From a virus: a DNA stretch of 64,000 bases. The DNA is taken from the IMG/VR virus record IMGVR_UViG_3300043028_000007, positions 3,899 through 67,898 of that record; one strand, 5' to 3'. Made by a program: the position numbers and the translations under genes. The notes under the pieces are model-generated. The model did no database searches. It saw only the letters and a list, made by a program, of their open reading frames with translations, and had not been told where the DNA came from. This document shows, in pieces, positions 1 through 64,000 of this stretch. Position 1 is the stretch's first letter, and every line of letters starts with the position of its first letter.

Positions 1-72
1 TAAAGGATCGACGTCTGCTTCTTCTGAATTTATAAATTCTTTAGTAAAAATATTGTAGTTATAAATTTCCAT
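1..72 (-). CDS. Tail fibre assembly (Tfa-like) chaperone, 5' part only; runs off the window start
   Basis: Manual translation MEIYNYNIFTKEFINSEEADVDPL after a GGAG RBS. Resembles the M-x-IYxY...EF...A..DPLE start of tail fibre assembly proteins. Lies directly downstream of a tail-collar gene. Confidence 0.6.
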   Translation of the reverse strand, partial: MEIYNYNIFTKEFINSEEADVDPL

Positions 73-89
73 TTAATTCTCCTATTTCA

Positions 90-787
90 TTAATATTTAA
101 TACAGTACATCAAAGCAGTATTTTTAGGTACTGTTTCTGAACCACCAGCATTATTTATTGTTATTGAGTGAGCATGTGCCGCAACTGCAGAAGTATATCG
201 ATCATATTGTTGTGCTACAGGGCCAGCGTAATTTATAGGAGTCATAGTCCAAGTATTTACAGCTCCTACTATAGTGTGTCTATGTGCACCACTCCAGCGG
301 AACTTGCACCATGTGTATGTGATTTTAAACCATCGTTCTGGTTACTACCAAAAACTCTATTCGGATCAATTCCTCTATTATCATCCCAACCTCTAATAAA
401 TCTTCCTCTTGGATCTGGTATATTGAAGGTAGTACTACCATTACCATTACCAAAAGTAGTTCCTATTACAGAAAAAAGACTATTGTAGGTAGTTCGAGAT
501 ATAGTAGCTCCATTACATTTTAAATATCCATCTGGTGGTGTTGTATTTGACCAAATAATAATAGATCCCGTAGGAGATCTTTTATCTACATATTCTTTAT
601 TAACTAATTCGTCTGATCTAGTGATATTTGGAGAGATTAATCTTGGTATATCATTAAATGATTTAATACCATTAACAGTTTGGTTATTTTGAGTATCTAC
701 TTTAGTTTCTGATGGTTCTATCGTATATGGTAAATTGATCCAGTTAGTTGTACCATCACCTATTTTGATTCTAAGTGTATCTGTTTT
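90..787 (-). pseudogene. Tail fibre protein with tail-collar domain, broken by a frameshift near 296 and lacking an in-frame start
   Basis: Not in the ORF track. Frame A (787 down to a stop at 269-271) reads TDTLRIKIGDGTTNWINLPY...PTGSIIIWSNTTPPDGYLKCNGATISRTTYNSLFSVIGTTFGNGNGSTTFNIPDPRGRFIRGWDDNRGIDPNRVFGSNQNDGLKSHTHGASS. Frame B continues GAHRHTI...GGSETVPKNTALMYCIKY to a stop at 90-92. Confidence 0.8.
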
Positions 788-803
788 TTATTGAAGTTTT
801 TGT

Positions 804-1127
804 TTACTGGAAAACTAGTCTTAATAAAGGAAGTATTTCTCCAGAAGAGTATGTAGTGTTCTTAAGGAAGCTCCGAACTTCATCAACAGCACAAGATGTG
901 TGTTGTCTGACACTTACCTGCCATTCGTCCTTGTCATTACTTATATAAAGTACTCCATTTTCCCAACTATAATTATTAGCTACGATACTCTTTTGAGTGA
1001 GCTCATCTTCTCTCAGAATCCCATGGGGTTGATCTTTATTCGTTTCAAATCCAACGAATTCCACTATTTCGCTATTTTCTGAATCAAAACTTCTTTCAAT
1101 ATCAGTAGGTACAAATACTTTACTCAT
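804..1127 (-). CDS. Hypothetical protein (early gene)
   Basis: 107-aa ORF with GGAG RBS, downstream of the early promoter motif at 1165-1187. No recognisable domain. Confidence 0.55.
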   Translation of the reverse strand: MSKVFVPTDIERSFDSENSEIVEFVGFETNKDQPHGILREDELTQKSIVANNYSWENGVLYISNDKDEWQVSVRQHTSCAVDEVRSFLKNTTYSSGEILPLLRLVFQ

Positions 1128-1164
1128 TTTTATTTCTCCTTTTAAGTTAGGTTTATTTTCTTCA

Positions 1165-1187
1165 CTATAGTAATATATATTTTAAAT
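1165..1187 (-). promoter_or_regulatory. phiKZ-type early promoter
   Basis: Minus strand ATTTAAAATATATATTACTATAG contains the TATATTAC core. One of 8 similar motifs in the window. Confidence 0.75.
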
Positions 1188-1251
1188 ACACATGAATATG
1201 ATTATAAACTTAATTTTAATATCATATATTAATTTAACCAAAGGAGTCTAA

Positions 1252-1731
1252 ATGAACACATGTGTTATCAGAAGAGATTCTTGGGATAAGTACTTTTTAA
1301 AAATGGCTTATCATGTAGCATCTAGATCTACTTGTCTAAGAAGACAAGTAGGAGCAGTTATAGTGAAAGACCGCCAAATCATATCTACAGGATATAATGG
1401 AGCTCCGTCTGGTATAATGAGTTGTATGGAATTGGGTTATTGTTATAGAGAACAAAACAATATACCTAGCGGAGAAAAGCACGAGACATGTAGTGCTGTC
1501 CACGCTGAAGCCAACGCCATTGTACAAGCAGCAAAACATGGAATATCAGTAAAAGGGAGCATTATGTACATTACACATCAGCCATGTTCTATGTGTGCTA
1601 GACTCATTGTAAATTCTGGTATAAAACACGTGTATTGGGAAGAGGGTTATCCTGATGAAAACGCTTCTAAAATATTATGCGGAGCAGGGATAATTAATGG
1701 TAAAATTGAAAAAGGAGATAATTGTGATTGA
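1252..1731 (+). CDS. dCMP deaminase (zinc-dependent CMP/dCMP deaminase family)
   Basis: Motifs RSTCLRRQVGAVIV, STGYNGAPSG, HAEANAI and PCSMCARLI. GGAG RBS. Confidence 0.95.
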   Translation: MNTCVIRRDSWDKYFLKMAYHVASRSTCLRRQVGAVIVKDRQIISTGYNGAPSGIMSCMELGYCYREQNNIPSGEKHETCSAVHAEANAIVQAAKHGISVKGSIMYITHQPCSMCARLIVNSGIKHVYWEEGYPDENASKILCGAGIINGKIEKGDNCD

Positions 1732-2449
1732 TGTCAGGAAAAGAGAAGTAATAGATCCCAATATGTTTATAGAAGTACATATCCCTAATTTATGGGAACA
1801 TAATAATATTGAAAAGAAACATATATCTGATCTGGATATTTTTAATTGGAGCCATACAAGTATAACTGGTTCCAAAATGACAGAAAACGATTTTATGCAG
1901 AAGGCATATAGATGTACTTCGGCTGGAAAAAAAGATTTCATTATATCGGATTATTTTGCTTATGAGTCAGGACATAGTCCAGAAAGAACACAGTGGTATT
2001 TTATAGAGATGGAAAATATTCCTAACTTCGCTTCCGTTCATTTTGTAAGACATGATAAATTTGCATATCACTTTGATCCGTATGTAATGACAGGTAGAGA
2101 AGACAGAGACGGTTTGGGCTTCGCAGAAAATAGATATAGTTCAAAAAACCATTCCATGATGATCAATGCTGCCGAATTGAAAACGATGGCTTGGTCAAGA
2201 CTTTGTCAAAAAGCACATGCGGATGTCAGATATCTTATGTGTTGTATAAGAGAAATCGTATATGAGTTCGAGCCAGAGCTTGCTAAAAAAATGGTACCAT
2301 ATTGTGTAGCCAATGGAAAATGTAAAGAAGCTAATCTGTCTTGTAAGCAAATAAGCCTAATGCATGAAAGATATGCGAAGGAATATTTTGAGAATATTAA
2401 GTCATTCTGCTTACCTACTAATAGAGATAAATATTTTCCAAAAAAATAA
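1724..2449 (+). CDS. thyX: ThyX/Thy1-like flavin-dependent thymidylate synthase
   Basis: Motifs GHSP, IPNFASVHFVRH, TGREDR and RLCQKA. Probable GTG start at 1724 after AAAGGAG (the track starts at 1697). Overlaps the dCMP deaminase stop. Confidence 0.7.
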   Translation: MIDVRKREVIDPNMFIEVHIPNLWEHNNIEKKHISDLDIFNWSHTSITGSKMTENDFMQKAYRCTSAGKKDFIISDYFAYESGHSPERTQWYFIEMENIPNFASVHFVRHDKFAYHFDPYVMTGREDRDGLGFAENRYSSKNHSMMINAAELKTMAWSRLCQKAHADVRYLMCCIREIVYEFEPELAKKMVPYCVANGKCKEANLSCKQISLMHERYAKEYFENIKSFCLPTNRDKYFPKK

Positions 2450-2468
2450 ATTACAAATAATGCTTACA

Positions 2469-2505
2469 TATATAGAGTATGGGACAATATCCCATACTCT
2501 ATATA
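2469..2505. terminator. Bidirectional intrinsic terminator
   Basis: 16-bp perfect stem TATATAGAGTATGGGA/TCCCATACTCTATATA between convergent genes. Confidence 0.8.
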
Positions 2506-2509
2506 AGCT

Positions 2510-2785
2510 TTATTTTATATCCCTTTGAATAATACATTTGCCATTCAAATAAGTTTGACAGTTTTGAGAATATTTTTCACCATTTATATCCTTTGCTTCA
2601 TACACGACACAAGGTGCACATATATTGGCTCTATTATATCGTTCGATAATAGTTGATATGGTTAAGTTTTCAAAGCGCATATCTATCTTATGCTCTGAAA
2701 CGATAGCACATAGTTTTTCTTTTAAATTTATTAAATTTAAAATATCTTCATCATCTAACATTATTCTTACAGAAAACTTTCCCAT
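2510..2785 (-). CDS. Small Cys-rich hypothetical protein
   Basis: 91-aa ORF with RBS and Cys-rich C-terminus (ICAPC...CQTYLNGKC). Confidence 0.6.
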   Translation of the reverse strand: MGKFSVRIMLDDEDILNLINLKEKLCAIVSEHKIDMRFENLTISTIIERYNRANICAPCVVYEAKDINGEKYSQNCQTYLNGKCIIQRDIK

Positions 2786-2906
2786 CTTTTTCCTTTCTTT
2801 TATTTTAAATTAATTGGACTCACTATTATATAGTGAAGAAATACCAGTCTCTGTTATGCATTGGTTTCCTGATTTCCCAATGCTGTTTCACTAAGTCTCC
2901 TAAAAG

Positions 2907-2939
2907 GTAAGCACTGTGGCTTTATGCCACAGTGCTTAC
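2907..2939. terminator. Intrinsic terminator hairpin
   Basis: 14-bp perfect stem GTAAGCACTGTGGC/GCCACAGTGCTTAC just after the stop of the 235-aa ORF. Confidence 0.75.
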
Positions 2940-2945
2940 TATACG

Positions 2946-3653
2946 TTATTCGATTTCTATCTCATACCTAGATTTGTATAGGGTTATATTGGTCGTCATT
3001 TTAGAAGGCATTTTAGGATGGTCGATATCATATATCGTTATCAAAGAGACAATCTCATCGTCTTCAAGAACAACGTGATCTAAGCCATAAAAACAAATAT
3101 CCTGAAAAGTCTTAGTCAGAGCTCTATTGAGTATTCTTTCTTCGATACTATCTTTATAAATCTTATCTTTTATATTTGTTATTTTCAAAGAATTTGTACG
3201 TAGCATCGGTTCATTGGTTAAATTGCCGTGAATTGTATAGAAACCAGAATCTCTTTTCTTACACCTCAGTCTAGTAGTGAGATATAATTTGTCTTTATTT
3301 AACTTTGAGACAACTGTTTGTATCCCTATTGATGGATTTCTATTTAATTCAAAATTATCGTACATTATTGGAAAACTACGATTTATTATATTCGATAAAG
3401 CTACTTTGAGATGATCGAAATTATAAGTTTCCTTAAAATCTTCTATTGAGTTTCCTTCGAGTTTAATTGAGTTCAATAATCCAAAGACTAATCCATATAC
3501 GTTATCTGGACTCTTGCTTAAGTTGTTGTCGTGTATGGAATTGATATATGCCTCAATTTTCTTTTCGATTATCTCGTCGATTTTTTGTTTTTGTTTTTTG
3601 TTCTTAACAACATATTCGGTAAGTTTTACAATTGTCTCATCATTCATTTTCAA
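2946..3653 (-). CDS. Hypothetical protein (early gene)
   Basis: 235-aa ORF with AAGGA RBS, downstream of the early promoter at 3692-3713. Confidence 0.75.
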   Translation of the reverse strand: MKMNDETIVKLTEYVVKNKKQKQKIDEIIEKKIEAYINSIHDNNLSKSPDNVYGLVFGLLNSIKLEGNSIEDFKETYNFDHLKVALSNIINRSFPIMYDNFELNRNPSIGIQTVVSKLNKDKLYLTTRLRCKKRDSGFYTIHGNLTNEPMLRTNSLKITNIKDKIYKDSIEERILNRALTKTFQDICFYGLDHVVLEDDEIVSLITIYDIDHPKMPSKMTTNITLYKSRYEIEIE

Positions 3654-3691
3654 TTCCTTATTATTTAAATGTTATCGATGACTTGTATCAA

Positions 3692-3713
3692 TATAGTAAT
3701 ATATAGTTTAAAT
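3692..3713 (-). promoter_or_regulatory. phiKZ-type early promoter
   Basis: Minus strand ATTTAAACTATATATTACTATA. Confidence 0.7.
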
Positions 3714-3771
3714 AGTATTGGAAATATGAGAATCTTATAACAACCAATGCCATAAATTTAGGAGAGGTATT

Positions 3772-4806
3772 ATGAAAAATATATTATGGTTTCTTATATC
3801 GGCTTTATTCCTTAGCTTAGCAGTTTCTGTTCTAGCGAATGGGTATGATAAATACAATGTAGCTTATTATGAGGCAGGAGAATTTGGTGTATATACTGAG
3901 ACATGGGAAGGCACTAAAAGACAACTAGATGATATGGGCCTATTAGGTAAATTAGATGTAAAGTATTACGAATCACCTGGTTGGGACAAAGACGATAAAG
4001 TACATGAGGTTATAGCTAAAAAACTAATGAACGATAAGGACTTAGACCTTATAATCGGTATGGGCACTAAAGCAGTAGATGTTTTATTAAAGAATAATAA
4101 CAACAAAACTCCTATTATAGGCATGGCTTTGTCAGATGCTCTTAAATCAGGTTTCATTAAAAATGTTTCTGATACAGGAATAGATAATTTTACTACTAGA
4201 TATTTTCCTAAAAGATGGTTAATGTTAGCCGATACTTTCTATAATTTAACTAAGTTTAAGAACATAGGTCTATTGTTTGCTAATACACCCGAAGGTCATG
4301 TATATGCTAATTATAAACAATGGACAAATATATCTGATAAATATGGATTTAAAGTATCTGTTAGATATATGTCTGAAGAAGAAACATATGAAGAAGTTAA
4401 ACGAGGATTATTGGATTTAATAAATATCGATAAAATAGATGCTTTTTATATATCAGCCATATTGCCATTTGATTTTCGAGAAGATGAAGCCTGCTCTTTA
4501 CTCAAACTATTGGCTGATAATAAGATACAAGCTTTCAGTAGAGATGGCTTACCTCATATTGAGAAAGGAGCTTTAATAGGATTAACCGGCACAGATTGGA
4601 ATAGCGTTGGTAAATTCCATGCTAGACAAATAAAAGAAATTCTGATAGATAAAAAGAAACCAAGAGAAGTAAACTTCATCTATAATAACAGATTTACTTT
4701 AGCTATAAATTTAAAGACTTTAAAATATATAGGATTCGATGGAATTAACCTAGGACACTTTCATTTGTTTGAGCGTGTTTTTACTGATGTCTGTTGGGAG
4801 GAATAA
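3772..4806 (+). CDS. Secreted/periplasmic ABC-type substrate-binding-like protein (ABC_sub_bind family)
   Basis: Signal peptide (MKNILWFLISALFLSLAVSVLA). Motifs AYYEAG, DLDLIIGMGT, TPIIGMALSDALKSG, DAFYI, EKGALIG and LAINLKTLKYIG. Confidence 0.8.
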   Translation: MKNILWFLISALFLSLAVSVLANGYDKYNVAYYEAGEFGVYTETWEGTKRQLDDMGLLGKLDVKYYESPGWDKDDKVHEVIAKKLMNDKDLDLIIGMGTKAVDVLLKNNNNKTPIIGMALSDALKSGFIKNVSDTGIDNFTTRYFPKRWLMLADTFYNLTKFKNIGLLFANTPEGHVYANYKQWTNISDKYGFKVSVRYMSEEETYEEVKRGLLDLINIDKIDAFYISAILPFDFREDEACSLLKLLADNKIQAFSRDGLPHIEKGALIGLTGTDWNSVGKFHARQIKEILIDKKKPREVNFIYNNRFTLAINLKTLKYIGFDGINLGHFHLFERVFTDVCWEE

Positions 4807-5234
4807 TGAGCGATGCGTTTGATAACTTAAATATGGGATCTGAGGAAATAGCCAATTCTTGTGGAGCTGGATTACGTTATATTTTTGAAAGAGGTGCTCT
4901 CTTAGAAAGAATAAGTAGATTAGAAACTAGTCTCAACATGATCAATGAAGAAGTTAAGAACATTACCCAATCTAATCCCACTAAGGAATTAGAGTATCTG
5001 GAAAAAAGATTAAATAAATTAGAAGTATTATTAGATAAGCTATCAGATGAACTCAGTAAGTTTTCTAATATAAAAGAAGAAATCGATACATTGAAAAAGA
5101 GTGAACGAGAAACTAATAAAAATATGATAAAACAAGGAGTCAAGTTAGGATTAATAATGTTTGTAATTATGTCTATTTTGACAGGCTCCATAGGTATGTT
5201 GTTTAATGTCTTAAGTAAAAAATTAGGAGGCTAA
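4806..5234 (+). CDS. Coiled-coil protein with C-terminal transmembrane helix (XhlA/holin-like architecture)
   Basis: Heptad-rich body then LGLIMFVIMSILTGSIGMLF. Likely ATG at 4806 overlapping the upstream stop (the track starts at TTG 4794). Confidence 0.65.
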   Translation: MSDAFDNLNMGSEEIANSCGAGLRYIFERGALLERISRLETSLNMINEEVKNITQSNPTKELEYLEKRLNKLEVLLDKLSDELSKFSNIKEEIDTLKKSERETNKNMIKQGVKLGLIMFVIMSILTGSIGMLFNVLSKKLGG

Positions 5235-5239
5235 TACTA

Positions 5240-6634
5240 ATGCGGACCAAAATATTCTTTGATAGAATAGTAGAAGCTTTAGGAGACCTCATATATAAAA
5301 CCATATATGAAAATCATTTAAATTGGTTAGTCTCCTTACTTACTACTATATCTTTATCTACTATGATATTTTTCTTATGGGAAATGTTCTTTAGGAGTAC
5401 TTTTAAAATCTTTATAAACACACATTTCTATTATACATACATTAACATATATACATTGATGTTTGGTTCTCTTGTACTCAAATGGACATTCTTTGTAGCT
5501 ATAGGCTTATCCGTATTACATATAGTCTTCTTTTTTAAACTAAGAGGAAATAAAGATCTGTTTAATAAAGACCGAGCTAATCTTCTTGAAAAGATCGAAA
5601 AACTTGAAGCTACTAATAAGAAAACTGGTAAAGAACTACTGAGACATTACAATGCAGCTATATATGAAAATAATGTTAATAAGATATTGTTATCACATAC
5701 GCCTATACCAATACTTATAGTCAATGATGAAAGACAGATAATAAATTGTAATAGTGCTGCTGAAGTATTTCTTAGTTATGATAAAGAAGAACTTACAACT
5801 AATTTTAAAATAGAGAAATTAGTTACTAATATACACGATAGGGAATTGTTAATCGATAAATATAAGAATCGTAAAAAATACCCTTATCACGAATTAGCTA
5901 AATACGATATTAAATTACACGATAAATTTAATAATATCAAATTCACTACTATAGGTATAAAACCTATCATAGGTTCTGAAAAGACTATGATAACTATATT
6001 AGATAAAACATATATAACTAAACTAGAAAAAGAATTAGAACTACAAGCTAACTTATCTACAGAAATAATCGAACACAGTAACCGATATATATGGAAGAAA
6101 GATACCTTTGGTAGGTATACTTTCTGTGATAGTAAGTTCGGTGAAGACTACTTTGGATTACTATCTAGTGGCTCTATGTTAAGTGGTTGTTCACAATGTA
6201 TTGGGTTTACGGAAAAAGAACTAATATCTTTTTATATCAACAGTACTAATCGTAAACATAGTTTCATAGATAGAGGGATAGATACAGATAAAATAACTAT
6301 GGATAATGACAGTAGTTATCGTTATATCGAAATGGGACAAATCGACAATAAGTTATTTATAATAGATATAGTTAAAAAACCACAAAAAAATAAAAATGGA
6401 GATATAGTAGGTGTAGTTGCTTCTGCTACTAATAGAACAAATGAAGGCATGGCTGTCATAGAAGAAATATCTAGAGGAACAAAAATAGGTACAATAAAAC
6501 ATATTTATGATGAGGATTATTTATATATTTATTCAGTCGATTATACTGAAACTTATGAACCGATTATTATCAGTGATTTGGATGAGTTTGAAATGCCCAA
6601 AATAGTAACAAAAATAAAAGACGTTGATTATTGA
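5240..6634 (+). CDS. Membrane-anchored tandem PAS-domain protein with no recognisable output domain
   Basis: Two N-terminal hydrophobic helices, then a coiled coil. PAS1: ILLSHTPIPILIVNDERQIINCNSAAEVFLSYDKEEL...ITILDKT. PAS2/PAC-like: IIEHSNRYIWKKDTFGRYTFC...KKPQKNKNGDIVGVVASATNRT. Confidence 0.75.
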   Translation: MRTKIFFDRIVEALGDLIYKTIYENHLNWLVSLLTTISLSTMIFFLWEMFFRSTFKIFINTHFYYTYINIYTLMFGSLVLKWTFFVAIGLSVLHIVFFFKLRGNKDLFNKDRANLLEKIEKLEATNKKTGKELLRHYNAAIYENNVNKILLSHTPIPILIVNDERQIINCNSAAEVFLSYDKEELTTNFKIEKLVTNIHDRELLIDKYKNRKKYPYHELAKYDIKLHDKFNNIKFTTIGIKPIIGSEKTMITILDKTYITKLEKELELQANLSTEIIEHSNRYIWKKDTFGRYTFCDSKFGEDYFGLLSSGSMLSGCSQCIGFTEKELISFYINSTNRKHSFIDRGIDTDKITMDNDSSYRYIEMGQIDNKLFIIDIVKKPQKNKNGDIVGVVASATNRTNEGMAVIEEISRGTKIGTIKHIYDEDYLYIYSVDYTETYEPIIISDLDEFEMPKIVTKIKDVDY

Positions 6635-6643
6635 TTAAAAAAT

Positions 6644-6676
6644 AATAAGATGGGAGGCAGAATCTCCCATCTTATT
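6644..6676. terminator. Bidirectional intrinsic terminator
   Basis: 13-bp perfect stem AATAAGATGGGAG/CTCCCATCTTATT between convergent genes. Confidence 0.8.
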
Positions 6677-7256
6677 ATGCTGCATCTACCATTACTAATA
6701 CTTCTTTATCTATTATTACTAATACTTCTTTTTCATAATGATAGATTTTTCTATCGTCTTTATTTTTGCGGCAATATTTTCTTAAGAGACTTTCATCTCT
6801 TAAGTTATTTGTAGGAATCGAGAATTCACAAGATTCCATATTAGAAATATGGATATAGTCCATGCTTCTAACATCTACATATGCCCAGAAATATCTAGGC
6901 ATTATGTTTCTGATGATTCTCTTTACAGAAGAATCATATTCTCCTGATTCTTCTATAGAAGTTTCTTCATCAGAAACTCTTAGAATATACATACCTTTAG
7001 AAGTATGTACCCTAAGAATTACAATATCACTATTGATAGTAAGATTATAATAAGGAGTGATTCCGCCACCCCAACTGTAACATATATTACCAAACGAATC
7101 TATATGTCTGGTAATATATATGTTTGTGCGAAGCTCAGGATTTACTTTTTCCCAAGCTTCGATGACAGTAAGGTTCTCAATCTTATGAATAAGATCAAGA
7201 ACGAATTTATCTTTGAACCCAGAAGGGTTCTTTTTAATGAATATACTTTCTCTCAT
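6675..7256 (-). CDS. Hypothetical protein (early gene)
   Basis: 193-aa ORF with GGAGG RBS, downstream of the early promoter-like motif at 7301-7318. Confidence 0.75.
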   Translation of the reverse strand: MRESIFIKKNPSGFKDKFVLDLIHKIENLTVIEAWEKVNPELRTNIYITRHIDSFGNICYSWGGGITPYYNLTINSDIVILRVHTSKGMYILRVSDEETSIEESGEYDSSVKRIIRNIMPRYFWAYVDVRSMDYIHISNMESCEFSIPTNNLRDESLLRKYCRKNKDDRKIYHYEKEVLVIIDKEVLVMVDAA

Positions 7257-7300
7257 TATAAAACCTCCTAGGTTTAAGTTATTTGTATATATTCAATTGA

Positions 7301-7318
7301 GTAATATATACGCGAAAT
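7301..7318 (-). promoter_or_regulatory. phiKZ-type early promoter (divergent copy)
   Basis: Minus strand ATTTCGCGTATATATTAC. Confidence 0.6.
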
Positions 7319-7330
7319 AAGACGAAATAC

Positions 7331-7361
7331 AGTATAGGAGAGCATTATGCTCTCCTATACT
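7331..7361. terminator. Intrinsic terminator hairpin
   Basis: 14-bp perfect stem AGTATAGGAGAGCA/TGCTCTCCTATACT. Confidence 0.75.
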
Positions 7362-7366
7362 TAGTA

Positions 7367-8587
7367 TTATTTCTTTTTAGTTATTTTTACAATGAATATA
7401 GTTTCTGATGTATTCGGATGTATATGTTTGTCAGATATATAGTTTGTATTCGAGAATGGATCATAATCATAACTATATTGTTTTACGTCTGGTATCTTAT
7501 TTTTTCCAGGATATAAGTCTACATTTTCTTTTTCTATTAGCTTGTTTTCTTGGTCCAAAGATTTCCATCTTATTTCCATTTTACGATAAGGAGTAATACT
7601 TCCATTTATAAATAAAATACCATGTAGCTTTTGTTTAGAAATAGAGTCGGTTATATCGCGTAAATATCTTATTAAATATTCGTGTTTTTCTAACTCACGG
7701 GTAGTTATATTGAGACACTCATTTGGCACAATTAATGTTAAGTTATTTTTAAGATCCCCGATGATAAAATCTAAGATATTTTCAGAGGGTATTTCGTGTT
7801 CTATTATCTTACGTCTATAAAGAAATTTCAAACACTCTAAGTTAAAATAAATTCCCTTTTCGGTAATAGCATGTATTACAAAATATAGAGGAGTATTAGG
7901 TATAGCTAACATATCGTTGAATGCTAACCAAGGTTTATGTATCATACGATCTTCTGTGGTTAGTAATATAGAATTCGTGTTTTCTTTATATACGATATCA
8001 TTTACTGTACCTCTCGTATATCCTCCTACATCTGTCATATCTATAAATAAATGATTATTCCAAGATAATCTGTGTCCTTCTGTATAATAGATAGCCTCTC
8101 TTCCGTCAGTAGCGATATCCTTTCTTAATACTTTGCCATCTATAACTAACAATAATCCTGGTAATCTACTAACTCCTCCAGTTGAACTTATTCTGATAGT
8201 ATTATAAACTATCTCATCATTATCTATTATTCCAATATTATTATCTATAATACCATCGTTTATTACATCTGTACTTATATCGATATCTTTAAGTTCATGT
8301 ATATCGTGTACAGTAACACTATTTTCAGACAAATTGTCTCTATATCCGTCCCAATCTATATCTGTCCTATCATTTAGAAAATCTTCGATACTATCATAAT
8401 AATGAATATTGATATCAGATAGTAACTTAGATATATTAACAAAAACTCCACTATCATTTTCATACAATAGGTCCTCATTTATTTTGATAGTATTTATCAC
8501 GGATATTAGTTCTTCCTTATCTTTTATTAAAATAGGAATATAGTTATCGGTATTTCTTTTTCTTATAAAAAATTTAAATTCATTCAT
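7367..8587 (-). CDS. Hypothetical protein, possibly a virion/baseplate protein (size resembles phiKZ gp130)
   Basis: 406-aa ORF with GGAG RBS. No early promoter. The family guess is weak and from recall only. Confidence 0.55.
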   Translation of the reverse strand: MNEFKFFIRKRNTDNYIPILIKDKEELISVINTIKINEDLLYENDSGVFVNISKLLSDINIHYYDSIEDFLNDRTDIDWDGYRDNLSENSVTVHDIHELKDIDISTDVINDGIIDNNIGIIDNDEIVYNTIRISSTGGVSRLPGLLLVIDGKVLRKDIATDGREAIYYTEGHRLSWNNHLFIDMTDVGGYTRGTVNDIVYKENTNSILLTTEDRMIHKPWLAFNDMLAIPNTPLYFVIHAITEKGIYFNLECLKFLYRRKIIEHEIPSENILDFIIGDLKNNLTLIVPNECLNITTRELEKHEYLIRYLRDITDSISKQKLHGILFINGSITPYRKMEIRWKSLDQENKLIEKENVDLYPGKNKIPDVKQYSYDYDPFSNTNYISDKHIHPNTSETIFIVKITKKK

Positions 8588-8758
8588 ATATATGGTACTC
8601 CTAAGTTATATGTGTCTAGTTTCTATATGATCGGTTTTATACTATGGAGTAGCTAATGTTAGCCTTTATAAAAAAATAAACTACATTTATTATATAGGGA
8701 AGTATTCCGTAATCGTTAAAGGAAATTGGCCTCGACTTTAACGAACCTCTATTCAATA

Positions 8759-8788
8759 TAAGGATAAGGGCATTTGCCCTTATCCTTA
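8759..8788. terminator. Intrinsic terminator hairpin
   Basis: 14-bp perfect stem TAAGGATAAGGGCA/TGCCCTTATCCTTA. Confidence 0.75.
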
Positions 8789-9268
8789 TTATACGTATTT
8801 TGTTATTATCTTGATAATGTTAGGAGTAAATATACTTCGCAATATAGGTTCTTCTGGTAATAGATTTTCTACAAAGCCCAATAGACACCACCGATCTTCT
8901 GTAGTCAGATATCTCAGATATATATCTAAAGATCTTATACCTCCTTCTGATTCCCTATAATAATTCAACATGATAGCATCATAATCGTATTTGGAAAAAG
9001 TATAACTACTTTGAGAAAATATCGATTCTTCTATCTTTTCACTTACATACACTTCAAAACTGAATGTATTTAAATGTTTATTAGATCTGTTACATGACTG
9101 TACTTCTTTTTTGGGTATGCCATCTTTTTCCCACACATTAGCTATAGAATCGCGTATAAATCCGTGCCTATCCTTATGTTGATTATAGAGAGCACAGAAC
9201 AATTCCCTCCCATCTTCTTTCTTAATTATTGGATTAGTATGACATAATTTGCGAATTACGTTTTCCAT
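8789..9268 (-). CDS. Hypothetical protein
   Basis: 159-aa ORF with RBS, co-oriented with the 156-aa ORF upstream. Confidence 0.7.
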   Translation of the reverse strand: MENVIRKLCHTNPIIKKEDGRELFCALYNQHKDRHGFIRDSIANVWEKDGIPKKEVQSCNRSNKHLNTFSFEVYVSEKIEESIFSQSSYTFSKYDYDAIMLNYYRESEGGIRSLDIYLRYLTTEDRWCLLGFVENLLPEEPILRSIFTPNIIKIITKYV

Positions 9269-9291
9269 TTAAAACTTGGCCTTTCTTTGTA

Positions 9292-9762
9292 TTAAACTCC
9301 GTTGTATACGGAACCTATTTTTGTAAATCCTTTTAACCAGATACAAGAAACGGGCTCATTGACATAAATATCTTTCCCTATGTGATAAATATTAAAATCC
9401 TTAATAGTGTACGTGGACCACCAAAGTTTTGGTAAGAACTTCCTCATCGAATTTGGTATTTTATCAAGCTTTGTATTGTTTTGCTCTATTCGTATTTGCC
9501 AGAAAGAATTTACTTTATCCAGAATTAGCTCGATCTTATTATCATCTATACAAAGTCTGCAGAATAACTGGTTTTCAACAGCTCTGATTATGGTTTCGTC
9601 TACAATATAAAGTAATTTATTTTCATTCTCTATTACAAAATAATCAGGAAATACTCCTATTAAAAAGTCTTTAAACTCTTGAGTTTCCCAATAAGACTTT
9701 ATTTCTTCAAATAATTGCTTCCCAGCGTTAGTGTCCATAGTTTTAGTAAACATGAGTGACAT
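9292..9762 (-). CDS. Hypothetical protein (early gene)
   Basis: 156-aa ORF with AAGGAG RBS, downstream of the early promoter at 9804-9823. Confidence 0.7.
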   Translation of the reverse strand: MSLMFTKTMDTNAGKQLFEEIKSYWETQEFKDFLIGVFPDYFVIENENKLLYIVDETIIRAVENQLFCRLCIDDNKIELILDKVNSFWQIRIEQNNTKLDKIPNSMRKFLPKLWWSTYTIKDFNIYHIGKDIYVNEPVSCIWLKGFTKIGSVYNGV

Positions 9763-9803
9763 AACTTCTCCTTAATATTAGTAATATGTAGTATACTAAT
9801 GCA

Positions 9804-9823
9804 ATAATATATACTTTAAAAAT
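9804..9823 (-). promoter_or_regulatory. phiKZ-type early promoter
   Basis: Minus strand ATTTTTAAAGTATATATTAT. Confidence 0.6.
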
Positions 9824-9832
9824 CATAGAATA

Positions 9833-9856
9833 ACGGGCATGGGAAACCATGCCCGT
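9833..9856. terminator. Intrinsic terminator hairpin
   Basis: 10-bp GC-rich stem ACGGGCATGG/CCATGCCCGT after the structural operon. Confidence 0.7.
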
Positions 9857-9873
9857 ATTATTTATTCGATATA

Positions 9874-11520
9874 TTATCCTTGGTATCCTAAAGGACTCGT
9901 GTATACATCTACTGGTACACCATATATAACTTTATATTCATCTTGTTCGTATTTTAAAAACTCGATAACGATGGTATTACCTACTAACCTACTTGGGTCA
10001 TCGTTTATTACAGGATACCATATTTGTAAATATTCATCCACAGATAATGGAGAAGAAACTACTGAATTTGTATTAAGATCCCTGACTATAAAGTGAGTTG
10101 GTTCTACTGGACCTATTTCTGTATTAACGTCATACGGAGGATTACTATTATAATAAAACGACTCAAGGAAAGCCTCTTTATTACCAAACCGATTAGTAGA
10201 AATAAAGTATCCTTTTCTGACATCGTCATAATGTACCATAGGTCTTCTAGAACTAGAAGAATCTACACCATAAACGATATTAGTTATCTCAGCATCTTTA
10301 AGTATATATCTTTCAGTTCCTGTACTTGGATGATTTAATCGTATCCATATATTTTGTACATGTTCCATATGATCGTCTATATCGAATATTTCTTTTAGAT
10401 CTATCATACACTCTAATTTCTGTGTACGATTAAATTCCGATAGATCATATTCGTTAAGTATAGTTACATAATCAGTAACGTCTACCATATTAGTCTTGTC
10501 TACAGTATATGCCCAAAACTTAAGTTCGTATGATTGAGTAGTCTGTATCCATTTTGGTATAGCCGCTAATTTTATTCCACTATAAGTACTATTAGGTAAT
10601 ATGACTATATCTTTTTCAACAACAACATATCTATTATTTCCATTACTAATCGCATTGCTGGCATTTTGTTCTGTTCTTAAAAAATATTTACACATGATAG
10701 TTTGTTTCAATCCAGGGAAAGAAGATACTAAATCCTCAAAACCATATAAGTAACAAACTTGATTATCTATAGGCAAGGCCACTCTCTTGCCTGTATTATA
10801 AACTAAAGTAGGAGTAAGATTCAGGGCTGATTTATCCTGCTGGTTATATAGATAAAACCCATCATTCATTTTTTGGTTTCCTTCTAATAGGAAATCAGTA
10901 ATAATAGGAGTCTTATCGTATGTATTTGATATAGCAGCTCTTTTTGAAAACAATACTATTTCAGCACACTGAGTTCCACTAGAATCGAAGATATCCATAT
11001 AGATAGTCTCATTATTTTGTAGAACTATATGCGTATGACAATTCGATGGGTATTTATAACCACTATTAGTATATGATAACATGGGTATACGATCACCTTG
11101 ATAGTTACCATCACTATCGTAATATACAGAAAGTATTTGATCTTCTCCGGTATCATATATTTTTCTTCTTAGCCTATACTCCTTAGTAGTTGGCATAAAG
11201 ATATTCAATAGGCTATCTATATTTATCTTAATAGGATTAACTCTATCGTCATAGAAACAGAAAAATTTATTATTTCCATAATCTATATTACTATATGTTT
11301 CTTCATCAGATACCATAGATAATGGCACATATTTAGACTTATTAGTTTCTGGATCTAGTTCCGTTACTATATAAGCATATCGTTTGTTGTCATCGGTTTC
11401 TATAAGTATAGAACCGATGGATGGTATTATTTGTCCATTGCTATCTGGATCATCTGGTTTATATAGATCCTCCATTTTTATTATATCGGGTCGTTTGTCC
11501 CCAAACAATATATTAGTCAT
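9874..11520 (-). CDS. Virion structural protein (phiKZ gp26-like)
   Basis: 548 aa. Third gene of the minus-strand block that diverges from the sheath gene, as in the phiKZ gp26-27-28/gp29-30 arrangement. Confidence 0.65.
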   Translation of the reverse strand: MTNILFGDKRPDIIKMEDLYKPDDPDSNGQIIPSIGSILIETDDNKRYAYIVTELDPETNKSKYVPLSMVSDEETYSNIDYGNNKFFCFYDDRVNPIKINIDSLLNIFMPTTKEYRLRRKIYDTGEDQILSVYYDSDGNYQGDRIPMLSYTNSGYKYPSNCHTHIVLQNNETIYMDIFDSSGTQCAEIVLFSKRAAISNTYDKTPIITDFLLEGNQKMNDGFYLYNQQDKSALNLTPTLVYNTGKRVALPIDNQVCYLYGFEDLVSSFPGLKQTIMCKYFLRTEQNASNAISNGNNRYVVVEKDIVILPNSTYSGIKLAAIPKWIQTTQSYELKFWAYTVDKTNMVDVTDYVTILNEYDLSEFNRTQKLECMIDLKEIFDIDDHMEHVQNIWIRLNHPSTGTERYILKDAEITNIVYGVDSSSSRRPMVHYDDVRKGYFISTNRFGNKEAFLESFYYNSNPPYDVNTEIGPVEPTHFIVRDLNTNSVVSSPLSVDEYLQIWYPVINDDPSRLVGNTIVIEFLKYEQDEYKVIYGVPVDVYTSPLGYQG

Positions 11521-14122
11521 TTACAGTTACTCCTGATTGGTTAGTATCGTTTGTAAAAATATATTCATATAACTTAAGTATGATATTTCTTTTGTTTATA
11601 TCAGGTATATTCAAAGTTGTATAATTTGGTCTTATATCTATATATTTTAGATCTACTCTATTCTCATTATCGAATAACAAATCATAAGCTTTTATATAGT
11701 CATAGTCTTTCAATTGTTTTACCATGTTCTTAACTATGGGATCGTAACTTATTTTAATCTCATCGTTTAAAATACCATTGAGTATAAGATTGAAATAACT
11801 ACTCATGATAACATGACTATGTTCAAGTATTACTTGAGGAATATCTATCTCAGATTGTTTAAGATATTTAGTTATATTCGATATGATACTGATATCATGT
11901 TCGTATATATGAGAAGGAATTATTGTTTCGTATTCGATAGGAACATCCGTACTTATTTCAAAAGGAGCTCCGTTTCTGTAATTCGAACTTAATGGGACTT
12001 CAGTCCCTACTCCTCCTATATCAGTTTCTATATATCCATCGATATGTGCTACACTTATACCACGTATAATGATGTCTATATCACTATCGTGAGATAAAGT
12101 ATTGTCTATTACATATCCTATATCTTTATTATGAGTTTTTAATGTAGATACATATATCTCCAATATATTGGGACCATCGTCATTACAATAACTCAAGTTC
12201 TGTATAATTAGGTCACAACTAACTATATGGTTTTCATGACAAATTATATTAGTCTTATAATCGATTCCTTCAATTAGATATTTGTTATTTAAATATACAT
12301 ATAGGTTATTGTAATTGAGTATAGGAAAAGTTGTAGTCTGATTTATATCTGACTTAATAAGCGGAATTATAAATGATTTAGATTCATCTATATACGGAGA
12401 CAGATCTATTTCCCGTACATATGAATAAGTATTATAAACTGATACAAAAGTTTTACCATAGCTGTTAAGACCAAAGCGAATAATATATTTATTGGTTTCT
12501 ACATCGTTAGTTATGACTATATTTCTAGCATCTAAATCGACCTCTTTCCAACCAATGTTGTAGTTATTATAAGGACCTACTATGGTCGTATCTAAATCAA
12601 CTTTCTCATATAGTTTAAAAGATTTATTATTTGGTATATGGAAAATATGGTTATCTAAACTTGGTTCCAATATATAGTTATCTGGATTACCATTAGGTAA
12701 TAGAATTATATCTACGAGATCGTCATTAGTTCTATGTACATTTTCTTTAATATGGACCATGAACCAATCTAGATAGTTCTGATAAACGATATTTTTATGA
12801 GATATCTTTTTATGATTAAGATATACCAAAGGTATTATATTTTCATTATCCCATATCCATGGTCTAACGAAGTATTGATAATTGTAGTCTAGATTATCTC
12901 TATAAGAAATTAATCTATCACATATTAATCTCAACGTATTGAAATAACCTAACTCTTGTATATATTGATCGACATTATCTGTCGTTATCGGGTTACATCT
13001 TAATAGATTTTTAGTTATCAGAGATTTTTCTAATACAGACGCTTTCCAAAACCAAAGATTAGTACTATCTATTTGTCCTAATAAGTGGCTGAGGATCTCT
13101 TCGTCTGTTTGTGTATCGTAAAGAATATCCCAATAGTACCCATTACTGAATAGAGAGTTGTCTTTTTCATATGTTCTAAGTTTTACGTTTACATACACGC
13201 TTTCATCAGAAATAAGGTCTTTATGAGCATCTACTATGTATCTTGGTATAGAAAAATCGTTATGTGTTATTTGATCTATAGTCTTATCCGAGGTAGTATG
13301 TATATAGGTACCCATATGGGTATTTGAACCCCTTATAAAGAAATCACAAGTATCATGAGTTATAACTGTATGACTATACCCTAAATCTTTTGGTATATGT
13401 ACGATTTCTTTATATAAAGCATCTCTTTCGCTATAGTAAATATGTGGATCATTTGTTATATGAACATCAAATTCTCCTACTATATTTTTATCTATAATAA
13501 TATCGACATTATTATTTTGGCTATTCACTATCTTATCGTAACGAACACTATATCCATTTATAAAACACATTAACTGATGTTTTTGTTCACCACATATATT
13601 AGGTATATAGTCTAGATTATTCCTGGTATAATAATTGCTGTATATAGTGACTCTATCATTAACTGTACTATCTATATGAAATGAACCATATATATCCCTA
13701 TTAGTATCTCCAAAGTTTTTTAAAAGAGATCTATCGATAGCTATGGTAATGATATTGCTGTTTTTAACTAAATATACGAATACTCCTGACTTATTATGTA
13801 TTCTACCAACATGACTATAAGTATGTAAAATAACATTATATTTATTACATAGATCTACAGCGTCTATCCATTCGCCATGTGGTACATTGTCCATTCCATC
13901 GATATAGTCTTTATTTGCTCTATATATATGAAAAGATACATTGGGTTTGGGTAATAACAATCCTTCGTTACCTAAAAAACAAAACCCAACGTATCCTTTA
14001 CCTTTATTGATAGCTTGTGTCCTTATATTGACTGGGAACTCAGATTTTGTTTCATTCCAAATATTTTTAAAATAAAAATGATTGAGTAATCGAGTAACTT
14101 CCCGTTTATTTAAATCTCCCAT
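11513..14122 (-). CDS. Virion structural/baseplate protein (phiKZ gp27-like)
   Basis: 869 aa. Synteny with the sheath block. Recalled motifs QITHNDFSIP and LYVYLNNKYLIEGIDY. Confidence 0.65.
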   Translation of the reverse strand: MGDLNKREVTRLLNHFYFKNIWNETKSEFPVNIRTQAINKGKGYVGFCFLGNEGLLLPKPNVSFHIYRANKDYIDGMDNVPHGEWIDAVDLCNKYNVILHTYSHVGRIHNKSGVFVYLVKNSNIITIAIDRSLLKNFGDTNRDIYGSFHIDSTVNDRVTIYSNYYTRNNLDYIPNICGEQKHQLMCFINGYSVRYDKIVNSQNNNVDIIIDKNIVGEFDVHITNDPHIYYSERDALYKEIVHIPKDLGYSHTVITHDTCDFFIRGSNTHMGTYIHTTSDKTIDQITHNDFSIPRYIVDAHKDLISDESVYVNVKLRTYEKDNSLFSNGYYWDILYDTQTDEEILSHLLGQIDSTNLWFWKASVLEKSLITKNLLRCNPITTDNVDQYIQELGYFNTLRLICDRLISYRDNLDYNYQYFVRPWIWDNENIIPLVYLNHKKISHKNIVYQNYLDWFMVHIKENVHRTNDDLVDIILLPNGNPDNYILEPSLDNHIFHIPNNKSFKLYEKVDLDTTIVGPYNNYNIGWKEVDLDARNIVITNDVETNKYIIRFGLNSYGKTFVSVYNTYSYVREIDLSPYIDESKSFIIPLIKSDINQTTTFPILNYNNLYVYLNNKYLIEGIDYKTNIICHENHIVSCDLIIQNLSYCNDDGPNILEIYVSTLKTHNKDIGYVIDNTLSHDSDIDIIIRGISVAHIDGYIETDIGGVGTEVPLSSNYRNGAPFEISTDVPIEYETIIPSHIYEHDISIISNITKYLKQSEIDIPQVILEHSHVIMSSYFNLILNGILNDEIKISYDPIVKNMVKQLKDYDYIKAYDLLFDNENRVDLKYIDIRPNYTTLNIPDINKRNIILKLYEYIFTNDTNQSGVTVND

Positions 14123-14131
14123 AATTGTTCC

Positions 14132-15169
14132 TTATATAGTGGGTATGAAATTTCTACTCTTATTTAGGCTCTCTGCGAAGCCTAGGGATTCTTTCTTTAA
14201 ATCACCTATGTTTTTAAGCTTCATTGCTAAACTAGATTTAGCTCCGCTTAGAGCATTTAGAATAGCATGTGCCCATAGAGGCGGATATTCTAATGAAAGA
14301 ACATTACTCATAGGTTTGGTACTATTTAGTCCTTGACAGATGTTGTATAGTTTATTTGGCATAAAAGTATCGAGGCGATTAATCATTTTGGCTATAAGTT
14401 CACAACATCTAACTATACTTAGATCTAGATCATCTCCAAGATGTTCTTGTATTTGATCAAAAGTATCTTTTACTTGGATACGATTACCCAAATGTGTCGA
14501 TAGATTTAATGCTCTATTAGGAAGATCTTTTGGATTCGGGTTGTCGTAACACATTTGATGAAAGTAAATAGTAAAAATCGTTGCTATTATTAACTGCTGA
14601 TTATAATCGAGATTATAGGTTTTCGATATTAGCGAAGATATTATCATACTATAAGATTTCGCTAGGTAATTGATAAGATCGGGTGATAACCAATCAACAG
14701 AATTATAATAAGACCGAATTAACAAGCCTTTTACAATCTCAGATTGGATTCCAGGCATATCATTCGCTTCCATAGTTTTAGATTTAAGGTACTGTGTAAA
14801 ATTTAACACTATTTTATCTGTAAATTCTGGTAAAGCGTTAATAGAATTATAGACATTACTATTTATGTCTTTTATTTGTAGTATATCGAATACGAAAAGG
14901 TCTGTAGTTACAAATTCAGGTACAGATGCACTTGAACTACCTATTTTAATAGGAGCAAATTTATCAAGTACACCATCTCTAACTGCTGTTTCGAATATAG
15001 CTTTCATAGCAGTATTGGTCAGTACATTTGTTCTATAAATACTATTTATATCTTCAGTTGTTATTCTAAAATTTCTATTATCGATCAAAAATTTGGCTAA
15101 AAGAGGCAATTGATCTGCTACATTATAAAAATTATATGCAGTAGTTTCAAAAATATTAATATGTTTCAT
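14132..15169 (-). CDS. Conserved jumbo-phage protein (phiKZ gp28-like)
   Basis: 345 aa, divergently transcribed from the sheath gene. Motif SLEYPPLW. Confidence 0.6.
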   Translation of the reverse strand: MKHINIFETTAYNFYNVADQLPLLAKFLIDNRNFRITTEDINSIYRTNVLTNTAMKAIFETAVRDGVLDKFAPIKIGSSSASVPEFVTTDLFVFDILQIKDINSNVYNSINALPEFTDKIVLNFTQYLKSKTMEANDMPGIQSEIVKGLLIRSYYNSVDWLSPDLINYLAKSYSMIISSLISKTYNLDYNQQLIIATIFTIYFHQMCYDNPNPKDLPNRALNLSTHLGNRIQVKDTFDQIQEHLGDDLDLSIVRCCELIAKMINRLDTFMPNKLYNICQGLNSTKPMSNVLSLEYPPLWAHAILNALSGAKSSLAMKLKNIGDLKKESLGFAESLNKSRNFIPTI

Positions 15170-15235
15170 TTTGGCCTTCCCAGTCGTATTTAAAGGTTAA
15201 AGTGATTATAAAATAGTTAATCTAAGGAGAAAAAA

Positions 15236-17185
15236 ATGACAAATAGAAAAACTTTTCCTCATCTAAAATTCAATGTTAAAGATGAGACGGTTGTTGATGT
15301 ACCTGTCATAAATGAAGATCCTCTCCACATCCCTATGTTCCTCGGTTTCGGAGGAAAAGGTAAGGGACTTCATATGGGCAACAAAACAGAATTAGCCGCT
15401 ATATTCGGAGAAGAGACTTTTGATGTAGATTCCAAACAATTTCATCTACCAAACTTATTTGCTAATTATGCATTGAGTACACAAAGAATTTTTTTCGGTA
15501 GACTAATACCAGACGATGCTAGTACACCGACAGCTGTACTTGAGCTTAAGGTTAAGAAAGACGTTCAGGTTACTCAATATGAAAGAGACGAATTCGGTGG
15601 TATTGTAGTAGATCTAGACGGCAATCCAGTTCCTAAACAAGAAGCAGGTCTCAATGTTACTGAGCCTGGAGTTGAACTTATCTGGCAAGTAAGAGAGCTT
15701 GAAGAAGATGAAGATTATATGGGTATAAACCCAGAAACGTCTATCGATGGATATACTACTTATCCAATGGTAGTTCTAACAGATACTTCACCTAATGCAT
15801 CTGGGAACTTCAGCGGCATAAAACTTTGGTCAGAAAAAGACGATACAGCTAAAGCTCTTGCCGATTCTGTAGGATCTGTACTTTATAAAGCAGGTTTCGT
15901 TGAAAGACCTTATGGGTATGACAATAGTCAAGCTATTATAGACTCTTTCATGAGTAGAGACTTTAGTTTCTCACCGATGCCAAATGCAAAAGACCCTGGA
16001 ACAGATCAGAGACTTACTATGGAAGATATCATTATAAATAATTACAATAACGATCTTCCATTCGAAGTGTTTGTATATGCTGAAAATTTTAAGTTAGTGG
16101 GCGATGCTGTTCTTGAATACGAAACAAACGAAACTGAAATTACAGACGGTTGGATGATGGACATCGTTTCTGGTACAGACTTTGATGACAATCCTTATCA
16201 TCATGTAATATTCGGTGAAAACTCTCTATATATGGACGAGAACGTTATCCACTATATGAGAGGTGGTTCCGATGGTACAATGACTACTGAAACACTCGAA
16301 GAACTCACCAGGGAATTCCTAGGAGGACATACTCTTCCTGAAATCGTCGATAGTGACAGGTACCCAATTACACATATTTATGACGTCGGATATAGTTTAG
16401 AAACTAAAGAAGCTATAATCGATTTTCATGGCATTAGAACACATGGTCTTAAGTCATATATATCAACACAGGACTGCTCAAGACCATGGAATAGTATGGC
16501 ACAAGATGTAAGTACTGGAACTTCTCTTAGAGGTAAACTACTTCTACATCCAGATAGTCTTATATTCGGAACACAGATGCATCGATCTACTATATTAGGT
16601 CAGGCAGGCTATCTCAATAACAGTACTTATAACAAACTTGTTCCTGCTACTTTAGATGCGCTTATCAAAAACTGTATGTATATGGGAGCTACTTATTATA
16701 AAGGTGCTCCTGAAGGTCTTCCAAGATCAGCTGTCGAAATATTCAGAGAAGTAAATTATTTCCCAGCAGGCGATGAAGCTAAACAGCTTCTTTGGAATAC
16801 AGGCGTCAATTATATGCAGTACTATAATAGAACAGGTTATCATTATGCAGATAAACGTACTATTTACCCAACTGAAAATTCAGTTTTATCATCAGATACT
16901 TTCTCCAATAAAATAACGCTACTATATCACCTATGTGCTAAAATTTGGCACAAGTATGTTGGCTTAACTACCGATCCCGCATTACTATATGGCGATATTG
17001 AAAACGATATAGCTCAGACAGTCAATGAGAAGTTCTCTACTTATCTTACTGTTGTACCTAGAGTATATCAAACAATTACAGACAAAGCTCTCGGTTACCA
17101 AACTAGTATAGAAATAGCTGTTTATGGAGATTTTCCACAGAGAGTATTTAACTTCATCATACCTGTCCGTAGACGAGTATCTTAA
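15236..17185 (+). CDS. Tail sheath protein (phiKZ gp29-like)
   Basis: 649 aa. Motifs PLHIP.F, IFGEETFD, RGGSDGTM, YPITHIYDVGYSLETK and GVNY. Followed by a tube-sized gene. Confidence 0.85.
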   Translation: MTNRKTFPHLKFNVKDETVVDVPVINEDPLHIPMFLGFGGKGKGLHMGNKTELAAIFGEETFDVDSKQFHLPNLFANYALSTQRIFFGRLIPDDASTPTAVLELKVKKDVQVTQYERDEFGGIVVDLDGNPVPKQEAGLNVTEPGVELIWQVRELEEDEDYMGINPETSIDGYTTYPMVVLTDTSPNASGNFSGIKLWSEKDDTAKALADSVGSVLYKAGFVERPYGYDNSQAIIDSFMSRDFSFSPMPNAKDPGTDQRLTMEDIIINNYNNDLPFEVFVYAENFKLVGDAVLEYETNETEITDGWMMDIVSGTDFDDNPYHHVIFGENSLYMDENVIHYMRGGSDGTMTTETLEELTREFLGGHTLPEIVDSDRYPITHIYDVGYSLETKEAIIDFHGIRTHGLKSYISTQDCSRPWNSMAQDVSTGTSLRGKLLLHPDSLIFGTQMHRSTILGQAGYLNNSTYNKLVPATLDALIKNCMYMGATYYKGAPEGLPRSAVEIFREVNYFPAGDEAKQLLWNTGVNYMQYYNRTGYHYADKRTIYPTENSVLSSDTFSNKITLLYHLCAKIWHKYVGLTTDPALLYGDIENDIAQTVNEKFSTYLTVVPRVYQTITDKALGYQTSIEIAVYGDFPQRVFNFIIPVRRRVS

Positions 17186-17196
17186 GGAGGAAAAAT

Positions 17197-18057
17197 ATGG
17201 CAATTCAAAATGATGCATTAATGCACGGCATTACTAAGCTCGGACATACGAGAGGTAATAAAGCAAATATAGTCAAGAGCGGGCAGTTAGGGATAGGTAA
17301 CCACCTGCCTAATATAGATGGTTTTACTCCAGAAGTATTTATGCCTACAGTAGCTGTAGTTACTCATACACCTACTATGTTCAAACATTTCGAATGGGCA
17401 GAGCCTATTCTTAAAGCACTGATCGAAAGACATGCTAAAGAAATCTCTGGCATTGATTTCGGATATACTATCGAAGCGGCTGGTACTATTGTTGGTCATG
17501 ATAAACAAGAACTACAGATGCCACTTATAAATTCAAGAACCGCTATATCGCCAAGTTATATATTTCAAGAACTTAAAGGTAACTTGGTATTTGATTTCTT
17601 CAAATTCTGGATGGATCTTATAAGGCACCCAGATACAGGCGGTTCAGCACTTGCATCTCTATTACAGGATACAGACGCTGAAGCTATTTCACCATTATTG
17701 ATTTCTTCATTCTGTATGGATGTTTATTTCATCCAATACGATATAACCTTAAGACCAGAAAATATTATCGATGCTTTTGCAGTTACTGCACAATGGCCAT
17801 ATGATACAGGTACATTTGGTCTTCAGAGAACAATCGGTGTTTCGCAGATGATGGATAGAACCATACCTATGTATGGTATTATGCAACATAATCAGAATAC
17901 TTATAATGCTGGTAGACATATAGCAGAAGTACTCAATATCCATAAAGCAGATTATTCACTATCTACGCCGATAGCTACTAAAATATCAGATAGATTATCT
18001 GACAAAGGTATATCTAAAGAAATAGAAGATATAGCAAATGAGTTCAAGGAAGTATAA
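17197..18057 (+). CDS. Tail tube protein (phiKZ gp30-like)
   Basis: 286 aa directly after the sheath gene. Motifs IKALIERH..ISGID and WMDLIRHPDT. Confidence 0.8.
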   Translation: MAIQNDALMHGITKLGHTRGNKANIVKSGQLGIGNHLPNIDGFTPEVFMPTVAVVTHTPTMFKHFEWAEPILKALIERHAKEISGIDFGYTIEAAGTIVGHDKQELQMPLINSRTAISPSYIFQELKGNLVFDFFKFWMDLIRHPDTGGSALASLLQDTDAEAISPLLISSFCMDVYFIQYDITLRPENIIDAFAVTAQWPYDTGTFGLQRTIGVSQMMDRTIPMYGIMQHNQNTYNAGRHIAEVLNIHKADYSLSTPIATKISDRLSDKGISKEIEDIANEFKEV

Positions 18058-18082
18058 ATAACAACGAAGATATAAGATAGAG

Positions 18083-18110
18083 GGAGTAGGGTCCACTTGG
18101 ACCCTACTCC
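18083..18110. terminator. Bidirectional intrinsic terminator
   Basis: 13-bp stem GGAGTAGGGTCCA/TGGACCCTACTCC between the convergent tube and portal genes. Confidence 0.8.
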
Positions 18111-18117
18111 TATCTAT

Positions 18118-20502
18118 TTACCATTTGGGAGTCCCACTATCAGCGGGCTTGTTTTCAAGTAATTCTTTTAATTTATCGGACATATTTTTTATATTCGATA
18201 GGTACTGTTGTACATCGAGTACATTAGTATTTATCTCATCTTCGAAATCTACTATATTGATATAATCACTAAGTCCTGACTTACTAATATATTCTTTAAT
18301 AGTATCTCTTTTAGCCAAAGCTTTAATTGAGGTTATATACTCAGATAATGTTGAATCTATGGAGTACATATCTCGGTTATATAAACGATCATAGATAGTA
18401 TCAAAAACATCTAGCATCTCTCTAAGTTCTCTATAATGAGCTTTGTTAGGGAGTATATTAGGAGATGGTAGTGTTACTTGTATATTCTGTATGATGTCAT
18501 TGACAATAGAGCGGGTATCACTATCTTCGTCTTCATCGTTTTCTTTTAGTATATTAAGTAATCTAGTCTGGAAAAGATTACTGTAGTTACAAATAGTCCG
18601 TATTAGATCCGTAGTATACTTACAAACTATTTTCTGATACCCATTGATCTGTTTTGAATAAAGTAAATGTGTAGTTGCCGCAGAAGAAGCATATTCGGTT
18701 TCGTTTAAATTATTAAGTGCAGAAGCAGGAACTCCTAATGAGTTATTATACATATTTCTTATATCCTCTATTAACTCACTTGGAGGTCTTGGAGTAGTTC
18801 TATTGGTGTCTTCATAAGCGACACTATAGTTATCTAATCCAGGCAATCCGCCAGTTATATCCATGCCTATAGATCTACTAATCATGGTCTGCATTATTTC
18901 AGATGGATTATAAGAAAAGTTATAAGCTTTATTTTTCATAATCTCATTCTTAGTATCCTTTATAGTCTTTAAAGGATTGACGTCTTTTTCATTTATTGAC
19001 ATAGTCAATTTCTGCTTTGGTATTGCTTCTTCTATAAGACTCATAGTTTGTGCTATTATAAGAGTAAGCCTAATAGCCAATAGGAATTTTATATCCTCTA
19101 ATTTACTTTTACCAGTACCATCTTCATTATGGTCAAATCGATAATAGACCATAAAATCTCTAGGAATAAATAGTATCTTGGTTTTCTTTCCCAATAACAT
19201 TCGCCTAAACATGCAGGTAAGAACTGCATTATTAGATTTAATGTTGACATTATTCAAACCGATAGATTTCATACTATTGGTCATATAATCGGTAAGAGTG
19301 GCTTCATATAGCTTATTGACTGAATCCATATATTTGATTTTTAAACTCCTACGCTGTGTTCTATTTCCATAATATATTTCTTTAAACATAGCTTCATAGG
19401 CATTATCTATTAGATTCTCGTCTAGATCATTTTCATCCAGTGATAATGGATTTCCGTTTTCGTCTAATATGACAAAATAAGCTAAATGCTCTTCTGGTGT
19501 ACCCGGTATAAATACAGGTACTACTGACTCAGAAGGTAGTTCTTGGAATATAGGATTTATAGTACTACCGTCATTAATACCGGCTGTATTTAATCTTAAA
19601 AATGGTTCTTCTTTAAATTTGACTTTTTCTTTAGGAGGATTGGTTATTTGTCTAATACTATTGGTAATTTGTTCTAAAGCAATGCTATTGGCTCTTTTCG
19701 TGCTTGCTAATTCTTCTATGTTGTTAGTAATATCTATATCGTCTATTATTTTTTGTTGTATAGTAGAGACGATAGTGTCTACACTATTAGTTATCTTAGC
19801 TTTTTCTGCTTTTTCTTCAATATATATCTTAGTATATGACTCTAATCCAGCGGTTGCCTCAAATATAATTTCTTTATTATTAGAAGAAAAAGAAGGTATC
19901 AGTCTAGTATTTTTAAGATACCCGTTTTTAAAGTTTTCAGTTGCTGAAGTTACATCTGTTTTAATCATATTGGTAAGTATGTTTTCAGGAATAATCAGAA
20001 TAGGCTTAGATCCACTCCCATATAAACATTCACCAATCCATTCGGTCAATTTATTTTCTACATCGAATGTATTGACAAATAAATCTTCTAATAACTCTAT
20101 TATCTGATTACGTTGATCTTCATTTTTTATAAATCCTGATTCTTCTAATGTTATATTGAATCCGGTCCCTTGCATATCGTTTGGAGATAGAATAGATGAA
20201 ACCAAAATGAGCTCAGCCTGATTTATTTCTGGCATAAGTTTCTTAATTCTATAATTATCAACCTTAGCTCTAGCTACACTTTTAGACGTATTGTCCAATA
20301 CATCATTGACATCACCGAAATCGACGAGGTTATCTTTTTTCGTGGGAACATAGGATCTTTTCATCATAGCTCTCTGTTCCAAATGAGTTATGCTTAAAGA
20401 AGGACGATAGTACCTATCTCTCTTATTGTCTATTTCTCCTTTTCGTTTACCGATATTAATATTAGCTAACTGCAATAAAGTTTCCATTGTAATTTTAGCC
20501 AT
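18118..20502 (-). CDS. Portal protein (phiKZ gp129-like)
   Basis: 794 aa. Motifs LMPEINQAELILVSSILSPND, LPSESVVPVFIPG.P..H..YFVILDENGNP and NSLGVPAS. Divergent from the gp128/127-like pair. Confidence 0.75.
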   Translation of the reverse strand: MAKITMETLLQLANINIGKRKGEIDNKRDRYYRPSLSITHLEQRAMMKRSYVPTKKDNLVDFGDVNDVLDNTSKSVARAKVDNYRIKKLMPEINQAELILVSSILSPNDMQGTGFNITLEESGFIKNEDQRNQIIELLEDLFVNTFDVENKLTEWIGECLYGSGSKPILIIPENILTNMIKTDVTSATENFKNGYLKNTRLIPSFSSNNKEIIFEATAGLESYTKIYIEEKAEKAKITNSVDTIVSTIQQKIIDDIDITNNIEELASTKRANSIALEQITNSIRQITNPPKEKVKFKEEPFLRLNTAGINDGSTINPIFQELPSESVVPVFIPGTPEEHLAYFVILDENGNPLSLDENDLDENLIDNAYEAMFKEIYYGNRTQRRSLKIKYMDSVNKLYEATLTDYMTNSMKSIGLNNVNIKSNNAVLTCMFRRMLLGKKTKILFIPRDFMVYYRFDHNEDGTGKSKLEDIKFLLAIRLTLIIAQTMSLIEEAIPKQKLTMSINEKDVNPLKTIKDTKNEIMKNKAYNFSYNPSEIMQTMISRSIGMDITGGLPGLDNYSVAYEDTNRTTPRPPSELIEDIRNMYNNSLGVPASALNNLNETEYASSAATTHLLYSKQINGYQKIVCKYTTDLIRTICNYSNLFQTRLLNILKENDEDEDSDTRSIVNDIIQNIQVTLPSPNILPNKAHYRELREMLDVFDTIYDRLYNRDMYSIDSTLSEYITSIKALAKRDTIKEYISKSGLSDYINIVDFEDEINTNVLDVQQYLSNIKNMSDKLKELLENKPADSGTPKW

Positions 20503-20535
20503 TTTTCACCTTTAATAAAAAGAGGTTAACAAAAT

Positions 20536-22737
20536 ATGTCACAATACAATATATATCAGAAAGAAATATATCATTTTTTGAACACAGTTACTATAAAATT
20601 TGATGAACTTGGTAAATTATTAAATCAGGAATTACAATATAATTATCCTGATATAGATCCAGACGATAGGACTACTTGGCCTTACTATATAAATATGGTA
20701 GGCGAATATCATGAATCTAATACATTGATGGAAGTTGTTTCTTCGGATACTGGTGAAAAAATAATATTCAATAAAGAAAACTTAGAAGCACATCCTATCA
20801 CCAAATCTATATACTCAGCACATACTAAAGAATATGACTTATTATGTAGAACATATCCTAATCAAGTGGATCTTATAAAATCTATACGATATCCAGTAGA
20901 AGACATCAATAAAGCTATTGCTTCTCTAGATTTTACATTATTGAATTACGATGAAAGTTATTTAAATTCTAATGAGAAATATGATATTATAGAAAGAATT
21001 GTATCTTTTTTACAGATAACGGTCAGGAGATGGTATGTGGATAATTTCTATTATGAAGAACTTGCTCCACTGGCATTTTGGGCAATACTTATCTATCAAC
21101 TACCTTTGTATATATCTGTAACTAGGTTAGAGAATTTACATACACAAAAGGTGCATACTTTTCATATATGGGAATATTTAAAATCAAAGGGGCTTGGTAA
21201 TTATAAAGATATACTAACAAACGAACAGGCTTTGTTCCTATATAGAAATATCAAATATATTTATGCCAATAGAGGTAAAGAAGAAACATTAAATATACTC
21301 GCTAGCAATATACTTAAAAAATTAAGAGTTTCATTGATAAGCAAGAACATTTACCGAAATAACGAAACTACTTTAACAAAAGGTATGTGGTCTTCTGAAA
21401 TAATATCGGAAGACTTATCAAGAAATATAGAAGATAGGAAAAAATTTGAAACAATAGAGACGTTGACAAATCGATTGTATTCAAACGGATTAGATGATAC
21501 TTTTAGTATGGAATATATAAAGTCCGTTAAAGACAAAGTATCTACTTCACCTAGAGATAAGTTACAGACTAAATTCGTTGAACTTAAGAAATTCGTTATA
21601 GACAATAAATATGAAAACATACTGCTTAAATATCTTTTGGAAAATCTGATATTAAGAATATCTAACAATACTCTTAATTTCGAGATAGATATCTACAATG
21701 AATCTACCAATACTACATTAGAGGATGTACATATTAAAGATGCATTGTTATTGGCTAATTATTGTCTTGCTAAATCTATAGATATAGAACCAATAACTAT
21801 TCCTACTAAATATGTACTAAATACTTCATATGTACATCAAAGTAAGCCAACTGACTTACCAAAGTATTTTAACTATAAAGGAAATAGATTTAGAATAAGT
21901 GATTTTATTAATACCAAAGGTATAATCGATAGTATCTATTATAGGCCAAGTCCCATAGAGTCATTTGAAGATTTTGGAAACTATTTGTCTTTACAATTCC
22001 CTAATATAATTAGAGACATAAGATTTGTCAGGCATAGTGGGTGCAAAATGACTCACTTAGCTATGGCTAAACTATATGAGTATCTAATGCCTACCAGAGA
22101 AGTAACTTTCTCATTATGCCCATATACAACATATGCTGAGTGGATTTATAACAATGAGGATATATCTGGTTTAATAAATAATATCAATATCAGCAATAAT
22201 AAACGAGAACATTATTTTGAGTTATATAGTTTTATCATAGATAAAATACTTCCTATTTCTCATGATAAGTTTTTCAAATATCTCTCGTTAGATAGTACTA
22301 ATGAAAGCAACAATATCTATAGACGATTGAAAGATTTGTTTGTCCAACTGTGTAGCTACAATATCACTTTCTTAGATACCGAAAGAGATACTGCTACTTA
22401 TTTCATATTGTCTTCATTCCCTATAGAACTACAAGGAGAGAGTAAACATAAGGATGGTTTCAATATACATATAGATCAAGATAATGATAAATTAAAAATA
22501 AAGTCAGGCGATTCGTTAAAAATAGAGCCTGCCAATACGAGTGTATTTTTAACCGATACTAAGCTTTTAACAGATATCAAGGTCATGGCCCAGACAGACA
22601 TATTTGTAACAGAAAATAATCGAGAAAATATAGATATATATCTATCTCATAAAGAAGATATAATAAAAGACGATTATGCCCGTCATGGTATAGATATCAG
22701 TATGGGCTTTGATACAATAATTGAATTAAACGAATAA
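20536..22737 (+). CDS. Virion structural protein (phiKZ gp128-like)
   Basis: 733 aa. Motifs WPYYINMVGEYH, VHTFHIWEYLKS.GL and LFLYRNIKYIYANRG. Confidence 0.65.
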   Translation: MSQYNIYQKEIYHFLNTVTIKFDELGKLLNQELQYNYPDIDPDDRTTWPYYINMVGEYHESNTLMEVVSSDTGEKIIFNKENLEAHPITKSIYSAHTKEYDLLCRTYPNQVDLIKSIRYPVEDINKAIASLDFTLLNYDESYLNSNEKYDIIERIVSFLQITVRRWYVDNFYYEELAPLAFWAILIYQLPLYISVTRLENLHTQKVHTFHIWEYLKSKGLGNYKDILTNEQALFLYRNIKYIYANRGKEETLNILASNILKKLRVSLISKNIYRNNETTLTKGMWSSEIISEDLSRNIEDRKKFETIETLTNRLYSNGLDDTFSMEYIKSVKDKVSTSPRDKLQTKFVELKKFVIDNKYENILLKYLLENLILRISNNTLNFEIDIYNESTNTTLEDVHIKDALLLANYCLAKSIDIEPITIPTKYVLNTSYVHQSKPTDLPKYFNYKGNRFRISDFINTKGIIDSIYYRPSPIESFEDFGNYLSLQFPNIIRDIRFVRHSGCKMTHLAMAKLYEYLMPTREVTFSLCPYTTYAEWIYNNEDISGLINNINISNNKREHYFELYSFIIDKILPISHDKFFKYLSLDSTNESNNIYRRLKDLFVQLCSYNITFLDTERDTATYFILSSFPIELQGESKHKDGFNIHIDQDNDKLKIKSGDSLKIEPANTSVFLTDTKLLTDIKVMAQTDIFVTENNRENIDIYLSHKEDIIKDDYARHGIDISMGFDTIIELNE

Positions 22738-22759
22738 CATATATAGGAGATCCAAGAAG

Positions 22760-23584
22760 ATGCAAAATAATAAAATATCGTATCAGATGAAAAGAACCTT
22801 ACAAGGAATAAAGAATGAGCTATTATCTATAACAAATCTGCCTCTTATTCCGGAATTCGATTTAACTATAAATCACAAATGGGGAGTTAAGTCTAATGTA
22901 GCACCTATAAAAAAGCCGACTATAGCTTATATTGGTTTTGGTATAGGAGGATGTTACAATGTCGATGACGGGAATCTATCATCACCTTATCAAATTAAAG
23001 TTACTAACAAAGATCTGTATTTGCCCATACCAATAAGATGTGTTCCCGTAGATCAAGATCTTTCATCTGAGGAACGATCTCTCTATCGTATGAGAGTAAG
23101 GAGAACATTCGGAGATCAGGAATATTGGTGTTATTACTTTAAAAAGATAGTGTTTAATAGCAATGTAAAAATGACACAGACCGATCCTATTACGTTAGAA
23201 GAAATACCATATGAAGAAGATCCTAATGATTTGACACCTACTCCTCCTCAGCCACCATATACTGGTACAGTCAATACCAATGAAAGCGAAATCAATGTTT
23301 CGCTGACAGGTTCAGTTACTGTATATGGTTCAGAAATATTAGAAGGCATATCTACAATATATAACGACGCTAGAAGAGCATCGATTTCGGAGATAGGTAT
23401 ATATACAGGAGAAGATATGGAAGTCACTGGATTATCTGGAACTGGTTCCGATATTCAATATACGGAAGCTATATATGCTCAGTTGGCTACTCATTATACA
23501 AGTATAGGTGTTCCATTACTTACACCAGATTCATTCAGAGAAATAAATATCAATTTTACCAAAGGTAATATCATGCTACTATAA
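22760..23584 (+). CDS. Virion structural protein (phiKZ gp127-like)
   Basis: 274 aa. Motifs YIGFGIGG, LYLPIPIRCVPVDQDLS.EERSLYRMRV and ISEIGIYTG. Confidence 0.65.
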   Translation: MQNNKISYQMKRTLQGIKNELLSITNLPLIPEFDLTINHKWGVKSNVAPIKKPTIAYIGFGIGGCYNVDDGNLSSPYQIKVTNKDLYLPIPIRCVPVDQDLSSEERSLYRMRVRRTFGDQEYWCYYFKKIVFNSNVKMTQTDPITLEEIPYEEDPNDLTPTPPQPPYTGTVNTNESEINVSLTGSVTVYGSEILEGISTIYNDARRASISEIGIYTGEDMEVTGLSGTGSDIQYTEAIYAQLATHYTSIGVPLLTPDSFREININFTKGNIMLL

Positions 23585-23596
23585 AAAAATAAAGGA

Positions 23597-23633
23597 TATA
23601 AGAGTGTAGGCCCTAAGGGCCTACACTCTTATA
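23597..23633. terminator. Bidirectional intrinsic terminator
   Basis: 17-bp perfect stem TATAAGAGTGTAGGCCC/GGGCCTACACTCTTATA. Confidence 0.8.
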
Positions 23634-23654
23634 TAAGAAAGGAGATAGATAAGA

Positions 23655-25226
23655 TTATGGAAGTATAGCTAAATCTGACATCTTAGTATATCCAATGTCG
23701 ATTTTCATGACAGCATCTTTTTCATTATCTACTACGAAGAAATCGAATGTAGTAGGGATTGGTTTGTTCGACTTACTGTTTTCTATACTTAAAGCTTCGT
23801 GTATATGGAACAGTAGCAGAGAAGTCAGTGGGTTATTATTTTCTTTAACGAGATTAATAGCATTTTTCTTACTATCGACAATATTGCTAAAGAATATTCT
23901 GTTATTTACATTAGTCAATACAAACTGCCTCGGTATCGATATAACAGACTGTTTTGACAATACTCGGATAATATCTTCTTTAGTTTCATCATCCTGACTT
24001 TCGTAGGCTACTTTGCGATTATATCCACTTCCATTCATATTGTAATCTGGGTTATGGAGTATGATATTTCTTTCAGCCTCTACTCTCGGATTGCAAATAG
24101 TGCTCATTTTGAAAAACTCTTCGAATACAGCTATGATAATATCGTTAGCAAGTCCAGATACTGTACCATATCCGAGAGTAGCTAAACTACTATTGCTCTT
24201 CATAATAGCTGGTACGAGTTGTTCGCATTCGCTAAGTTCATCAAGAGATACCACAAAACTCTTATCATCGAGAATAAAATATCTTTTCAGATAAGTATTG
24301 ATTCTGTTGATGAGAAGTTTCTCTATACTTCTAACGAATCTAAAGCTCTTTTTAGTAATCGCATCGATTACTGGCTTATAGTCTCTTCTGGTTTTCCAAC
24401 TATCTCTTATATCGTTTATGCTATTCAGACAGACTTCATACTCTTCATCGATAATATCGATATGATCATAATCGACTACAGAATAATAATTCGGTCTTAT
24501 AGATTTTAGTTTATTATTAATCAACCCTATCATCGAAGCTATGTCATACATAGGCTCATCGATTCTTAAATTTATATACGAATAGTTATCTCGTATTACT
24601 TTGTCTTCCATACTTCTATGCTTTACACAAGTAAGAGTACCAGGCAGATTTATATCGGCATCGTATCCCAAATTATTACCGAGACAATCGGGAGGATTTG
24701 CGACATATTTATCCATCATTTCATAATCTTGATGAGTCAGTTTCATAGAACTTGATTTCTTTTCTGTCTTTGTTTCATTTTTAGCCACTTTCTCTTCTTT
24801 AATGGTTTCATTCTTTGTCTCAGCCTTTGGCTTCCTAACTATCAATTCGTCATCGTAATCGAAATAATCATTAGCGATACCACCATTACTAAAAGAATCA
24901 TTTCCAATAGAAATGGAATTATTCATACGACCCTTACTTCTTTCCAAGTTCTGCAAAGCTAATTTAATATAGCCAAGACAGACTTTCTGTGCAACTTCTT
25001 CTGCATTATTTTGAAACTCATTATAATGCTTGGAAAAGTCCTTAACCAACGCAGGCAAATCTTCATTACTTGAGCCTCCATTCTCGTATATTAGCTCTGC
25101 ATATTCTTTAGAGAGTTGGTTTTTCTGTATGAGGGCTTTGAGCAAATTTAGCAATACTTTGCGTATATACTCAGCTGCCGTGTAGTTATTTCCGGATACT
25201 CCCATATTTCCACTAAGTAAACTCAT
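23655..25226 (-). CDS. Hypothetical protein co-transcribed with the non-virion RNAP beta subunit
   Basis: 523-aa ORF with GGAG RBS. No recognisable motif. Confidence 0.8.
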   Translation of the reverse strand: MSLLSGNMGVSGNNYTAAEYIRKVLLNLLKALIQKNQLSKEYAELIYENGGSSNEDLPALVKDFSKHYNEFQNNAEEVAQKVCLGYIKLALQNLERSKGRMNNSISIGNDSFSNGGIANDYFDYDDELIVRKPKAETKNETIKEEKVAKNETKTEKKSSSMKLTHQDYEMMDKYVANPPDCLGNNLGYDADINLPGTLTCVKHRSMEDKVIRDNYSYINLRIDEPMYDIASMIGLINNKLKSIRPNYYSVVDYDHIDIIDEEYEVCLNSINDIRDSWKTRRDYKPVIDAITKKSFRFVRSIEKLLINRINTYLKRYFILDDKSFVVSLDELSECEQLVPAIMKSNSSLATLGYGTVSGLANDIIIAVFEEFFKMSTICNPRVEAERNIILHNPDYNMNGSGYNRKVAYESQDDETKEDIIRVLSKQSVISIPRQFVLTNVNNRIFFSNIVDSKKNAINLVKENNNPLTSLLLFHIHEALSIENSKSNKPIPTTFDFFVVDNEKDAVMKIDIGYTKMSDLAILP

Positions 25227-25237
25227 TTTTTCTCCTG

Positions 25238-26809
25238 TTATTTGTATGGTAGATAAGGTCTTATCTTTTCAAACTCTTCTGTAAAATCTGCCTTGACAAC
25301 AAAGCCATCGTCCGGGTTAATTACCAAGAACGGATTTATATGTCCTGACGATCCCGGGTTATTGTTACCATAGGATAATAAAGATTCCACATATCCAGTA
25401 GATGGATGCAAAAGCTGTTCTTTAGATCTTATCAGACCTGTTCCCTGTTTATTGCTGTTACTTGAACCAGATGCTCTTATCTTCTTAATTAGGTAAGATA
25501 ATAGCTCATTTGGGTTATATGTAGATGGACTCATGATTACACTTTGTTTCTGGGAAATCTTAAGAATAATATCTTTAGGTATTCTCAACATAGTCTTCAC
25601 AGATTTTTGACTCAAAGGTTTTCTTTCATAATCATAAAATCTTAAATAAATAGCTCTAACGATTGTTTTCAACAATAGATCGTCGACGATATCTATTCTT
25701 CTATTGTACAAATCGTTACGCTTGTTTTCCATTAAATGACTACTCATATTCTTAAACATAAATATCAATAGATCGTAAATATTATTTATATAAATCTCCA
25801 TAGCGGCTAGCCTATGTTTCGTAATTGGGTCTAAGTACGTTTCTAAACTAGCTATGTGATCATTCATATAATCTAATGCAGATGCACTCTTAGTATTAGG
25901 CCCATGTGTTATTTTGCCCAACATAACCTTATACGTAGTAGCGTCCGGATCATATAGATCTTCTAAAGTCTGAATATTGAATGCTTGTAATAGATATAAA
26001 ATAGAAATTATGACCCGACGCTCGTCTATTTTATTCAAACTCATAAGTTCCTTATTTACTCTTAAGTAAAGAGGCGTCCCTCCTTTTCTGACCTTAGAGC
26101 ATGGAAAATATTCGAAGTCGTTAGTATCGTCTTCATCTATCATGGTTGTAACCATCACGTCATTATGATCTATATTAAAAATATCTAGTGTACCAAGAAG
26201 ACCATATCGACATAATAGATAATGTACTATAGTCGGGTATATCTTGGAACTACTTTTCTTTTTGTTATATATCTTAATAGTTATGACAGCATCATAATAC
26301 CGATTTCCAGAAGAAGAACTCTCTACTACATATACGGTATTTTTTCTCGCATGTATAGGAGACCTAATTACCTTAGCAACTATACCGTCTCTTATGATAG
26401 TCAATACTTTTTCAGCTACAGATAGCTGAATAGCATAGTCTGTATTATTAATTACCATCCGTCCTTTATAAAGATAAGGTATATGTAATTTGACACTATA
26501 CTCTTCTTCTTCAAACTCGAATTTATATTCGACTAATTTAATCTCAGTTACTCTAATATTGTTCTTACCAGAGGTTATGATATTTTTGGTATCTAACTCA
26601 TCGGCTAATCTTTCCTCTAAACTACAGATCCTATAGCCCAGGTATTTGATCTGACCTTTAAATAGTTTCAAAGCTTCCTTAAAAACAGTTTCAACAAAAA
26701 TCTCTGTATTACTTACCTCCTTTTCTCTATAATCGATTAATAGAGTACGATTAAAATCTGGGAGACGTTTATTAACTTCCCTGATTATTTCTCCAGTTAT
26801 GCTCACCAT
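25238..26809 (-). CDS. Non-virion RNA polymerase beta subunit, N-terminal part (phiKZ gp123-like)
   Basis: Motifs LHIPYL, NRRIDIVDDL and LLHPSTGYVESLLSYGNNNPGSSGHINPF (beta fork-loop region). Start moved to ATG 26809, which has an AAAGGAG RBS. Sits in an early operon. Confidence 0.75.
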   Translation of the reverse strand: MVSITGEIIREVNKRLPDFNRTLLIDYREKEVSNTEIFVETVFKEALKLFKGQIKYLGYRICSLEERLADELDTKNIITSGKNNIRVTEIKLVEYKFEFEEEEYSVKLHIPYLYKGRMVINNTDYAIQLSVAEKVLTIIRDGIVAKVIRSPIHARKNTVYVVESSSSGNRYYDAVITIKIYNKKKSSSKIYPTIVHYLLCRYGLLGTLDIFNIDHNDVMVTTMIDEDDTNDFEYFPCSKVRKGGTPLYLRVNKELMSLNKIDERRVIISILYLLQAFNIQTLEDLYDPDATTYKVMLGKITHGPNTKSASALDYMNDHIASLETYLDPITKHRLAAMEIYINNIYDLLIFMFKNMSSHLMENKRNDLYNRRIDIVDDLLLKTIVRAIYLRFYDYERKPLSQKSVKTMLRIPKDIILKISQKQSVIMSPSTYNPNELLSYLIKKIRASGSSNSNKQGTGLIRSKEQLLHPSTGYVESLLSYGNNNPGSSGHINPFLVINPDDGFVVKADFTEEFEKIRPYLPYK

Positions 26810-26829
26810 GTACTCCTTTGTTAAAGTTA

Positions 26830-28395
26830 TTAAAAGAACCAACACCTCATTTTACCTGCAAAACTATCTAACGCTCCTTCTATAGCTCCTCCTACAGAAG
26901 AACCAACTTTATCTAACGTAGAAGCTACCGGAGATACTACTTTATCAGCAATATCGAATGCAGTATCTGTACAAGCTACAATAGCCGATCCAGCTGCACT
27001 CAAAACTGGAAGACTAGCGGTACATAGAAACTCTTCAACTCCTTTGGATTTTAATACAGACCATATACCTAATCCAGCTACTACTGGTATTATAATGGCC
27101 AAAGATTTTACAAAAGCCGAAGCAGTACTCATGGTTTCTTTCGTTACCTGACTACTCGATATCGTCTCTTTATGCTCTCTTAGTTTCTCATTAACTTCTT
27201 CTTCTTTTTCCCATCTTTCATCTTCTCTACGATATTTAATATCGTCCCTTAGATATTCTTTTTCCATCTTCTTGTCATCGAAATTTATTTTCTTTTCTTT
27301 ATAACTAACCTCAGCCAAATCATTATTCAGACCTTTTAATTTTGCTTCAGCTAAGAATGATTTTTCGTATCTATCAACCAATACTTGAGTTTCACTTATT
27401 TTATTTTTGAGATCCAATATCTCCTGATCTTTCTTTATTAATTCAGTCTTATGAAACTTCTCTACATTAGTCGTATGTAATTTTTCTATACGGATCTTTT
27501 CTTTATAATCCGCTATAACTTCTTTTAACTCAGCTATTTTTTCACCGAATTCAGTTGCCTGTATTTGTAGTTCTTTTTCTAGATCCTTAAGAGTATAATA
27601 ACCCGCTTTAGTATCTACATGATTTCTTTCTCTCAGAGCTTGCTCTAAACGGGATTTATCAGTACCAATAAATAACCCAGTTATTTCTGTTTTTAATGGA
27701 TATCCTTTAGCTTCTTTTATATCTTCTATGGTAAAGAATTCTTTACTAAACCGCTGATTAGTTTTCTCATCTTTCCAAAATATCTCTATACCAGGCTCAC
27801 TATTATTGATTCCTCGCTGTACAGGAAAGGAACAGATCTTGCCAGCCTGTTCAAAATATACAGTATCTGTAATGTCGTGTATATCGTTTGCTACGATAAA
27901 AAATCCACCGAAACTACTATATGTCTCATTAAGTACTTTTTCCATATGGTCTTTCGGCTGTTTAACGAATATCCGATTACTCAATTTAATCGGATGGATA
28001 GCACCTTCTCTTTTCTGAGAAGCATTGCAAATTATTACATTAAGTGAATCGACATATATAGGTTTATTTAATAATTTCCTATATGGAAACACAACCTCTT
28101 CTATTGTATTTTTACGACACTCTTCTCCATCCTCATTAACTCGCTTTGCTTCCAAATCTATTCTTTTTCTTATTATTATTTTCTCAGTTTCAAAACTACC
28201 GCCTCTATATACTGGTTTAACAGTATATTCTTTATCGTTAGCATCAATAACATACAATGTATCGTCTGTATGATTTATTATCTGAGCCTCCTGATAATAA
28301 ACATCATCACTTCTATCGAGACCACCAATGATTTCTTTATCTTTTCTTTCTGTTATTAGAACATATAAGTCTAATACATGCTTTAGTGTCATCAT
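26830..28395 (-). CDS. Coiled-coil protein with C-terminal membrane anchor (position of phiKZ gp122)
   Basis: 521 aa with a long charged coiled coil then IIIPVVAGLGIWSVL. First gene after the early promoter at 28440. Confidence 0.7.
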   Translation of the reverse strand: MMTLKHVLDLYVLITERKDKEIIGGLDRSDDVYYQEAQIINHTDDTLYVIDANDKEYTVKPVYRGGSFETEKIIIRKRIDLEAKRVNEDGEECRKNTIEEVVFPYRKLLNKPIYVDSLNVIICNASQKREGAIHPIKLSNRIFVKQPKDHMEKVLNETYSSFGGFFIVANDIHDITDTVYFEQAGKICSFPVQRGINNSEPGIEIFWKDEKTNQRFSKEFFTIEDIKEAKGYPLKTEITGLFIGTDKSRLEQALRERNHVDTKAGYYTLKDLEKELQIQATEFGEKIAELKEVIADYKEKIRIEKLHTTNVEKFHKTELIKKDQEILDLKNKISETQVLVDRYEKSFLAEAKLKGLNNDLAEVSYKEKKINFDDKKMEKEYLRDDIKYRREDERWEKEEEVNEKLREHKETISSSQVTKETMSTASAFVKSLAIIIPVVAGLGIWSVLKSKGVEEFLCTASLPVLSAAGSAIVACTDTAFDIADKVVSPVASTLDKVGSSVGGAIEGALDSFAGKMRCWFF

Positions 28396-28439
28396 ATTTA
28401 TATATCCCCATTTATATTTTAGTTATGTTTATCAAGGAG

Positions 28440-28457
28440 ATAATATATATTTTAAAT
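28440..28457 (-). promoter_or_regulatory. phiKZ-type early promoter
   Basis: Minus strand ATTTAAAATATATATTAT. Heads the operon containing the nvRNAP beta gene. Confidence 0.75.
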
Positions 28458-28467
28458 TTAATACAAA

Positions 28468-28499
28468 TATGAGTAGGTAGCTCAGGCTACCTACTCATA
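28468..28499. terminator. Intrinsic terminator hairpin
   Basis: 14-bp perfect stem TATGAGTAGGTAGC/GCTACCTACTCATA. Confidence 0.75.
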
Positions 28500-28503
28500 C
28501 GCT

Positions 28504-29241
28504 TTAAAGTATATTCAATGGACTTATATTGATTGTATCTATTTTAAATAAAGATGTCTGTATTCTCTGTCTTTCTTCTATAGTCATTTTGACATAATTT
28601 GCACCATCAGTTATTATATCTAAATTATCGTTTTCTAAATGGAATAATTTATCATAATCTACACCTAAATTATCTCCTTTATATATCTCTAACCATACCC
28701 TTTCAGTAGGTTCCCAAGCATATACACCATATGCGTCTAATGAATCGACAGTATCTTTGGTCTCATCAATCGGTTCACCAAATTCTATGAAAATTATATC
28801 TTGGTCATTGGAAGCTGTATTATAAATATCAGTTACAGTAGCGGTTATGGCATCGGTAGTTCCCATACTAACTACCGCTACTAAGCAATTTCGATTCTCT
28901 TCAGGTATTCTATCTCTAGATTCAATATCCGCAACATATTTAATATGTTGAAATAATTCATCTGGAAGAAAACGAACATCTATTTCACCTTGATCATTTA
29001 ATTTGAGTAAATTTCCAGGCTGATTATAAGCTTGTATAGCACCTAACTGACTGTCAGATAAGTTGTGTTGATTAACATATTCCAAATCGTTCCAAGACAA
29101 TATTCCGTTACCTATTTTTAATCCACCAGTATCAGTCTCATAGACTAAAAGGTCTTTTGGAAAGATGGGATTATGTAACACATACTCGGACTTAGTTGCT
29201 CCAAAGATTTTTATGATAGTATTAAAATTTAATTTTTTCAT
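28504..29241 (-). CDS. Fibre/virion-associated protein with hyaluronidase-like N-terminal motif; paralog of 41935-42591
   Basis: YETDTGGLKIGNG..SWNDLEYV motif. Co-linear similarity to 41935-42591 over most of its length. Confidence 0.7.
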   Translation of the reverse strand: MKKLNFNTIIKIFGATKSEYVLHNPIFPKDLLVYETDTGGLKIGNGILSWNDLEYVNQHNLSDSQLGAIQAYNQPGNLLKLNDQGEIDVRFLPDELFQHIKYVADIESRDRIPEENRNCLVAVVSMGTTDAITATVTDIYNTASNDQDIIFIEFGEPIDETKDTVDSLDAYGVYAWEPTERVWLEIYKGDNLGVDYDKLFHLENDNLDIITDGANYVKMTIEERQRIQTSLFKIDTINISPLNIL

Positions 29242-29252
29242 TATCTATTCCT

Positions 29253-30049
29253 TTATTCCCAAGGATATGGGCCACCATATATGCCCATATTATCTGGATT
29301 ATCTGAAGTTACTTTATATTCGTTATCTAAAGTAGCATTAAGTAAATTATTGGGATCTACTATAAATTCGTTAACAGCTACACAGTTGTTATAATAACCA
29401 CGACAGCTTATCGTTCTCTGCATCCTTGAAAATGCAGGTTCAAATGTACAGTACTCATAATATACTTCTTTTTCATAATCACGTGAAGACGATAGTCCAG
29501 TAGCGATTGGATACTCTAGTGGATATCCATCGTGATTAGTAACAAATAGGGTATTTATAAACCTTAATTTGAACCAATTTTCATTTAACATACTATAAAA
29601 TCTCTTATATCCACTATAATTAGCGTAATAAATATATGGAGCATGAAAAGTAGTACCAGAAGCATAAGAAATATTTAATATTGTATCAAAAGTATTACCG
29701 ACTATGGTCATGGTCACCTCTTTATTAACTTTGCTTATTTGGTCAAGATTACAATCAAATGTACCATTACTTACATAGATGAGAGAATTATGTGAACATA
29801 TTTGTACTGCTTTATATATAGTAAGATATGGATTAGCTGAACTACCGTCTCCAGTTGTATCGTTACCATTTTTATCTACATATAGTACTTGACTATAATC
29901 ATCTGTATTTATTTTTGATTGCGATCCCACTGATTTCCAAATACCATTATGTTTAATATATGGGTTAGTTGGTTTAAAAAAGTATCATCATTGATTAGAA
30001 TCCTATTAGCAGCCTTACTGATATTAGAATCTTTTATATATACTGACAT
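29253..30049 (-). CDS. Putative fibre/virion protein with beta-helix-type YVDxNGNDxxGDGSxxNPYxTI motif; frame break in a T6 run
   Basis: The track ORF 29253-29930 has a GTG start with no RBS. ATG at 30049 has an AAGGA RBS and reads MSVYIKDSN...DDTF. A -1 shift at TTTTTTAAAC (29972-29981) continues in frame as KPTNPYIKHNGIWKSVGSQS. Confidence 0.65.
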
Positions 30050-30059
30050 ATCTTATCCT

Positions 30060-31268
30060 TTATTTAATGTTAGTTCTTAACATATCAAATACTTTGTACT
30101 TATCTTTAGTCAACCAATCCTGCATAAATCCTTTGTTCTTTGGAGTAGCCAATTTCTTTAATTTAGTAAGAGAAGTAACTTCGACATTTGACTTAGGTAT
30201 CTTTTTACCTATTATATCGGATTTGCCTATTCCCCAATTGTTCATTACATTACTAATGTTATCTTTTATCTTAGTGTCTGTATTCTTTATAAGCGTCTCT
30301 ATGTGCTTCCCTTTCTTAGGAACATTAGGACCACTTACAGAAGACATAATAGATAAGGTATCATCGTCTCCATTAAAGGCTACATCATCAACTACATTCT
30401 TCAATGGATCGTCTATAAGTTTTTCATAGAAGTTAACACAGTCTATTAGTCTCTGTAATAAATCTGTTAATCCTAATTTGGCTGCTAATGACATCAACGA
30501 TGCATATAGATTAATATTCATATTGAAATTAAAGAGATCAGGGAAACCGCCTTCAGGACATAGCTTATTCATTGCAGTATACATAGCTTGAGTAGTTTTA
30601 AAATCAGCTACATTAGGTATTCCATTTATTATATTGCCCATCTTGTCTGTTATATTAGGATAACCTAAATCAGGTAACTTAAGGGCAGTTAATCCTAATC
30701 CAGGTATTTTTGGATTATTATTCGTTAATTCTTTAGCTGTTTCTATTTGTTTTTCAGTATACTCACTATTTTCTGGAGTAAGTTTATTTACATTAATATC
30801 TTCTATATCTTCATTTTCTTCAGATAAATCATCTAAAGGACCTTCGGAAGATTTCATAGGGATACCATAATCTACCTGAACTTTCTTCTTACCGAATATA
30901 CCTTTTAGTTTAGTGCCAACTTTAGATAAAGCACTATCGACATCTTTATCATTTTTTATTTCTTGACCACTAGTTTTAGCTAAAGCATCTAATTCGGCTT
31001 CAGTCAGTTTATTCATTTTGTCTTTACTAATATTATCGGAATCCGTGGAACTTTTAATAGGTACTACAGATTGTTTAGTAGATTGAGTAACGAATACTTT
31101 AGCCTGTTTGTTATTGATAGTACTAATAGTCGTATCACTTGTATTGCTATAGATAGGACTATTCTTACTAACGTTATCCTTTATTGTATTAGAAGAAGAA
31201 ATTTTATTAGAAGATATTAGAGAACTAACTGGATTACCAACGGTATTGTTGGCAGATATGTTACTCAT
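30060..31268 (-). CDS. Hypothetical protein with Ser/Asn-rich N-terminus
   Basis: 402-aa ORF overlapping the end of the RNAP gene by 8 nt. Confidence 0.75.
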   Translation of the reverse strand: MSNISANNTVGNPVSSLISSNKISSSNTIKDNVSKNSPIYSNTSDTTISTINNKQAKVFVTQSTKQSVVPIKSSTDSDNISKDKMNKLTEAELDALAKTSGQEIKNDKDVDSALSKVGTKLKGIFGKKKVQVDYGIPMKSSEGPLDDLSEENEDIEDINVNKLTPENSEYTEKQIETAKELTNNNPKIPGLGLTALKLPDLGYPNITDKMGNIINGIPNVADFKTTQAMYTAMNKLCPEGGFPDLFNFNMNINLYASLMSLAAKLGLTDLLQRLIDCVNFYEKLIDDPLKNVVDDVAFNGDDDTLSIMSSVSGPNVPKKGKHIETLIKNTDTKIKDNISNVMNNWGIGKSDIIGKKIPKSNVEVTSLTKLKKLATPKNKGFMQDWLTKDKYKVFDMLRTNIK

Positions 31269-31944
31269 TTATACTGCTCCCTTTTATCAAGTTATTATCT
31301 AAGTGAGCTGCTTTAAGATATGTGCTAGCTATAACCGAACTTCTTGGTACACTATCTTTTCCTATATTTTCAACTTCGACTGACCCAGTCTCTAACAACT
31401 GACTAGCGTATTCCGAATATGCATTAATATCTCCTCCTCTTACCTTAAGTAATTCATATAGTGATTTATCTAATCCCTTTCCTTTTATTACCTGTGCTTC
31501 TATAAGCGATATAGAAGATCCTTTATCTGGCTTAACTACTTGTCCCGATAATAGGTCTATCTTATTGTCTCCTTCAGGCAGAGAGATTTTATCATCAACA
31601 AACTGCTTAACTCTTCGTACAGGCATTTTGATTACAAGATATTTATTGTTCGTCTTATAACGTTTGCCAGTTATTTCGTCTTTTAAATACAAATGAGTAG
31701 ACAATGCGAGTCCTATCTTATTTGCTACTTGAACGATATCTTTCATTCGAGCAACGGATTTCATATTAGGCATCATTATATTAACATTGTCTTTACCAGC
31801 TTTAATGTCTTTGTAAAATTTATTTAATCCTTCTTCAGTCTTTATTTTTTCCATATATCGTTTAAAGTTAGGTCCATCTTTACCTTCCAAAGGCTCGAAT
31901 ACAGTCTTTAATAAAGCTACGATTTTATCTCTTTTAGCAGACAT
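31261..31944 (-). CDS. Virion RNA polymerase beta subunit, C-terminal clamp fragment (phiKZ gp149-like)
   Basis: LSGQV..DKGSSISLIEAQVIKGKGLDKSLYELLKVRGGD...PRSSVIASTYLKAAHLD aligns by eye to the RpoB C-terminus (TQQP...GGQRFGEME..AL...G....L.E.LTVKSDD). Confidence 0.75.
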   Translation of the reverse strand: MSAKRDKIVALLKTVFEPLEGKDGPNFKRYMEKIKTEEGLNKFYKDIKAGKDNVNIMMPNMKSVARMKDIVQVANKIGLALSTHLYLKDEITGKRYKTNNKYLVIKMPVRRVKQFVDDKISLPEGDNKIDLLSGQVVKPDKGSSISLIEAQVIKGKGLDKSLYELLKVRGGDINAYSEYASQLLETGSVEVENIGKDSVPRSSVIASTYLKAAHLDNNLIKGSSINE

Positions 31945-32009
31945 ATATCTATACTCCTATTCATTACATTGTCTTAAATTTATACTATGTTTTCAGACAA
32001 AAAAATATA

Positions 32010-32038
32010 AAGGTATTGGGCTCAAAGCCCAATACCTT
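32010..32038. terminator. Intrinsic terminator hairpin
   Basis: 13-bp stem AAGGTATTGGGCT/AGCCCAATACCTT after the gyrA-like gene. Confidence 0.75.
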
Positions 32039-32042
32039 ATAA

Positions 32043-34265
32043 CTAAATCTTTATTCTTAGTATCTGTGGATAAGCTTTAACGGTCTTAAATGAATAAGAT
32101 CCTAATTTCTGACTATTTAAATTCAATGTACCCGAAGGTAGGTCATTTAAATCAGAAATATCTATCCACAAATACCGTATATTATTACCACGCACAAATT
32201 CATCGGGAATATTGATACATTCCAATCTTTTATTATCTACTATACCTATTATCCTATTGGTCCCATTCATATACAATGGGATATATTCGGTATCTTTATC
32301 TATCCTATGTATCTTTATTTTATTTTTATTCGTTGTATTACCAACTAAGATATATTTAGGATAATTCTTATTGTTAGGAATATTACCAACGATATTTAGT
32401 TTATTTCCTATACTACCTTTTCTTTTAATAGGCAGAGTTTTTGATATCTTTTGTTTCTTTAATACTCCATCTGTATATAAAGTAATCACATCGTCTCGAT
32501 AATGATATTCGGTGTACATATTATCCGTATCTACCCAACCTTCAATAGCGACTGAACAATCTTTAGTATGAGTAACGGTAAACATTATTTGGTCTTTCTT
32601 ATATACCAGACCTTTTCCTTTAACAGCCATTGGCAATAGGCTATCGGCTTCAACACCGGGTTGTATCCTAGGATAATTGACTGATAAATCATTAATACCA
32701 ATCTTATCAGGATATATATGAATAGTTATATCCGTATTCGGAAAACCTTTACATATATGAACTAGATCATCTAATGATGTAAACTGGATTACTCCGGAAT
32801 TATTGACAGATATATAGCCTATGTAATTTACATATTCGATAGGGTCTTTGGGTTCATATTTATTTTTGATAGCTTTAGCAGATTCCATAATCTCCATATC
32901 GATAGTATCGTAACTTTTAAGTAAGCTATCTAGTTCTTCTTGAGTATTCTTTATTTCTTCTAACAGGTCTTCTTTTGAAGATTTGGATAATGTCGATAAT
33001 TTAGCATTGTAAAGAATACTACATTGGTTGTAAGTAAGGCCAAATTCAGTATCCATAATACTGTAACCATCGTCTATGGTATTCTTACGTATTATCTCAA
33101 TGATACGATCCATCTTATCGTGTACTAACAAAATAACATTGAGCTTATCCAGTTTCTTAACTAAAGACACTTGTTTATGTTTCTTCTGACTGAGGATAGC
33201 TCTTTTTCTTTCTCTATACCACTTAACTAATATGGTGTATGGAGTATAGTTAGTTACTACACCATCATTACTATAATTGAGTACCGGCGATACTTTTCCA
33301 GTAAAGCTTATCATAGATTTGATCTTTATCATAGCATCGAATATATCACAGGTCCTTTTAAAATATAATACGATATGTGTTCTCATGGATTCTTCACTAT
33401 GATCACCTATCTTTACTACATTTTGGTTGGCCCATGATCCTTTGGTCCTTATGTTATCTAATAATGTCTTATTGACATTAGCTACTGATACATCGTATGG
33501 TAAATTATAAATATGTAAGGCATATTTTTCTATTTCCATAATACCATCGTTTATTATCGGATGTGTAAAATTACCTTTTGCATATTCTTCTTCCAGCTTA
33601 CTGTAATTTCTTACATAGGTCTTAGTTGGAAAAATAGGTCTAAGATACTTTACCATTCGTTTTAAAGGATATCGTTTCTTTTCTAACTGATACTTAGCAT
33701 AGTCAATTACTAAGTCAGCTATACCATTTAAGGAATATGCTGTAGTATATGAACCAAACCCGTATCCAACTGTAATAGAACCTATGAGTAAGGCAGTAGG
33801 TAATTTAGGTATAAAGTATTTCGGTTCCAATAGACTCAAATTCTCGCTTATAGTCTTGTACAGAACTTTGTCATCTATACCGTTAATATACAAATCTTTA
33901 CATATGTCAGAGAGCTTATACTCTATATATCTTAAAGCACTAGCTTCTGTTCCACTATAATCGCCATAGTCGCCTTTCATGTCGAACAATGGATATCTGT
34001 TATAAAAAGGTTGTGTTTGTCTAACTATAGCACTGTATGTACTAGCATCGCCAAATGGATGATATTTCATAGTATCAGCCAAAAAGCTTGATCCTGAAAT
34101 ATAATCATTGATGCCTCTATTTGCCCATATAGCTCTTCTATGGACTTTCTTTAACCCATCGACTGGATTGGGCATATGGTTATCCATAACAGCTAATCCA
34201 TGAACTTTGCTATTATCTTTTATTATATCTGAAGCGGTATTTTTCGTAATATGTAATCCGTCCAT
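32043..34265 (-). CDS. gyrA: Type IIA topoisomerase subunit A (GyrA/ParC-like)
   Basis: Motifs DGLKKVHRRAIW, KYHPFGDAS.Y, catalytic ASALRYIE and PKLPTALLIG...GYG. Confidence 0.92.
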   Translation of the reverse strand: MDGLHITKNTASDIIKDNSKVHGLAVMDNHMPNPVDGLKKVHRRAIWANRGINDYISGSSFLADTMKYHPFGDASTYSAIVRQTQPFYNRYPLFDMKGDYGDYSGTEASALRYIEYKLSDICKDLYINGIDDKVLYKTISENLSLLEPKYFIPKLPTALLIGSITVGYGFGSYTTAYSLNGIADLVIDYAKYQLEKKRYPLKRMVKYLRPIFPTKTYVRNYSKLEEEYAKGNFTHPIINDGIMEIEKYALHIYNLPYDVSVANVNKTLLDNIRTKGSWANQNVVKIGDHSEESMRTHIVLYFKRTCDIFDAMIKIKSMISFTGKVSPVLNYSNDGVVTNYTPYTILVKWYRERKRAILSQKKHKQVSLVKKLDKLNVILLVHDKMDRIIEIIRKNTIDDGYSIMDTEFGLTYNQCSILYNAKLSTLSKSSKEDLLEEIKNTQEELDSLLKSYDTIDMEIMESAKAIKNKYEPKDPIEYVNYIGYISVNNSGVIQFTSLDDLVHICKGFPNTDITIHIYPDKIGINDLSVNYPRIQPGVEADSLLPMAVKGKGLVYKKDQIMFTVTHTKDCSVAIEGWVDTDNMYTEYHYRDDVITLYTDGVLKKQKISKTLPIKRKGSIGNKLNIVGNIPNNKNYPKYILVGNTTNKNKIKIHRIDKDTEYIPLYMNGTNRIIGIVDNKRLECINIPDEFVRGNNIRYLWIDISDLNDLPSGTLNLNSQKLGSYSFKTVKAYPQILRIKI

Positions 34266-34363
34266 TCGTTATATTCTGCCTCCTTATATGAGCGTCCATT
34301 TTAGTCATATAGTATGAGAATTTCTAGTTTAAATATACCTACCTTGGTAAACGATAAAAATAA

Positions 34364-34392
34364 ATATACTCATCCGTAAGGGATGAGTATAT
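34364..34392. terminator. Hairpin (terminator-like) between the 125-aa gene and gyrA
   Basis: 12-bp stem ATATACTCATCC/GGATGAGTATAT. Confidence 0.65.
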
Positions 34393-34397
34393 CTACT

Positions 34398-34775
34398 TTA
34401 AAATTTAATACAATAATCTTCGCTTACTTCAGGTTCATTCTTTTCATTGTAAGTGACTATTTTAAAATTCACTTCTTCTACCTTCCAGCCGAGTATGGTA
34501 AATATATAATTAACTCTTTTAGAAGTTAGTGTTTTAGATAGGATAGTACTTTTAAGATTGCCCCAATTCTCATTTATCTTATTTATACTCAGTCCTATTC
34601 TATTATTTTCCTTATAAAGAGCCTGATATAAGTCACCATAAGTAACTTTTCTCTTTACAAAGATAGTACGAAGCAATTTAGTTAAACTATCGCTTACTTC
34701 GTCTATGTCTTCCTTAGTGAAGATGAGCTTCTTTGTTGCCATACCACTTACTATATGGTTAGCTACTTTAATCAT
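34398..34775 (-). CDS. Small basic hypothetical protein (resembles a conserved jumbo-phage family)
   Basis: 125 aa with GGAG RBS. Motif WGNLK..I....LT.K....IF.IL. Confidence 0.65.
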   Translation of the reverse strand: MIKVANHIVSGMATKKLIFTKEDIDEVSDSLTKLLRTIFVKRKVTYGDLYQALYKENNRIGLSINKINENWGNLKSTILSKTLTSKRVNYIFTILGWKVEEVNFKIVTYNEKNEPEVSEDYCIKF

Positions 34776-34797
34776 GTACCAAGTCTCCTTTTATGTC

Positions 34798-35547
34798 CTA
34801 TACATATTGTTCCAGTATTTGTTTAATGGAAAGTAAATACCAATCCCGTAAATGATAAAACTCTATCCCATAATTCTGATCAAGGGAATTGTTTTTGAAG
34901 AAGTTATATAGTATGTCTATAAACAAAACGCACGCTAATATTGGGCAATTCTGTACAAATGCGTCAGGATTCAAATTAACCAAACAGCACTTTATCATGG
35001 ATTTCATATTACCCAATGTTGAGTCTAATGTACCTATGATAGTCTTATAAGAATAGATATGGTTTCTTAAGGCCTTATTGGTAATATATTCTTTTTTCAT
35101 AAATGAATATAAGAATATATATACATATCCCAGTTTTCGATTTGATTGAAGATTAGTTATTTTAGATATATTAGTAAGTATACGTTCAGCCATAACGGCC
35201 ATATACATCTTATTTTTATTATGACCATATTTGTAACCAGCATAAGCATATACCCAACTAGGTACGTTTTCTAACAAATTATATTCTACTATGGTTTCCC
35301 AAGCCTTTAGTTCAAGATAAGGAGCATATTGTTTGTTTTTAACTCCTATAAAACAGAGCATAAGATCATGTATAAGTTCTTTACCAGATATATTATCGAA
35401 TACTATGTTTTCAAATGCTTTAAATTCGATACTTTCCAAGTAATTTAACATCGGTCGTTGATCTATAAAGTACTTCTGTGGATGGTCTCTATAAATATCC
35501 TTCGTAATAACCGTTTCCTGCATTTTATTCAAGTTATATAAAGACAT
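34798..35547 (-). CDS. Hypothetical protein
   Basis: 249-aa ORF with GGAG RBS directly after gyrB. Confidence 0.75.
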   Translation of the reverse strand: MSLYNLNKMQETVITKDIYRDHPQKYFIDQRPMLNYLESIEFKAFENIVFDNISGKELIHDLMLCFIGVKNKQYAPYLELKAWETIVEYNLLENVPSWVYAYAGYKYGHNKNKMYMAVMAERILTNISKITNLQSNRKLGYVYIFLYSFMKKEYITNKALRNHIYSYKTIIGTLDSTLGNMKSMIKCCLVNLNPDAFVQNCPILACVLFIDILYNFFKNNSLDQNYGIEFYHLRDWYLLSIKQILEQYV

Positions 35548-35558
35548 ATATATTCTCC

Positions 35559-38012
35559 TTAACCTATTCTAGAAAACAATAGTTCTTTTCTATAAGTACT
35601 ATCATTACCCATGTAGTTTATCAGTTTTTCAGCATCGCCGACAGAAGTTATTTTAACGACTACCCTATGTTCTGGATCCATACATAACCTACCTCTATCC
35701 TTAGCTGGCAAAGATCCGAGTCCTTTATATCTTTCTATTTTAAAGAAATGATTTTCCAAAGTTTTAAACAGATAAAATATCTGGATGAAAGACATGGGAT
35801 GATCTTTGTATGTATCGGTGAATTTGGTTGTAACTAATAAACTATAGTGTCTGAAAGCTATAGCCTTTAAAAAGGGCAACAATTCTTTACTTATAGCTTC
35901 CTTAAGTCCAATGAGAGATATTATTATATCTTCTCTTCCTAGGGTCATGGAAAGTACTTTTGTATTGGGATTATATTCGACTGTATTACCAAAGACTTCT
36001 CTAGCTTTATCTAAATTGAAATTTTTAAGATCTTTAGTATCTTCCAATACGGGTATAAGTCTTTCTAGTATTAATGGGTTCACGTAATGTTCTTCCGCTA
36101 TATCGTTCATTAGATTCCCTATATAGGAAATTATTCTAGCTACTTCTATGAAATATTTCTTATCCAATAAACTAACTTCAGAAGTTAGGTGGTTACTTAT
36201 CTTTATATCGAATGCTTTATAATAGACATATTCAGCTAAGGCATTTAGTATTTCATCAGCTGTTTTCTTATAAATAACCGATCTATTTTTACTACCACCT
36301 TTGAGCACAAGACCATATAGTGGAGAAGTTGCTATATGTAATATACCTGATTCAACAAAAGCTGGATTAAACACCCAAAAGTTGGATATAACTATATTGG
36401 CTATATGAGCACCTGCACTATCTGCATCGACCATGATCATAACCTTACCATATCTAAGATTGCTAAAGTCAGTCTGGTTAGGTGTAAGTCCCAATATCTT
36501 AATAATGTCACCAAAGATATTATTGTTCTTTAATTTTTCTCTTGCTTCTGGAAGCTTATCTTTAGTGGTTACTACATTAACAGGAACACCACGCATATTG
36601 TAAAGTGCTTGATATTTACTATTACGGCCTTCTGTTCCACCGGCACTGTTTCCTTCAGACAGAAACAACTCTGCCTGAGCTCTGTCGTCAGTAGAACAGT
36701 CTTTGAAGTTCTTAGGGTTATTTAAATCCAATATAAGTCTTTTAGCATCTTTGACTTCTATATCTTTATTGCTGAATGCCATGAACTTACTATTTAAATC
36801 AGGTTCTATGATTTCGAATAATTCTTCAAACTGATCATCGAAACCAGATAGCTGTTCTTCTATTAGAGTACTGAAGGTTTTCTTGAACTTCTTGTCCTTT
36901 ATACCAGTCTTATGTAAGTTCTTATATTCGATGTCATTGTATCTTATGTGTGCTAAATAGTACAATGGTAAATGATACTTTTCAACAAAGAATTTATACT
37001 TAGGCTTTTCTTTAATGAAAGGAGCTAGCTTATCTTTTATTAGTTTATTAAGAACTTCTAGGTGAGTACTATCGTTATCTTTGACTATTACATTATTAGC
37101 TATCGAGACATGGTTTCCCTGATTCTCATATTTAATAGCATAGATATTTATATCGTAAGCTATTAATTCATCTTCTTTCATAAGTATAGAAGGAACTATT
37201 GGATCTTGTTGTAAAGTCATTTTCCATCGCATAGGTCTTAGGATATTGAAATAGTTCTTAATAAATCTATCTTTATCTTTATTCCTAGTTGAACTATCGA
37301 AGATTACATTAGCGGAATAAGATCTATCTCTAAGTAGTTCTAAAGATTCTTTAGCTCCGCTTTTCCAAAATGATTCATCGATACCTGATTTATATTCTTT
37401 TATAACGATGTTGTACTTTACAAACAAACACCATATGCTAAACAATTCTATGAACAATACTTTGCCATCTATAAGGAATTTGTCTATGTCCTCAAATATT
37501 ATTTTATCAGGCTCAAGTACTATAAAACTACCAGTCTTATTATCTGAAGAATTATCTAAAGATATAACAACATTTTCTCCATCACCATCTTCTATCAATA
37601 TACTACTTACCTTATTATCTCTGGAAGTAATAGCTTTAAATCTTTTAGACAAAGCCGCGGCTGCTTTCGCACCTACACCAAATGATCCAGAACTGAACTT
37701 ATAACTTTCTGTATCGAATTTACCGGAAGTATTAAGAACTGTAAAAGTTTCCTCTAACTTTTCTATTGGAATACCTCTACCATTGTCAGATATCATTACC
37801 TGATAGCTATTGTTCTTAGCGTCATTAAATAACACTATCTCCAAAAGACCATTCTTTGTTAATACTAATTCATCGTTGCTGTTATCTATGATTTCTTTTA
37901 TCATATGGAACTGCCCAGGAACTTCTTTATCGACGATATAGTTATTAGGTCTCAGTCTCACTGGCTCAAGTTTAGTAGCTGTTCTAATACTAGACTTATC
38001 ATAATTTGCCAT
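35559..38012 (-). CDS. gyrB: Type IIA topoisomerase subunit B (GyrB/ParE-like)
   Basis: GHKL motifs EIIDNSNDE, DNGRGIP and SGKF...SGSFGVGA. TOPRIM motifs LFLSEGNSA, RGVPVNV, MVDADSAGAHI and RYKGLG. Confidence 0.93.
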   Translation of the reverse strand: MANYDKSSIRTATKLEPVRLRPNNYIVDKEVPGQFHMIKEIIDNSNDELVLTKNGLLEIVLFNDAKNNSYQVMISDNGRGIPIEKLEETFTVLNTSGKFDTESYKFSSGSFGVGAKAAAALSKRFKAITSRDNKVSSILIEDGDGENVVISLDNSSDNKTGSFIVLEPDKIIFEDIDKFLIDGKVLFIELFSIWCLFVKYNIVIKEYKSGIDESFWKSGAKESLELLRDRSYSANVIFDSSTRNKDKDRFIKNYFNILRPMRWKMTLQQDPIVPSILMKEDELIAYDINIYAIKYENQGNHVSIANNVIVKDNDSTHLEVLNKLIKDKLAPFIKEKPKYKFFVEKYHLPLYYLAHIRYNDIEYKNLHKTGIKDKKFKKTFSTLIEEQLSGFDDQFEELFEIIEPDLNSKFMAFSNKDIEVKDAKRLILDLNNPKNFKDCSTDDRAQAELFLSEGNSAGGTEGRNSKYQALYNMRGVPVNVVTTKDKLPEAREKLKNNNIFGDIIKILGLTPNQTDFSNLRYGKVMIMVDADSAGAHIANIVISNFWVFNPAFVESGILHIATSPLYGLVLKGGSKNRSVIYKKTADEILNALAEYVYYKAFDIKISNHLTSEVSLLDKKYFIEVARIISYIGNLMNDIAEEHYVNPLILERLIPVLEDTKDLKNFNLDKAREVFGNTVEYNPNTKVLSMTLGREDIIISLIGLKEAISKELLPFLKAIAFRHYSLLVTTKFTDTYKDHPMSFIQIFYLFKTLENHFFKIERYKGLGSLPAKDRGRLCMDPEHRVVVKITSVGDAEKLINYMGNDSTYRKELLFSRIG

Positions 38013-38091
38013 AATACAAAATCTCCCTTTATTTGTATATTATCTAGATTATTATTGATTAAAGTTAATTAAAATAGACCCGATTATTCCA

Positions 38092-38114
38092 TATAGATAA
38101 TATATATTTTAAAT
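38092..38114 (-). promoter_or_regulatory. phiKZ-type early promoter
   Basis: Minus strand ATTTAAAATATATATTATCTATA upstream of gyrB. Confidence 0.75.
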
Positions 38115-38186
38115 AGTTTTAAGCTATCCTAAGGCTACTATATTAGTATATGATATAAATGACACTGATTACCTAGGAGTTTAAAA

Positions 38187-38693
38187 ATGGAAAATATACA
38201 AAATACAATGGAAAATGATATTAAGAAAATAGTTATATCTTCATTTGAAGAAGATATAAGTCAGTTAGATAAAACATATGTTAAAACAGCTTTTCTTAGA
38301 GATAAGTTAACTGAAAAACTAATGGATGCTGTAGATAAAACTAATTTATTCCCAAACGGTGATCCAGATACAACACATGCTCAGCTTGCTGTATTTAATT
38401 CTGTATCTAGTATTTTAAATGATATTGATAAACAGATCTATAATAGAGCTAATTTAAAACTTAAAGTTAAACAAGGCGATAGTGAAGAAGAAGATAGAAA
38501 GCAGATCATTGAAATACTTAACAATTATAGTTTAAAAGAATTAGATAAAGATTACGTAGAACAAGATATTTCTGAAATAGAAAAAGAACTCGATGATGAA
38601 TTAGAAAAGAGAGCTCTAGAAATCAATGATGGAGAATTATTAGAAGATCCAAAAGACCATATTCTTAATCAGGCAGATACAGAAGAAGAATAA
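38187..38693 (+). CDS. Acidic conserved hypothetical protein (position of phiKZ gp77)
   Basis: 168 aa with GGAG RBS. Starts the gp77-82-like block. Confidence 0.65.
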   Translation: MENIQNTMENDIKKIVISSFEEDISQLDKTYVKTAFLRDKLTEKLMDAVDKTNLFPNGDPDTTHAQLAVFNSVSSILNDIDKQIYNRANLKLKVKQGDSEEEDRKQIIEILNNYSLKELDKDYVEQDISEIEKELDDELEKRALEINDGELLEDPKDHILNQADTEEE

Positions 38694-38724
38694 TGAGTAA
38701 GGGGGAATTCTCCCCCTTACTCAT
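38693..38724. terminator. Bidirectional intrinsic terminator
   Basis: 14-bp perfect stem ATGAGTAAGGGGGA/TCCCCCTTACTCAT. Confidence 0.8.
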
Positions 38725-38741
38725 ATATATTTATCGTTCGA

Positions 38742-39299
38742 TTATGCGAATGTCTTTTTTGGTAAAGTCTTATTAAACCATATAAAACCTTTTTCTCCAA
38801 ATTCTTGCTTAACTACGTCAGCGGAAAATGATCCGGGCTTTACAGAATTGGGAACTGCACATGCTTTGAATAGATTATATCCTATCGCAAGTTTTGTGTT
38901 TTGAGAAAGAGTCATATAACCTGCTGCAGAGAAAATAACTTCGGGAACAAGGATAGTATCTTTATGTTCTTTGAATAGTTTAAGTACTTCTGCATAATTA
39001 CTATCTTCTGGACTCTTTGTGATATAATCAAAGATATTCCATAGTCTTCTGATAGCTTCTTTAGTTTTCTGAGCCTTTACTTTAGTGATATAGTCTTCGA
39101 CTTCCTGCTGTATTCTACTTGTCTTAGCTTTGGTAGCCGGCGCTACTTTAGGAGAGACTGTAGGTTTAGGTGGAGCTGGAGTAGGATCAGGTTTTGGTGG
39201 AGTTACTGGAGCTTTTTCATCCGGCTTAGTCTGTGTATTTGTATCTGCCTTTTTTTCTTCTACAATCACATCTTCTTTAGTATTTTTTTCATCTACCAT
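38742..39299 (-). CDS. Probable virion protein with Pro-rich linker (position of phiKZ gp79)
   Basis: 185 aa with PVTPPKPDPTPAPPKPT. Lies just downstream of the vRNAP beta-prime gene. Confidence 0.6.
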   Translation of the reverse strand: MVDEKNTKEDVIVEEKKADTNTQTKPDEKAPVTPPKPDPTPAPPKPTVSPKVAPATKAKTSRIQQEVEDYITKVKAQKTKEAIRRLWNIFDYITKSPEDSNYAEVLKLFKEHKDTILVPEVIFSAAGYMTLSQNTKLAIGYNLFKACAVPNSVKPGSFSADVVKQEFGEKGFIWFNKTLPKKTFA

Positions 39300-39357
39300 T
39301 TTACATATCCTTTTATTATTAGTTAACTAAATAAGTCCCAATTATACTATTTACGGT

Positions 39358-40728
39358 TTATATTAAATAAAGATTCAAGTCTTTAATTTCAAGGACTTCT
39401 GTTTTTTTACCATGCATGGCTTTCATTGAGTCCGTTAATATAGCAGATCCAATATCTGTCTGCTCCATGGTTATGGACAAATTATCGTTTTCTTTAAACG
39501 ATCTTTGAGTATATTTAAAATCAGCACATTTTTTACACACACCATTCTTTTCTTTACAATACATAGGGGATCTAAGATATATAGTTTTACCTACATATTT
39601 ATCAATATTATCCCGATTTAGTAAAATGGTTTTACCGTTTTCTAAAATATGTCTGAATACTAAATCATTTTTATTAATAGCGGATACTTCTACATATTGT
39701 CCTTCTGTAGTACCACAATCATTACCAGTGACTTTGGCTTCCTGCATGATTCGTCTAATGTTTTCAACTATAGTACCACCTACAGCCGTGTCTACAGCTC
39801 GCTTATAGACCCCTATTCTAGTCTCATTATTACCGACTATCAAGTCTTTAGGTTGAAGACCTTCATCTAGAGATTTTTTCATAAGTATATATTCTTTTTC
39901 ACCACTTATATCTTTTACCATACCCATACTGGAGAACATCTCTTTTCTACAGATATCGAACGATTTACTTTCTTTAGCTCCAAGAAAACCATAACTGGGA
40001 TCATCTGACAAATATTCTTTATCGTTCTGTATAAGTAATTCTTGTAGCTCTGCCATCTTAAGTGGGTTGTCTTCAATATCGGGATTGTTCTTAATGAAAT
40101 CTTCTTTTATTTTTTCAGCATTAGGTGCAGGTACTATAGATTTTTCAGATAGTCCAGGTACACATAATTCATTAAAATGGCCTATGTAATATAAGTTTTT
40201 TCTATAAGTTACTCTAACAGAATCTATAGATATAGTCTCATGTCTCAATTCATTCACTATTTTATCTTCTATCTTGCTAGCTTCATATATGTCATTTATG
40301 AATTCTATTTTGTCACCGAAAGGTACTACCAATAGCAAATAGTTTAATATAAATCTACCGACTGTAGTCTCTTGAGATTTTTTTACATTCGGCAGATGTT
40401 CTTTAGTGATTGTAAAAACATCGTACAATCCTATCAGAGGCTTATCTTTTTTAATCTCTGATTTAGGTATAAGCGTTGTAAAAAACTTACTTTCTTCTTT
40501 TACAGAAGATACGATATGGAGATTATCTTTATCGTCCGTAACTACTTTACCTAAATAATATTTAGGAAATAGTTTTTCGAGGTATTTTTCAGGAACATAT
40601 GTAAACTCATTGTTCTCAAAATTATCAGGCACTTTATCATATTCTGCTTCAGTAAACATATCGATTAAATAATCTCTTCGTAAAAGATTTTGTTTATTTT
40701 CTAGCATTTGTTGAATCAAATAACTCAT
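39358..40728 (-). CDS. Virion RNA polymerase beta-prime subunit, C-terminal part (phiKZ gp80-like)
   Basis: Bridge-helix-like GVYKRAVDTAVGG, Zn site DCGT...LRSPMYC....GVCKKC and trigger-loop-like SMKAMHG. Lacks DFDGD. Confidence 0.85.
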   Translation of the reverse strand: MSYLIQQMLENKQNLLRRDYLIDMFTEAEYDKVPDNFENNEFTYVPEKYLEKLFPKYYLGKVVTDDKDNLHIVSSVKEESKFFTTLIPKSEIKKDKPLIGLYDVFTITKEHLPNVKKSQETTVGRFILNYLLLVVPFGDKIEFINDIYEASKIEDKIVNELRHETISIDSVRVTYRKNLYYIGHFNELCVPGLSEKSIVPAPNAEKIKEDFIKNNPDIEDNPLKMAELQELLIQNDKEYLSDDPSYGFLGAKESKSFDICRKEMFSSMGMVKDISGEKEYILMKKSLDEGLQPKDLIVGNNETRIGVYKRAVDTAVGGTIVENIRRIMQEAKVTGNDCGTTEGQYVEVSAINKNDLVFRHILENGKTILLNRDNIDKYVGKTIYLRSPMYCKEKNGVCKKCADFKYTQRSFKENDNLSITMEQTDIGSAILTDSMKAMHGKKTEVLEIKDLNLYLI

Positions 40729-40738
40729 ATCTATTCTC

Positions 40739-41794
40739 CTATATTAAAGACAAATCTAATTTATGTATATGGCTCACGATATTCTCGTAATCATTTAACA
40801 CAGATTCGTCTAGCCTATCAGCATTGTCCCTAAGAAAAGTAGTCAATAATTCAACTACATTCATACTGGAGTCTCTATAATTAAGTTCTTCTTTAGTTCC
40901 AAAATATAATAGAACCAAACTATTTAGACCTATTTTCTCCTCATTTGTTAGTTGAGACCAATATTGAATATAATACTTATTAGCTTTCTCATGCTTGTCA
41001 CATAATTCCAAATATCTAGTTACTGAATTATCTTTATTGTTGATCCACCAGATATAATCGTTTAGATTTTTAGAAAGTACCATATCCGAATTATACTTAT
41101 CTATTTCTTTGGATAGGTAATTGAAATCAAAATCGTATTTCAGTTCATTGACGATCTTTAATAATAGATTTTTATATCTAAGTTTAATATTGTTTATATA
41201 ATCGAATAATTTGACTTGTTCTTCTATATCAAATACGATATCTTCTGAATCGTCTTCATCTATATTACTAAGTATAGCTCTGATATACATAACGAATTCT
41301 ATCTCACTAAATACCCTATCCCATAATACATCATATACTTCTTGTATTTCTACATCGAATACAAAAGTATCTTTCATGATATTTAAAAAACTACTTATAA
41401 AGAAGTTAGTATCTTCATTTTCTAAAAGAAGGATAGTTTGTTCTCTAAATCCATTATTGTTCGATAATCTGTTATATAAATTAGATGGGATTAGGATTTC
41501 TTTTAAATATATCAATTTTTCAGCAGTGTAAAAATCTCCTAAAAGAGCTTCATAACTACAATGGAACACTAATCCCATATCCCTAAATTCCAATAATAGT
41601 CTTTCATAACAAGTTTGTAAAATGTTGTCGTTAGTTATTTCCATAGGAATATCATCGTTTGTCAGATGTTCGAACTCAGGATCATCTATATTTATGGGAA
41701 TTGGTAAATATTCTTTATTGTTTATATATTGTCTTACAGAGGAACTGACCTCCGTTAATTTAGATATAATCCTATTATAGTCAACTAAAGGCAT
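40739..41794 (-). CDS. Hypothetical protein
   Basis: 351-aa ORF with GAGG RBS, upstream of the vRNAP beta-prime gene. Confidence 0.75.
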   Translation of the reverse strand: MPLVDYNRIISKLTEVSSSVRQYINNKEYLPIPINIDDPEFEHLTNDDIPMEITNDNILQTCYERLLLEFRDMGLVFHCSYEALLGDFYTAEKLIYLKEILIPSNLYNRLSNNNGFREQTILLLENEDTNFFISSFLNIMKDTFVFDVEIQEVYDVLWDRVFSEIEFVMYIRAILSNIDEDDSEDIVFDIEEQVKLFDYINNIKLRYKNLLLKIVNELKYDFDFNYLSKEIDKYNSDMVLSKNLNDYIWWINNKDNSVTRYLELCDKHEKANKYYIQYWSQLTNEEKIGLNSLVLLYFGTKEELNYRDSSMNVVELLTTFLRDNADRLDESVLNDYENIVSHIHKLDLSLI

Positions 41795-41934
41795 CGCTAT
41801 ATCTCCTCATTCGTTTGGTAGTTTATAGAATCATAGAATGTGAGTTAATTAAAACACATATTATAGGTAAAACCATATTATAAACACAAGTTTGCTTGTT
41901 AACTTAAATAACTTTTTTATCAAGGAGAAATCAC

Positions 41935-42591
41935 ATGGCAAATGTTGAGATGAAAGCTGTTGTTAAAATTTTTGGTGCAACAGCTGCTCAGCTATCTACA
42001 GAGAATATCGTTCTTCCTAAGGATATGATGGTCTATGAAACTGATACCAATCGTATCAAAATTGGTAACGGTGTAACTAACTGGAATACTCTTGAGTATG
42101 TTGTTAAGAATCCTCTGAGCGATGCAGAATATGCAATGATTCAGAATGCTGGTGCAGCAAATGGATTTGCACTACTTGACGATAATGGTATCATTCCACT
42201 TGAACAGCTTCCACAGGTTGCGAAATCGCATATCGTATATAAAGCCGATATCGCAGCCAGAGACGCAATTCCAGAAGCTTCTAGAACAGCTATGGTTGTT
42301 GTTCTTGATGCCTCCGCAGATGCTACTGTTACAGGTGGCTATGCTGTCTATGCTTGGGACGCCAATAATACTACCTGGATCAAGATTTCTGAAGGCGAAT
42401 CTCTTGACGTAGACTTCTCAGTGTTCTTTAACCACACAACTATGACACTTGATGATATCACAGATGGTACAACTTACGTTAAAATGACAGTTGAAGAAAG
42501 AGCTCTTATTGCTAACGCTGTTCAGAAAACAGATGTACTTATTCTAAGTTCTGCTAGTTCAATAGCTGAACTTCAGACCCTCATTGCCTAA
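41935..42591 (+). CDS. Probable abundant virion/fibre-associated protein with hyaluronidase-like N-terminal motif; paralog of 28504-29241
   Basis: YETDTNRIKIGNGVTNWNTLEYV and LDDNGIIPLEQLP motifs. Strong AAGGAG RBS. Codon usage distinct from neighbours. Confidence 0.7.
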   Translation: MANVEMKAVVKIFGATAAQLSTENIVLPKDMMVYETDTNRIKIGNGVTNWNTLEYVVKNPLSDAEYAMIQNAGAANGFALLDDNGIIPLEQLPQVAKSHIVYKADIAARDAIPEASRTAMVVVLDASADATVTGGYAVYAWDANNTTWIKISEGESLDVDFSVFFNHTTMTLDDITDGTTYVKMTVEERALIANAVQKTDVLILSSASSIAELQTLIA

Positions 42592-42606
42592 TACTCAGTA
42601 AAACTA

Positions 42607-42640
42607 ATATACACATGCACAATATTGTGCATGTGTATAT
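42607..42640. terminator. Perfect 34-bp palindrome (terminator/cruciform)
   Basis: ATATACACATGCACAAT/ATTGTGCATGTGTATAT with no spacer. Confidence 0.7.
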
Positions 42641-42691
42641 ATTACTTTACTCATTTTATAATGACATATAATTTAATGTAAGGAGTTAGAT

Positions 42692-43210
42692 ATGATTTAC
42701 AAACCAAAATATTTTGATATACACGAGTATGTTTATCCGAAACTATATAAGGAGTATTTAGCTAAAGGAGAGGTATATAAACTATATGGATGTATAGACG
42801 AAAGAGTATTTATAACTAACGATAGAATAAGGGATTTTATTAATAAGAACAATACTAATTATTCTGTGACAGTCAATAACTGGTATTGGGGAGGAGCATT
42901 TTCTGAATCAGGATTAAGAGATCCTAATACAAAAACAGGTGCTGGAGTAAGTCAACATAAATATGGAAGGGCTAGTGATTCTAAATTCGATACTCCAGAA
43001 TGGAATCCTGAGAAGTTAAGAGAATATATGAAATCTATAGGATGTTTTGAGCCTGGATTTAAAATGAGGAAAGACAAAGAAGCTTATCCTTTCTTATTAA
43101 TCAATCGAATAGAGTGGTCTACTAATGAGATCATGAGTTGGTTCCATTTCGATATGAGTCCATTAGCTCCAGAAGATGGTAGCATAGGTATAGTAAGAGT
43201 TAATATATGA
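42692..43210 (+). CDS. Peptidase M15-family zinc endopeptidase, probable endolysin
   Basis: Motifs SGLR, SQHKYGRASD (SxHxxGxAxD) and SWFHFD. Confidence 0.8.
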   Translation: MIYKPKYFDIHEYVYPKLYKEYLAKGEVYKLYGCIDERVFITNDRIRDFINKNNTNYSVTVNNWYWGGAFSESGLRDPNTKTGAGVSQHKYGRASDSKFDTPEWNPEKLREYMKSIGCFEPGFKMRKDKEAYPFLLINRIEWSTNEIMSWFHFDMSPLAPEDGSIGIVRVNI

Positions 43211-43716
43211 AAGATCTAAAAGAAAAAAGGAAAAATACAATCGATTTGGTAAATTGGTTATCTCAACACGAGTTTATTGAACTGGGAGAAATAATTAATA
43301 ATGTACCTAAAGAAAACCTTCCAGTTGTAAAAGATATCATAACTCAAGAACTTAATGTCGATATATTCGACAAAAGTATTAGAGACAATCCCGATACCAA
43401 TATCGATAAAATAAAAGATAAATGGAAAGAGAATAAACAGGTCATTATAAACAAAATCAATTATCTCACTAGTACCCCTATGTTACTAAATAGTAGTTAC
43501 GACAACGTGATAGCTTTTAAAGACATAACAGAAACTGTAGTTAAAGCTGTATTTGCTTTATTTGCCATGATATATATAGTCAGCATAACTCTATCAGATA
43601 TACCTGATGATAATAAAAGATTTGTAGACGTTATCTTAGGCTTTATTTTATCTATATTAGGTCATATATTAGGTAAAGGAGCTGAGATATATAAAGGACA
43701 CAAAGAAAAGAAATAG
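43207..43716 (+). CDS. Holin-like protein with two C-terminal transmembrane helices
   Basis: VFALFAMIYIVSITL and VILGFILSILGHILG flank IPDDNK, then a basic tail. Overlaps the peptidase stop. Confidence 0.5.
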   Translation: MKDLKEKRKNTIDLVNWLSQHEFIELGEIINNVPKENLPVVKDIITQELNVDIFDKSIRDNPDTNIDKIKDKWKENKQVIINKINYLTSTPMLLNSSYDNVIAFKDITETVVKAVFALFAMIYIVSITLSDIPDDNKRFVDVILGFILSILGHILGKGAEIYKGHKEKK

Positions 43717-43744
43717 ACATAGGGAGGAATATTCCTCCCTATGT
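43717..43744. terminator. Perfect 28-bp palindrome, bidirectional terminator
   Basis: ACATAGGGAGGAAT/ATTCCTCCCTATGT between convergent genes. Confidence 0.75.
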
Positions 43745-43746
43745 TT

Positions 43747-45909
43747 TTATATTGCATTATATATTTCTAATTCATCGTCGTCTAGTTCTGGTTCACCATA
43801 AGTATCTGTCAATAGACATATTTGATTTTTCATCATTATACCTATATTAAGTGCTTGTAATACCAGATAAATGCCATAACAATTACTATGTACCGTTTTC
43901 CTATAATCGATTATATCGGTTATCTCTTTTGGTATTTGTAAATGTGCTGGTATATATATTGACTCTATAGTTCGTTTAGGATATTTTTTCAAGAAATCTA
44001 TGAATCGCTTATACATAGCTTCATTTTGATTTTTCATATCGTCTAATAGATAAGTTGTCTTTAAGTTTATAGGTACTGTACATACGATTTTATACTTACC
44101 CGGTAAATATGATTCATCTTTTTCATTAGCAAATACACTATCCCACAATAGATAATAAAAATATGGACTAGATAAAGGCTTACTATAATGATTAGCTTTA
44201 TTTACATTGGCTCCTTGTAAAAAAGCACTATCACCACTCAGCGTAATATCTTTTATTCGTTTTTCGAATATACATATTTTGCGAATAAGTTTAACTGCAC
44301 TTAAAGACAGATTATTTTGATAATATTCTATTATATCTTCGAAATAGAATTTTTCCATAAAGTCTAAGGTACGTTTGCAATAAGTAGATCCTCTTAAGTT
44401 CTTGCCTTTTATATCTCGTTTAGGTTTTGGTAACTTTCTTCCTTCTCTACGAATGATATTAGAGATATAATGTTTGCTCATAGAGGTGGTTACCATTACT
44501 GGATATACGAATTCTGGTTTCATTTTAATAGCTCGTAGGTTTTCTCCTTCCATACCTATATTACAGCTCATATTAGCGAAAACATTCATTAACGATCTAG
44601 ATAATAGATAAACTACTAGAGCATTGATATTAAAAGTTTCGTCACAAAAAGTAAATTTACCTAACTTCCATCTCACCCAACTAACAGTAGTAAAAATATC
44701 ACTATCTGTATCTGACATCTTTACAGTTTTCCTAATCATATCTTTATGGGAAGGCGTATCTGGTATATCTATATGATCGGCAAAGAAAGTACCGAATAGT
44801 TCTTGAAGTTGGTTTATTTTATTTTCTAATATCTCTGTAGTATATATAAATTTTCTTACCTGATCCGGTATTTGTTTAACAGCATCTTCAATTACCATAT
44901 CGTTAAGTAAACTTGTACCGAATATGGTGTAGCTCAATACGAATAAGTCATCCTCTATTCCAAATACTGTTTTTGGATCTATATAATCCAATTCTTCTGG
45001 TAATTCTGGTTGTATAAATAGGTCATCCATCCATTCCTTGGAGAATTTGTTTACTCGAAATAGATTATGTAAATTATAACAATAATAGGCATAAGCTCTT
45101 TGATGATCTTCCATACGATTACAGAAAGTAAATATATATTCGTAATCTATATTGATGGTATAATTTTTTAAAGATTCGATATAGTTATTGGCTAAGTCCT
45201 CTGGTGTAGGTACATATAGGTTATATTTATCTATCAAATACTCCATGTGGGACTCATTTGGACAGTGCCTTACCATTAATACCAAATAATTTATAACCGA
45301 TTCACTATTTCTAAAATAGTAATTGTTTTCTAAGAACCTCTCAGTATGCGCATATGCTGTCATGCATCCATGTCTGGCTATAGAAGTAATAGCGGCATAA
45401 CCAGCTGGATCGAATAAAATATTACCGGCACTATTCATGGCACCCGAAATAGCATTAACGAATATCTTGATCCTTGTCTGGATGAAATTCTTTAGCCTCG
45501 CTAATAGAGTTTCTCCTCTAGCCTCTAAGTCAAGCTCTTCTTTCTTAACCACTTTCCTTGACCATAATTTATTAGCTATGTACTTACTGATAAATGACTT
45601 CTTTTCACTAACTTTATAATACAATGTACCAGATGGTGTGACTATATATTTATCTAACATATTAACACATATATTTAATAAATTATCTTCCTTTATTTCC
45701 GTATTGCCGTAGCTAGGATGGTCTATTACTTTAACTTTAGGATTCTTGAATCTAGCTTTTATTTCTTTGCGTAGCTCTTGTTCTACCATATCTATAGGAA
45801 CATCTTTATACTTAATTTTAGCATAAGTAAGCATTTGTTCCATATACTCTTTTATAATGGTATCGTGGTTTTTACTTCTATCATACTCAGATACGCTTTT
45901 TATTTTCAT
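43747..45909 (-). CDS. Family B DNA polymerase, polymerisation subunit (phiKZ gp82-like)
   Basis: Motifs KIFVNAISGA, SIARH...YAHTERFL, catalytic SDTDS, MKPEFVYP and KHY...IKG..LR. No exonuclease domain seen. Confidence 0.85.
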   Translation of the reverse strand: MKIKSVSEYDRSKNHDTIIKEYMEQMLTYAKIKYKDVPIDMVEQELRKEIKARFKNPKVKVIDHPSYGNTEIKEDNLLNICVNMLDKYIVTPSGTLYYKVSEKKSFISKYIANKLWSRKVVKKEELDLEARGETLLARLKNFIQTRIKIFVNAISGAMNSAGNILFDPAGYAAITSIARHGCMTAYAHTERFLENNYYFRNSESVINYLVLMVRHCPNESHMEYLIDKYNLYVPTPEDLANNYIESLKNYTINIDYEYIFTFCNRMEDHQRAYAYYCYNLHNLFRVNKFSKEWMDDLFIQPELPEELDYIDPKTVFGIEDDLFVLSYTIFGTSLLNDMVIEDAVKQIPDQVRKFIYTTEILENKINQLQELFGTFFADHIDIPDTPSHKDMIRKTVKMSDTDSDIFTTVSWVRWKLGKFTFCDETFNINALVVYLLSRSLMNVFANMSCNIGMEGENLRAIKMKPEFVYPVMVTTSMSKHYISNIIRREGRKLPKPKRDIKGKNLRGSTYCKRTLDFMEKFYFEDIIEYYQNNLSLSAVKLIRKICIFEKRIKDITLSGDSAFLQGANVNKANHYSKPLSSPYFYYLLWDSVFANEKDESYLPGKYKIVCTVPINLKTTYLLDDMKNQNEAMYKRFIDFLKKYPKRTIESIYIPAHLQIPKEITDIIDYRKTVHSNCYGIYLVLQALNIGIMMKNQICLLTDTYGEPELDDDELEIYNAI

Positions 45910-46029
45910 TTAGCTTTCTCCTGATATTTAATCTGTGCCCTTATTATTTACATAAATCTCCTATGGTATATCGAAATATTATAAAAAATTAAAAAGTATA
46001 ATAACAATCTAACTTAAGGAGTAAAGTAT

Positions 46030-46548
46030 ATGAAGGAATTAGAAGTACTCGACATAGAGCCTACAGAAACCTTATCTAACGAAACAAAAGAACTGTTATC
46101 TAACTTAAATTCTGGATTTGAGGTATTGGCCAAATATAATACCCTACTTGGTATATTTGAAACATATGCAGAATATCTAATGAACGTTAAAGGATGTTCT
46201 ATATATAAAACCAATAGAGAAGTTGAAGCTATACTTAATACAATGATAGAAAACGAAAACATGGGATCGTCTACTCTTATACATGAGATAAAAGATGCCA
46301 TATTCAATAAGTTCAAGGAGAACAGCTATAAAGATAAACTTATCACCAACATAGGAAAAAGATTAAATTCTATCTCAGAGAGATATACAAAAGCAGAAGT
46401 TAAAAGTGGTCTAGAACAATTTGAATTGAAAGCAGATACAGATAAGTTAAATCAAGCTAAAGAACTAGTAACCTTTTATGTAAATGAAATATTAGAAGAA
46501 GTAGAAAAGTACTTCCCTGAAGACTTCCTTGGAAAGATAAAAGATTAA
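46030..46548 (+). CDS. Hypothetical helical protein
   Basis: 172-aa ORF with AAGGAG RBS, followed by an 11-bp hairpin at 46554-46582. Confidence 0.7.
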   Translation: MKELEVLDIEPTETLSNETKELLSNLNSGFEVLAKYNTLLGIFETYAEYLMNVKGCSIYKTNREVEAILNTMIENENMGSSTLIHEIKDAIFNKFKENSYKDKLITNIGKRLNSISERYTKAEVKSGLEQFELKADTDKLNQAKELVTFYVNEILEEVEKYFPEDFLGKIKD

Positions 46549-46833
46549 TAAGATATAGAGAACCCTAATAAGGTTCTCTATATTACTATTTTACGTATTA
46601 AGTATAATAAAGTAATAATATCTTTTATATTCTTTACTGAAGGTATTATTCTTATCTTATTTTAATAATAAGGTAACGGCTTATATATACTACGTATATA
46701 TAAGCCTATGCCATTGGATATAAAATTATCACACAGAATAATTAAAAATATAAAAGATTAAAAAACATTAATAATAAAAATACTATATTGATTACATAAA
46801 TAACTAGAATATAAACATATAAAGGATTCAAAT

Positions 46834-47676
46834 ATGTCTAGTAATAAAAACCCTAAAGAACATGTAGAAAGAGGAAAGATAATAAAACAATACTTTTCTT
46901 CTTTAACAGCTAGAAAGACTTCTTTGATGTACGTTGGTATACTTAAGAACAATCAGATCATTTTAGCTAATCTTGATCCAGATAAAATGGTTAGGTATTG
47001 TGAAGCATCTTTATCATTACATATACTTTCTATAAAGAAGAAACATATACAGAAATATGTTAAAGAAATAATAGACTATTTAGGTATTCCATCTGGACCA
47101 TACGTTATTTGTATAAATGACTATATTTCCTATTTGAATAAAATCAAATTCGATCTTAATGTACCATCTACTATTAAAAGTAATGATTCAGGTATTTATT
47201 ATTATACGGCAGATAATGATAAAAAGAAAGTATTAGCATACCCCATAGTCATGTATTCCGTAGTCTCTTTCTTAACCAATATATCTGACAACATAGATAA
47301 TATCCTAAAGTATATAAACGATGAAGAAGATTTGATTGTTTATAATAGAATCAATTTATTGGATAAGAATAATGGGACAGGAGTTTTTAAAGTACAGATA
47401 CATTTAGATAGTTTTAAAGATAAGGACGGGAACAACACATTCGATGTTAAAGGAAAGAAAACAATAGATATCAATATGTTTGATGGTTTAGAAACTATAT
47501 CGGTCAAAGAGTTTATTAAGAAGTTTAAAGAAGAAAATAGTTCTTTAGACTTAATAGCTTGTTCTTTAAAAGGAACAAGTTGTATTGAGTATATATCAGT
47601 ATATGAAGATAACAACATAATGGCAATAAGTACAAGACCACACAATAGACTATATATCAAAAAGAAAGGGAATTGA
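46834..47676 (+). CDS. Hypothetical protein
   Basis: 280-aa ORF with AAGGA RBS. First gene of the operon that ends with the chaperonin and 132-aa gene. Confidence 0.75.
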   Translation: MSSNKNPKEHVERGKIIKQYFSSLTARKTSLMYVGILKNNQIILANLDPDKMVRYCEASLSLHILSIKKKHIQKYVKEIIDYLGIPSGPYVICINDYISYLNKIKFDLNVPSTIKSNDSGIYYYTADNDKKKVLAYPIVMYSVVSFLTNISDNIDNILKYINDEEDLIVYNRINLLDKNNGTGVFKVQIHLDSFKDKDGNNTFDVKGKKTIDINMFDGLETISVKEFIKKFKEENSSLDLIACSLKGTSCIEYISVYEDNNIMAISTRPHNRLYIKKKGN

Positions 47677-49151
47677 TCATGGTGGATAAGATAGATACAG
47701 AAGAATATATGGATGATGAAAATATAAATGAAAGCCTAGAAGAAGATACGGAACAAGAGGAAGAAGAACAGAAGGAACTCACGGAGAAAGAAGTTCTTGA
47801 AGAGTATAAGAAAGCCGTAAAAGATAGTCATACCGATTCATTGCAGTTCGATTCAAGAGAAGATACTTTAAATAAGTTAAATGTCCTCAAAAACATATAT
47901 GGAGAAAAAGAATTTAATAAAAGAGCAGAAGAAGTTGGTACAGATGTTTATATTCTAGTCAATAGAATAAAAGCATACTCATCAGCAGACGAATTCGAAA
48001 GAGATGCTTTAGATAAAAAGGACACCAATTTATTAAGTACGAAATATGTCAACGATAAATATAAATTCAGCGACGTTGGTAAGAATCCAAATAAGGATTA
48101 TAAAGGAGCTGTATTTAGTGGTAAAGAAGCTCTTCTTGTAATCAATGCAAAAAATAAATCTACTAGAAAAGTGTGGTTATATAACAGTGGGATTTATGTT
48201 ATTTTAAGAGGCCCAACACTTACAGAACTCAATACCACATACAACAGGATTATCGATGAGATAAATAGTTATCAGTATGAATTTGGTATGCATTATTATC
48301 TATTTAATGACTTTGTTATTAAAGAATCCATAGTGGATTTGATATATAAACTTATTACAGATAGTAACTACTCTGGCTGGTCTAGAAATAAAGCTATTTT
48401 AGATATAATCAAACTACCCGATTATAGAGTTTTATTGCATGCTATTGGTTCTCTTATGTATCAGGACAAATACCCATATTATTTCGCATGTACTAATACA
48501 GAGTTGGCTTCTGGTAAACCATGTACTTATACCGAATCAGTGGAAATAGATCTTAGAAAAATAAGATACAATAACTATTCGATGATACCAGAAGAAGCTA
48601 TGGAGATACTTTATAGAACAGGTAATAGAACCAAAGAAGAACTTATCGAATATCAGGAACTACTTAAACTAACTAAGTATATTGAAATTACAGAAGATTA
48701 TAGAGGTATGACTAAAATACCTTCTATTAGAGAATATATGGAATTTGGTAAGAAGTTTAATAAATCGATTATTGAAGCCATACATCTAGATGATGACAAA
48801 AAGATCGAGCAATATATTAAATATAACTATTATAAAGTATTTACTATTTGGCTAGATTATGTCGAAATGATGAATGAAGATACAGTTAGTGCTAAATTTG
48901 CCGATGAAGAAACTATAGCTAATCTATTGGATATAGTTCAGTTAGAAGATTCAGAATTTGGCGATAGAATAACAGAATATATTCGAGATGTAAGTATTTC
49001 CCATATAGCTATTCCATTCAATGGTTGTCCTTCTTGCAAGTATATTCCAGAATATAGCAAGAACGGATATATTACGTTCGATCCGCAATCGCATTTTTTC
49101 TCACAATCCGTAATGAGGTTAGCCCTGAATGTTTGGAACCAGAAGCTATAG
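47673..49151 (+). CDS. Putative tail/baseplate assembly chaperone with C-terminal CxxC
   Basis: 492 aa with acidic N-terminus. Motifs LYNSGIYVILRGPT, YYFACTN...PCTY and HIAIPFNGCPSC...FDPQSHFF. The function is inferred. Confidence 0.5.
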   Translation: MIMVDKIDTEEYMDDENINESLEEDTEQEEEEQKELTEKEVLEEYKKAVKDSHTDSLQFDSREDTLNKLNVLKNIYGEKEFNKRAEEVGTDVYILVNRIKAYSSADEFERDALDKKDTNLLSTKYVNDKYKFSDVGKNPNKDYKGAVFSGKEALLVINAKNKSTRKVWLYNSGIYVILRGPTLTELNTTYNRIIDEINSYQYEFGMHYYLFNDFVIKESIVDLIYKLITDSNYSGWSRNKAILDIIKLPDYRVLLHAIGSLMYQDKYPYYFACTNTELASGKPCTYTESVEIDLRKIRYNNYSMIPEEAMEILYRTGNRTKEELIEYQELLKLTKYIEITEDYRGMTKIPSIREYMEFGKKFNKSIIEAIHLDDDKKIEQYIKYNYYKVFTIWLDYVEMMNEDTVSAKFADEETIANLLDIVQLEDSEFGDRITEYIRDVSISHIAIPFNGCPSCKYIPEYSKNGYITFDPQSHFFSQSVMRLALNVWNQKL

Positions 49152-49639
49152 AACGATTCTTTGAAAGGTTCGACATTCTTATTACGGAAGTATTAAAAGG
49201 TGTAGAGGGCATAGATAGAGATAGAGCCATCAAATACTTTAACCAGATAGGGTATAAAGAAGAGGAAGTACCAGAAAGTGCCCTATCTGGTTTTAATGAA
49301 GTTAAATATATCCCAAAGAAAAAAGTAAGTAACAATAAGTTAGAAAATCTTATCTATAGTAGTAATAGGGACATATTCTTAAAGGAAGTGGCTAATACAT
49401 TATTTCTTACTGAGTGGTATGAAAGATTTGGACTAGATTTGCAACAGACAATGGATATGTCTTATGACGAATATAATACGATGAAAGAATATTTGCAGTA
49501 TATAACTGAAATTATAGAACAGAAAAAGAAAGAACTTATAGCCGAGGAAGAGGCCAAACAGAAAAAAGAAGGAGCTCAGCAACATGTCCGAGTACCATCA
49601 GCTAAGACTATTAAAAAACAACGATGGGGTAACCAATAG
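49133..49639 (+). CDS. Small protein resembling the C-terminal extension of tail assembly chaperones; possibly made only by -1 frameshift
   Basis: TTG start with no ATG for over 100 codons. Motif ERFGLDLQQTMDMSYDEY. The frame is open back to the slippery T TTT TTC at 49094-49100. Confidence 0.55.
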   Translation: MEPEAIERFFERFDILITEVLKGVEGIDRDRAIKYFNQIGYKEEEVPESALSGFNEVKYIPKKKVSNNKLENLIYSSNRDIFLKEVANTLFLTEWYERFGLDLQQTMDMSYDEYNTMKEYLQYITEIIEQKKKELIAEEEAKQKKEGAQQHVRVPSAKTIKKQRWGNQ

Positions 49640-51395
49640 TGATTCAGCTACATCATTATATCAGTCTATAGTAGATACCTGCGATGAAATAATAGAGGTT
49701 CTTACAGATCATTGTGGTAAATATGCTCTGAATTGCTTATTGATAGAAGATAGTGGGATGAAATCTAATAATGCTAATATGTTTACTACAGATGGAATAA
49801 CTATTTTGGATTATCTGGAATATGTTAGTCCATTACAAACATATATAAAACACTTGATAGCATATATTGGAAGACGAGTAGAAACTGCCGCCGGAGATGG
49901 TACAACTACATCGATGATGATATCGGCAAGTATACTTAAATATTTCTTTCAAAAAGTTATTTCAGAACAACCCTTAACTAAGAAAAATAGACACGAGCTA
50001 ATCGATAAGTTTAAGGCAGATATTTCTCAATTAAGAACATCCCTGGGTCACTATAGGCTTACTGTTTTTGAAGTAGCTGAAAAATTAAATAAAGACCCAA
50101 GAGAAATACAGTCTGAGATAGCATATATACAAAGTATGATAATAAGTAAGAGGAATAAAGAACTATCGGAGTGCATAAAAGAAATTTTCCAATATACTCC
50201 CATAGAGATAAACGATACCTTTGAAAGAGAAATATCTAGAATAGAAACAAAAGAAAAATTCTCTGTCAAATATCCTGATGAAGACCTTACTTGTAACGTA
50301 GTTATTACCTCGAATATAGAGTATAATAAAAAACTTGGTACAGAATTCGAACAAGATAATTGTGATCTTATAGTTTCCTCCGCCTTACTAACAAAAGATT
50401 ATAAGGACTATACTTTACTATATGAATATATAAAAAATAGAACCAAACCAGTGTTGGTACTATATAAGGAAATGAGTTCGGATGCAGTAATAGAACTTAA
50501 TTCATTTAATACAAGAACAGGTCATCCTGTCATATTGGCTAAATATGCTTCTGGTAGAAATATAAGTAGTACAGAACCGATAATACTTCAGACAATACCA
50601 GTAGCTTCTGGAAAAAAATCACTACATAGAGTAGACAATATAGAAGAAGCTATTATAACTAACGTTAAATGCCATATAATACATGGTAAATTGTCTATAT
50701 CGAATACATATGCAATCGATGAAAAGACCAAATTACATATGTCATATATAAACCCAGGAAGCGATGAGAATTACGATAAGTTTCTAAAGGAATTGAAACA
50801 AACTATACACGATTTCAAACATGTACATAAAGTAGCAGATAATGAACTTATAGACGAGTATGTGACTTCTTTGAGATATATGGTATCTGCTAGAACTCCT
50901 AGACTAGGTATTGGTGGTAACTCAATAGATGTAATGGAATCTAACGCAATTGTTAACGATGTATTAGGTGCTATCACTTGTTCTCTATCTAAAGGTTTTC
51001 TTATAGATGGAAATTTGACTACGCTGAAATATAGCAATAGCGATTTCATAACAAAAGCATTTAACGATCTACTTAAGGTAATTCACAATATAACTGATAA
51101 AATGGAAGATACTTTTAATGAAATAGTCGATAATTATCAGTTTGAAAGTGGAGATAAATTTGACAGTAAGTATATGGACTTAAGGTTCTGGGAACATTAT
51201 TGTAAAACGTCTGTAACTAAAGATGGTGCCATTAACAAATTTATAATAGATGGAAAATTGGATCATGACGCCATAATACATCCTTATGTACTTTATATAG
51301 AACTTCTTAACAGAATAGAAGAAGTTATAGTTAAGTTAATGGCAACTGAGAGAGTAATAGTTCCCGGCACTGCTAATGATAAAGGAGGTAAGTGA
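49584..51395 (+). CDS. groEL: Divergent GroEL-like chaperonin
   Basis: Motifs FTTDGITIL, ETAAGDGTTTS and DVLGAITCSLSKGFLIDG. 603 aa. GAAGGAG RBS. Confidence 0.8.
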   Translation: MSEYHQLRLLKNNDGVTNSDSATSLYQSIVDTCDEIIEVLTDHCGKYALNCLLIEDSGMKSNNANMFTTDGITILDYLEYVSPLQTYIKHLIAYIGRRVETAAGDGTTTSMMISASILKYFFQKVISEQPLTKKNRHELIDKFKADISQLRTSLGHYRLTVFEVAEKLNKDPREIQSEIAYIQSMIISKRNKELSECIKEIFQYTPIEINDTFEREISRIETKEKFSVKYPDEDLTCNVVITSNIEYNKKLGTEFEQDNCDLIVSSALLTKDYKDYTLLYEYIKNRTKPVLVLYKEMSSDAVIELNSFNTRTGHPVILAKYASGRNISSTEPIILQTIPVASGKKSLHRVDNIEEAIITNVKCHIIHGKLSISNTYAIDEKTKLHMSYINPGSDENYDKFLKELKQTIHDFKHVHKVADNELIDEYVTSLRYMVSARTPRLGIGGNSIDVMESNAIVNDVLGAITCSLSKGFLIDGNLTTLKYSNSDFITKAFNDLLKVIHNITDKMEDTFNEIVDNYQFESGDKFDSKYMDLRFWEHYCKTSVTKDGAINKFIIDGKLDHDAIIHPYVLYIELLNRIEEVIVKLMATERVIVPGTANDKGGK

Positions 51396-51790
51396 TGTCC
51401 GATACAATCGTAATCGATAGTATAGTCAAATTCGATAGCTTACATACAGATGATGAGACTATGTGGAAAGGTAAGATCATTGGTAAAGTAAAATACGATA
51501 TAGCCAAGTCTTACCCACAAGTAGTACCGTATTATATGGATATTAAGAAGAATAATCCAGAAATACCTTCTATAGAAAATTTAGAATACTTTATTATCAA
51601 ATTAGATGACGATGGTACCGGGAGTGACATATATAGAGCATTTGCAGAAGAATGGATAGTTCCCGGATCATTAATTACAATAGATGTGTCTAGTAAAAGA
51701 ACTATAGATATATATGGAATTTCTGAAACAGAGTTTGCTGATATAGTTGAAATGATTAAGATAAGAGGTTATGTCGTAGAGACTAATTAA
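51392..51790 (+). CDS. Small conserved-type jumbo-phage protein (possible beta-barrel/SH3-like)
   Basis: 132 aa with GGAGG RBS. Motifs WKGKIIG.V and YFIIKL...AFAEEWI. Confidence 0.6.
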   Translation: MMSDTIVIDSIVKFDSLHTDDETMWKGKIIGKVKYDIAKSYPQVVPYYMDIKKNNPEIPSIENLEYFIIKLDDDGTGSDIYRAFAEEWIVPGSLITIDVSSKRTIDIYGISETEFADIVEMIKIRGYVVETN

Positions 51791-51794
51791 CAAA

Positions 51795-52295
51795 AAAATA
51801 AGATAATCGGAGAAACAAGTAAGGACCTGTTACAAGTTCTCCGATTTCTTAACCCATTGAAACTGCTATAGCCTAGTACTATAGCAATATAATTATTATA
51901 CCAATACCCATTATCCACCGCCTTGTCAAATAGTCAATACCTTGACCAGGCATGGAAATACATATTGATTTTTCTTGACTTCTGTAAAAAATCAAAACAG
52001 ACCCCTTTTCTATACCTGGTCTCTATAACCAGTGTTGATAAATTAATAAATAGCTTTTGCCTAATTAATTTATCAGAAAAGTTGTCTTCTATCTTTAAAA
52101 CAGAAGATAAGAGAATATGTGGGTAAGCGTATTCTCTTTTCTATACTTCGTCTATTATCTATTAGGTCCTTAGACGAAGCAAGGCTAACTGGACTCAGCT
52201 TGCTAGGGGCTCCAGTTACCCCTTTCGATATGATCTCCATGAAGACTCCTTTCTCTATTTGGAGATGGTACTATAAACACTTTCTAACTTAGCCT
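51795..52295 (-). ncRNA. Candidate ~500-nt highly structured non-coding RNA
   Basis: Lies between an early promoter (52302-52319) and a terminator (51806-51846). No ORF of 60 aa or more on the transcribed strand. At least nine local stems of 5-12 bp plus crossing complementarities. Confidence 0.55.
51806..51846. terminator. Bidirectional terminator hairpin
   Basis: AATCGGAGAA/TTCTCCGATT 10-bp stem, followed on the minus strand by a U-rich tract. Confidence 0.7.
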
Positions 52296-52301
52296 ACATA
52301 A

Positions 52302-52319
52302 ATAATATATATTTTAAAT
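52302..52319 (-). promoter_or_regulatory. phiKZ-type early promoter
   Basis: Minus strand ATTTAAAATATATATTAT, a perfect consensus copy with no conventional gene downstream. Confidence 0.75.
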
Positions 52320-52330
52320 CAAACGAACAA

Positions 52331-52366
52331 CATATACAGTTAGGGCTAAGGCCCTAACTGTATATG
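52331..52366. terminator. Intrinsic terminator hairpin
   Basis: 16-bp perfect stem CATATACAGTTAGGGC/GCCCTAACTGTATATG. Confidence 0.8.
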
Positions 52367-52380
52367 TATATTTATATTAT

Positions 52381-54018
52381 TTAATCAAGAAATGATTGTA
52401 TTTTAGTAGCTTGATAATAAACTTTATTATTAGTTAGGTTTTCTAATTCTTTAAATAATTTTTCATAATCTTCAGCTAACCTACCTGTAGTAGCTATACT
52501 AAGTAAATTGGCTGGTAATGATAAAGGTATGAGATAATCAGTGACTACATTGATCTTTCTACTTATTTGCTTTCTTTTCTTTTCTATTATAGCCATTATC
52601 TTTTCGGTATCCGCAAGATAAGTATTTCTTATCTGTGGATCTAGGTCTTTATTTTTAAATAAAGCCATATTGTTTTGAGCCATTCTTTGTAATCTGGCAT
52701 ATATGTCTTCGTATGTAGTAATAGGGATATTGTTTGTACCTAAAGAATTTTCTATAAAACTTATGCCACCTAAAGTCGTTTTCAATAACCAAGAATGATG
52801 GTTAGCTTTATGAAAAGCTACCGCACCCATTTTCGACGCATTTTTTAATATCATAAAATCCATTAGTTTATTTAATCCGGAAGCAAGATGAGCTCCCATA
52901 CCATGTCTAGAAACATATTCATCAGCTCTTCTTTCTATGTTGTACTTATTTCTATTGGAAAGAGTTTCATCACTTCTCTTATCTTTAGAAGTTATACGAA
53001 AATAATCTTCTCCTTTATCAAAAATTGGCACAAGTGTTTTGATTGTTAGAAATACTATCATAATAAAAATATATATAAAAGCATTAGCTAACAAAATTAC
53101 TATGGTAGATAATAAGTTATCAATATGTTTTAGTGGAGTATTATCTGGTATAAATCTTAAAGCATCTACTATATTAAATAAGAATCTTCTAATAGCAGAG
53201 ATATCTTTTTTAGTGACTATATATTTACCTTCTTTAATATCGTCTTCCATAGTTTTTAGTTTATCGTCTAATTTTTTAGATATTTCACCTACGTCTTCTT
53301 TCTTAATAGACCTTACCATATACTTGGTTAAGTCAGTAAAATAGACATACTTAGACAAGTTTTCTATAGAAGAAATGACATGGCCTACTTCATGTAATAT
53401 AATGGCAGTCATTTCCTCATAAGTTGCTTTGGCTGCGCCGGGTATTAGTTTGTCCATAAAATATATACAGCCTAGATCTAGATATAGAGTCCAATTGAAT
53501 CTAGATAAAGTATTTAATGTCTCATCTTTAAACTGACCACTAGACACATCTAATGATCCCATTACATCCAAGTAATCATCTATAGTAGTTTTCTTATAAG
53601 CACCCATGTCAGATAAAGTACTAGTTTCTAATTCATCAAAGAAAGTAGTTCTTTCAGGTTTTTTGTAACTGACTTCTCCAGAACTATGTCTCATTATTTC
53701 TGTAAAGAAGTTATTGCTATCCTTATCGTCTAAAGATACAGCAAAGAAACCAAATGAAAATGTTGGACTAATGGTTCTTATACTAGACAATCTCATATTG
53801 AGATTGTTTTTAAATATTTCTGTTAGTTGTTTAGATATGGTCTTATCAAAGAAAATTTTAAATTCATTATAAAACGTAACAGTAGTCTTATCTTTGGTCC
53901 AATTACGTTTTATATACTGTTCACCTACACTTAGAGCGAGGACTATTTCCTCAGCCAATTTGCTTTTCTTTTTGAAATCTATAGCCTCTAAGCCGGGTAT
54001 GTCTACAAGGTTAATCAT
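52381..54018 (-). CDS. Head-associated protein with zincin (HExxH) metallopeptidase-like motif; paralog of 54030-55583
   Basis: IILHEVGH and ERRADEYVSRHGMG motifs. N-terminal PGLEAI resembles the phiKZ-type head protease site (S/A/G-x-E). Confidence 0.7.
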   Translation of the reverse strand: MINLVDIPGLEAIDFKKKSKLAEEIVLALSVGEQYIKRNWTKDKTTVTFYNEFKIFFDKTISKQLTEIFKNNLNMRLSSIRTISPTFSFGFFAVSLDDKDSNNFFTEIMRHSSGEVSYKKPERTTFFDELETSTLSDMGAYKKTTIDDYLDVMGSLDVSSGQFKDETLNTLSRFNWTLYLDLGCIYFMDKLIPGAAKATYEEMTAIILHEVGHVISSIENLSKYVYFTDLTKYMVRSIKKEDVGEISKKLDDKLKTMEDDIKEGKYIVTKKDISAIRRFLFNIVDALRFIPDNTPLKHIDNLLSTIVILLANAFIYIFIMIVFLTIKTLVPIFDKGEDYFRITSKDKRSDETLSNRNKYNIERRADEYVSRHGMGAHLASGLNKLMDFMILKNASKMGAVAFHKANHHSWLLKTTLGGISFIENSLGTNNIPITTYEDIYARLQRMAQNNMALFKNKDLDPQIRNTYLADTEKIMAIIEKKRKQISRKINVVTDYLIPLSLPANLLSIATTGRLAEDYEKLFKELENLTNNKVYYQATKIQSFLD

Positions 54019-54029
54019 GACTGTCCTTT

Positions 54030-55583
54030 CTATAAAAATGATTGTATTTTAGCAGCTTGATAATAAGCTTTGTTGTTTATAAGATTCTCTGCCTCTTTGA
54101 ATAATTTTTCATAATCGTATGGAAGGTTGCCTGTCGATAGAATAGAGTAGATATTTGTTGGAGTAAAAATCCCTATCATCTTAGATAATGTATCTAGCAT
54201 AGATTTACCTATACCACCTTTTAATTGTTTAATCGTATACAACAACTCTTCCGTTTTCTTTATCTGATCATCTCTTACAGTAGGAGATAGATTCCGGTCT
54301 TTAAATATAGACATGTTGTTTTGTAATAACCTTTCTATTCTAGACACTACATCTTCATAGACGATGGTAAAATTATCTGCTCTGATTCCTAAGGCTTTAA
54401 ATAGATACTTTAATGAGACTAAATATATCTTACTTACAAAGTTAGCATGGGATGCGTATTTGTAACCCAATAACGACTGAGGAGTCAATATCTCACTATA
54501 ACCATTTAACTTAAGTAATGCATCTGCAAGATAAGGACCCATACCATGCATAGATACATATTCATCAGCTAATCTTTCTATGTAATAATTGTTTCTCCTA
54601 CTATTAGTTTCATCGTTCTTCTTATAACCATCTTTAAGTATTGTTATGTCATATAAAGTAGTTACTATTTTAAAAGATACAAAAAGACTAGCTGCTAGTA
54701 ATAAAAACACTATAAGAATAAATAACCTAAAAGCAATAGATATTAATTTGGTTACTATTCTTAAAGGTAATCCTATTATCTTTCTAGATTTGGTTGTTTC
54801 GACAGATTTGATAAAATTAATTATAAAGTTTTGTAAAGTCACTGTAGTTTTATTACTTATAGTTTTAATATGTCTTAATCCACTTACTAAGCTCAATATA
54901 GTTTTCTTATTTTTGACTACTTCATCTACGATATCTTCTTTTTCTAAGTTTACTAAAAAATTTCTAAGTAATTCGGTCTTATATATGACATCTGTACTAT
55001 GTTCTAATATAGTAATTGGATGCCCTATTTCATGTAGTATTATAGTAGTCAATTCTTCGGTAGTATAGTTCTTTACGCCTATAAGGACATCTTTACCAAA
55101 AAATGCTGTTACGAGATCTATAGTAAGGACATATTCGTTATTATAAAAAGGGTTGTTCGGAGATATTGTCAAAGTTCCTGTCTTAAGATCTACGTGTTCT
55201 TCATTAGATAACATTTCTAGCACATCTTTGAATTTAGATTTCTTATAACTCATTTGTCCTGAAGAACTACCTATACCGTCAAACAATAATCCCTTTTCTG
55301 TTTTGTCAGTCATAGCTATAGAAAAAACATTAGAAGGACCTTCTTTGTATAATCCTTTTACTTTCTTTATTTTGAGTTTAGTATTTTTGTAGATAATATC
55401 TATTAAAGTATCTTCTTGTTTTTCAAATTGTTTTCCAAAAGCATTTATAGTTTTTTCTATGTCCTCGTTCTCTTCTTTTAAGTCCTTAGCTATCCGTATC
55501 TGTTCCGTGAAAAAATAGACCAATTCCTTAGCTAATGAGCTATGCCCTTGGAAGCCTATTTTTTCTAATCCTATATTAATCAT
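54030..55583 (-). CDS. Head-associated protein with zincin (HExxH) metallopeptidase-like motif; paralog of 52381-54018
   Basis: IILHEIGH and ERLADEYVSMHGMG motifs. N-terminal IGLEKI. Confidence 0.7.
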   Translation of the reverse strand: MINIGLEKIGFQGHSSLAKELVYFFTEQIRIAKDLKEENEDIEKTINAFGKQFEKQEDTLIDIIYKNTKLKIKKVKGLYKEGPSNVFSIAMTDKTEKGLLFDGIGSSSGQMSYKKSKFKDVLEMLSNEEHVDLKTGTLTISPNNPFYNNEYVLTIDLVTAFFGKDVLIGVKNYTTEELTTIILHEIGHPITILEHSTDVIYKTELLRNFLVNLEKEDIVDEVVKNKKTILSLVSGLRHIKTISNKTTVTLQNFIINFIKSVETTKSRKIIGLPLRIVTKLISIAFRLFILIVFLLLAASLFVSFKIVTTLYDITILKDGYKKNDETNSRRNNYYIERLADEYVSMHGMGPYLADALLKLNGYSEILTPQSLLGYKYASHANFVSKIYLVSLKYLFKALGIRADNFTIVYEDVVSRIERLLQNNMSIFKDRNLSPTVRDDQIKKTEELLYTIKQLKGGIGKSMLDTLSKMIGIFTPTNIYSILSTGNLPYDYEKLFKEAENLINNKAYYQAAKIQSFL

Positions 55584-55671
55584 TTTTACTATCTCCTATT
55601 AAGTTAGTTTATATACCATGAACTAATACATCACAAAAAAAAAATAAGAGGGGACCGAAGTCCCCTTGCTA

Positions 55672-56163
55672 TTATTTTGTTTTAGGAGGATTTTTAGGTT
55701 TTTCCTCTCCTCCATCTTCTTTACTTGGTTTATTCTTTTCGATAACGGAACTCACTTCTTTACTAAGTACTGTTATTGTTTCTTTGATTTCTTCATCGGA
55801 CTTTTCATCCGAGGCAAGATCTTTCCAAAGTTCTTTTATGAAACTGGCAAGATCTTCTCTAGTCTTTTTATCAAAAACTTTTCCGAGTCCATCAGAATCG
55901 TTTTCAATATGATCTTCAAATGCAGACCACATGATTTTAGAAAGTCTAACAATACGACTTTCCAAATCATTATCATTTGTAGAAGAGGAATAAACTTCTT
56001 CCTCTTCCTCTTTTTCACTATGAAAGAGGAGATCTTCCATCCTCATAGTGAATTCTTTGTATGCAGCTTGAGCCGAATCAAGCTTATCATATCCTTCTCG
56101 ACGAGCGTTTAAATATTCTTCACCGGTTGTTTCTTTACTCCTGTCTCTCCATACGATAGTCAT
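55672..56163 (-). CDS. Acidic hypothetical protein (early gene)
   Basis: 163 aa with AAAGGAG RBS, downstream of the early promoter at 56207-56224. Confidence 0.75.
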   Translation of the reverse strand: MTIVWRDRSKETTGEEYLNARREGYDKLDSAQAAYKEFTMRMEDLLFHSEKEEEEEVYSSSTNDNDLESRIVRLSKIMWSAFEDHIENDSDGLGKVFDKKTREDLASFIKELWKDLASDEKSDEEIKETITVLSKEVSSVIEKNKPSKEDGGEEKPKNPPKTK

Positions 56164-56206
56164 ATCGTCTCCTTTAATTAAAGTTATTGGTTAATATTCT
56201 AATTTA

Positions 56207-56224
56207 ATAATATATATTTAAAAT
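56207..56224 (-). promoter_or_regulatory. phiKZ-type early promoter
   Basis: Minus strand ATTTTAAATATATATTAT. Confidence 0.7.
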
Positions 56225-56240
56225 AAAATTGAAAGCGTAG

Positions 56241-56276
56241 ATATAACCCATGTACCTTTAGGTACATGGGTTATAT
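56241..56276. terminator. Intrinsic terminator hairpin
   Basis: 17-bp perfect stem ATATAACCCATGTACCT/AGGTACATGGGTTATAT. Confidence 0.8.
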
Positions 56277-56300
56277 GAGTGTTACTTAATTATATTGTCG

Positions 56301-57431
56301 TTACTTTTTCTCACAAGCAATAAGAGCATTACCAATCTGGATTGTATTTGAACAAACCTTCTTCATGGCAGAAATAATAGCGTTCTGTACACTTGAAAGC
56401 TGAGAAATGATTTTCTTTTTGTTTTCGATATCAGTTTTAAGTTTCTTATTTTCTTCACCGGATGCAATGATTGAGTCAAGTTCTTTTTCTGAAGCCTTAA
56501 GAAGTTGTTCCCAAGATTTCTGAAGTGCTGGGAACTTAGCAACCATGGCGGCAATAGCAATTGCTAGATCACAAAGTTCTATACCTTTACTTGTATCGTA
56601 TTTATGATCTTTTAAAGAGGCTTCTTTTTCTCCTTCAGTAAAAGTATCTTTAGTAGAAGCAAAGTCTTCTTTCTTATCATTTTCTTTATATCCGACAGCG
56701 AGCATATGGTCTTTTTTACTATCAAATAATTCTTTTTTGATAACTTCAAAAATGATTTTTGAAGTTACATCGCCGCTTTTAGCAACCTTAGTAACTAATT
56801 TATCAGGATTATTTACAAGTAATTTCTCACCAAGAGTTTTAACGATATCTGCCCATTTTTTCATATCTGTGGCAGGAAGAGTCTTGATTTTCTTATCTTT
56901 CATCTTTTCATCATCAAGAGTAATCTTTTCAAGTTTTTCTTTGATTTGCTTAAGAACTTTTTCTACTTTCTGAAACATCTGAATAACCTTACCGAAAATA
57001 CGCTTAATGAATTCCCAGATTTTCTTGAAGAAATTCTTAACAGCAGTACCCCATTTCTTAAGGGTATCTTTCATTCCTTCAACAGCAGCAACTGCTACCT
57101 GATCTTTAATAGGAGTTACAGGTAGCTCTTCATAAGATGTAAGGCCCATCTTACTTAGCCACATGCCTGTAGGGTCAGCAGACATCATCTGACCACGAGA
57201 AATGCCATAATCTTCAATGGATTTACATAGAGCTTCTGTACCAGATACGAAAGCGAATGCAGATTCTGATTTTGTCATAAAATCATTAAATTCTGCCATT
57301 TCTGCATTGACTTCTTCTGTATCTGCGATAAGTTCAATCATTTCGCCCATAGAGTCAGAAAAAACTCCAGCTGAAGTTGCGTCATCTTCTAGCATTGTAT
57401 TAAAATCTTCAAGACCTGCGAAGTGTGCCAT
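56301..57431 (-). CDS. Internal head (inner-body/ejection) protein, phiKZ gp93-97-type
   Basis: Acidic propeptide with AGLED, GTEAL and AAVEGMKDTLKKW...KNFFKKIWEFIKRIF pattern. High-expression codon usage. Confidence 0.7.
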   Translation of the reverse strand: MAHFAGLEDFNTMLEDDATSAGVFSDSMGEMIELIADTEEVNAEMAEFNDFMTKSESAFAFVSGTEALCKSIEDYGISRGQMMSADPTGMWLSKMGLTSYEELPVTPIKDQVAVAAVEGMKDTLKKWGTAVKNFFKKIWEFIKRIFGKVIQMFQKVEKVLKQIKEKLEKITLDDEKMKDKKIKTLPATDMKKWADIVKTLGEKLLVNNPDKLVTKVAKSGDVTSKIIFEVIKKELFDSKKDHMLAVGYKENDKKEDFASTKDTFTEGEKEASLKDHKYDTSKGIELCDLAIAIAAMVAKFPALQKSWEQLLKASEKELDSIIASGEENKKLKTDIENKKKIISQLSSVQNAIISAMKKVCSNTIQIGNALIACEKK

Positions 57432-57444
57432 ATTCTTTTTCTCC

Positions 57445-58197
57445 TTAGTAACATGTTTGAAAATGTTTTATTAGTTTCATACCTTCAAGAACTAATATTT
57501 TGTTTCTGTTAAATTGTGCAAGCTTTTCTGTCACATCTTTATAATATTTCTTCTCAAATTCGACGTACTTTAAATCGACAGAATTTACGCTACCTAAAAT
57601 TTCATCTATTAATTCAATTACTCTGCCTGTAGTCAGATTGAGTTTATCTAATGTCAGTGCTTGTCTATCTAAACTCATATCGAACTTATTATCTCTAATA
57701 GGATAACAAGTTAAACTACACTCCCTAGCTTTAGCTGGAATCACTTCTCTCGAAGTGTTGCTCAATTCCATTCTAGTGCGTGTCAGGTAATCTTTAACTA
57801 ATAGAATATAATCATTACAAGTTCGATGACAGAGCTGTATCTGTTCACCTACTTCCTGCAATATTGATTTACTTATATTATTTAGCACTTCTTGTAAACT
57901 AAATATAGTTTCTTTAAACTCTTCATTTAGATCATTTTTAAAAGGAAAATGATCATAAAGACTAGAATCTAGTAATCGTCCTTTGCCCTTATCTTCGAAT
58001 AATTGGCACAGTACTGGATCAATAGCTTTTACAGACTCGATTAATCCTTTAGATGTTCCCATAGAAGAACAGACAGATATTATCTTATCCATATGAGCCA
58101 CACGTTGTTCTAATTCATTGTACTTATCCATCAATGTACTTATATCGGATTGATATTTATTTATCTCTTCTAATTTAAATTGTAGTTGTTCTAACAT
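57445..58197 (-). CDS. Hypothetical protein in the head-protein operon
   Basis: 250-aa helical ORF in a continuous minus-strand operon. Confidence 0.7.
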   Translation of the reverse strand: MLEQLQFKLEEINKYQSDISTLMDKYNELEQRVAHMDKIISVCSSMGTSKGLIESVKAIDPVLCQLFEDKGKGRLLDSSLYDHFPFKNDLNEEFKETIFSLQEVLNNISKSILQEVGEQIQLCHRTCNDYILLVKDYLTRTRMELSNTSREVIPAKARECSLTCYPIRDNKFDMSLDRQALTLDKLNLTTGRVIELIDEILGSVNSVDLKYVEFEKKYYKDVTEKLAQFNRNKILVLEGMKLIKHFQTCY

Positions 58198-58216
58198 ATG
58201 CTTTATCCTTTATATA

Positions 58217-58939
58217 TCAATATTGGTGTAGTTGTATTATATCATTTAGAGACAACTCGTTCTGTATTATGGCTAATATGATACCAAAATCATTATCACA
58301 ACGATTTTTATGTAGGCTTTCTATATTACCAATTCCTATAAGACTATTAATGAGTTTATTAAGGACTCGTATATATTCTTCGAACTTATTGTTGTGAATA
58401 GACTCATTTAAAACTATTGTGATATCGTCCCCAGTTAAGATAGTTTTCCAAGTTTGTAAATATTTAACATATAAAACAAATAAATTTCTATTCATCTGAG
58501 GATCTATTGGTTTAGGTCTAACTAGATGAGAATAAAATAGTCTATCATAAATATCTTGTATATATCTTATTTTTTCTTCATTAGAAAGAGATGGGTTATT
58601 TCTCCAAGGAATAAGATAGTTAGATAGAATATATTCCATATCGTCTTTATTGGGCATATACAGCAACATAGCTCTATTATTTAGAAGATTATCGATACTT
58701 CCGATTATCTCATTAAAAACATACTTATAATTATATCTAATTTTAGACTTAATACCAGCTATATAAAGTTTCTTGTTTCGCATAAATAAGTTTTCTACAT
58801 ATGGCTTATGTCGTATATCTAGAACTGATTTATCGTAACCATTTAACAGTAAACAAGTAGCGATGTCTCTGGAATCGATATTATCTATCTTAACATGATC
58901 ATGTATATTTACAATTCGTTTAATATATGCCTTATCCAT
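58217..58939 (-). CDS. Hypothetical protein in the head-protein operon
   Basis: 240-aa ORF abutting the upstream stop. Confidence 0.7.
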   Translation of the reverse strand: MDKAYIKRIVNIHDHVKIDNIDSRDIATCLLLNGYDKSVLDIRHKPYVENLFMRNKKLYIAGIKSKIRYNYKYVFNEIIGSIDNLLNNRAMLLYMPNKDDMEYILSNYLIPWRNNPSLSNEEKIRYIQDIYDRLFYSHLVRPKPIDPQMNRNLFVLYVKYLQTWKTILTGDDITIVLNESIHNNKFEEYIRVLNKLINSLIGIGNIESLHKNRCDNDFGIILAIIQNELSLNDIIQLHQY

Positions 58940-58940
58940 A

Positions 58941-59909
58941 TCATTCTCCGAGGTACTTGTTTATTTTTCTATCTATCTTAGTAAGCTCATCGTCCCAATA
59001 TTCAGTTATCTTTTTCTTTCTCATATACTCTTCACTATTAGGATCCATGTTACCTAATTCCAACTTAAGAATAGCGTTGTGTTGTTCCATCCATTCTTTA
59101 AGGCGTTCGTTTTTAAGATAACGGTTATGTCTCCAGTCATCGAAAGTTTCTCCTATCCATGAAAAGATGTTAAAGAAAAAACTACCGAATCCAAAATGTA
59201 CTAGAGTAGCAGAACTAAAATCGGATGGTCTTACATAAGTATCTACTGTTTGATCGGACGAACTATCATAAAGCTTTAAGTTAACGTCCCTCTTTTTCAT
59301 CTGATCTATCTCAGGGATAAAATAATATCTACCAGTTTTGTTATTTATGGTGTTTAATATACGGATATAATCGTCTCTATGAGCCATTAGATAATCTACT
59401 CTATATTTGGGAACATTATCCAGACTAACCAATTGACTCCACATATATGTAGTATAGGTTCCAAATAGCTCAGATTCTCTCAATATACCCAATATCGCTA
59501 CATGGCTAAGTCTGCAGTTAAATAGGTTGATATTATCTTGACCTACTAAATCATCGATATGTTTTTTAAGTTCTTCCAAGATTTTAATGAACTTACTATT
59601 AACACTCATTACGATACTCATTCTACTAGATAACTCATCTGATCTAGCTGATCCAGTAAGTTTAGAAGCATATCCCAATGGTATCTCTTTTGAAGGTAGT
59701 TTAGAGAACTGTGTATTTTTACTATATCTATTGAATACCTCATTTAGTTCTGATTTAGAGAATGAGGTTTTTATCATATTAATAGCTTCGTGTGATTTCA
59801 TATTGGTATCTATTATATCTAATAGATCAGATTTAGATAAACTCTTCATTTTGCCTGAAGACATTATCTGTTTCTTCAATAGACTTCCCATAGCTTGAAA
59901 AATTGACAT
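58941..59909 (-). CDS. Head structural protein (phiKZ gp90-like)
   Basis: 322 aa. Ending RHNRY...KEWME...LKL...DPNSEEY..KKKI.EY.D..L.KIDRKI..Y. Synteny with gp89/88/87-like genes. Confidence 0.65.
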   Translation of the reverse strand: MSIFQAMGSLLKKQIMSSGKMKSLSKSDLLDIIDTNMKSHEAINMIKTSFSKSELNEVFNRYSKNTQFSKLPSKEIPLGYASKLTGSARSDELSSRMSIVMSVNSKFIKILEELKKHIDDLVGQDNINLFNCRLSHVAILGILRESELFGTYTTYMWSQLVSLDNVPKYRVDYLMAHRDDYIRILNTINNKTGRYYFIPEIDQMKKRDVNLKLYDSSSDQTVDTYVRPSDFSSATLVHFGFGSFFFNIFSWIGETFDDWRHNRYLKNERLKEWMEQHNAILKLELGNMDPNSEEYMRKKKITEYWDDELTKIDRKINKYLGE

Positions 59910-59936
59910 TATCCTTACCTTTCTGTTGAATAAAAT

Positions 59937-61064
59937 TTAAAATGTTACTGGGCGGTTCTGAGACATCTGTGACATTACGGCCATAAGGTTTAAAGTATCT
60001 TTCTTAGAAGCAGCCATGAGTTGATTGAAAGTATATTCGCCTTTATGTTCAATTCCATTGAAGAATGTTTCGACTATACTGTAATTTTGATCTATAGTTA
60101 CAATAGCCATGGAATAGGATTTTTCAAAATATACTTGCCTATCTTTATATCTGTCGAAATTGAACCCAAGATGGTTAGTAGTTCTATCGAATGTCTGTTT
60201 GTCATAAATAGCGATAGTATTAGCTATATTTTGTTTATTAGGCTTGATTCTAAGGAGCTTCATCCATTGATTAGCTATAGCGTTTTTAGTCGAAGCTAAC
60301 ATAGTCTGCAAATCACCACCTCTATCTCGTTTCAATGCTTCTCTTCTTTTCTTAAGTAGGTCCATTTGAAAAAGGAAATCTTTAAAGAAGGTTATTTCTT
60401 TAGCTTTCATCATCATCCATCTAGTCTGTAAATCTCTTGATAGGTTAAGTGAAAGAAATTGTTCTGCAACTTCATTAGCTATTATTCTTGGAGTTAAAGT
60501 AATATGTAATGGTACAGTAAAAGTAACAGAACTATCATGAGGAGAACTGACTCTTACACTAAGTATACGTCCATTAGGAAATGGTTTATCGACCCTATAT
60601 TCTATTGGACCGGCCATAGATATGTTTTGGTTACTATTATTACGATCTGTAGTTTTAGGAATATCGTCTAAATCCAACATGATTGAGTTTCTAGAGTATT
60701 TATTCGTAATATATTTTCTATTCATTCTACTCGTATTGAATGAAGCAGAGAAATCGCTTTTGATATTATTCTCATCGATATAATGAAAATCTTCTGTAGC
60801 TACTGTTTCGATATAGTCTCTTATGGTAGTAGTATCGGAAATATAGGTATTTAATTCAAGGGCACTTAATATATATCCTGTATAGAGGTCTAACATAGTT
60901 TTAACTACATCGCCTACAATAGCATTATCTGATATTTCTTTTTGTATATAGATAGCACTATCTATTCTAGATTTCTTAGTATATTGAGGAAGGCTGGTAG
61001 ACTTTATATCATCGAAGGTTCTTACCAGATTAACCAAATTCTGAATACTTTCATTATTTGCCAT
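59937..61064 (-). CDS. Head structural protein (phiKZ gp89-like)
   Basis: 375 aa. Motifs SLPQYTK.SRIDS and KAKEITFFKDFLFQMDL. Processing-like site ATEDF. Confidence 0.65.
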   Translation of the reverse strand: MANNESIQNLVNLVRTFDDIKSTSLPQYTKKSRIDSAIYIQKEISDNAIVGDVVKTMLDLYTGYILSALELNTYISDTTTIRDYIETVATEDFHYIDENNIKSDFSASFNTSRMNRKYITNKYSRNSIMLDLDDIPKTTDRNNSNQNISMAGPIEYRVDKPFPNGRILSVRVSSPHDSSVTFTVPLHITLTPRIIANEVAEQFLSLNLSRDLQTRWMMMKAKEITFFKDFLFQMDLLKKRREALKRDRGGDLQTMLASTKNAIANQWMKLLRIKPNKQNIANTIAIYDKQTFDRTTNHLGFNFDRYKDRQVYFEKSYSMAIVTIDQNYSIVETFFNGIEHKGEYTFNQLMAASKKDTLNLMAVMSQMSQNRPVTF

Positions 61065-61191
61065 TATAAATTCTCCATATTCTTATGTGTGTATTTGTTA
61101 GTAGATTATAAAATAAGTCCATATGTAATTATTTATACTGCATCTCCCTCATTATATAAAATTGTTACTATATATGAAGGAAATGAACAAT

Positions 61192-62319
61192 ATGACGCAA
61201 ATTACATACAACGATATTAGACCAACGATACCTAAGTCTACCATAAGATCTCTATATAAAACTATAAATGAAAACGTATCTAGAGCAAGTGGGTATGGTA
61301 GTTATTATGGTAAGTTCTCATCTGTATTAAAAAATTTAGATCGAATGAAACTGAATAATTTGCCTACTAATGATGTTTTACCTGGATATACTTTCATTAC
61401 TAGACCTAAACTGAATTTGACTACTACTGCTATAAGACACAATAGAGTATTATCTATGCTGGATACAGATAATCCAGATAGCATACAGTTTATGATAAGG
61501 TGTTTATTAGATACTACATATGCTAAACGATCGGATATAATAGATAAAGTAATACGAAGCCCTTTTTTAAATCACAATAGCCCGTTTCTCACACCTCTAT
61601 GCAACAGCTTAGTAGCTTCAGGAGGTTGGCCAACTCCTGTATTAGAAGTAGAAACTACCCCAAGTGGGTTTTATGGTGAAGATATGACATATGCTGGAGG
61701 AACTGATAAATTAAGCAAAACATATGATCTAGATCTTACTTTTAGAGAAATGCCAGGCGGCATCGTTATGTCTCTATTGCATACTTGGTTTTTATGCATG
61801 GATCTATTGGCTTCGGGATATTTGACTCCTTATCCTAAATATATATATGAAGGTAAAATGTGTTATGATGTATCTATATATAGATTTATATTAGATCCTA
61901 GTAGAAGATCCATAATGGCATGGGCAAGAGCTACTGGTTGTTTTCCCAAGTCTATTCCAATAGGAGCTATATTTGATGAAAACGAATCTGAGTTTTATGT
62001 TTCATCTATGCAAAAATATAGCGTTCCTTTTGTAGCCAATAAAGTAGAATACAACGACCCAATCTTATTATTAGAATTTAACATGTTAATGGAAAGATAT
62101 TTTCCAAGACTAAGAAATGTAAAAGGAGATTTAGGTCTAATGAATGTTAGAGACCGAGGTAATACTAACTATATAGGGTTACCATATATAGATCTAGAAG
62201 GCGGTAATAATGAGATTAATTTCTATGCTACTGAAGCCGAGTTATATGACCCATCAGCTGACATATTGAATGGTTTAATAAACAATATAAGAGAAGCTGA
62301 AAAACTAACAGGAGACTAA
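61192..62319 (+). CDS. Virion structural/baseplate protein (phiKZ gp88-like)
   Basis: Motifs GYTFITRPKLNLT, FLTPLCNSL..SGGWP and IYRFILDPSRR. Likely ATG at 61192 (the track starts at TTG 61162). Confidence 0.7.
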   Translation: MTQITYNDIRPTIPKSTIRSLYKTINENVSRASGYGSYYGKFSSVLKNLDRMKLNNLPTNDVLPGYTFITRPKLNLTTTAIRHNRVLSMLDTDNPDSIQFMIRCLLDTTYAKRSDIIDKVIRSPFLNHNSPFLTPLCNSLVASGGWPTPVLEVETTPSGFYGEDMTYAGGTDKLSKTYDLDLTFREMPGGIVMSLLHTWFLCMDLLASGYLTPYPKYIYEGKMCYDVSIYRFILDPSRRSIMAWARATGCFPKSIPIGAIFDENESEFYVSSMQKYSVPFVANKVEYNDPILLLEFNMLMERYFPRLRNVKGDLGLMNVRDRGNTNYIGLPYIDLEGGNNEINFYATEAELYDPSADILNGLINNIREAEKLTGD

Positions 62320-62323
62320 TAAG

Positions 62324-64000
62324 ATGTTTAATGAAGATAATTTGACTACAGACTTTTTCAAAAATCCAATGATGATACAGCGGAAAGTCTTAGAAGAACA
62401 TCAGAATAGATTAAATGGGGAATATGCGATAGCTGACCCCAATAATTCTTTTATGTATTTATTGGAAGCTAGTTCACAAATGACAGCCGATTCAATGAGA
62501 TTATTAGAAAAGTCATTAGCTAGTATTTATCCTAATAGAGCTACTTCTATGGAAGAACTATATGGACATATGTCAGATTTTGTGTCAGTCGCTATAAATA
62601 ATACTCCAGCAGAACTATCTGAGTTTAGTATAATTTTCGATAAAGAATATCTTATTGAAAACGCAGTCAAGTACGATGAGAACTACAATAAGATAACCAT
62701 ACCAAAAGATACTGTCATATCTATTGGTAAATATAAAATGAGCCTATATTACCCAATAGATATACTAATCAATAGAAGAACAAATAGTATCAACGTTACT
62801 TACGATACTAGTTCAGATAATCCATTAAAAGTTCTTAATTACAATGTAGTAGATACAAGACAATATCAGTTCCAATCTCTTAAAGTCTTGGACATAACTT
62901 TTCCTATATATCAGTTTATTAAAAAGACTTATAATGAAGAAATAATACTAGCTCAAGGATTTAACAAATACTACGATTACGAAGATAAATATTATGCTAT
63001 TAGAGTATTTGATCGAACTAACAATACAGAGCTTAGAGTAACTTACTCGAATAATATTTATGATTATTTTGTACCGACAGCAGTCGTTTCAGTAATACCT
63101 GAAAGACAGAAGCTGTTAGTTCATATACCACAGATGTATTTATATCAAAATATGGTAGGTACTGATATAGAAATAGAAATATATACAACAAGAGGGAAAC
63201 TGAGTGTTGATATATCCGAAATAGATGAAACTGAAATCAATATAAATTTTGGATTAGATAGGAAATCTACTACTACATACAGTTCCATATTGAATACTAT
63301 ACCAACAATGATACTTAGACCTATATCCAATCGTATAGAAGGTGGTTCCGATAGTCTGTCTTTTGAAGAGATACGGTCTGGAATAGTTAACGATACGCTA
63401 TATAAGCAAGTTCCTATAACACAATTAGCTCTAGAAAAGTATTTTAATGATGAAGGATTTTCTGTAAAAAAGATAAAGGACAATATAACTGATAGGACAT
63501 TGGTAGCATATAGGCCTCTTAAAAATACGAAAGACAAAATGTTACCAACTATATTTACCGACATTAAGTTAACCAAAGAAAATATAGTAGATATATCAAG
63601 TATAAAGTTACAAACAGATGAGTCTATAACTATATTACCTACTACTATATACGAATACAACCCCAATACAGATATATGTAAACCAATATCAGATATAGAA
63701 AAAGAAGAACTACTGTCTTTAGATAAATTAAGCTTTTGTGATAAACTAAATCGCTATTATTATACTAAGTCACCTTTCCATATGACTATATTTACTAGGG
63801 ATAGATATCCCGAATTGAGGGTGTTCGATTTAAATAATCCGACTTTAACTGATCTTACGTTTATAAAAGATAATCCAACTACAAGTATACAGATGGTGAT
63901 AGCGGCTTGTACTATAAGGCATCTAGATGAAGGTTCGGGTGGATATCTAATTCGATTAGGTATGACTAAGAGCGACGAATTAAAATCTGTGCTAGAAGAA
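62324..64000 (+). CDS. Baseplate wedge-like structural protein (phiKZ gp87-like), truncated by the window end
   Basis: Manual translation MFNEDNLTTDFFKNPMMIQRKVLEE...IADPNNSFMYLLEASS...IYPNRATSMEELYGHMSDF. Absent from the track because it runs off the window. Confidence 0.75.
   Translation, partial: MFNEDNLTTDFFKNPMMIQRKVLEEHQNRLNGEYAIADPNNSFMYLLEASSQMTADSMRLLEKSLASIYPNRATSMEELYGHMSDFVSVAINNTPAELSEFSIIFDKEYLIENAVKYDENYNKITIPKDTVISIGKYKMSLYYPIDILINRRTNSINVTYDTSSDNPLKVLNYNVVDTRQYQFQSLKVLDITFPIYQFIKKTYNEEIILAQGFNKYYDYEDKYYAIRVFDRTNNTELRVTYSNNIYDYFVPTAVVSVIPERQKLLVHIPQMYLYQNMVGTDIEIEIYTTRGKLSVDISEIDETEININFGLDRKSTTTYSSILNTIPTMILRPISNRIEGGSDSLSFEEIRSGIVNDTLYKQVPITQLALEKYFNDEGFSVKKIKDNITDRTLVAYRPLKNTKDKMLPTIFTDIKLTKENIVDISSIKLQTDESITILPTTIYEYNPNTDICKPISDIEKEELLSLDKLSFCDKLNRYYYTKSPFHMTIFTRDRYPELRVFDLNNPTLTDLTFIKDNPTTSIQMVIAACTIRHLDEGSGGYLIRLGMTKSDELKSVLEE

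Follow-up and report, generated by a model that had tools for sequence, protein, structure and literature searches.

The window analysed here, a 64,000-nucleotide stretch of an IMG/VR virus record, harbors a conserved three-gene unit that is under purifying selection and encodes a secreted solute-binding protein (SBP), a small coiled-coil membrane protein and a membrane-anchored tandem-PAS protein that lacks an output domain. Judging from sequence comparison with other phages, the conserved core of this unit is the pair of the small membrane protein and the PAS protein, to which the SBP is a lineage-specific addition. Our preferred, though tentative, interpretation is that the phage uses the trio at the membrane for sensing, with the signal passed on through protein contacts; this reading is possible rather than probable.

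The source of the window is an uncultured, divergent phiKZ-like jumbo phage from oil-field samples. The record comprises 150 kb and is ~51% complete, and the absences reported below apply to that portion. It carries the phage identity markers phiKZ gp28-like, gp29PR, tail tube protein and DUF7193, which, together with its status as an IMG/VR virus record, bear out the phage-borne nature of the element. No match to the region (blastn) or to the SBP and PAS proteins (tblastn) was detected among 50,697 GenBank phage records; the sole matches of the DUF7193 virion protein, at ~24%, are to Vibrio and Photobacterium jumbo phages. IMG/VR scans with the alignments A1 and A2 and with a 548-aa virion protein produced no match either; the IMG/VR scan for the PAS2 family described below was run with a 7-sequence subset of the PAS2 alignment.

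The three tightly coupled genes occupy positions 3772-6634, and all are on the plus strand (3772-4806, 4794/4806-5234 and 5240-6634), as the sequence-only reading had it. The stop codon of the SBP gene and the start codon of the middle gene overlap by 1 nt in all three phages that carry the trio, namely, the window and the related contigs L002 and L003, and the gap between the middle gene and the PAS gene is 5 nt; the genes thus look co-transcribed and translationally coupled. In L002, the trio is present in the same order and with the same flanks, with identities of 57% for the SBP, 28% for the middle protein and 47% for the PAS protein. In L003, the respective values are 68%, 52% and 75%, and the PAS gene runs off the end of a short contig, such that the co-occurrence in this case is traceable to the contig end. 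The co-occurrence of the SBP with the other two genes is accordingly observed in three related contigs only. The reading frames are intact in all three diverged phages, and the dN/dS values against L003 are 0.165, 0.108 and 0.140 across the trio genes (range 0.11-0.17), with dS high or saturated. The trio is, then, a conserved three-gene unit under purifying selection.

Upstream of the trio, the divergent intergenic region (3654..3771, plus strand) contains an AGGAG Shine-Dalgarno-like motif ~8 nt ahead of the ATG; in a scan of this region for sigma-70-type promoters, sites were no commoner than in shuffled sequences. Downstream, a 16-bp hairpin (6642..6678, not assigned to a strand; dG -22.4, z -5.0) lies between the trio and the convergent minus-strand gene 6675-7256. 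The trio had been described as closed by a terminator, and the hairpin is indeed there, but the genes are convergent and the clean run of T residues lies on its minus-strand side; it is probably a bidirectional terminator. The minus-strand orientation of the flanking genes stands, but their assignment to the early class is not borne out; the right flank leads into virion structural genes (phrog_3430, DUF7193 and the phiKZ gp28-like gene).

The first gene (3772..4806, plus strand) encodes a 344-aa protein of the PF04392 (ABC_sub_bind) family with a predicted Sec-type signal peptide. Residues 44-319 align with positions 16-276 of the 293-position PF04392 HMM with an E-value of 2.7e-8 and 33.9 bits, above the cut-off of 25.9, and TrpX (PDB 6hni), a member of the same Pfam family, matches the SBP family profile with an E-value of 1.9e-15. 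By hydropathy, the N-terminal K is followed by a hydrophobic core whose centre falls at residues 10-16 and then by V-L-A ahead of N-G, in agreement with the initial description of a signal-peptide ABC_sub_bind-like protein. No lipobox Cys was found on reading the N-terminal sequence, and because the signal peptide lacks this Cys, the SBP is predicted to be a free periplasmic protein. The deposited structures of PF04392 proteins, representing three solved members, contain Trp, Tyr and Phe as ligands (PMC10443332). The pocket appears to be intact, to judge from the many polar alignment columns that do not vary between the SBPs of phages and cells.

In the phylogenetic tree, the phage SBPs are the sister group of SBPs from Desulfobacterota, with a long phage branch (1.13). 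To judge from this topology, the SBP gene is a single, separate, lineage-specific acquisition of cellular origin. The closest cellular relatives are encoded next to large MFS transporters and sensor-like membrane coiled-coil proteins, not ABC permeases, and no homologues of the PAS or middle genes were found at the cellular SBP loci. Three candidates for such homologues, a 414-aa SBP neighbour (P0029), a 349-aa protein and the N-terminus of the MFS transporter, showed no significant similarity to the phage middle and PAS proteins and were rejected. A Desulfothermus locus (L027) was considered as a closer relative of the SBP, with 48% in one segment, and was set aside because the draft assembly breaks the gene into three frames; this locus has no informative neighbours.

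The middle gene (4806..5234, plus strand) encodes a 142-aa protein that consists of a long helix or coiled coil followed by a C-terminal TM helix. An alternative TTG start at 4794 would extend it to 146 aa, but the ATG at 4806 is probably the conserved one: L003 shows the same arrangement, and the length given in the database is 142 aa. The N-terminus contains a conserved, family-specific S-C-x-A-G-L motif. A single hydrophobic stretch, with its midpoint at residues ~120-132 of 146, and look-alikes of the long-helix or coiled-coil type for the rest of the protein agree with the original description of a coiled-coil protein with a C-terminal TM helix. XhlA-type membrane proteins (PF10779 and the PHROG 'hemolysin' families), which belong to phage lysis cassettes, share this build, a cytoplasmic N-terminal coiled coil and one C-terminal TM helix. 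The direct HMM scores are weak (PF10779, E = 0.36, below the threshold; phrog_1193, E = 0.045; the holin family phrog_689, E = 0.04). The Atlas look-alikes include an XhlA cluster with a score of 0.90, and a homologue of the middle protein, P0185, matches the XhlA-type 'hemolysin' family phrog_937 with an E-value of 1.1e-5. Apart from the sub-threshold score, the S-C-x-A-G-L motif sets the middle protein apart from the XhlA type, as does the gene context: none of the genes up to ~10 kb from the trio was recognised as a holin, endolysin or spanin gene, and no lysis family places the middle gene in a lysis cassette, with many of the neighbours lacking annotation. Hence the earlier suggestion that lysis timing is tuned through a holin-like middle gene keeps a weak link to lysis-associated families via P0185 but not a recognisable lysis neighbourhood.

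The third gene (5240..6634, plus strand) encodes a 464-aa protein that is predicted to be anchored in the membrane by a 2-TM hairpin (aa 28-101, 5321..5542, plus strand), the hydrophobic peaks of which, at ~38 and ~88, are linked by a short stretch rich in aromatic residues; there is no periplasmic domain. A coiled coil connects the hairpin to two PAS domains, PAS1 (aa ~153-256, 5696..6007, plus strand), which was identified by profile search and fold, and PAS2 (aa ~282-399, 6083..6436, plus strand), which represents a distinct PAS subfamily with the signature W-x-K-D / F-C-D / T-D / R-x-I-E-x-G / K-x-P. The best conserved part of the protein is the TM2 region (aa 66-101), with 69% identity to L002 compared to 47% overall. 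A word-index search with the PAS protein returned only the protein itself, and its single-sequence PAS score is sub-threshold (19.6 bits vs 22.6). A profile of three orthologues, in contrast, retrieved 1543 proteins at E<=1e-3, covering positions ~145-270 and ~260-402 separately, and the homologue P0035 scores above the Pfam PAS cut-off. An AF2 model of residues 140-464, built from 50 sequences, contains the PAS fold twice (pLDDT 90.8, pTM 0.77). In Foldseek, the best solved match of the model is the tandem PAS of DosP (1.4e-12), followed by LOV-PAS-HK, NifL, MmoS and FixL, and the Atlas matches have TM-scores of 0.6-0.68. Profiles and model combined indicate that both PAS domains are real, as anticipated for a 2-TM protein with a coiled coil and two PAS domains.

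A LuxQ-like arrangement with periplasmic PAS domains was considered and rejected, given the positive cluster right after TM2, the second of the two TM peaks; the TM-less homologues (P0036 and short forms), which have no signal peptide, and the conserved Cys residues also speak against it. The flavin-binding LOV Cys motif (NCRFLQ-type) is absent from both PAS domains on direct reading of the sequence, and no cofactor or ligand signature was found in PAS1 or PAS2. Past PAS2, the protein ends in an extension (6437..6631, plus strand) that comprises a helix (aa 400-416), a beta-hairpin (aa 419-433) and a disordered tail (aa 434-464). No output domain was found in aa 400-464 by searches against Pfam, NCBIfam and PDB sequences, and the fold alignments to sensors and kinases end at model residues ~278-283, that is, aa ~417-422. 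The helix at aa 400-416 corresponds to the signalling helix that precedes DHp in kinases. The absence of an output domain thus held up in both sequence and fold for the C-terminal ~70 aa, and so did that of a permease, ATPase or kinase partner: in the 150-kb, ~51% complete record, PF02653 (BPD_transp_2), PF00005 (ABC_tran) and the GGDEF domain had no match, and the only HATPase_c domain is part of a GyrB-like gene.

The membrane protein and the PAS protein recur jointly in other phages. The family defined by PAS2 plus the extension is present in ~8 further phage lineages, either beside a small, single-pass coiled-coil membrane partner or fused to a TM anchor. Pairs without an SBP are found in L029 (P0184 and P0035, E = 1.4e-69) and L032 (P0185 and P0036), the same architecture is seen in L033-35/L046, L044, L045, L043 and L036, and in L042 the PAS family member is fused to the TM anchor. 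The C-terminal extension is conserved across the large PAS2 family, the members of which stop at that extension. An hhalign comparison of the 142-aa partner family with the partners of 63-66 aa gave a low probability (34%), and neither the PAS2-plus-extension family nor most of the partners have a match among the PHROG families. The sequence-only reading had overlooked both the pair as the conserved core and the SBP as a lineage-specific addition.

Under the reading of the trio as a sensory unit, the PAS protein and the XhlA-like middle protein would form an inner-membrane complex via their coiled coils, and the PAS domains would sense a cue in the cytoplasm, which may be a small ligand or the redox or energy state. 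The PAS protein would then alter the state of its membrane partner, with tuning of a late membrane event, such as lysis timing, as the most plausible effect. In this phage clade, the secreted SBP would add a periplasmic input and would dock where the TM hairpin faces the periplasm, on a short and highly conserved part. It seems unlikely, albeit conceivable, that the jumbo phage assembles all three proteins into a tripartite transmembrane sensor in which the SBP relays a metabolite from outside the cell or from the periplasm, and this input and the cytoplasmic state jointly gate the XhlA-like protein, timing lysis or another late membrane event to suit the chemical surroundings.

SBP-dependent membrane sensors, such as LuxP-LuxQ, TorT-TorS, NspS-MbaA and ChvE-VirA, are among the closest parallels. 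As in the trio, the binding-protein gene adjoins the gene of a PAS-containing membrane sensor, and the locus lacks a transporter of its own. Those sensors, however, dock the binding protein through a periplasmic domain of some size and carry a kinase or GGDEF/EAL output, neither of which is present in the trio; instead, the trio combines a short TM-hairpin loop with cytoplasmic PAS domains in the genome of a lytic-type jumbo phage. Next to such docking domains, the loop that the PAS protein exposes to the periplasm is very short, which counts against the sensory-unit proposal, as do the missing cofactor and ligand signatures, the lack of a recognised lysis gene within ~10 kb, the weak XhlA scores of the middle protein itself, the low hhalign probability between the two partner families and the limitation of the SBP co-occurrence to three related contigs. 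Stand-alone PAS proteins, among them the short LOV proteins (e.g. PpSB1-LOV), signal through flanking helices and, like the PAS protein described here, have a PAS core followed by a C-terminal helix and no enzymatic effector; in both cases, the output has to be relayed by protein contacts. Unlike the short LOV proteins, the PAS protein has two PAS domains in tandem and a 2-TM anchor, ends in an additional, conserved beta-hairpin, and is encoded next to a membrane partner of its own. A phage-encoded PAS receptor that reads a chemical cue is known, namely, VqmA of vibriophage VP882 (PMC8284805). This receptor comes from a temperate, plasmid-like phage and is a soluble transcription factor of the PAS-HTH type, whereas the PAS protein is membrane-bound, lacks a DNA-binding domain and shows no sequence relation to VqmA.

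The separate origin of the SBP also admits a reading with two functions, which we consider somewhat unlikely: the SBP would be an auxiliary metabolic gene product that works with a host transporter so that more of an aromatic amino acid, or of a similar solute, is taken up during infection, and the pair would be an unrelated neighbour module. This would account for the presence of the pair without the SBP in L029, L032 and several other lineages and for the single, separate acquisition of the SBP, and is compatible with a pocket kept intact, as suggested by the invariant polar columns. Precedents exist as well. PstCA is the host partner of cyanophage PstS, which, like the SBP, is a phage-borne periplasmic binding protein of cellular origin. 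The cyanophage protein becomes part of the host's uptake machinery (bioRxiv 10.1101/2021.07.20.453049), and TrpX-type PF04392 proteins serve uptake (PMC9382623). Unlike PstS and TrpX, however, the SBP comes without cognate transporter genes and is coupled to the membrane and PAS genes, down to the 1-nt overlap in all three phages; furthermore, it sits on a long branch, and its nearest cellular clade pairs with MFS transporters and sensor-like coiled-coil proteins rather than with ABC permeases.

Another possibility, which appears quite unlikely, is the main proposal of the sequence-only reading, namely, that the PAS protein is a decoy or jammer that heterodimerises at the membrane with the PAS or coiled-coil parts of host sensor kinases, cyclases or chemoreceptors, blocking or rewiring their signalling. 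Histidine kinases, EAL and GGDEF proteins and sigma-54 activators have sensor modules on which the tandem PAS and its signalling helix can be superposed, the PAS2 signature is common to PAS domains inside large bacterial sensors, and the membrane anchor would position the protein beside host sensors. But no close host homologue was found as a source of such a mimic, the nearest relatives being other phage proteins, and the conserved phage-encoded partner points to a self-contained module. Finally, although the SBP is clearly cellular in origin and the PAS protein stops where kinases go on, it is highly improbable that the genes are remnants from a host that decay or lack a function, for example a shortened sensor kinase and its binding protein, in view of the intact frames and low dN/dS at high or saturated dS, the difference between the related contigs, which represent different populations with 47-75% amino-acid identity, the conservation of the extension across a large family that ends there and the lack of PAS or middle-gene homologues at the cellular loci of the SBP.

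Known phage sensing is mostly cytoplasmic and transcriptional, as in arbitrium, VqmA-type receptors and SOS-responsive repressors. A membrane-bound, output-less PAS module coupled to a small membrane protein in many unrelated phages would represent an unstudied, protein-contact route of signalling. The secreted SBP offers a direct experimental handle, because its ligand can be screened and added from outside. If the tripartite reading is true, the PAS protein and its small membrane partner would constitute a widespread, undescribed phage signalling system, and the variant with the SBP would be the first to take an input from outside. Should the partner prove to be XhlA-like, the pair would for the first time place a class of lysis-associated proteins that has long lacked an explanation in a regulatory context.

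The three genes that encode a periplasmic-type binding protein (SBP), a small membrane protein and a PAS protein form a coupled unit on the plus strand of the window, flanked on either side by minus-strand genes. The SBP gene (P0001, 344 aa) occupies positions 3772-4806, with an AGGAG motif ~8 nt 5' of its ATG; the middle gene (P0002) spans 4794-5234 if its 146 aa are counted from a TTG; and the PAS gene (P0003, 464 aa) lies at 5240-6634, 5 nt after the end of P0002. The P0002 start is likelier to be the in-frame ATG at 4806, which shares one base with the P0001 stop, because the identical 1-nt overlap is found at the orthologous locus of a related phage contig (L003) and the protein database call is 142 aa. 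Between the trio and the convergent gene at 6675-7256, there is a 16-bp hairpin (6642-6678; dG -22.4 kcal/mol, z -5.0), with the T-run on the minus-strand side.

The replicon carrying the trio is a phage. The source is a 150-kb IMG/VR virus record (completeness estimate ~51%, GC ~30%), and the neighbours of the trio match the phiKZ vertex protein gp28, the gp29PR domain, phage tail tube protein, DUF7193, DUF7208 and the virion protein phrog_3430. The sequence-only reading placed the trio among early genes, a label that lacks support because the right flank of the trio enters structural genes. The nearest sequenced phages are very remote (top tblastn match ~24% identity, Vibrio/Photobacterium jumbo phages), and almost identical DNA is found in several oil-field metagenomes. 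The minus strand of the window also encodes a GyrA-like (740 aa) and a GyrB-like (817 aa) protein at 32043-38012, with two small genes between them; the latter protein contains HATPase_c, Toprim and the GyrB C-terminal domain. A dCMP/cytidine deaminase gene is located ~2 kb upstream of the trio (1252-1731, plus strand); the presence of a dCMP deaminase gene near the SBP gene in one cellular locus (L004) as well is probably a coincidence.

P0001 exceeds the curated cut-off of PF04392 (ABC_sub_bind), with both lobes covered, and its family profile matches the solved structures of TrpX (6hni, E 1.9e-15), 3lft and 3lkv. PF04392 includes three solved members, with Trp, Tyr or Phe as ligands (PMC10443332). 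Given the Sec-type signal peptide without a lipobox Cys, P0001 would be a free periplasmic protein of a diderm host. In the phylogenetic tree, all three phage SBPs group in a single clade with 100/100 support and a long branch. The sister clade consists of ~350-aa proteins from Desulfobacterota MAGs (Desulfovibrionales, Desulfobacterales, Desulfohalobiaceae) and a few Gammaproteobacteria. In nearly all cases, a conserved 414-aa protein that belongs to no known family (P0029) is encoded ahead of these cellular SBPs, and the cassette also includes an MFS protein of 750 aa and a 349-aa protein, each with the order TM, periplasmic domain, TM, coiled coil, the N-terminal extension of the MFS protein being sensor-like; a dCache-HAMP-SpoIIE phosphatase often adjoins the cassette (L006:1086-7059, L009, L011, L004, L016 and other cellular loci from Desulfobacterota MAGs). 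A more remote SBP clade (382-389 aa) is likewise found alongside an 830-aa MFS protein; the cellular cassettes L037-L041 combine the SBP with a methyltransferase, the 830-aa MFS protein and an Ala_racemase_N-type PLP protein, and contain no ABC permease genes. For a PF04392 protein, the systematic tie to MFS seen in the Desulfobacterota cassettes is unusual, an ABC permease being the normal partner. Among cellular SBPs, the segment with the highest similarity (48% over 97 aa) comes from a Desulfothermus okinawensis draft (L027:6001-6770), where the gene is scattered across three reading frames and is thus either a pseudogene or a product of sequencing frameshifts.

The cellular SBP loci contain no homologue of either the middle or the PAS gene of the phage, which, together with the single phage clade, argues that the phage acquired the SBP on its own and once, and that it then joined a pre-existing phage pair. 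The main rival to a joint function of the trio is an independent, uptake-boosting role for the SBP; cyanophage PstS is a precedent for such a phage SBP (10.1101/2021.07.20.453049), and we consider this explanation unlikely. Across the 150-kb record, ABC_tran, BPD_transp_2 and GGDEF were unmatched, which bears out the earlier observation that no permease, ATPase or GGDEF protein is encoded with the trio.

P0003 has two hydrophobic peaks, at ~38 and ~88; a basic cluster comes next, and a long helix is predicted at 105-153. A profile of the three orthologues matched 1543 proteins at E<=1e-3, with separate coverage of PAS1 (positions ~145-270) and PAS2 (~260-402). Reading of the PAS1 sequence revealed neither a LOV motif nor the conserved haem-type His; PAS2 carries a distinctive set of conserved polar residues (W285, K287, D288, C296, H340, D350, R361, E364, K379, P381). 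The AF2 model of residues 140-464 (50-sequence alignment; pLDDT 90.8, pTM 0.77) consists of PAS1, a linker helix, PAS2, a helix (aa 400-416), a beta-hairpin (aa 419-433) and a disordered tail. The top solved match of the model is the tandem PAS of DosP (1.4e-12), and the other top matches, Brucella LOV-PAS-HK, NifL, MmoS and FixL, are tandem PAS proteins as well. Because alignments with histidine kinases in AlphaFold DB stop at model residues ~278-283 (aa ~417-422), the modelled C-terminal helix is the counterpart of the signalling helix that runs into DHp in kinases. Nothing known lies beyond it: the last ~65 residues yielded zero matches in Pfam, NCBIfam and PDB sequence searches. These searches and the fold alignments agree with the previous conclusion that P0003 has no known output domain. 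The claim that no histidine kinase is nearby also holds, with the qualification that the record does contain a single HATPase_c, in the GyrB-like gene. A PAS protein of this build could jam host sensors, an explanation that we find improbable.

The same three genes occur together in both related phage contigs, and each of the three families is represented by a single copy in the record. In L002 (47 kb), the SBP orthologue (P0006, 57% identity) comes first, then the middle-gene orthologue (28%) and the PAS-gene orthologue (47%), and downstream synteny into DUF7193 is kept; in L003 (4.5 kb), identity is 68% for the SBP (P0005), 52% for the middle gene and 75% for the PAS gene, which is truncated by the contig end. 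Against L003, dN/dS (Nei-Gojobori) is lowest for the middle gene (0.108), with 0.140 for the PAS gene and 0.165 for the SBP; in comparisons with L002, dS has reached saturation or is very high. With the trio under purifying selection, decay into functionless remnants is exceedingly improbable. The three findings that would have told against the sequence-only reading, namely, a known output domain, a trio that does not stay together elsewhere and a lack of purifying selection, are all contradicted.

For P0002, no family is matched significantly. The protein is built of a long helix or coiled coil and a single C-terminal TM segment, and an N-terminal S-C-x-A-G-L motif is common to its orthologues. 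The weak matches to XhlA-type phage membrane proteins (phrog_1193, E 0.045; PF10779, E 0.36; an Atlas XhlA cluster, 0.90), along with the match of its family member P0185 to phrog_937 'hemolysin' (E 1.1e-5), make membership in the XhlA-type family plausible but not established.

Comparison of gene neighbourhoods points to the pair of middle and PAS genes, rather than the trio, as the conserved core. A full-length P0003 homologue with its own TM region (P0035, 450 aa, E 1.4e-69) is encoded in a separate phage-like contig (L029), together with Thy1 and giant fibre-like proteins, directly downstream of a middle-family gene (P0184, 115 aa); no SBP gene precedes this pair. Similarly, the gene for P0185 (144 aa), of the middle family, comes before that for P0036, a 340-aa protein with no TM. 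PAS2 with the C-terminal extension of helix and hairpin is present in 49 of the proteins scored; the majority, as aligned, stop soon after the extension, and many are 200-330 aa long, with a coiled coil followed by PAS2. Across IMG/VR and metagenome contigs, these short forms adjoin a small gene for a coiled-coil, single-pass membrane protein, directly upstream (66 aa in L033-35/L046 and in L044, 63 aa in L045) or directly downstream (118 aa in L043; 150 aa in L036, after a GAF-PAS-PAS form). Several pairs are placed within morphogenesis modules, 3' of the portal gene. A 286-kb IMG/VR jumbo phage (L042:2120-3022) encodes a 300-aa protein of this family with its own N-terminal TM segments and no separate small partner. 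The 142-aa and ~65-aa partners resemble each other in architecture and adjacency rather than by demonstrable homology (hhalign probability 34%). PHROG has no family that matches the short PAS proteins; BFVD includes small 'PAS domain' proteins from uncultured Caudovirales that resemble them, as well as PAS kinases from Atu_ph07 and other jumbo phages.

Some of these contigs show other features. In some contigs (L033:7661-9712), a Mu-F-like head morphogenesis gene located downstream of the short PAS gene encodes 683 aa, including intein-splicing and Vsr/DUF559 endonuclease domains; in close relatives (L034:5159-6028), it encodes 289 aa, which looks like intein presence/absence in a phage head gene. 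The phage-like contig L036 (2183-7317) harbors a dense cluster of signalling genes beside an SLT lytic transglycosylase: along with the GAF-PAS-PAS and coiled-coil TM proteins, it encodes a second, small PAS protein, a 199-aa protein with a guanylate/adenylate cyclase domain, and an acetyltransferase. At L051:2294-3061, the PAS2-family match is divided between two ORFs (97 and 85 aa, table 11), which could reflect a frameshift, an assembly error or another genetic code.

Starting from the observed architecture, coupling, conservation and selection of the trio, the missing output domain and the recurring pair, we tentatively favor a tripartite sensor in which the PAS protein, the middle protein and the SBP act together; the remaining probability falls to some explanation outside the four considered here. 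The PAS and middle proteins would associate at the inner membrane, given that both have membrane anchors and long helices and that the short forms retain the N-terminal coiled coil. The PAS domains would serve as a ligand or redox switch, and the C-terminal helix and hairpin of P0003 as a contact surface. The SBP would dock on the TM hairpin from the periplasmic side; segment 66-101 of this hairpin is the best conserved part of P0003 (69% vs 47% overall, to L002). Speculatively, the target might be lysis timing or another late membrane event, reached via the XhlA-like partner.

Each component is of a known kind, namely, a PF04392 SBP, PAS domains and an XhlA-like membrane protein. We found no described counterpart in the literature searched for the full combination in a phage of an SBP, a membrane-anchored, output-less tandem PAS protein and a dedicated small membrane partner. 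The pair of middle and PAS genes on which it builds appears to be a phage module that is widespread yet uncatalogued.

Follow-up and report, generated by a model that had tools for sequence, protein, structure and literature searches.

The RNAIII of Staphylococcus aureus is approximately 514 nt in length, comprises 14 stem-loops, and encodes the 26-aa delta-haemolysin. Long inhibitory leaders characterize the hok, tisB, and zorO mRNAs, and phage morons are autonomous promoter-gene-terminator cassettes that are inserted between conserved phage genes. To our knowledge, very few RNAs have been documented in jumbo phages that encode their own RNA polymerases, and these are mostly shorter than 250 nt. 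Dual-function RNAs have been reviewed elsewhere (PMC12612679, PMC12310071), and large ornate RNAs of phages and prophages include ROOL (RF03087) and GOLLD (RF01998) (PMC12286853). Small RNAs described in phiKZ-like jumbo phages include sRNA005 of 201phi2-1 and the sRNA upstream of gp182 in phiKZ (PMC11512511, PMC10914365).

The locus considered here lies on the minus strand of a 64,000-nt stretch of DNA (hereafter the window) within a 150-kb phage record. A first-pass annotation had described a perfect early-promoter copy pointing into the largest gap between long ORFs, a terminator with a U-tract at the end of that gap, and between them a candidate new large structured non-coding RNA. The boundaries are confirmed by the sequence. 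The gap, which runs from 51791 to 52380 (590 nt), is the longest that separates ORFs of 90 aa or more in the window, a perfect copy of ATTTAAAATATATATTAT is located at 52302-52319 on the minus strand, and an intrinsic terminator (51795-51846, minus strand) comprises a two-part stem (51803-51846) followed by the U-tract AUCUUAUUUUUUU. Together these delimit a discrete minus-strand unit with a promoter-to-terminator span of about 500 nt that sits between convergent operons, with the chaperonin operon on one side and HExxH genes on the other.

Copies of the ATTTAAAATATATATTAT-type motif with two or fewer mismatches occur seven times in the window, all on the minus strand, when 0.48 would be expected; the 150-kb record contains 18 promoter-like copies, 17 of them on the minus strand, and a crude scan of the record places a Shine-Dalgarno (SD) sequence and start codon within 85 nt of 14 of the 18. 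The motif agrees with the early-promoter strings TTTRARR..TATATTAC/T published for phiKZ, 201phi2-1, and OBP (PMC7058600, Table 2). It is AT-rich, has the TATATTAC/T core, is repeated ahead of genes, and is followed by leaders of consistent length, as is characteristic of phiKZ-type early (virion-RNAP) promoters. We predict from the sequence that it is such a promoter and that it is active early, with transcription probably starting a few bases downstream, at about 52296-52300. The DNA into which this copy points is not free of signals, however. The SD sequence AAAGGAG, a spacing of 6 nt, and the ATG of a 55-codon ORF are positioned 61 nt downstream of the promoter, as compared to 41-85 nt behind other copies, and this layout is the same as that of the other copies with a recognizable start. 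This suggests that the unit is, or was, a message, which counts against the reading favored below.

The terminator is a GC-containing stem-loop that directly abuts a U-tract on the transcribed strand, as in Rho-independent terminators. It is oriented for this unit, because the U7 tract lies on the minus-strand side, and it was absent from the output of a simple scanner because of that scanner's loop rule. Identity among the window and two related haplotypes, L002 and L017, is 100% in the stem core, inner hairpin, loop, and U-tract, with differences in L017 confined to the outer edge (51847-51848). The 5' boundary of the unit is formed by the terminator hairpin of the upstream 545-aa HExxH gene (52330-52367, minus strand), a perfect 17-bp stem that carries a double compensatory change in L002 (AC..GT to GT..AC).

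All 13 of the pairings that had been proposed within the gap, including the crossing ones, are perfect Watson-Crick matches. Evaluation of the gap against shuffled sequence, as had been suggested, yielded a minimum free energy (MFE) for the minus strand of -159.4 kcal/mol relative to -112.8 +/- 6.2 kcal/mol for the shuffles (z -7.58). Values for the plus strand (z -7.29) and for L002, which is 6% diverged (z -7.32), were similar, and windows from the gap ranked fifth and seventh of 425 in a 300-nt sliding scan of the minus strand. G·U pairs accounted for 20 of 170 pairs in the minus-strand MFE structure versus 6 of 145 in that of the plus strand. A high density of hairpins does not by itself mark an RNA of this phage as non-coding, because a genuine 193-aa early gene in the same window (6675-7256) folds at z -14.75; another early gene (55672-56163) folds at z -4.6. 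Strong hairpins may thus be general to short early messages of this phage. The broader proposition that all early transcripts are hairpin-rich was rejected, as folding in five of the seven promoter-proximal regions resembles that of average sequence. A second ORF-free stretch that follows an early promoter elsewhere in the genome (L022) folds at z -0.9 and is unrelated to the structured RNA of the relative L005 discussed below.

The predicted fold is a linear series of approximately 11 local stem-loops, resembling beads on a string, with no multi-way junctions, conserved long-range pairs, or evident pseudoknotted core. All elements are on the minus strand. The first hairpin, H1 (52233-52266), has a 7-bp stem (AUCUCCA/UGGAGAU) with the SD AAAGGAG in its loop and the AUG in its 3' arm; its closing A-U is replaced in L002 by G·U, a pair that is retained on the minus strand only. 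The H2 region (52182-52222) hosts competing pairings, namely GGGG/CCCC, the 8-bp stem UAACUGGA/UCCAGUUA, and UUAGCCU with AGGCUAA at the 5' end (52289-52295). The first two had been interpreted as a pseudoknot-like crossing; both are perfect, but the first arms of the two stems have no linker between them, and the two pairings are probably mutually exclusive alternatives. One pair of the 8-bp stem is broken in L002 and another becomes G·U. H3 (52146-52179; a 9-bp stem, extendable to 11 bp, with a 16-nt loop) is invariant in L002, and H4 (52109-52138; a 9-bp stem with a C-rich loop that contains UACCCA) differs there by one loop change. These are followed by H5 (52085-52107), with a 6-bp stem, and by H6 (52036-52075), a 12-bp stem of A and U only, the first three bases of which are the UGA stop of the 55-codon ORF.

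Differences in L002 are mostly concentrated in a variable segment (51944-52021) that is delimited by the long-range helix GACCAGG/CCUGGUC and encloses H8 (51974-51996; a G·U-rich 10-bp stem). Pairs of H8 are retained in L002 through U·G/U-A exchanges, the 5-bp stem of H7 (52016-52032) shows a compensatory U-A to C-G change, and a 3-nt and a 1-nt indel remodel and disrupt one helix flank. Closer to the 3' end, H10 (51863-51887), a 9- to 11-bp stem, covers the last two codons and the stop of a micro-ORF. In L017, this stem has undergone a compensatory G-C to U-A change along with U·G to C-G and U-A to U·G changes; its loop has a 2-nt indel in both L002 and L017.

Whether pairing has been preserved was evaluated with three haplotypes (the window, L002, and L017), from one of which the structure was derived; L011, L013, L014, L016, and L019-L021 are identical to the window across the gap. 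The 25 substitutions in L002 break three predicted minus-strand pairs when 7.8 would be expected (P 0.009), and the 16 in L017 break three when 5.7 would be expected (P 0.08). Applied to the plus strand, the test was not significant (P 0.35 for L002 and 0.29 for L017). The 3' domain contains two compensatory and eight wobble-compatible changes, and rates of change are similar at paired and unpaired positions. Covariation is thin because only three haplotypes are available. Moreover, recent recombination is the better explanation for some of the high conservation, because the terminator loop and the linkers are identical too and the divergence of L002 is mosaic. Identity to L017 is 93% over the 3' 257 nt but only about 73% in the flanking genes, with the jump occurring at the stop codon. 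This suggests that the unit travels, or is conserved, as a module.

The 55-codon ORF (52073-52240, minus strand) has canonical translation-start signals and is open in both haplotypes in which it is found, being called by a gene finder in L002. However, it is doubtful as a protein gene. Its codon score is 0.027 per codon, as compared to 0.246 +/- 0.088 in real genes and 0.20-0.36 in other small genes of the window; scores this low occur in only 0.8% of real 55-codon segments, and 40% of spurious ORFs reach this value. Codon scoring detected genic usage in no frame of the unit. Its length carries no weight, because several other frames of the 500-nt unit, on both strands, stay open for 65-77 codons. 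Searches of 5.8 billion clusters and 1.84 billion representatives recovered only the L002 copy, no Pfam or PHROG match was obtained, and recognition in Atlas (a language model) was 1853, below 2300. A candidate relationship to the 95-aa protein of the relative L003 was discarded, as a two-sequence comparison aligned seven residues only (E 0.04). The L002 copy differs by three non-synonymous and two synonymous changes, and codons 10-55 differ by one change relative to approximately nine expected from the third-position divergence of the neighboring gene. Its conservation is at the level of nucleotides rather than protein, or else reflects recombination.

A second and much shorter coding signal is located near the 3' end. 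The micro-ORF MGIGIIIILL (51879-51911, minus strand) comprises 10 codons, is rich in Ile and Leu, and is preceded by an SD-like GGUGGA. L017 encodes the identical peptide despite three nucleotide changes, all synonymous, and the equivalent position in L003 encodes MGISIIIVLL with four synonymous third-position changes, although by BLAST alone the match is not significant (E 0.24). Longer forms of the peptide are broken, by an out-of-frame start in L002 and by a TGA that closes the frame upstream of the micro-ORF in L017; the 10-codon form is the one that is conserved in the window, L002, L017, and L003. On the basis of these substitution patterns, the micro-ORF is conserved at the peptide level among relatives. 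Some parts of a leader-peptide transcription attenuator are present, namely the Ile/Leu-rich micro-ORF, a hairpin that covers its stop, and the terminator. However, only the antisense of a convergent 132-aa gene lies downstream on the minus strand, and no antiterminator pairing was seen by inspection.

Screening against Rfam 15, another of the suggested checks, recovered no known family anywhere in the window: no match reached the gathering threshold, models for ROOL (RF03087), GOLLD (RF01998), tmRNA, RNase P, group I and II introns, 6S, and CsrB/RsmZ included. Relaxing the search to E values of up to 10 across 51600-52500 yielded only miRNA-type noise on the neighboring terminator hairpin. 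The relatives L002-L006 likewise yielded no Rfam match, and ARAGORN detected no tRNA or tmRNA genes in the window.

The hairpin element is confined to one phage species group. In more distant relatives, the syntenic slot is occupied by small protein genes, by an unrelated structured RNA, or by almost nothing, and in a relative (SRR25904989) with a 131-aa protein that is 82% identical it is apparently only 223 nt long. In L003, the slot has small protein genes (95 and 170 aa) behind a promoter, and these precede the same micro-ORF and a terminator. The slot of L004/L005 comprises a promoter-driven, ORF-free, GC-rich (45% versus 31%) RNA of 386 nt that folds at z -6.5, with a 30-aa peptide (MGLGLGVLAAGVKLVATVAVVVVTNILTKK) of strongly hydrophobic composition and a good SD after a long structured untranslated stretch. 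Comparison of the gap, the chaperonin, and the L005 RNA to 50,697 phage records at the nucleotide and protein levels returned no match, and relatedness to any deposited phage was not detected even by tblastn with the chaperonin. Scans of IMG/VR that used individual proteins or a 20-mer taken from the gap as queries returned nothing, and a scan with an alignment recovered only distant loci, all of which lack the element. All occurrences of the phage are metagenomic (JGI 3300005068, 3300036941, 3300036718, and others; SRR11802726 and related runs), and the L017 lineage comes from 3300036718 and SRR11804027. The element is single-copy, with no paralogs or antisense targets in the 150-kb record better than E 0.9.

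Collectively, these observations support part of the proposal for a new large structured non-coding RNA: the unit is hairpin-dense, belongs to no known family, appears to preserve pairs in a strand-specific manner in the two other haplotypes, and has no genic frame. The SD-ATG signals, the conserved micro-ORF, and the lack of long-range architecture argue against the remainder. We tentatively favor, at somewhat less than an even chance, a moron-like, minimally coding structured early RNA. The phiKZ-type early promoter at 52302-52319 on the minus strand would initiate an RNA of about 500 nt that ends at the terminator at 51803-51846, presumably early in infection, and that adopts a string of some 11 local stem-loops with pairing that is probably maintained at the RNA level. 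Coding content would be minimal, limited to a 55-codon ORF with an SD that is half-buried in H1 and a micro-ORF that may be translated and has its stop inside a covarying hairpin. Such a structured, dual-function-like RNA would have the hairpin array itself as its selected feature, and the array might serve, as a stable RNA, to bind or titrate a partner protein, or ribosomes via its several AAGG/GGAG motifs, rather than solely to stabilize a message.

The most serious competitor, possible if somewhat doubtful, is an ordinary early mRNA that encodes one or two tiny proteins, namely the 55-aa orphan, a 10- to 38-aa peptide that ends in a hydrophobic tail, or both; its hairpins would then serve stability, avoidance of RNases or defence, or translational control. 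An SD and ATG at 61 nt, within the 41-85 nt range of other promoter copies, are what such a message should have, and in 201phi2-1 all early promoters precede hypothetical protein genes (PMC11512511). The open, gene-finder-called 55-codon frame, the maintenance of the micro-ORF peptide through synonymous changes, the L003 slot with its 95-aa and 170-aa genes ahead of the micro-ORF and terminator, and the comparable structure of the real early genes at 6675-7256 (z -14.75) and 55672-56163 (z -4.6) point in the same direction. Conversely, codon usage in the 55-codon ORF resembles that of spurious ORFs rather than that of other small genes (0.20-0.36), homologs are absent outside the species, other frames on both strands also stay open for 65-77 codons, one change rather than approximately nine is observed across codons 10-55 in L002, and neither L002 nor L017 retains the longer forms of the 3' peptide intact. 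It is unlikely that the hairpin array is a genuinely non-coding RNA, made early to titrate a host RNA-binding factor, RNase, or defence sensor. In that case, the slot would be a hot spot in which different jumbo phages maintain structured early RNAs that have promoters but are unrelated to one another (the type seen in the window and that of L004/L005), and a shared pressure on early RNAs in the cytoplasm would account for the extreme hairpin content seen in other short early transcripts (z -14.75 within one gene).

We consider it improbable that the unit is a message for a type-I-toxin-like or membrane peptide, in which the 350-nt hairpin array would be a long inhibitory leader as in hok, tisB, and zorO. 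The 30-aa peptide of L004/L005, behind its own structured stretch, is consistent with a type I toxin in length and hydrophobic composition; the peptides of the window and L003 start alike (MGIG/MGIS) and are both hydrophobic; and the predicted fold places the start of the micro-ORF in a paired region. However, the conserved ORF comprises 10 codons, relative to the 19 aa or so, at minimum, that insertion in a membrane requires, and its approximately nine hydrophobic residues are too few to span a membrane. Similarity to the L005 peptide is limited to about four residues and is not significant. Furthermore, no antisense promoter or antitoxin RNA was found, and the sole sigma-70-like site (51910-51937) was rejected as a promoter because both hexamers are destroyed in L017. 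More improbable still is a DNA-level element, whether an origin of replication, a site of recombination or packaging, or an insulator that separates convergent operons, or else the remains of a decaying gene, the hairpins of which have no function as RNA. The nearly equal z-scores of the two strands, the location between convergent operons, and the variability of the slot among relatives would fit such an element, whereas the apparent minus-strand-specific pair preservation, the 20 G·U pairs on that strand only, and a dedicated promoter and minus-oriented terminator would not. Neither a GC-skew extremum indicative of a replication origin nor iterons, CRISPR-like units, or repeat families occur at the gap beyond weak two-copy matches, and GUAUAGAAAAG, which is common to the 3' sides of two hairpins, is not enriched. 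A pseudogene is contradicted by the three non-genic frames, none of which retains the codon usage of a recent pseudogene, and by tblastn of the slot proteins of relatives (95 aa, 170 aa, a 117-aa cREC_REC protein, and 30 aa) against the gap, which matched only the 10-aa micro-ORF. Moreover, perfect stems of 7 to 12 bp are not a product of random decay.

If the unit is merely a message for orphan micro-proteins, it is ordinary. The far stronger folding of an early gene nearby and the presence in a distant relative's slot of an unrelated structured RNA together suggest that RNA structure is selected in some early transcripts of this uncultured lineage. As a minimally coding structured early RNA, the unit resembles the sRNAs of phiKZ-like phages in its jumbo phage host, phiKZ-type early promoter, and short promoter-to-terminator span. 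However, those sRNAs were filtered to less than 250 nt and are mostly derived from 5'-UTRs, whereas this unit, at about 500 nt, occupies the space between convergent operons on its own and has SD-ATG signals. It shares with ROOL and GOLLD a phage-borne location, a length of at least approximately 500 nt, and the lack of a known protein product, but it matches no covariance model even at E values of up to 10, is a string of simple hairpins, and has a very narrow distribution. The payload is not a recognizable protein gene, unlike that of morons, with which the unit otherwise shares a self-contained cassette organization, a hypervariable slot between conserved operons, and, in L017, a jump in identity from about 73% to 93% at its boundary. 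Unlike RNAIII, to which it has no sequence or Rfam relationship, it yielded no pairing target in a search of the phage genome and is of phage rather than cellular origin. The resemblance to RNAIII lies in a length of about 0.5 kb, linear local stem-loops, a dedicated promoter and terminator, and a tiny ORF with an SD in an otherwise non-coding RNA. If an early hairpin-array RNA of 0.5 kb with tiny translated ORFs is confirmed, it would be among the first phage counterparts of RNAIII-like dual-function RNAs.

The source record spans 150 kb, about half of a genome by the completeness estimate of the IMG/VR virus record, is AT-rich (31% G+C) and belongs to a jumbo phage lineage encoding a GroEL-like chaperonin (phrog_5725; the Cpn60_TCP1 match is weak) and tandem HExxH proteins (phrog_2767). 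Neither the window DNA nor the chaperonin had a match among 50,697 deposited phages. A 590-nt gap (51791-52380), bordered by the 3' end of a plus-strand 132-aa gene and the 3' end of a minus-strand 545-aa HExxH gene, is the largest in the window between ORFs of at least 90 aa, as the first-pass annotation had noted. A motif scan confirmed the perfect minus-strand copy of the 18-nt early-promoter motif reported there (52302-52319), and the terminator said to close the region was recovered as a two-part minus-strand stem (51803-51846) followed by a U-tract. Copies with two or fewer mismatches number seven in the window, all on the minus strand, versus 0.48 expected, and the motif agrees with early-promoter strings published for phiKZ, 201phi2-1 and OBP (TTTRARR..TATATTAC/T; PMC7058600 Table 2). 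Across the 150-kb record, 17 of 18 early-promoter-like sites lie on the minus strand and cumulative GC skew drops almost monotonically, which suggests that transcription of the sequenced half is strongly unidirectional.

The minus-strand RNA of the gap (501 nt) has a predicted folding energy of -159.4 kcal/mol versus -112.8 +/- 6.2 in dinucleotide shuffles (z = -7.58), so that the proposed large structured RNA withstands the shuffle control suggested for it. The plus-strand counterpart has a z of -7.29 against such shuffles, with 6 G·U pairs in its fold versus 20 in the minus-strand fold. When 300-nt folds were slid across the window, the minus-strand ranking of 425 positions placed the gap 5th and 7th. 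Each of the nine hairpins and four crossing pairings previously listed is a perfect Watson-Crick match at its stated coordinates; the two pairings at 52186-52222 that had been read as a pseudoknot are, however, probably mutually alternative because no linker separates the first arms of the two stems. Rfam returned no match at gathering scores, leaving no known family to remove the claimed novelty, and hits at E values up to 10 were limited to miRNA-type noise in the adjacent terminator; ARAGORN found no gene. The gap element belongs to no Rfam family and is single-copy, the rest of the 150-kb record containing neither a paralog nor a stretch of extended complementarity. A sigma-70-like site inside the unit was dismissed, as it is not conserved. 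Collectively, these results confirm the feature as a self-contained early unit with a predicted hairpin-array RNA of about 500 nt.

Strong folding was also found in coding units. The minus-strand 300-nt ranking is headed by a genuine 193-aa gene (6675-7256, minus strand; codon score 0.21), whose mRNA, folded over 6700-7200, folds into a succession of perfect hairpins (10 to 17 bp) with a minus-strand bias (18 G·U pairs) and a z of -14.75, far exceeding that of the gap unit. This gene has a good Shine-Dalgarno (SD) sequence, a promoter variant upstream, a terminator downstream and no Pfam or PHROG match; as a coding sequence under extreme structural constraint, it merits separate study. A 163-aa acidic early gene (55672-56163, minus strand; z = -4.6) lies directly behind the promoter copy at 56207-56224, and the 300-nt window at 55801-56100 ranks 6 of 425. 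Both genes and the gap unit are short promoter-to-terminator early units, and five other promoter-proximal regions show average folding. Outside the window, at 130637-131123 of the phage contig (538-1024 of locus L022, minus strand), an early-promoter copy precedes about 470 ORF-free nt and then an SD-led gene; this stretch (40% G+C) shows no unusual degree of structure (z = -0.9), and neither Rfam nor a tRNA search gave a match. Since real early genes fold strongly, some early transcripts of this phage have strong hairpins whether or not they code for protein, and this tempers a non-coding reading of the gap unit.

Relatives were retrieved from metagenomes by synteny of the chaperonin gene, the gene of about 132 aa, the intervening slot and the HExxH genes. 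These comprised L002 (95.6% nucleotide identity overall), L017 (chaperonin 74% and 131-aa protein 64% identical; the contig stops inside the gap), L003 (chaperonin 42%), L004/L005 (chaperonin 36%) and further, more distant loci. Seven additional contigs match the window exactly in the gap, leaving just three haplotypes. The slot is hypervariable across relatives, measuring 56 nt in L009 and apparently 223 nt in an 82%-identical relative. In L003 it carries two promoter copies, driving a 95-aa protein and a 170-aa protein (5643-6155, minus strand, with its own copy) that bears a metallopeptidase-like HEQAH..GH motif of HExxH type and lacks a significant Pfam or PHROG match. In L004/L005 it holds a cREC_REC (cyclic-phosphate processing receiver) gene, then a promoter copy and 386 ORF-free nt (8415-8800 of L005, minus strand; identical in L004), upstream of a 30-aa ORF of hydrophobic composition. 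This stretch (45% G+C versus a contig average of 31%; z = -6.5) ends in a terminator-like hairpin, has no sequence relation to the window RNA, matches neither Rfam nor any deposited phage, and looks better than the window element as a candidate compact structured ncRNA. Upstream of the chaperonin, 492-aa and 168-aa ORFs overlap at 49133-49151, a layout kept in L002, L003 and L011.

Divergence of L002 from the window (compared over 47652-55502) is strongly mosaic although the haplotypes co-occur: 0% in the 132-aa gene, 1% in the chaperonin, 6.4% in the gap, 16% in the promoter/terminator spacer and 9.3% in the HExxH gene (19% at third positions). In L017 (compared over 50302-52051), identity is 58-85% per 60-nt bin across the chaperonin and 131-aa genes and, beginning at the stop codon, climbs to 93-100%. 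This jump at a gene boundary (about 73% to 93%), with the mosaic in L002, suggests frequent recombination in the phage population. Because the terminator stem core, inner loop and U-tract are identical in L017, where the differences closest to the terminator lie in the linker (51847-51848 and 51859-51860), we attribute its high identity mostly to a probable recent cassette exchange and not to selection alone, much as phage morons are exchanged as cassettes. The 18 L017 differences accrued after that exchange are those used in the structure analysis.

Substitutions were mapped on the centroid structure and compared with identical base changes placed at random, the fold being predicted from one of the three haplotype sequences. 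On the minus strand, 25 substitutions in L002 break 3 pairs versus 7.8 +/- 1.9 at random (P = 0.009) and 16 in L017 break 3 versus 5.7 +/- 1.6 (P = 0.08); the plus-strand fold gave no signal (P = 0.35 and 0.29, respectively). Hairpin H7 (52016-52032) carries a compensatory U-A to C-G change in L002 and H10 (51863-51887) a G-C to U-A change in L017, and the 3' domain has eight more changes that only the minus strand can accommodate as wobble pairs. The L002 RNA retains the hairpin series (z = -7.32), with one helix flank lost through indels. The homolog covariation sought for the proposed RNA amounts, across three haplotypes, to two compensatory changes and minus-strand pair preservation, although substitution rates at paired and unpaired sites are similar. 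In L002, the neighbouring HExxH-operon terminator hairpin (17 bp, 52330-52367) has gone from AC..GT to GT..AC, a clean double compensation.

In a crude scan, SD and start codon lay within 85 nt of 14 of the 18 promoter-like sites, and the copy in the gap is no exception: AAAGGAG, six bases and an ATG 61 nt downstream of the promoter open a 55-codon ORF (52073-52240, minus strand). The large ncRNA claim is partly supported, as regards the unit and its hairpin array, and had missed this ORF. Within the first hairpin, the loop contains the SD and the 3' arm the AUG, and a gene finder called the ORF in a near-identical metagenomic contig. Most of the evidence speaks against it as a gene. The ORF has a codon-usage log-odds of 0.027 per codon versus 0.246 +/- 0.088 for in-frame 55-codon pieces of 38 long window genes; 0.8% of genic pieces score as low and 40% of spurious ORFs as high, whereas the range for other small genes is 0.20-0.36. 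ORF length carries no meaning, since several of the remaining frames within these 500 nt also contain open stretches, of 65-77 codons. The product has no Pfam or PHROGs match, its sole relative among 5.8 billion protein clusters and 1.84 billion representatives is the L002 copy, and its protein-language-model 'recognition' (1853) is under the level reached by 91% of known-family proteins. Window and L002 differ by 3 non-synonymous and 2 synonymous changes, with five changes in codons 5-9 and one across the other 46.

A micro-ORF just upstream of the terminator (51911-51879, minus strand; MGIGIIIILL, ATG GGT ATT GGT ATA ATA ATT ATA TTG CTA TAG) encodes the same peptide in L017 despite three nucleotide changes, and a TGA two codons upstream there leaves the ten codons alone kept; in L002, a 38-codon form that could start at TTG is out of frame. 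In L003, where flanking-protein identity is about 40%, MGISIIIVLL stands directly before the terminator with four synonymous third-position changes, and the 30-aa peptide of L004/L005, at the equivalent place, starts MGLGLG. The window-L003 match is not significant with BLAST alone (E = 0.24); position and substitution pattern strengthen conservation that may be considered suggestive. The final two codons and stop fall within covarying hairpin H10. The micro-ORF resembles a leader peptide, but nothing downstream could be attenuated.

As judged from these comparisons, structural conservation of the unit appears strand-specific and its credible coding content almost nil, and we tentatively favour a structured, minimally coding RNA. 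A very structured micro-protein message, to which the SD-led start and the micro-ORF would belong, is a doubtful but serious candidate. That the message specifies a toxin-like peptide is improbable; ten codons are too short for the micro-ORF to be read as a membrane toxin. A DNA-level element or remnant is less probable still: no gap frame has genic codon usage, which argues against a recent pseudogene, and neither a repeat family nor a GC-skew extremum was found at the gap. The sRNAs documented in phiKZ-like phages (PMC11512511) passed a size filter of <250 nt and derive mostly from 5' UTRs, and confirmation of one predicted phiKZ sRNA failed (PMC8244752).

For the structured, minimally coding RNA favoured here, several known systems offer comparison. 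RNAIII is about 0.5 kb long and combines a series of stem-loops with a tiny ORF. Dual-function RNAs such as RNAIII are nearest to the gap RNA in form (reviewed in PMC12612679 and PMC12310071). ROOL and GOLLD (PMC12286853) have an ornate architecture with long-range contacts that the gap RNA lacks.
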